20,000 bases of DNA from an uncultured bacterium (GTDB lineage Bacteria > JAGOEH01), in contig CAZWDO010000020.1 of the NCBI GenBank assembly GCA_964632485.1, positions 52,607-72,606 on the forward strand, given 5' to 3'. Numbering within the stretch: position 1 is the stretch's first letter; every line of letters begins with the position of its first letter. The position numbers and the translations under genes are program-made. Below, piece after piece: positions 1-20,000 of this stretch. The notes under the pieces were generated by a model, which saw only the letters and a program-made list of their open reading frames with translations, was not told the DNA's origin and ran no database searches.

Positions 1-507
1 TTAACATTGTTGCGGGCATTTACCTTTACTATACAACCCAGTTCGTTCCAGGATTATTCGCACCAGAAGGGATCGCAATGTTTGGGACGCTATTCTTATC
101 GTATGGCGCTTTATCCGCATAAAGGTGACTGGTTGAAAGGGAAAGTTTATACCCAGGCTTTGAATTTTAATCGGGAAATCAGAGTGATGCAGAATGGACG
201 CAGCATCGGCAAGCTTCCCGCTAATCTATCCTTTTTAAAAATTGAACCGGAACAGCTTATATTAAGCTGCATTAAAGAACCGGAAAATACGGCTCAGGGA
301 ACAATCATTTTACGTCTGTTCAATCCAACTGATCAGGCGGTGAATGGAGCGATTCAAACGTGTTTGCCGGTGGAACGCGTTGAAAAATTAACTCTTGAAG
401 AACTATTCATCAGTAAAATTGACGTGGAGGATCAGAGAATACCGATCCATTTGGGCGCCAAACAGATTGCAACGTATCGGTTATCATTTAAAGCGTTTCA
501 TTCATAA
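1..507 (+). CDS. Glycoside hydrolase family 38 (alpha-mannosidase-like) C-terminal part; 5' end lies outside the window
   Basis: Frame open from base 1 (LTLLRAF...). Contains GH38 C-terminal-type motifs LTLLR, SQCLGRYSYRMALYPH, LILSCIKEPE...IILRLFNP and LGAKQIATYRL. Stop TAA at 505-507. Confidence 0.8.
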   Translation, partial: LTLLRAFTFTIQPSSFQDYSHQKGSQCLGRYSYRMALYPHKGDWLKGKVYTQALNFNREIRVMQNGRSIGKLPANLSFLKIEPEQLILSCIKEPENTAQGTIILRLFNPTDQAVNGAIQTCLPVERVEKLTLEELFISKIDVEDQRIPIHLGAKQIATYRLSFKAFHS

Positions 508-521
508 GGAGTTTCAAGTCT

Positions 522-2970
522 ATGAAAATCAATCGTTACGGCTATTTTACCGCGGATCGCCGCGAATTTGTCATCACCGACCCGAGAACCCCGCGTCCCT
601 GGTTTAATTATATGTGGAACGAACATTATGGCGGATTAATCTCTCATACGGGANNNNNNNNNNGAACGAAAAATATATGGGCATGATTTCACATACGGCC
701 GGGGGATTTAGTTTTTATGAATGCCCGCGTGATAACCGTCTGACACGAATGCGTTATAATTGTTTGCCCTGGGACCGTCCGGGTCGCTATGTGATCGTAA
801 AGGATCGGGAAACCCGCCGTTATTGGTCTTTAAGCTGGGCGCCGACGATTGATCAGACTTATGACCGTTACGAGTGCCACCATGGCCAGGGTTATACCCG
901 TATAATTACGGAAAATGAGGGGATCGAAGGGTCGATCACTTATTTCGTTCCGCGGGATGTATCGGGTGAAATCTGGCGCGTCCAATTACAAAACCGCAGT
1001 TCGCGCGATCGGGAACTTGAAGTTTATGCCTTTACCGAATTGTTGATGGGGAATGCCTTGAACGATATTATCAATCAACCGAATGATAAGCATTTTACAG
1101 AGATTAAATTTAATGAGGAAAAACAGTGCCTGGTGGCCACTCGCCGCTATTGGGTGCTGAATAAAAAAGTTTCGGTCTCTCAACCCAATATCCCCTGGGG
1201 TTATCATTTGTTTTTTACGATCTCTCTGCCGATCAGCGGATTTGACGGCAGTTTGGATAATTTTATCGGCCGCTGGCGTTCCGAAGCCAATCCGGAATCG
1301 ATTGAAACCGGTCGCATGAAAAACACCGAGATTACCGCAGGAGATCCAATTGCGGCCTTGCAGTCAAAAATTACCTTAAAAGCGGGTGAAACGATCGATT
1401 TTAACATTATCATGGCGGTGGCGCCCCGGGAAGAGACTGATCCCTATGAGTTTTTGGGCTGGGATCAACTTAGACAACCAGCGGTCGCCGACAAAAAACT
1501 TGATCAAGTGAAGAATTTTTGGACCGATTATCTAAATTGTTTTCAAGTAGAAACTCCCGATGAAAAATTTGATACAATGCTGAATGTGTGGAACCAATAT
1601 CAGGCCGGTGTAACATTCGATATGGCCCGTAACTCGGGTTATTACCATGGCGGTCTGCTGTTTGGAACCGGCATTCGCGACCAGTTTCAGGATATTATGG
1701 GTATGCTGTTAGTGGATGCGCCCACTGTTCGGCGGCGGATGATGAATGCAATGCAGTACCAATTCAGCGACGGTTCCACACTGCATAATTTTTTCCGGCT
1801 AACCGGGAGCGGTGAAAAGACCAATCATTCCGATACACCGTTATGGATTCCTTTCGGTGTGATGGAATATTTAAAGGAAACCGGTGATGATTCGATTCTT
1901 GAAGAGATCATTCGCTATCATGACCAGGGTGAAGGTACGGTCTATGAGCATTTGACCCGCGCGATTGATTATACAATCGTCAATTTGACGGAACGTGGAT
2001 TGCCGCGCATCTGGAAAGGTGATTGGAACGATACCCTGGATTACGTGGGGCCTCAGGGCAAGGGAGAAACGGTATGGGGAGCTTTTTTTCTGGGTTACAA
2101 TTTAAAAAAAGTCATGTCTCTGATCGAAAAACACAATGATCAGGATCACTTGGATAAATACCGGCAGGTTTATGCAAAATTGGGTGAAATTACCAATACG
2201 TTATGCTGGGATGGCGATTGGTTTATCCGCGCGTTTCGGGATAATGGCAAACCGCTGGGAGTGGCCGCGCATGAGCAGGGAAAAATTTTTATTAATTCCC
2301 AGACATGGTCGATTATTTCGGGATTAGCGACAGCGGAGCATGGCGCCAAGGCGTTGGAAGCCTGTNNNNNNNNNNCCGCCCCAATGGGATTCAGATTTGC
2401 TGGCCGTCCTATCGTTGGGTAGAGGAGGATGTGGGTCTAATCAGCCGTTGTGTGCCTGGCAAAAAAGAAAACGGCGCTATTTTTAACCATGCCTCATCAT
2501 GGTTTATTCTGGCCGCGATTTTAAATAACGATATTGATTATGCCTGGGACATCTATCAACGCATGATGCCGCTCAATTCCAGTCGTGATATAGACCGTTA
2601 TGAGGTTGAGCCGTATGTATATGCCGAATATATAACCAGTCCCGATCATCCTACGGATGGACAGGCCAGCCATTCCTGGTTGACCGGTTCCGGGGTTTGG
2701 ATGCTTTATATTGGCATGTCGTATATAATCGGATTCCGCGCCGAACTGGAGGGTTTGGTCATTGATCCGCATATTCCGGCGCATTGGTCTTCATTCAAAG
2801 CGAAGCGTCGCTATCGCGGCAAGACCATTGAATTGACTGTTCACAATCCCAAGGGGAAAAACCAGGGAGTGAGTTCAATGAAAATTAACGGACATTTAAT
2901 TGAAGGAAATATCATCGATGCGGCTAAATTTTCCGAGTCCGTTTTGAAAGTTGATGTTGAATTAGAATAA
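522..2970 (+). CDS. GH94 glycoside phosphorylase (cellobiose/chitobiose phosphorylase family); interrupted by two N-gaps and possibly a join of two paralogs
   Basis: AGGAG RBS at 507-511, ATG at 522 giving MKINRYGYFTADRREFVITDPRTPRPWFNY (typical GH94 N-terminus). Further motifs: ISHTAGGFSFY, DRPGRY, WSLSWAP, GTGIRDQFQD, catalytic GDWNDTL, GKIFINSQTW, KENGAIFNHA, SHSWLTGSG, IDPHIPAHW. The frame changes coincide exactly with the gaps at 654-663 and 2366-2375. Confidence 0.9.
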
Positions 2971-2993
2971 ATTTAAACAAATAGGAGTTATTT

Positions 2994-4610
2994 ATGCAAA
3001 AACAGGTATTCCATGGAATTTTGATTTGCTTGTTATTTTTTTGCGCCCCATTGGTTAATGCCGACAATACTGTGAGTGAAGTGCGTGGGGTATGGATCAC
3101 CAACGTCGATAGCGATATGCTTTTCAGCCATGCGAAATTGGTGGAAAGTATCGATTATTTGGCGCGAACCGGTTTCAATGTGATTTATCCAGTGGTTTGG
3201 AACAAAGGAATGACACTATTCCCCAGTCACATTATGGACTCAATTTTTGGAATTCCGCAGGATACCTTTTTTGCGCAGCAGGGGCGGGACCCCTTAGCTG
3301 AATTGATTGTGGAAGCTCATCGACATGGAATGGAAGTGATTCCCTGGTTCGAATTCGGGTTTTCCAGCTCCTATAATGAAAATGGCGGCCATATCATTGC
3401 CAAAAAACCGCAATGGGCAGCTTTAGATAAAGATGGGCGGCTTCTGAAGAAAAACGGGTTTGAATGGATGGACGCTCTCAATCGTGAGGTACAGGATTTT
3501 GTTCTTTCACTGTTAATGGAATTGGTGACGAATTACGATATCGATGGAATTCAGGGTGATGACCGTTTGCCGGCCATGCCGGTGGAGGGAGGATATTCCC
3601 CGGCTGCGAAAGAATTGTATCGGCGCGATCATGGCGGCGTTGAACCGCCATCCAATCCGCGCGACATGGGATTTGTCCGCTGGAAAGCCACCCAACTTAA
3701 CCATTTCACCGCCCGCATGTATCGGATGATAAAGGCCGCCGACGCCAATCTGATCGTATCTATGGCGCCCAATATGTACAGTTGGGCCTATCTCGAATAC
3801 CTGCAGGATTCCCGCACATGGCTCGATTCTGTTTATTGCGACCAGTATATTCCCCAGGTTTACCGGTGGCAGATCGCTGATTATAAAGAATTAACGTTGA
3901 ATATTTTTGGCGATACGGGACGCATGGAATACGGTTTTTTAAATCATTATTGGAAACAACGTTCTATCCCCGGTATTATCATTAAGGCTGGAAATCAGTA
4001 TAGTGATCAGAATTATGTGTTAGAAGCTGTACGCTACAACCGGTCATTGGGAATCGCGGGCGAAAGCTTTTTTTTCTATGAAGGATTGGGTAAACTGAAC
4101 AATTTTCTGGCGGATACCTTGCATAAATATGTTTATCAAAAACCGGCGCTGCCTTTTTATCGGCACGGTTATCTCTGGCGACCGGAAGCGAGAATACTTC
4201 AGGCTGAAGATAATGGTAATCAACGAGAAGGAGAGTGGCGCGCGGATGCGAATTTAAAGGGATACCAGAATTCGCCGACGCTTGTTACCAGTGACTCCAA
4301 TGCAAAACTATCTTTTACGATTGATGCGCGGGATGCCGGGCTATACGATATTTTTTATTATGTTCCCCGAGGAATGGAAGGGAAAAAAGAATCGGTTGCC
4401 CAGCGGATAAAAATCGATTCACAGCCGATGAGTTTTTCATCGTCTGTTTCTGTCTGGGGATGGCAGTCGATCGGCGTTATTAATTTAAAAGCCGGTAAGC
4501 AAATTATTGATTTTACCTTCATGGGATCATCGGAAAATCCGCTATATATTGATGCGATCATGTTGATGGTCAATCGGCGCCATGCCCGGCAAACGGTAGT
4601 CAACCCTTAA
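2994..4610 (+). CDS. Secreted GHL10/DUF187 (YddW/DigH-like) glycosyl hydrolase with a C-terminal beta-sandwich (CBM/golvesin-like) domain
   Basis: AGGAG RBS, signal peptide (ILICLLFFCAPLVNA), motifs EVRGVWIT, GFNVIYPVVW, DPLAELIVEAHRHGMEVIPWFE, YDIDGIQGDD, PQVY. C-terminal domain assignment is less certain. Confidence 0.85.
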   Translation: MQKQVFHGILICLLFFCAPLVNADNTVSEVRGVWITNVDSDMLFSHAKLVESIDYLARTGFNVIYPVVWNKGMTLFPSHIMDSIFGIPQDTFFAQQGRDPLAELIVEAHRHGMEVIPWFEFGFSSSYNENGGHIIAKKPQWAALDKDGRLLKKNGFEWMDALNREVQDFVLSLLMELVTNYDIDGIQGDDRLPAMPVEGGYSPAAKELYRRDHGGVEPPSNPRDMGFVRWKATQLNHFTARMYRMIKAADANLIVSMAPNMYSWAYLEYLQDSRTWLDSVYCDQYIPQVYRWQIADYKELTLNIFGDTGRMEYGFLNHYWKQRSIPGIIIKAGNQYSDQNYVLEAVRYNRSLGIAGESFFFYEGLGKLNNFLADTLHKYVYQKPALPFYRHGYLWRPEARILQAEDNGNQREGEWRADANLKGYQNSPTLVTSDSNAKLSFTIDARDAGLYDIFYYVPRGMEGKKESVAQRIKIDSQPMSFSSSVSVWGWQSIGVINLKAGKQIIDFTFMGSSENPLYIDAIMLMVNRRHARQTVVNP

Positions 4611-4631
4611 CGGACAATAAAGGAATAAACG

Positions 4632-6623
4632 ATGCAGATTAATCATGACCGACTTCAAAAGGTGGCCCATCAGATTCGCGGAATTGCGGCGGATATGGTC
4701 GAAAAAGCGCAAAGCGGCCACCCTGGTTTGCCTATGGGGTGCGCTGAATTGGGAGTTTTGCTTTGGGCTCATGTGATGAGCTACAATCCTGCCGAACCTT
4801 TATGGTTGAATCGCGATCGGTTTATTCTTTCCGCTGGTCATGGTTCCGCCTGGCTATATACTTGTTTGCATCTCGCAGGTTATGAGTATTCGCTTGAGAA
4901 TCTTAAGCAATTCAGGCAAATGGGAAGCATCACTCCCGGTCATCCTGAATACGCTCCCTTACGGGGAGTGGAAACGACCACGGGTCCTCTGGGACAGGGT
5001 TTTGCCAATGCGGTAGGTCAGGCGATTGCCGCCAAGTATTTATGCGCCCGGTTTCCGGAACTTTTTGATTATCGTATTTATGTTTTAGCGGGGGATGGCG
5101 ATATGATGGAAGGAATTACTTATGAAGCCGCGTCTCTGGCCGGGCATCTGGCATTGAATAATTTGATCGTTGTTTATGATGATAATCATATTACAATAGA
5201 TGGCAATACCGCTATGACGTTTACAGAAGATGTGGGAACTCGTTTTAAAGCGTTTGGCTGGAATGTGATTGACGCTTCGACCGACAATGTGGAGGAACTA
5301 TTGGAAGCTTTACAAACGGCGCGTCGGGAAGAAATCCGACCCGCGCTGATCAGAATGCGTTCACTCATTGGTCAGGGGAGTCCCCATAAAGAAGGCACTT
5401 CCGCTTGTCATGGCGCGCCATTGGGACAAGAAGAACTCCGGTTGACTAAGATGAATCTGGGGCTTGATCCTGAACGCGCTTTTCAATTGGATCGGGATAG
5501 TTATCGCTACTTCCAGGAATATCATCAATGTATCACTACGCGTTATCAGGAATGGCAGGATCGATTTCGCGATTTTTATCGGGTGCCTGAAAATCAGCTA
5601 CGATGGGAGGATTTTTTCGCCTGGCAATTACCCGCTGACTATATAAATCAGCTTAAGGCGACAAAGAGCGGTAAAGCCAGAGCGACCCGAGATATGAATG
5701 CGGTGATAATGCAAACCGTGGCTGAACTCTATCCCAATTTTATTGGCGGTTCGGCTGATCTGGGATCCTCCACGAAAACGGTTATTAAAAATAGTGGTAG
5801 TTTCGATAAAACCAACCGGCTCGGAAAAAATATCCATTTCGGAGTGCGCGAGCACGCAATGGCAGGGATTGCCAATGGATTGGCGCAAATGCCCGGACTT
5901 TGGCCCTTTGTATCAACGTTTTTTGTTTTTTCTGATTATCTACGCCCCTCCCTGCGATTAAGTTCACTGATGCAGGTCTCGGTTGTTTATATTTTTACTC
6001 ATGATTCTTTTTATGTGGGTGAGGATGGCCCCACTCATCAACCGATTGAGCATCTGGACGCGATTAGTTTGATCCCCGGACTGACGATACTGCGACCTGG
6101 TAATGAAGATGAATTGATTGCGTCCTGGCAGTGGATGTTGGAGCATCGCCACCAACCTGTTTGCCTGTTGCTTACACGCCAGAAAATCGAAGTAACTGAA
6201 TCTTCTGCGACTGAGGAGATGTTTGCGCGGGGAATCTATTTGTTTGATGGCGATTCTTCCGCGAATAAACCTGATTTACGGATTTTTGGAAGCGGTTCCG
6301 AACTGTCCAAAGCTGTTTCGATCGCCCGGGCGCTCCGCTCTGAAGAATTTACCGTCGATGTCTATAGCGCGCCATCTCTGTCATTTTTTAAAGAACAGGA
6401 AGAAATCTACCGCCGATCCGTTTTTCCCGGGGATGACACTCCCGTAGTAGTGATCGAAGCCGCCAGCGGCCAACGATGGCAACGTTATTTAGGTCCAAAT
6501 GATCTTTTAATAAATATTGATCATTTCGGCCATTCCGCGCCATGTGATTCTTTGGAAGAGTATTGGGAATTCACCCATGAGCATATTTTGAAAAAAATTA
6601 AAGAAAAAGTAAAAAAATGTTGA
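4632..6623 (+). CDS. tkt: Transketolase
   Basis: SGHPGLPMG, NRDRFILSAGHGS, TPGHPE, TTGPLGQG, GDGDMMEG (TPP binding), FGVREHAM, THDSFYVGEDGPTHQPIEH; 663 aa. Confidence 0.97.
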   Translation: MQINHDRLQKVAHQIRGIAADMVEKAQSGHPGLPMGCAELGVLLWAHVMSYNPAEPLWLNRDRFILSAGHGSAWLYTCLHLAGYEYSLENLKQFRQMGSITPGHPEYAPLRGVETTTGPLGQGFANAVGQAIAAKYLCARFPELFDYRIYVLAGDGDMMEGITYEAASLAGHLALNNLIVVYDDNHITIDGNTAMTFTEDVGTRFKAFGWNVIDASTDNVEELLEALQTARREEIRPALIRMRSLIGQGSPHKEGTSACHGAPLGQEELRLTKMNLGLDPERAFQLDRDSYRYFQEYHQCITTRYQEWQDRFRDFYRVPENQLRWEDFFAWQLPADYINQLKATKSGKARATRDMNAVIMQTVAELYPNFIGGSADLGSSTKTVIKNSGSFDKTNRLGKNIHFGVREHAMAGIANGLAQMPGLWPFVSTFFVFSDYLRPSLRLSSLMQVSVVYIFTHDSFYVGEDGPTHQPIEHLDAISLIPGLTILRPGNEDELIASWQWMLEHRHQPVCLLLTRQKIEVTESSATEEMFARGIYLFDGDSSANKPDLRIFGSGSELSKAVSIARALRSEEFTVDVYSAPSLSFFKEQEEIYRRSVFPGDDTPVVVIEAASGQRWQRYLGPNDLLINIDHFGHSAPCDSLEEYWEFTHEHILKKIKEKVKKC

Positions 6624-6647
6624 CTTTTTTGTTTTTTCTTATATTAT
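6620..6647 (+). promoter_or_regulatory. Putative sigma70 promoter for the MCP-STAS pair, overlapping the tkt stop codon
   Basis: TTGACT (6620-6625), 16-nt spacer, TATTAT (6642-6647); A-rich upstream sequence. Confidence 0.55.
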
Positions 6648-6733
6648 TAAACTATTAGTGTTGATGAACTGCTATTAAAACTGCCCGTTTTCCTAAAAAA
6701 AGGGAATGGGCTCATAATCTTAAGGAGAAACGC

Positions 6734-8377
6734 ATGTTTAAACAAGTATCTTTTAAGACTAAATTACTCGTCCTTTTAGTAGGCATCAACATCCTGATTA
6801 TTCTCTTCATGCTTATCTATTTCCCGAGCCAGACAAAAAAGGCTGGAATGGCATTTATTTATGAGAAAGCGAAAACCGTGACGAAAATGACCGGAGCAGC
6901 AGCCAGTGTCGGGCTGATGTTCGAGGATCAGGGATCAATCAATGATGCTCTGAATTTAGGTAAACAAACCGATGAGTTTCTATTTGTTGAAGTTTTTAAT
7001 AAAACAAACGTATCGATTGTGGGTATCAACCATGAAAAAATGGCGATCGATCCCAAACAGTTTATCTCCGAAGAAGAAATAATGTTTAAAGAAAGCGGCG
7101 ATACGCTCTATTGCGCCTATCAAATTGACGATGGGAGCGGAGGGAAACTGGGATTAGTCGTTATGGGTTTCACCCTGGAAAATACCTTTAAGAGTTACCA
7201 GAGCAATTTCCGGATTACCTTGTTGGTTTCTGTCATCATGTTGATCATTATGGTCATTTTTAGTATCTTTATCGGCCGCTTAGTAACGAAGCCTATCTAT
7301 TTAATGATAAATCGAATTAAAGATATTGCGCAGGGTGAAGGCGATTTAACCAAAAAAATTGATTATAACAGCCACGATGAGTTTGGAGAGCTGGCCAGTT
7401 GGTTTAATATTTTTATGGACCAATTACGCAAGATAATTATTGAAATTAAAAGTAATGTTACAGTAGTTGATAAAGCAGTGGTCCTTATCACTGATATTAC
7501 TAATCAATTGACGGAAGACTCGAAGATGCAGAATTCACAGATTCATCAGGTAGCTTCGGCAATTGAAGAAATCACTTCAACAATTATTGAGACCAGTAAT
7601 AATGCCAATCAAGTATCTGAAGTGGCTCAAATTGCATCGGATCTTTCTGTGAAGGGTACTGAAGTAGTCCAAAAAGCGATTAATGAGATTCGGACGATTG
7701 CGGACATTGTTAATAATGCCGCTGAGATTATTCGAACCTTGGGTAAAAGCTCCGACGAGATTGGTGAAGTGATATCCGTGATTGATAATATTGCCGATCA
7801 GACCAACTTATTGGCGTTGAACGCCGCAATTGAAGCTGCGCGCGCAGGTGAACAGGGGCGTGGATTTTCAGTGGTTGCCGATGAAGTTCGCAAGCTGGCG
7901 GAACGCACGACCAATGCGACCAAAGAGATCGCCGATATGATTAATAATATCCAGAAGGATACAGCGCAGGCGGTAGAATCGACCGAGTATGGTACGAAAT
8001 ACGTAGAACAGGGCGTTGCCTCGAGTAATGAAGCGGGCAGTAACCTGGGGCAAATTAAAGAGCGAATCAATACGGTACTGGAAATGGTTAAAAATATCGC
8101 GCTGGCTGCCCGGGAAGAATCTTCTGCATCGGAACAAATATCGGAAAATGTGGTTACCATCACAGAAATTATTAATAAAAATTCGGAACAGGTCGATATG
8201 CTCGGCAGTTCAACGCAGGAACTTTACTCTAAAACCGAATCCCTGAGAAATCTTGTTGGTAAATTCAAGTTGGGCGATATTACCGATGAACCGCGCGCCG
8301 ACAAGCAGCCGACTACGCCTCAACCCCCTAAACCAGGCTATAAAAGACCGGCAACCGGACTGCGGCAAGTCGTATAA
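6734..8377 (+). CDS. Methyl-accepting chemotaxis protein (two TM helices, periplasmic sensor, HAMP, signalling domain)
   Basis: AAGGAG RBS, two hydrophobic helices, HAMP ([12 protein letters not shown]...[11 protein letters not shown]), hairpin-tip motif [40 protein letters not shown]. Confidence 0.97.
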
Positions 8378-8380
8378 AAT

Positions 8381-8704
8381 ATGGCCAAGTCGCCATATAA
8401 CCTTATTCCTCTTGCTGAAGACGTTGTTAAAATCGAATTTGTGTCAACTTTAGTTTATCCTGAAAATTATTTTCTAAAAGATTTACTTAAACATATTGAA
8501 AACAACAACGCCATTAAGATAATCTATTTAGATTTTAAAGAATGTGATTTTGTCGATAGCTCTTCCATCGGAATCTTTATTGGTTTTATACGGAGAGTAC
8601 GGCCCAGAAAATTGAAAGTTTTTTTTCAGAATGCGTCAAACTATATTCAAGAGATTTTTCAAGTCGTAAATTTATCATTTTTAAATGAGGATAATACACC
8701 GTGA
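8381..8704 (+). CDS. STAS-domain protein (anti-sigma-factor antagonist, SpoIIAA/RsbV-like)
   Basis: 107 aa; motifs IYLDFKECDFVDSSSIGIFI (phosphoacceptor DSS) and IQEIFQVVNL; starts 3 nt after the MCP stop. Confidence 0.88.
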   Translation: MAKSPYNLIPLAEDVVKIEFVSTLVYPENYFLKDLLKHIENNNAIKIIYLDFKECDFVDSSSIGIFIGFIRRVRPRKLKVFFQNASNYIQEIFQVVNLSFLNEDNTP

Positions 8705-8875
8705 TTGAATGGAAAATTATGAGTAACTGTAAAATAATAAGAAGCCGGGTTTTTTATTATAAATTTAAATTGGCGGATTAGAAATGAAAGGGAGCAGTTG
8801 CAAGATGAGCCTGGGAAAAAGTGATTGCAGGGAATTAAAAAAGCGGAAAAAAATGGCGTTAAAGAAAAAAAAGAC

Positions 8876-8904
8876 TTGCTTTTCAGTTGAAAGTTTATTA
8901 TATT
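8876..8904 (+). promoter_or_regulatory. Putative sigma70 promoter of the tRNA cluster
   Basis: TTGCTT (8876-8881), 17-nt spacer, TATATT (8899-8904); A-tract UP-like element upstream; 13 nt before tRNA-Gly. Confidence 0.65.
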
Positions 8905-8917
8905 AGAACTCATTAAC

Positions 8918-8990
8918 GCGGGAATAGCTCAGTTGGTAGAGCTCTACCTTGCCAAGGTAGTTGTCGCGGGTTCGAGTCCCGTTTCCCGCT
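8918..8990 (+). tRNA. tRNA-Gly(GCC)
   Basis: GCGGGAA/TTCCCGC acceptor stem, TAGCTCAGTTGGTAGAGC D-arm, CTACC-TTGCCAA-GGTAG anticodon arm, GGTTCGAGTCC T-arm; CCA not encoded. Confidence 0.97.
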
Positions 8991-9003
8991 TTTTTTTTTG
9001 TAT

Positions 9004-9075
9004 GGCGACATAGCCAAGTGGTAAGGCAGAGGCCTGCAAAGCCTTTATCCCCCGGTTCGAATCCGGGTGTCGCCT
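9004..9075 (+). tRNA. tRNA-Cys(GCA)
   Basis: GGCGACA/TGTCGCC acceptor stem, GAGGC-CTGCAAA-GCCTT anticodon arm, GGTTCGAATCC T-arm, U discriminator; CCA not encoded. Confidence 0.97.
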
Positions 9076-9090
9076 CGTTTTGGAAATGGC

Positions 9091-9176
9091 GCCGAAGTGG
9101 CGAAATTGGTAGACGCACGGGACTTAAAATCCCGCGTGGCTTCAACCACGTACCGGTTCGAGTCCGGTCTTCGGCA
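9091..9176 (+). tRNA. tRNA-Leu(TAA)
   Basis: GCCGAAG/CTTCGGC acceptor stem, CGGGA-CTTAAAA-TCCCG anticodon arm, long variable arm, GGTTCGAGTCC T-arm. Gly-Cys-Leu order matches E. coli glyW-cysT-leuZ. Confidence 0.97.
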
Positions 9177-9262
9177 CTATTTACATTTGTAAAAACTTCC
9201 CCCCCCAATAATCGATCAATCATTAAATTAAAAACATCTGCAATTTATTGGCTTCTTTCTCA

Positions 9263-9409
9263 CTCATTCCTGCGAAAACAGGCATCTACGCCAATACCTC
9301 TCCTCATGTGCGCTTGTCACGGAATCTATGGCGCCAATCACCATCGTCATTCCCGCCATCCGTATTGGAAAAACTGACCACAGTTTCAAAGAGACTGGCG
9401 GGAATAGCG
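9263..9409. repeat. Cluster of short palindromic (REP/RPE-like) elements of the TCATTCC...GGAATC type
   Basis: CTCATTCCTGCGAAAACAGGCATCTAC (9263-9289), a degenerate copy ending CGGAATCTA (about 9302-9328), and a long hairpin CGTCATTCCCGCCA...TGGCGGGAAT (9345-9405) with an inner AAACTG-ACCA-CAGTTT stem. Confidence 0.6.
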
Positions 9410-9503
9410 TTATTCGCTTCTTTGAATTCAATTTCTCTGCCTTCGCCCCGATGGATTAAATCGTCAATGTCCCGGGAAGGCTATTTGGGTAAGGGATTCT
9501 TGT

Positions 9504-10439
9504 TTAATCTGGAATTTCATTCAATTGGTCAATCGAATCGAAGCTGATGCATTTGATTGATTTATCAATTTGACGCAGAATACCGTTTAATACCTTACCC
9601 GGAGACAATTCTATAAAGAGTTTGGGCTGGCGCGCCTGGATTTTTTCGATGATTTCCACCCATCGCACGGGCGAAATGATCTGTTCGACCAGCATTTTTT
9701 TGATTTGCTCGGGGTCCTCGGGATAGGGTTCGGCAGTCAGATTGGCATAGACGGGGAACTGGGGTTTATTTAATTGGATGGTAGCGAAGAAATCATTCAT
9801 AGTATCGCAGGCGGGGCGCATATATTCGGAATGCCAGGGGCCGCTGACGTTGAGGGATACGACTTTTAATGCGCCTATGGCTTTGGCTTTTTCACCCGCT
9901 TCATTGAGGAGGGCTTTATCGCCGGAAAGAATCACTTGCTTGGGCGAATTGATATTGGCGATAGTAATGACGCCGCGTTTGGATAGTTCGTCGACAATTT
10001 CACGTAGAGAGTTCAGGGCCAGTCCCATAACGGCAATCATACCGCCCCGGCATTTACCGGCGGCTTCATGCATAGCTTGACCGCGGATGGATACGGCCTT
10101 GATAACCTGCTCAAAGTCAAATACTCCGGCGGCGTATAACGCGACGTATTCTCCCAGGGAGTGGCCTGCCGCCATGCCGGGCGTTAGTTTCTTGTTTCGT
10201 TTGAGAATTTCATACGCGCAGATACTTACAAACGTTAAGCAAACCTGGGCATTATCGGTGCGCGTCAACAATTCCTCCGGCCCCTTATATGCGAGATCGG
10301 CAATCGGAATATTGGATATCTGTTGCGCTTTTTGCAGGTAGTTTTCAATAAACGGAAAATCGGCGGATCGAAAGCTCAAACCCATACCGACATACTGGGA
10401 AGCCTGCCCGGGACCGAGAATCACATTATTAATACTCAT
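9504..10439 (-). CDS. fabD: Malonyl-CoA:ACP transacylase
   Basis: GPGQASQYVGMG, LTRTDNAQ, catalytic GHSLGEY, ANINSPKQVILSG, LNVSGPWHS, SPVRW, FIELSPGKVL. ATG at 10439 is preceded by an AAGGAG RBS and preferred over the ORF-track start at 10454. Confidence 0.95.
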   Translation of the reverse strand: MSINNVILGPGQASQYVGMGLSFRSADFPFIENYLQKAQQISNIPIADLAYKGPEELLTRTDNAQVCLTFVSICAYEILKRNKKLTPGMAAGHSLGEYVALYAAGVFDFEQVIKAVSIRGQAMHEAAGKCRGGMIAVMGLALNSLREIVDELSKRGVITIANINSPKQVILSGDKALLNEAGEKAKAIGALKVVSLNVSGPWHSEYMRPACDTMNDFFATIQLNKPQFPVYANLTAEPYPEDPEQIKKMLVEQIISPVRWVEIIEKIQARQPKLFIELSPGKVLNGILRQIDKSIKCISFDSIDQLNEIPD

Positions 10440-10584
10440 TTCAGCTCCTTTCAAGCGATAGCGAGAGAATACAGTCTATTTATTTTAATGAAAAGTCTCA
10501 TTGGATAGTTTTTTCCCAATGATGTAAAAGCATCCAGTTTTATTACGTCAGCCATCATGAATCGTGATTCGTCACGTTTAACAA

Positions 10585-10611
10585 GAGGCCCTGCATTAGG
10601 GACAGGGCCTC
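10585..10611 (-). terminator. GC-rich hairpin downstream of trpB2; possible weak terminator
   Basis: GAGGCCCTG-9 nt-CAGGGCCTC perfect 9-bp inverted repeat about 30 nt after the trpB2 stop; only a weak U-tail (UUGUU) on the minus strand. Confidence 0.5.
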
Positions 10612-10642
10612 CTGAGTATTGTAACACGTAGTAATGGGGAGA

Positions 10643-12001
10643 TTATACCTGGGGAAGATGATGGGTGTATTCATCGATTTTCTGAGTCGGAAGTTCGTAG
10701 TCATGTAGTTTTCCATCGATATAGGACTGGTAGGCGCCGAGATCGAGAAAACCGTGCCCTGAGAGGTTGAACAAAATGGTTTTGGGGGTACCGGCTTCTT
10801 TGCAGTCAAGGGCGTGTTTGATGGCGGCTTTGATGGCATGAGCGCTTTCCGGGGCCGGGATTATGCCTTCGGCTTTAGCAAACAATTGCGCGGCGGCAAA
10901 GACTTCCAATTGATGGTAGGTTTCTGCTTCGATGATATCCAGATGTTTGAGATGGGAAACCAGGGGCGCCATTCCATGATAGCGCAATCCGCCGGCATGG
11001 ATTGAAGGCGGGATAAATTTATGGCCTAAAGTGAACATCTTAACCAAGGGCGTTAAACCCGCTTCATCGCCGAAATCATAGGCAAAAACTCCTTTAGTCA
11101 GAGTCGGGCAGGAAAAGGGCTCAACCGCAATGATGCGCAATCCATTTTGACCCTTGGCGATTTTTTCGCGGACAAAGGGGAAACTCAGCCCGGCAAAATT
11201 GCTGCCGCCGCCAACACAAGCCAAAATAATATCCGGATAATCGCCGGCTATTTCCATCTGTTTAAGGGCTTCTTCGCCAATGATAGTCTGGTGTAATAAA
11301 ACATGGTTTAAGACGCTGCCCAGGGCATAGTTCGAATCATCCCGCTGAGCGGCAATTTCGACGGCTTCGCTGATAGCTATGCCAAGTGAACCCGGGGAAT
11401 TTGGATCTTCAGCTAACACATCGCGACCCGCCTGAGTCTGAGTCGATGGGCTGGGAGTTACGTTGGCGCCATAGAGTTCCATAAAGGCTTTCCGGTACGG
11501 TTTTTGATCGAAACTGACCTTCACCATGAAGACCTTGCATTCCATATCGAAATGGCTGCAGGCGATAGAAAGCGCGCTTCCCCATTGTCCGGCGCCGGTT
11601 TCGGTAACTAAGCGCTTTATGCCGGCTTTTTTGTTGTAATAGGCTTGGGCAATCGCTGTATTAATTTTATGGCTGCCGCCCTGGTTCACACCTTCGTATT
11701 TAAAATAGATTTTGGCGGGTGTATCCAGGATTTTTTCCAGTTGTTTGGCGCGAATCAGAGGACTGGGCCGCGCGATTTTGTAGAAATCTAAAATTTCATC
11801 GGGAATCTCTATATAGGGATCAGAGGCCATCTCCTGTTCAATCAGAGTCATAGGGAAAATGGCTTTCATATCGTCCGGGGTAACGGGCTGTTTGGTTCCG
11901 GGATGAAGATGGGGCGCCAGCGGTTCCGGTAAATCCGCCATAATATTGTACCAATTGCGCGGCATCTTCTTCGGTTCGAGGTAAAACTTCGTGGTTTCCA
12001 T
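10643..12001 (-). CDS. trpB2: Tryptophan synthase beta chain type 2 (TrpB2, TrpB-like PLP enzyme), stand-alone
   Basis: 452 aa with the TrpB2-type N-terminal extension (WYNIMADLPEPL), PLP lysine motif GSHKINTA, TETGAGQWG, YALGSVLNHV, CVGGGSNFAG, YDFGD, IHAGGLRYHG, PAPESAHA, LSGHG; AAGGAG RBS; no trpA adjacent. Confidence 0.95.
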   Translation of the reverse strand: METTKFYLEPKKMPRNWYNIMADLPEPLAPHLHPGTKQPVTPDDMKAIFPMTLIEQEMASDPYIEIPDEILDFYKIARPSPLIRAKQLEKILDTPAKIYFKYEGVNQGGSHKINTAIAQAYYNKKAGIKRLVTETGAGQWGSALSIACSHFDMECKVFMVKVSFDQKPYRKAFMELYGANVTPSPSTQTQAGRDVLAEDPNSPGSLGIAISEAVEIAAQRDDSNYALGSVLNHVLLHQTIIGEEALKQMEIAGDYPDIILACVGGGSNFAGLSFPFVREKIAKGQNGLRIIAVEPFSCPTLTKGVFAYDFGDEAGLTPLVKMFTLGHKFIPPSIHAGGLRYHGMAPLVSHLKHLDIIEAETYHQLEVFAAAQLFAKAEGIIPAPESAHAIKAAIKHALDCKEAGTPKTILFNLSGHGFLDLGAYQSYIDGKLHDYELPTQKIDEYTHHLPQV

Positions 12002-12028
12002 GACAACTCCTTAGTTTAGGTTTGGGCT

Positions 12029-12062
12029 AAAAAAAAAGCCGTGATTCTGTAATCACGGCTTT
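12029..12062 (-). terminator. Second (gene-proximal) intrinsic terminator of the trpB2 leader, segments 5:6
   Basis: Transcript AAAGCCGUGAUU-ACAG-AAUCACGGC followed by U9 (A-tract at 12029-12037); perfect stem. Confidence 0.9.
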
Positions 12063-12064
12063 AT

Positions 12065-12102
12065 AAACGAAAAGCCGTGAATAGCATCTGCTATCCACGG
12101 CT
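12065..12102 (-). terminator. First attenuator terminator of the trpB2 leader, segments 3:4
   Basis: Transcript AGCCGUGGAUAGC-AGAU-GCUAUUCACGGCU followed by UUUCGUUU; 13-bp stem with one G-U pair. Confidence 0.8.
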
Positions 12103-12115
12103 GAATATTGCTGGC

Positions 12116-12220
12116 TCAGGAATCAGCTTCGGTGGGTAGCAGAACTTCACAGTTCCGCCACCAACCACCATTTAGTATTAAAAAGGACTTGGACTCCGGT
12201 TCATGCTCATACTTTTTCAT
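12116..12220 (-). CDS. trpL: Trp attenuator leader peptide, 34 aa: MKKYEHEPESKSFLILNGGWWRNCEVLLPTEADS
   Basis: Short ORF upstream of trpB2 with tandem TGG codons (12163-12158) in a GWWR context, like E. coli TrpL. The codons overlap the 1:2 hairpin (12135-12162). Below the ORF-track length cutoff. Confidence 0.88.
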   Translation of the reverse strand: MKKYEHEPESKSFLILNGGWWRNCEVLLPTEADS

Positions 12221-12226
12221 AGATTC

Positions 12227-12255
12227 ATTATAATAAAAAATTGAGAACTTGTCAA
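12227..12255 (-). promoter_or_regulatory. Perfect-consensus sigma70 promoter for trpL-trpB2
   Basis: TTGACA (12255-12250), 17-nt spacer, TATAAT (12232-12227), then 6 nt to the trpL ATG. Confidence 0.9.
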
Positions 12256-12279
12256 GACAAAAATTCGGTCATTAAAAAA

Positions 12280-13098
12280 TTAATTCGCATTTTGAATAGA
12301 GGACCCTCCTGAAAGATCCTCAGTAATAGTGGGATTTCCTTTATATCTCACCGCGCTGCCGCCGGATGCGGAAACGGTTAAAGCATCAAGTACCGTCAAT
12401 TCGGCAATAGACCCCCCTGAAAGTTCCAAATCGGCCTGAGCCATTTGGAGGGAAAAAGCGCGCATAATCGACCCGCCGGATAGTCCCCGGAGTCTGAAAT
12501 TTTTGCCATGACCGGATAAAAAGAGGACCGAGCCGCCGCTGCCGCCACCTCTGATTTCTTCTGCCGAGAGCGCTAAGGTCATTTCACTGCCCCCGGATGT
12601 TTCAAAAGTCAATGTCTCGGCGCCTAAGGTCAAATGGCATTCGCTCCCACCACTCAGATCGATATCAAAGTCCGATGAAACAATTGAATCATTGCAGGTT
12701 AGATATGAACCACCGCTTCCATCAATGCCCCGAAGGGTCTTGAAAGTGAGAATCGCTTTTTTATGGGCGTGATTATCCTCGTCAATATTATCATCCAGTT
12801 CCAGAATCAGCGTTCCATTTTGGATTTTTATATGAATATAGGGAAGATAGGCTTCGGGAGCTTCAATGGTGATCGATTCTGTTGCGCCTTGAACCAGGGT
12901 CACCTCAAATCCGTTATGAACTTCAAAACGATTAAAACTACCCAAATCCCGGGTTTGAGTAATGACATTTCTCTCATCCAGTTCGATACCGTTTGTTCGG
13001 CAACTATTCATAATTAGTAAGGAAAAAATAGTCAAAATAGTTGCGGTGACTTTTTTAACTATAAGCAGACCGGAAGGGGGGAAATGGATATTTTTCAT
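12280..13098 (-). CDS. DUF2807 / head GIN-domain beta-solenoid protein, probable lipoprotein
   Basis: Hydrophobic N-region ending LLIMNSC (lipobox-like); TQTRDLGSFNRFEVHNGFEVTLVQG; about seven SGGS-type repeats; C-terminal ASGGSAVRYKGNP; AAGGAG RBS. Confidence 0.85.
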   Translation of the reverse strand: MKNIHFPPSGLLIVKKVTATILTIFSLLIMNSCRTNGIELDERNVITQTRDLGSFNRFEVHNGFEVTLVQGATESITIEAPEAYLPYIHIKIQNGTLILELDDNIDEDNHAHKKAILTFKTLRGIDGSGGSYLTCNDSIVSSDFDIDLSGGSECHLTLGAETLTFETSGGSEMTLALSAEEIRGGGSGGSVLFLSGHGKNFRLRGLSGGSIMRAFSLQMAQADLELSGGSIAELTVLDALTVSASGGSAVRYKGNPTITEDLSGGSSIQNAN

Positions 13099-13183
13099 AG
13101 AAACTCCTTAAAGTTGCAATTTTTTTTCTTCATTGTTGGCTACGTATCAGTTCATTGCATCCTGAATGAACCCACAGTTTGAA

Positions 13184-13211
13184 TATACGCAAATATTAGT
13201 GAATAGTTTCA
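13184..13211 (-). promoter_or_regulatory. Putative ECF-sigma (SigW-like) promoter for the DUF2807 gene
   Basis: TGAAAC (13211-13206), 16-nt spacer, CGTATA (13189-13184). Confidence 0.6.
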
Positions 13212-13251
13212 CAATAGGCAGCCTATTAATAAAGCAAATATCTATTATTGA

Positions 13252-14334
13252 TTAGGAATTATCTGGTGTTATAAATTTAATTAATCGCTCCGTCATGCGT
13301 TCAGGAGAATAGACGATAGCTTTTTTTCGGGCGCATTGCCAAATTTTTTCAAGTTGGCGTTGCTCCAGGGTATTTAAATGCTGAAGAATAGAGATTGCTT
13401 CCTGGGGGTATTGCGACTGGAGCAAAAACCCGTTTTTCCCATTTTCAATTAATTGACCAGCTCCAATTGTAGGAGTTGCAATGGCTATTGTATCAGAAGC
13501 CATTGCCTCGAGGACAGGAAGGCAGAAGCTTTCGCTGCGGCTGAAATTAAGCAGAACAAAACTTTGTTGCAGACACGTTTTCAGTATCTCTCGGGAAGTA
13601 TGAGGCGGATAGATTATTAAATTGGGGGGGACCGGGGGGCGGGGAGTTCGCGACGTACCGATAAAACAGTGAATTTGATAGCGCGGGAGTTCTTTGGTAA
13701 GTAAACCCGCGAATTCCAGAAGATGATCCCAGCCTTTGGCCCGATCGGTAGCGCCGATATATAGCAGTTGCTGTGGATTCTTGTTGATTCGCGGGGTATC
13801 CAGTGGGATGATGGCATTTGGAATTTCAAGCAATTGAGAAGCCTTTTTGTTTGGAATGCTTCTTTGCAGGGCTTGATTTACAATCGCTACTTTTGCTGGA
13901 CCTATCCGGTTGATGATCCAGGGTATCATGAGCCGAAAGGCGATTCCACCTACCCATTTTTGTCGGGGGCTGTCGTGGATGATGAACCGGGGGATCGGGT
14001 AATGGCGGAATATATGTAATATAGTTAGAATGAATGCCAGGGGAGTATAGATTGTCATTATCTGGTAATTAGTGTTTTTGCCGGAAATAAATTTAAGTTG
14101 GCGTTCAAGGTGGAAAAAGGCGGGGAGATAAAAAGTCGCTACTGTAATTTTGTGTGGCCAGGGCAGGGAAATCGCCCGAGTGGGCAGGGGATGCCAGAAA
14201 TCGGGGATAGCCGAATGCCAGAATCCGATGATCTCGACCTGATGACCGTTCTCTTGCAGTATGTTGGCATATTCGCGAGCGATTTGCGTGCCGCCCGTTT
14301 GTTTGAGGGTCGGCAGAATGATCAGAAAATTCAT
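13252..14334 (-). CDS. Glycosyltransferase family 4 (GT-B) protein
   Basis: MNFLIILP...TGGTQIAREYANILQENGHQVEII N-terminus; LLYIG...RAKG; SRSESFCLPVLEAMAS (EX7E motif); LIENGKNGFL. The ATG at 14334 fits the family N-terminus and promoter geometry; alternative starts at 14349 and 14352. Confidence 0.88.
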   Translation of the reverse strand: MNFLIILPTLKQTGGTQIAREYANILQENGHQVEIIGFWHSAIPDFWHPLPTRAISLPWPHKITVATFYLPAFFHLERQLKFISGKNTNYQIMTIYTPLAFILTILHIFRHYPIPRFIIHDSPRQKWVGGIAFRLMIPWIINRIGPAKVAIVNQALQRSIPNKKASQLLEIPNAIIPLDTPRINKNPQQLLYIGATDRAKGWDHLLEFAGLLTKELPRYQIHCFIGTSRTPRPPVPPNLIIYPPHTSREILKTCLQQSFVLLNFSRSESFCLPVLEAMASDTIAIATPTIGAGQLIENGKNGFLLQSQYPQEAISILQHLNTLEQRQLEKIWQCARKKAIVYSPERMTERLIKFITPDNS

Positions 14335-14340
14335 GGCTGA

Positions 14341-14369
14341 AAAATACATCACGATGCGCTAAATGTCAA
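14341..14369 (-). promoter_or_regulatory. Putative sigma70 promoter of the GT4 gene
   Basis: TTGACA (14369-14364), 17-nt spacer, TATTTT (14346-14341), then 6 nt to the ATG at 14334. Confidence 0.55.
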
Positions 14370-14629
14370 GGAAAATTATGCTTTTTCATTGCATTAAGAG
14401 CAATATCGATTAAAGGCCAGGTTTCATTATTTTAATTTTGATGCCCGTATGCCATTCTTGAATGATTTCATGCCGACTGTTGAACTTGAAAACGGTGATA
14501 AAATTTATTTTGATATTTTCTCATAATAGTGCTATATATAATGAATGATGGAAAAGATGAGTCAAGATACTTTCATAAACGCTTTTCCATAGTAAACAAA
14601 TGGATTTTAAAATGAATTAATGAGGTGGC

Positions 14630-14830
14630 ATGGATATTAAAACCTTGTTTTTGAATGAAATCTCGCAATTATATCCCACGGGATTGGAATGGGAGAAAGT
14701 AGGCATTTTAACAAAAAATTCCAGTGTTTATACCCTGCCATACGATTCCAAAATTTTGTAGGGGATTTTTGAAATCCTCTGTGGACCGATTATCAAACGC
14801 ATCGCTGATGCGAATGATTTATCCATTGGG
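14630..14830 (+). pseudogene. EcoRV-family type II restriction endonuclease, N-terminal remnant with an in-frame TAG
   Basis: GAGGTGG RBS, ATG at 14630: MDIKTLFLNEISQLYPTGLEWEKVGILTKNSSVYTLPYDSKIL*GIFEILCGPIIKRIADANDLSI. Resembles the EcoRV N-terminus as I recall it (GIISAEGKIYPLGSDTKVLSTIFELFSRPIINKIAEKHGY). Stop at 14759-14761; similarity ends before the catalytic motif. Confidence 0.72.
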
Positions 14831-14904
14831 TCGTCGGTTTTATATACAGCAGAAACCAGGATTGCCAAACAATGGAAATCAAGCAGGTAATTGAGGCTTT
14901 TCAA

Positions 14905-15102
14905 TTAGAACCGCTCAGAATCTGCAATCTATTGGAACAGATTATGGTTGAGAGGGTATTGGAGTGGTTGAACCTATCGCGGATTCAATGGGGGTGGGAT
15001 GGCAAAAACGATAATGGCGATATTCAAGCTTCGGGAATCTATGTTTATCAGTAAATATGCGGGGATTGGCAAAAAACGGGAACGATCACTTATTTGAGAT
15101 AA
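14905..15102 (+). pseudogene. Remnant of a T9SS type-A / FlgD-Ig-like C-terminal sorting domain
   Basis: LRICNLLEQIMV...WDGKNDNGDIQASGIYVYQ*ICGDWQKTGTITYLR* follows the I(Y)NLLG...WDGK...ASGIY.Y...K..LLK pattern through an in-frame TAA at 15052-15054; no upstream body or signal peptide. Confidence 0.7.
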
Positions 15103-15224
15103 CATACTCATAGAGAACAATTGATCTCGAATCGATAAGATCAAGAGTCAGGTTTATTGAAAATTTCCATGGCAGCTTTTTGATCATTAATAAAAAGATT
15201 TTAAACGGCATCTGAAAAAATGGA

Positions 15225-15253
15225 TTGACAATTGGAAAAAAAACGATTAAAAT
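15225..15253 (+). promoter_or_regulatory. Sigma70 promoter of proC-proA
   Basis: TTGACA (15225-15230), 17-nt spacer, TAAAAT (15248-15253), upstream of the AAGGAG RBS. Confidence 0.75.
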
Positions 15254-15281
15254 AGAGATTATTTTATCGAAAGGAGATGCT

Positions 15282-16112
15282 ATGAAAATCGGAATACTCG
15301 GTATCGGTAATATTGGCGCCATCTTTGCCGAATCGTTTGCCCATGAATTTTCAAAGAATAATCGTGACGATCAATTGTATTTATATGATATAAATTCAGA
15401 AAAATGTCAGCGATTATCCAACTATCCCTGTATACGGATTGCTCAGGAACCCCTGGAATTGTGCAGGGAAAGTGAAATTATATTTATTGCGGTTAAGCCG
15501 CAGGATGCCGGACAATTATTTTCGCTGATAAAAAATCTGGATTATTCGAAAAAAGTGGTAGTCAGTACGATGACGGGTATTACTACGACCCGCATCGAAT
15601 CAGAATTAGTGACGCGCAATGTCGTTCGAATCATGCCGAATGTTCCGATTTCGATTGGCAAGGGAGTGATCGGAATCTGTTTTATGGAACCTTTTGAGGA
15701 AGAGAAGCGACAGTTGATCACACGTTTGTTGGGAGTGTTGGGATGTGTGGTTCCCATTCGCGAGAAGGATTTTGCCGCCTTGACTGCCCTAAGCGGCAGT
15801 TCGCCGGCGTTTGTATTTGTCATTGTGGAAACGTTAATCGATGCCGGGTTGATGATGGGACTTTCCTATGATGTTGCCAAAAAATTGGTGTTGGAGACAT
15901 TGACCGGTTCTGCGCAGATGTTGCTCCATGATGACGAAATCCACCCGGCTGTCATGCGTAATAAAGTGACATCTCCCGCGGGAACGACGATTGAAGGCAT
16001 ATATACCCTTGAACGTGAAGGATTGCGCGGGATTTTGATGAAGATATTGATCGACACCTATAACAAAGCCAAGCGAATGTCAGGGGAAGCGGAGGAGCGG
16101 CATCATGAATAG
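15282..16112 (+). CDS. proC: Pyrroline-5-carboxylate reductase
   Basis: MKIGILGIGNIG Rossmann start after an AAGGAG RBS; FIAVKPQ, VVRIMPN, TALSGSSPAF, VTSPAGTTIEG. The ORF-track TTG start at 15225 is the -35 box. Confidence 0.95.
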   Translation: MKIGILGIGNIGAIFAESFAHEFSKNNRDDQLYLYDINSEKCQRLSNYPCIRIAQEPLELCRESEIIFIAVKPQDAGQLFSLIKNLDYSKKVVVSTMTGITTTRIESELVTRNVVRIMPNVPISIGKGVIGICFMEPFEEEKRQLITRLLGVLGCVVPIREKDFAALTALSGSSPAFVFVIVETLIDAGLMMGLSYDVAKKLVLETLTGSAQMLLHDDEIHPAVMRNKVTSPAGTTIEGIYTLEREGLRGILMKILIDTYNKAKRMSGEAEERHHE

Positions 16113-17355
16113 AGACGAGATTCTAAAAATTGCCCAAAAAGTAAGCGATAGCCGCAACCAATTGGCGGATGCGGATGAGAGGCTGAAGAACCGGGCATTG
16201 GCCGCCATTCGGGATGCGTTGGAAGGGCATCGTGGCGCGATTCTGGCGGCGAATGCCGAGGATTGCGACGATGCCCGTCAAGCGGGAATCCGACCGGCGC
16301 TGATGGATCGGTTGGCATTGAATGATCAACGGATAGATGAAATGAAAAATGCCTGCGATATCGTCATCGCGCTACCGGACCCCGTGGGTCAGGTGCTCGA
16401 AAGCTGGCGCCAGGCCGCGGGTCTGATGATTCAGAAAGTGCGAACGCCCCTGGGACCGATCGGGATCATTTATGAGTCGCGGCCAAACGTAACGGTGGAA
16501 GCCGCCATTTTAGCCATAAAAGCCGGTAATCCTGTTCTATTAAAAGGAGGCAGCGACGCTCTGCGCTCCAATCTTGCCCTGGTGGCCGCTATGGTGGAGG
16601 GGCTGAAGGCTGCGGAACTCAGCGCGGATTGCGTGGGACTGATACCATCCCGTGATCGCTCATCCGTTGAGGTCATGTTCCAAATGATTGATCAGTTGAG
16701 CGTCATTATTCCTCGCGGCGGCGCCGCATTAATTCAGTATGTTCGTCAAAACAGCCGGGTGCCGGTATTAGAGACCGGTGTTGGCAATTGCCATATTTAT
16801 GTCGATGCGGATGCCGATCTGGAAAAATCTGTGGCGGTGATCGTCAATGCCAAGACCCAGCGGCCCGGAACATGCAATGCCGCTGAAAAAGCGCTGATCC
16901 ATCGCAACATTGCAGCTCAATTTCTACCTTCCCTTTGTGAGGCATTGCTTTCTAGAAATGTCTTGATCAAAGGATGTGAGAAAACCCGCGCGATTATCAA
17001 TGCCGAACCGGCTACAACCGAAGATTGGGAAACGGAATACCTGGATATGATCATTGCGCTTAAAATTGTTGATTCCTGCGATGAAGCGCTTGAACATATC
17101 CGCCGCTATAGTTCCGGACATTCCGAAGCGATTTTAACCAATAATCTGGCTAATGCCCGCATGTTTGCCCGTAAGATTGATTCTGCGGCCGTATATATCA
17201 ATGCTTCGACACGGTTTACTGATGGCGGGCAGTTCGGATTTGGCGCCGAAATCGGTATCAGCACTCAAAAATTTCATGCCCGCGGTCCGATGGGATTGGC
17301 CGAACTCACTTCCTATAAATATGTTCTGGATGGAGATTATACAATTCGTCGCTAA
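16105..17355 (+). CDS. proA: Gamma-glutamyl phosphate reductase (glutamate-5-semialdehyde dehydrogenase)
   Basis: PLGPIGIIYESRPNVT, LKGGSDA, IPRGG, GNCHIYVD, NAKTQRPGTCNAAE, NASTRFTDGGQFGFGAEIGISTQKFHARGPMGL; 8-nt overlap with proC; GGAGG RBS. Confidence 0.97.
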   Translation: MNRDEILKIAQKVSDSRNQLADADERLKNRALAAIRDALEGHRGAILAANAEDCDDARQAGIRPALMDRLALNDQRIDEMKNACDIVIALPDPVGQVLESWRQAAGLMIQKVRTPLGPIGIIYESRPNVTVEAAILAIKAGNPVLLKGGSDALRSNLALVAAMVEGLKAAELSADCVGLIPSRDRSSVEVMFQMIDQLSVIIPRGGAALIQYVRQNSRVPVLETGVGNCHIYVDADADLEKSVAVIVNAKTQRPGTCNAAEKALIHRNIAAQFLPSLCEALLSRNVLIKGCEKTRAIINAEPATTEDWETEYLDMIIALKIVDSCDEALEHIRRYSSGHSEAILTNNLANARMFARKIDSAAVYINASTRFTDGGQFGFGAEIGISTQKFHARGPMGLAELTSYKYVLDGDYTIRR

Positions 17356-17584
17356 TCTTCCAATTGGCATCATGTCGGAATCGGAACAGATTATTATGGA
17401 CGTTTTTTGAATTCTTAGAGAAAATCCATTGGATCGTTAGATTTTTTCGGCTGACAGCCGTTTATCAATATGACTTATGGCGGTATCAGCAAACCGGACG
17501 ATTCGTTTCGCATACTGAGGGAACGGCAAGCATTTTAAACCGCGCGTAGTGTTTGACAGATTAGACTATAAAAAGGAGAGTTCA

Positions 17585-19894
17585 ATGAATCGTAATATCT
17601 ACCGGATAGTTTTCGTGATGAGTCTGGCGGTTTTTTTAACTGCAACCGCCATCTCGGCGCAGACGGTATCCTATGATTTGATCGGCGAATTGGAGCTCAA
17701 GCCGGCCTTGTTGAATAACGCTTATGGCAATTCCATTAAAATGTACGATATCGCGGTGGATCAGCGCCGAGGATTAGCCTACGTAGCCTCCATCGTTACC
17801 TTGAATACAGCCATTATCGATATTATTAACCATCGTGAAGTGGGCAGCGTCAACAGCCGCGATGAAGTCGGTAATCTGATCCATTTACTGGTCAATCCCG
17901 TCAATGGTTATCTGTTGCAGGGGTTCACCGAAGCCGATCCGGTTTATATAAACCTGATCGATCCCGTCTCTGGCGAAATCAAGGGGACAATCACTTTTCC
18001 GGACAATCAGCAGATGCGGGGCATCGATGTTGATCCGACTCAGANNNNNNNNNNNNNNNNNNTTCAGCAAAGCATATTAGTGCTGGACGGCGACGATTTG
18101 ACGGAAGCTGACCGGATCGAGCTGCCTTTTCAGATCGGGGATATCGCGCTGGATTCCGCGGAACGGCTGTTGCTGGTCAATTCGGCGCAACCGGTTAATG
18201 GGCAGGTGAAGATTCGCGTGTTGAGCGCAGATGCTCCTTACGCAAGGGTTCGGGAGTTGAATTATCCTTCATTGCAACCGATGGGACGGATGATGGTCGA
18301 TCGTGAACGGGATGATATTTTTTTAGCGGGGCGATCTACGGTCGCGCAATTAAAACTCTCTGACGGGCAAATCCGGCATATTTTCAATCTGAGCGCCGAT
18401 GCCAATGATTATACCTATGCCGGGATCAACCGCGCCCTATACGCGATTACGCCTGATTATTTCGCGGCCAATGGGGAGAAGGGTTCCTGGAGCTGCGTAT
18501 GGGTTATGAATGGGGAAACTGGCGCCCTCGATTCCATGAAAATGGGGGATAAGGCTTCGCGATTGGAGTTTTATGACGCGACTCATCGACTGGCGTTTCC
18601 CGACATGCATTCCGGCTGGGTAGAGTTCTACGATGTGTTGAGCGGGGCTATTGATTCGGTCGATATCGGAGAATCCAGCGATTATCTGGCGTTATCGCCG
18701 GACAAACAGACTGCTTGGATTGTCAAGCGACTGGGAGGCAGTCGGATCGTTGGCTGGGATCTGGGTTCGGGGGGATGTGTTGAAAAACGGGCCGGAGCCT
18801 GGCCCTCAACCTGCGAGACCGACTCGGCGCTGAATAGGATGTTTATCGTCAATCATTTCGAAAGCAGCGTTTCGGTACTGGATGCCACAACCGGCGATTC
18901 TTTAGCCACCATTCCGCTGGGAACGGATGAAGCCCGAACCGACGCCATTGTAGCCTCATCTCTTGATCCGACATTGCATCGTTTCGCTGCGGCGTTTCCT
19001 GAACTGGAACAAGTGTTCGTAGTGGATGCCGCAACCTATCAGGTTCAGTCCGCCGTCATTCCCGGCTATAGTTTCGATGAAGATCGGGATGCCGCCATCG
19101 GCGTCTTGCAGCCCATATTCGATCCCGAAAATCAGCGCTTATTTGTTTTGATGAAGAACGAAAAAAAATTGGCGGTTTTCGATGCCATGACGTTGATTTT
19201 AATTGACACATTATCGCTGCGGCAGGATTGGAGCGACACTACTGATAATCTGGTCGTTCAATGCCTGGCCGTGGATACGGTACTGAACGAGCTGATGGTG
19301 GGTAATCTGCGTATCGATCTGGCGCAATTGCGCGTAACCGGCTCCTTGCCGAAGGGATCGCTTTATCTGGGCGCCAATGCGGCGCGGAGTCTGGCATATA
19401 GTATGGCATTGGTTAATGATTCGCTTTGGGTTTACGAGCTTCATCCACGAAGCCTGATATCGGTGGGCGAGCGATTTCTCTATTGCGCGCCTGACAAGTA
19501 TCCACCGGTTATCAAATACGACGCGGCGTTGAACGATCTATTTATATTAGAATTTAATAATGCCCATATCCGGCGCTACGATCTGGATCAGCCGGTGGGT
19601 ATGCAAGAAGGGAAGGGGCGTTTTCCCGAAGGCGGGTTACGCATGGACGTGAATTATCCCAATCCGTTCCGGGAATCGTCCCTTATCCGCTTTTTTTTGC
19701 CGGACAGCGGGGAAATGACGCTGGAACTGTTCAACATTGCCGGCGAAAAAGTGCGTGAGTACGATTGCAATGAGTATGGGCCGGGGTGGCGCGAAATTTC
19801 CATTACGGGAGTTGATCTGCCGAGCGGGGTCTATTTTTGCGTTTTACAAGCGGGAAACAAGCGTATCTGCAGGCGTATGACCCTGCTGAAGTAA
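17585..19894 (+). CDS. Secreted YncE/YVTN-like beta-propeller protein with a T9SS type-A C-terminal sorting domain
   Basis: AAGGAG RBS, ATG at 17585, signal peptide (IVFVMSLAVFLTATAISA); repeated blades (IAVDQRRGLAYVAS, RMFIVNHFESSVSVLDATT, IFDPENQRLFV); C-terminal NYPNPF...LELFNIAGEKV...LPSGVYF...RRMTLLK. Contains an in-frame 18-N gap at 18045-18062. Confidence 0.85.
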   Translation: MNRNIYRIVFVMSLAVFLTATAISAQTVSYDLIGELELKPALLNNAYGNSIKMYDIAVDQRRGLAYVASIVTLNTAIIDIINHREVGSVNSRDEVGNLIHLLVNPVNGYLLQGFTEADPVYINLIDPVSGEIKGTITFPDNQQMRGIDVDPTQXXXXXXXQQSILVLDGDDLTEADRIELPFQIGDIALDSAERLLLVNSAQPVNGQVKIRVLSADAPYARVRELNYPSLQPMGRMMVDRERDDIFLAGRSTVAQLKLSDGQIRHIFNLSADANDYTYAGINRALYAITPDYFAANGEKGSWSCVWVMNGETGALDSMKMGDKASRLEFYDATHRLAFPDMHSGWVEFYDVLSGAIDSVDIGESSDYLALSPDKQTAWIVKRLGGSRIVGWDLGSGGCVEKRAGAWPSTCETDSALNRMFIVNHFESSVSVLDATTGDSLATIPLGTDEARTDAIVASSLDPTLHRFAAAFPELEQVFVVDAATYQVQSAVIPGYSFDEDRDAAIGVLQPIFDPENQRLFVLMKNEKKLAVFDAMTLILIDTLSLRQDWSDTTDNLVVQCLAVDTVLNELMVGNLRIDLAQLRVTGSLPKGSLYLGANAARSLAYSMALVNDSLWVYELHPRSLISVGERFLYCAPDKYPPVIKYDAALNDLFILEFNNAHIRRYDLDQPVGMQEGKGRFPEGGLRMDVNYPNPFRESSLIRFFLPDSGEMTLELFNIAGEKVREYDCNEYGPGWREISITGVDLPSGVYFCVLQAGNKRICRRMTLLK

Positions 19895-19923
19895 GGGCGC
19901 CGACTCCCCGCTTACATTCTTTT

Positions 19924-19991
19924 CGTCATTCCGGATTTCCCCTCCGTCATTCCGGACTTGATTGCCCGTGCGGCTCGCACCCGGAATCTAC
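19924..19991. repeat. Palindromic element pair CGTCATTCCGGA...CCGGAATCTAC
   Basis: Direct repeat CGTCATTCCGGA at 19924-19935 and 19945-19956; the second copy closes with CCGGAATCTAC at 19981-19991; same motif family as 9263-9409. Confidence 0.6.
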
Positions 19992-20000
19992 GGGTTTTCG

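Follow-up and report, generated by a model that had tools for sequence, protein, structure and literature searches.

A putative tryptophan attenuator with two serial terminators and a linking alternative helix upstream of a stand-alone trpB2-type gene

The leader of a trpB2-type gene in the window, by which we mean the whole 20,000-nucleotide stretch of DNA analysed here, is probably a ribosome-mediated tryptophan attenuator of six segments, in which two intrinsic terminators stand in series and a relay of RNA helices would control both of them. Its parts, together with the promoter and the gene, are as follows.

12227 to 12255, minus strand: sigma-70-type promoter, TTGACA at 12255-12250, 17-nt spacer, TATAAT at 12232-12227; 12 of 12 consensus positions.
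12116 to 12220, minus strand: leader ORF, ATG at 12220, TGA at 12118-12116; 34 codons plus the stop.
12135 to 12162, minus strand: 1:2 hairpin, segment 1 at 12162-12151, loop GUGA, segment 2 at 12146-12135; -20.8 kcal/mol.
12087 to 12146, minus strand: 2:3 antiterminator, segment 2 (12146-12132) with the 5' arm and loop of T1 (12098-12087).
12065 to 12102, minus strand: terminator T1 (segments 3:4), 13-bp stem at 12102-12073, tail UUUCGUUU at 12072-12065; -22.2 kcal/mol.
12053 to 12080, minus strand: 4:5 alternative helix, UCACGGCUUU (12080-12071) with AAAGCCGUGA (12062-12053); -15.4 kcal/mol.
12029 to 12062, minus strand: terminator T2 (segments 5:6), 12-bp stem at 12062-12035, nine U at 12037-12029; -16.6 kcal/mol.
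10643 to 12012, minus strand: Shine-Dalgarno site AAGGAG at 12012-12007 and the trpB2-type gene, ATG at 12001, 452 aa.

A preliminary description of this DNA had listed a leader ORF with adjacent Trp codons, a 1:2 hairpin over these codons, a 2:3 antiterminator with 11 of 12 positions paired, a 3:4 terminator with a T-rich tail, an extra 5:6 terminator ending in U9, arms AGCCGUG/CACGGCU common to both terminators, a perfect 10-bp helix between segments 4 and 5 that is not followed by a U-tract, and a stand-alone trpB2 downstream. All of these elements were found on the minus strand where it had placed them.

The promoter was the sole 12/12 match to TTGACA-17-TATAAT within the 4 kb scanned. Because the leader ATG comes only 6 nt past the -10 hexamer, the leader ORF is probably translated from a leaderless transcript, its start being estimated from the promoter geometry; no alternative canonical in-frame start was seen in the ORF, and there is no space for a Shine-Dalgarno site. 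The encoded peptide is MKKYEHEPESKSFLILNGGWWRNCEVLLPTEADS, in which W20 and W21 correspond to 12163-12158; the window leader thus has two Trp codons, compared with three to five in most relatives. Our sample of the phylum consists of three genomes, namely the window genome, G001 of the same family and G002 of the same order, and the promoter-to-ATG geometry was identical in 3/3: in both G001 (promoter 11/12) and G002 (10/12), TTGACA and a -10 hexamer stand 17 nt apart ahead of trpB2, the leader ATG comes after six more bases, and the 30-codon leader contains WWW or WWWW and is followed by two hairpins with AGCCGUG/CACGG(C/U)U arms. Leaderless initiation was also considered as a family-wide trait but is not supported, as the tight geometry was seen in 6/33 leaders of the wider family among the matches listed and a Shine-Dalgarno site is present in the trpE leader of the same genome. 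The next ORF upstream of the leader promoter (272 aa; window 12280-13098, minus strand) gave no NCBIfam match.

The minimum-energy structure of the 221-nt leader consists of 1:2, 3:4 and 5:6. Its energy of -77.9 kcal/mol compares with -52.3 +/- 4.9 kcal/mol for 200 shuffled sequences (z = -5.27), and no shuffle was as good. The 1:2 hairpin, whose segment 1 overlaps the Trp codons, appeared in both the minimum-energy and the centroid folds. In the 2:3 pairing, 12143-12132 lies opposite 12098-12087 with 11/12 positions paired, and the region from segment 2 to segment 3 folds at -20.6 kcal/mol. T1 and T2 share the arms AGCCGUG/CACGGCU and both pass the terminator scan, which gives the T1 tail as TTTCGTTT; the 4:5 helix is a perfect 10 bp and is followed by UUACAG, not by a U-tract. 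The leader therefore holds on sequence what a classical attenuator is made of, that is, clustered Trp codons, an intrinsic terminator, an exclusive antiterminator and an upstream hairpin overlapping the codons.

The GCCGTG..CACGGC hairpin occurs at 6 sites in the 4.45-Mb genome, and T tails were found only at the two in the trpB2 leader; the possibility of a generic host terminator motif was thus rejected, as the T-tailed hairpin is restricted to this leader within its own genome. In G032 and in G041-G044 the hairpin is likewise present only at such attenuators, and the reverse-pattern control gave 0. An assembly duplication of the second hairpin was also rejected, because T1 and T2 differ in the loop and the inner stem and the layout recurs in independent assemblies.

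The downstream protein is a TrpB-like PLP enzyme, with scores of 741.1 bits against NF009057 (cut-off 366) and 666.5 bits against TIGR01415, and its gene is separate from the genome's trpE..trpB operon on contig C2. That operon has a leader of its own ~180 nt upstream of trpE (C2:288174-289532; locus L271:1358-1433 in G000), with a W-containing ORF, a Shine-Dalgarno site and two terminators carrying GGCUGUG/CACAGCC arms in both T1 and T2. On the other side of the trpB2-type gene, no terminator-like site was found in window 10454-10643 (minus strand), that is, between it and a same-strand fabD-like gene 188 nt downstream, and the attenuator may therefore also affect the fabD-like gene.

The leader would work as follows. 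Transcription would begin at or beside the leader AUG. When charged tRNA-Trp is plentiful, the ribosome would pass W20 and W21 and continue to the leader's stop codon, which precedes T1 by 14 nt; segment 2 would be re-paired with segment 1 or kept from segment 3, 3:4 would form, and RNA polymerase would stop at T1, while a polymerase escaping T1 would encounter T2. When Trp is scarce, the ribosome would stall on the Trp codons and cover segment 1, segment 2 would pair with segment 3, and segment 4 would be left single-stranded to pair with segment 5 once that is made. The 5:6 hairpin would then come too late, because segment 4 would capture segment 5 as soon as it is made, and both terminators would be passed. 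The only evident promoter is separated from the gene by T2, with its 12 bp and nine U, so expression would need some way past this terminator. This relay, in which 2:3 frees segment 4 to sequester segment 5, had been inferred in the preliminary description from the one leader, and the comparison described below, with the layout recurring in G001, in G002 and at no fewer than ~100 loci, supports it.

The 2:3 antiterminator covaries in the family. We compared the pairing of the upstream 57 nt with the 5' half of T1 within each element and between different elements, using 33 elements after three near-duplicates had been dropped from 36. The native mean was -21.0 kcal/mol and the non-native mean -15.4 kcal/mol (among the matches listed), and 0/10000 permutations reached the native mean; kinship inflates this permutation test, but the effect is large nonetheless. 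The variable inner stem of T1 changes together with segment 2. The check for covariation among related leaders that had been suggested for this DNA was thus borne out for 2:3, and, as detailed below, the arms of T1 and T2 change in concert.

The tail of T1 contains at least six T in the next 9 nt in 34/36 elements among the matches listed, where the search had imposed one T only. The T1 stems range from -14 to -31 kcal/mol and the T2 stems from -14 to -21 kcal/mol (36 elements, among the matches listed); because the T1 stems are the stronger of the two, T1 is by sequence criteria a full terminator. Weak T1 tails were seen in G001 (UUUAUCGAUU) and at L149. In alignment A1, which comprises 99 elements chosen from 132 candidates for a leader-like ORF, with one wrong-strand row removed, the T1 and T2 stems are 99.7% paired, with 130 cells changed on both sides compared with 30.2.

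Conservation of the 4:5 helix was seen in several comparisons, three of which (a T1-anchored scan, a Y/R pattern and the own trpE leader) did not presuppose that helix. They have to be read with the reservation that most of the sequences were gathered with patterns fixing part of the arms and that the relatives are non-independent. In metagenomes, a scan that required just WWW and T1 gave at least 120 stretches, from which 105 unique matches with enough flank were taken. Real attenuators, defined by a leader stop before T1 and a U-rich T1 tail, numbered 59 of these 105 among the matches listed, and a second terminator-like hairpin follows in 50 of the 59. All of the 50 second hairpins listed pair with segment 4 at -11.2 to -24.4 kcal/mol, and a second hairpin with unrelated arms was found in none of these 50 tandems. 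A C.A mismatch inside the 4:5 core was found in 6/50 (among the matches listed), where T2 has GCCAUGG/CAUGGC and T1 kept CACGGC; these six still give 4:5 duplexes of -16.4 to -20.9 kcal/mol.

Arm changes at the core were examined with a pattern that, at two core positions and at the outer arm position of each segment, accepts both purines or both pyrimidines, every combination being admitted. This Y/R pattern matched 37/68 sampled genomes of one class, and its reversed control gave 0. Subtraction of 6 reverse-strand duplicates and one coding chance hit from 54 strand matches left 47 sites, and 6/6 core pairs of 4:5 were kept at 47/47 of them. The core was CACGGC/GCCGUG at 34 sites, CAUGGC/GCCAUG at 9, CAUGGC/GCUAUG (G.U) at 3 and CAUGGC/GCCGUG (U.G) at 1, and the mismatching C.A type was found at 0 of the 47. 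The CAUGGC type is present in both arms of both hairpins at its loci. Three arm types change in concert in T1 and T2, the third being the GGCUGUG/CACAGCC of the own trpE leader; these concerted changes may trace to only about three events.

In A1, 93.8% of the 4:5 cells pair, and sliding the partner lowers this to 26-46%. Changes on both sides were counted in 36 cells, compared with 21.4 +/- 3.8 after shuffling (0/500); 5/9 pairs change on both sides. At the C.A core position, 3/99 rows are unpaired. The outer arm pair differs between T1 and T2 in many members, with 17/99 rows unpaired in 4:5, which argues against a simple homogenisation of the two hairpins. The near-invariance of the arms fits the proposed relay, because segments 3, 4 and 5 each have two partners and this would slow their divergence.

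The second terminator is not obligatory, as shown by single-terminator relatives: the second hairpin is absent in 9/59 of the real T1-anchored attenuators among the matches listed, and L145 and L141 in G032 are of this kind. At L145 and L141, a segment-4-like strand at the leader stop codon pairs with the terminator arm; the sequences suggest that the tandem form arose when an old antiterminator strand became the 3' arm of a new upstream terminator. Other variants were also seen. Four metagenome loci (L170, L176, L230 and L238) keep a segment-5-like strand while its 3' partner, segment 6, has decayed; the strand is perfectly complementary to segment 4 in L230, where the U-run is kept, and degenerate remnants are left in L170, L176 and L238. 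Six near-identical loci (L154, L157, L166, L172, L196 and L208), two of them from human gut by name, fell outside the filter for real attenuators; each has a WWW run and then a single GCCGUGG..CCACGGC terminator directly before the Shine-Dalgarno site, and looks like a single-terminator relative.

When the ribosome footprint was masked, the transcript through segment 5 folded as 2:3 plus 4:5. In thermodynamic terms, 2:3 plus 5:6 (-39.4 kcal/mol) is slightly better in the window than 2:3 plus 4:5 (-38.2 kcal/mol), and the relay would therefore rest on kinetics. The direct path from 4:5 to 5:6 has a barrier of 7.5 kcal/mol with a drive of -1.2, and the same method gave a barrier of 5.8 kcal/mol with a drive of -4.7 for the change from 2:3 to 3:4 in the E. 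coli K-12 trp leader; these Findpath values bound the direct-path barriers from above and do not give rates. Judged in this way, 4:5 is predicted to be no worse an antiterminator than the proven one of E. coli trp.

Pattern scans found at least ~100 further copies of the module, whose leader ORFs are rich in Trp, in Phe/Tyr or in Leu/Ile/Val and which precede trpE, trpB2, a transporter gene, or genes for DAHP synthase or ADH synthase. When the exact arms of segments 4, 5 and 6 were searched for in one genome per species, at least 119 stretches were obtained, and 57/129 strand matches also had the T1 5' arm (among the matches listed). From 62 full-pattern matches, among them the window and L002-L005, 36 elements were retained (among the matches listed); the 26 dropped were reverse-strand duplicates, GC-rich repeats, coding chance hits and duplicate records (L012 = L003, L126 = L005). 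The leader ORFs of the family have runs of W, of Y, or of F, Y and W mixed. Among 39 hand-kept elements, a downstream gene could be called in 37, and these genes were named after ten representatives and the window protein; among the matches listed they were trpE (13), trpB2-like (7), ADH synthase (5), DAHP synthase (4), ABC substrate-binding protein (3) and singletons (5). The carriers, also among the matches listed, include Thermodesulfobacteriota, Syntrophales, Syntrophobacterales, Desulfobacterales, Smithella, Melioribacter, Melioribacteraceae, Spirochaetota and others; in the cultured species Melioribacter roseus (L046), the module has a WWW leader and precedes trpB2. The WWW-plus-T1 pattern gave 2 matches over 401 genomes of the phylum of G041, a count obtained with a gap range so tight that G041 itself was missed.

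Several members of the family have features of their own. Runs of four or five Tyr codons are followed by the same two-terminator module at L026, L092, L116 and L127, and the first three of these leaders precede an ABC substrate-binding protein gene, which possibly belongs to a tyrosine or aromatic uptake system. The same module follows a Leu/Ile/Val-rich leader at L286 (G453:C24) and a Leu/Phe-rich one at L056, before a DAHP synthase gene; the two-terminator design is therefore not limited to aromatic signals. At L318 (G290:C74, ~7218-7622), each strand carries a two-terminator attenuator, ~350 nt from the other, and the pair probably serves divergent operons. In G002, trpE (L277, G002:C39) is located inside an operon ~5.5 kb downstream of trpB2 on the same strand, and the trpB2 leader of that genome may therefore control a long aro/trp operon; the gene directly before this trpE has, by reading, a DAHP-synthase-like end.

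We consider it unlikely that the leader is a classical attenuator at T1 only, with T2 an unregulated back-up or a relic of duplication and 4:5 a by-product of common descent. The two hairpins do look like duplicates of each other, the single-terminator relatives work without T2, 5:6 is slightly the more stable in the window, and the C.A mismatch in 4:5 is tolerated in the six tandems listed above. Against this, the 4:5 core was kept at all 47 sites of the search in which a mismatch was permitted, while the loops, the inner stems and the outer arm pair diverged freely, and the arm changes are joint in both hairpins in at least three arm types. An unregulated terminator of 12 bp and nine U would also cap induction, yet 50/59 of the attenuators among the matches listed keep the second hairpin. 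A chain of the his type, in which 3:4 is mainly an anti-antiterminator, termination occurs at T2 only and the U-run after segment 4 lengthens 4:5 against the A-run before T2, seems to us improbable. The strength of the T1 stems relative to those of T2 and the U-rich T1 tails of 34/36 elements (among the matches listed), which the search did not require, argue against it, although G001 and L149 have weak T1 tails, the window's own (UUUCGUUU) is not a perfect one, most members among the matches listed pair the U-run behind segment 4 with the A-run ahead of segment 5, and the his leader is known to operate in this way.

The near-invariance of the arm sequence, and not of structure alone, across phyla and across Trp, Phe/Tyr and branched-chain leaders would be expected if a trans-acting factor (a TRAP-like protein, a tRNA as in a T-box, or another RNA) read the hairpins and the leader ORF were incidental. 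This reading we regard as very improbable. TRAP-dependent trp attenuation uses ~9-11 (G/U)AG repeats at 2-3 nt spacing in the leader, whereas no such array was seen on reading this leader sequence. Rfam gave no match to the leader at gathering score over the window, and at E up to 10 it gave only L10_leader, mmgR and RsaE, weak hits that fall on the terminators by chance and stay far below the gathering threshold; neither the T-box (RF00230) nor Trp_leader (RF00513) matched at either setting. (The same search at gathering score found a cluster of three tRNA genes elsewhere in the window, at 8918-9176 on the plus strand, with 61-70 bits.) Cognate-rich leader ORFs, moreover, precede the 99 aligned elements, although an ORF of this kind was the ground on which these were chosen out of 132 candidates; segment 1 overlaps the regulatory codons, and 2:3 covaries as ribosome-mediated control expects. 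The relay through 2:3 and 4:5 thus remains our preferred reading.

Attenuation by leader peptides is long established in textbooks, chiefly for Proteobacteria and Actinobacteria, where each sensor has one terminator. Like trpL of E. coli and Salmonella (RF00513), the present leader has a short ORF with adjacent Trp codons in segment 1, mutually exclusive 1:2/2:3/3:4 pairings and an intrinsic terminator before the first structural gene, and its Trp codons are about as far from the terminator as those of trpL (~85 nt here). It differs from trpL in showing no match to RF00513 in sequence or structure, in the second terminator and the linking 4:5 helix, in a leader ORF that probably starts at the 5' end of the transcript, in the regulation of a stand-alone trpB2 in place of trpE, and in its occurrence in distant phyla. 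The his leader of Salmonella and E. coli, known from the literature of 1979-1980, has six segments that pair as A:B, C:D and E:F or as B:C and D:E; a stall at the first segment is relayed through B:C and D:E to block the last hairpin, which resembles 2:3 plus 4:5 here. Its middle hairpin C:D has no U-run and is not a terminator, and only the last hairpin terminates. The window leader has the same chain, with 1:2, 3:4 and 5:6 set against 2:3 and 4:5, but the feature that only the last hairpin terminates is not found in it, as T1 has a U-rich tail; unlike C:D, 3:4 has the make-up of a full terminator by the same criteria as above and has its arms in common with 5:6. Tandem riboswitches and T-boxes have one sensor per terminator, unlike the single sensor proposed here for both.

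Tandem terminators have been described in the rimP leader of some Gammaproteobacteria (Naville and Gautheret 2010, PMC2965389), which likewise has two serial terminators in one 5' leader; in the accessible part of that report, rimP has no leader-peptide attenuator. In mycobacteria, leaderless short ORFs act as cysteine-responsive attenuators (bioRxiv 10.1101/834739, in its accessible part), which resemble the present leader in having a regulatory short ORF at the 5' end of the transcript, as judged here from promoter geometry, and differ in phylum, amino acid and downstream mechanism. The term 'tandem attenuators' is used, in the part of the text accessible to us, for mgtCBR with its two ORFs (PMC3641672), and an excerpt of PMC4833913 cites Lopatovskaya et al. 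2010 (Mol Biol 44:128) for 'chains of RNA helices' in attenuation. No leader-peptide attenuator having two terminators came up in a full-text literature search; the study of Lopatovskaya et al. 2010 may bear on novelty. The preliminary description was aware of no earlier account of the six-segment layout. Chains of helices are already known from the his leader; what sets the present leader apart within ribosome-mediated attenuation is that its middle hairpin is a predicted terminator too, with the same arms as the last one.

A much wider reading, which we offer as a long shot, is that the module belongs to a large uncatalogued multi-phylum superfamily in which one leader peptide switches two terminators, and that the arm, which within one genome stays near-invariant from Trp to Phe/Tyr to branched-chain leaders (GCCGUGG/CCACGGC, with two variants that change in concert), is a handle by which a trans-acting protein or RNA, or released attenuator RNAs, would coordinate an aromatic regulon.

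If the relay is true, one ribosome stall would cancel two terminators, and repression would be multiplied without a second sensor. The interlocked pairings would provide a natural example of constraints that freeze a sequence, and for synthetic biology the leader would offer a compact two-stage terminator switch. The two-terminator design is common (37/68 sampled genomes of one class), is carried mostly by anaerobes of uncultured lineages and is absent from Rfam. It offers an annotation marker for aromatic amino-acid regulons in metagenome genomes, and evidence for trpB2 as a Trp-starvation gene in the organisms that carry it.
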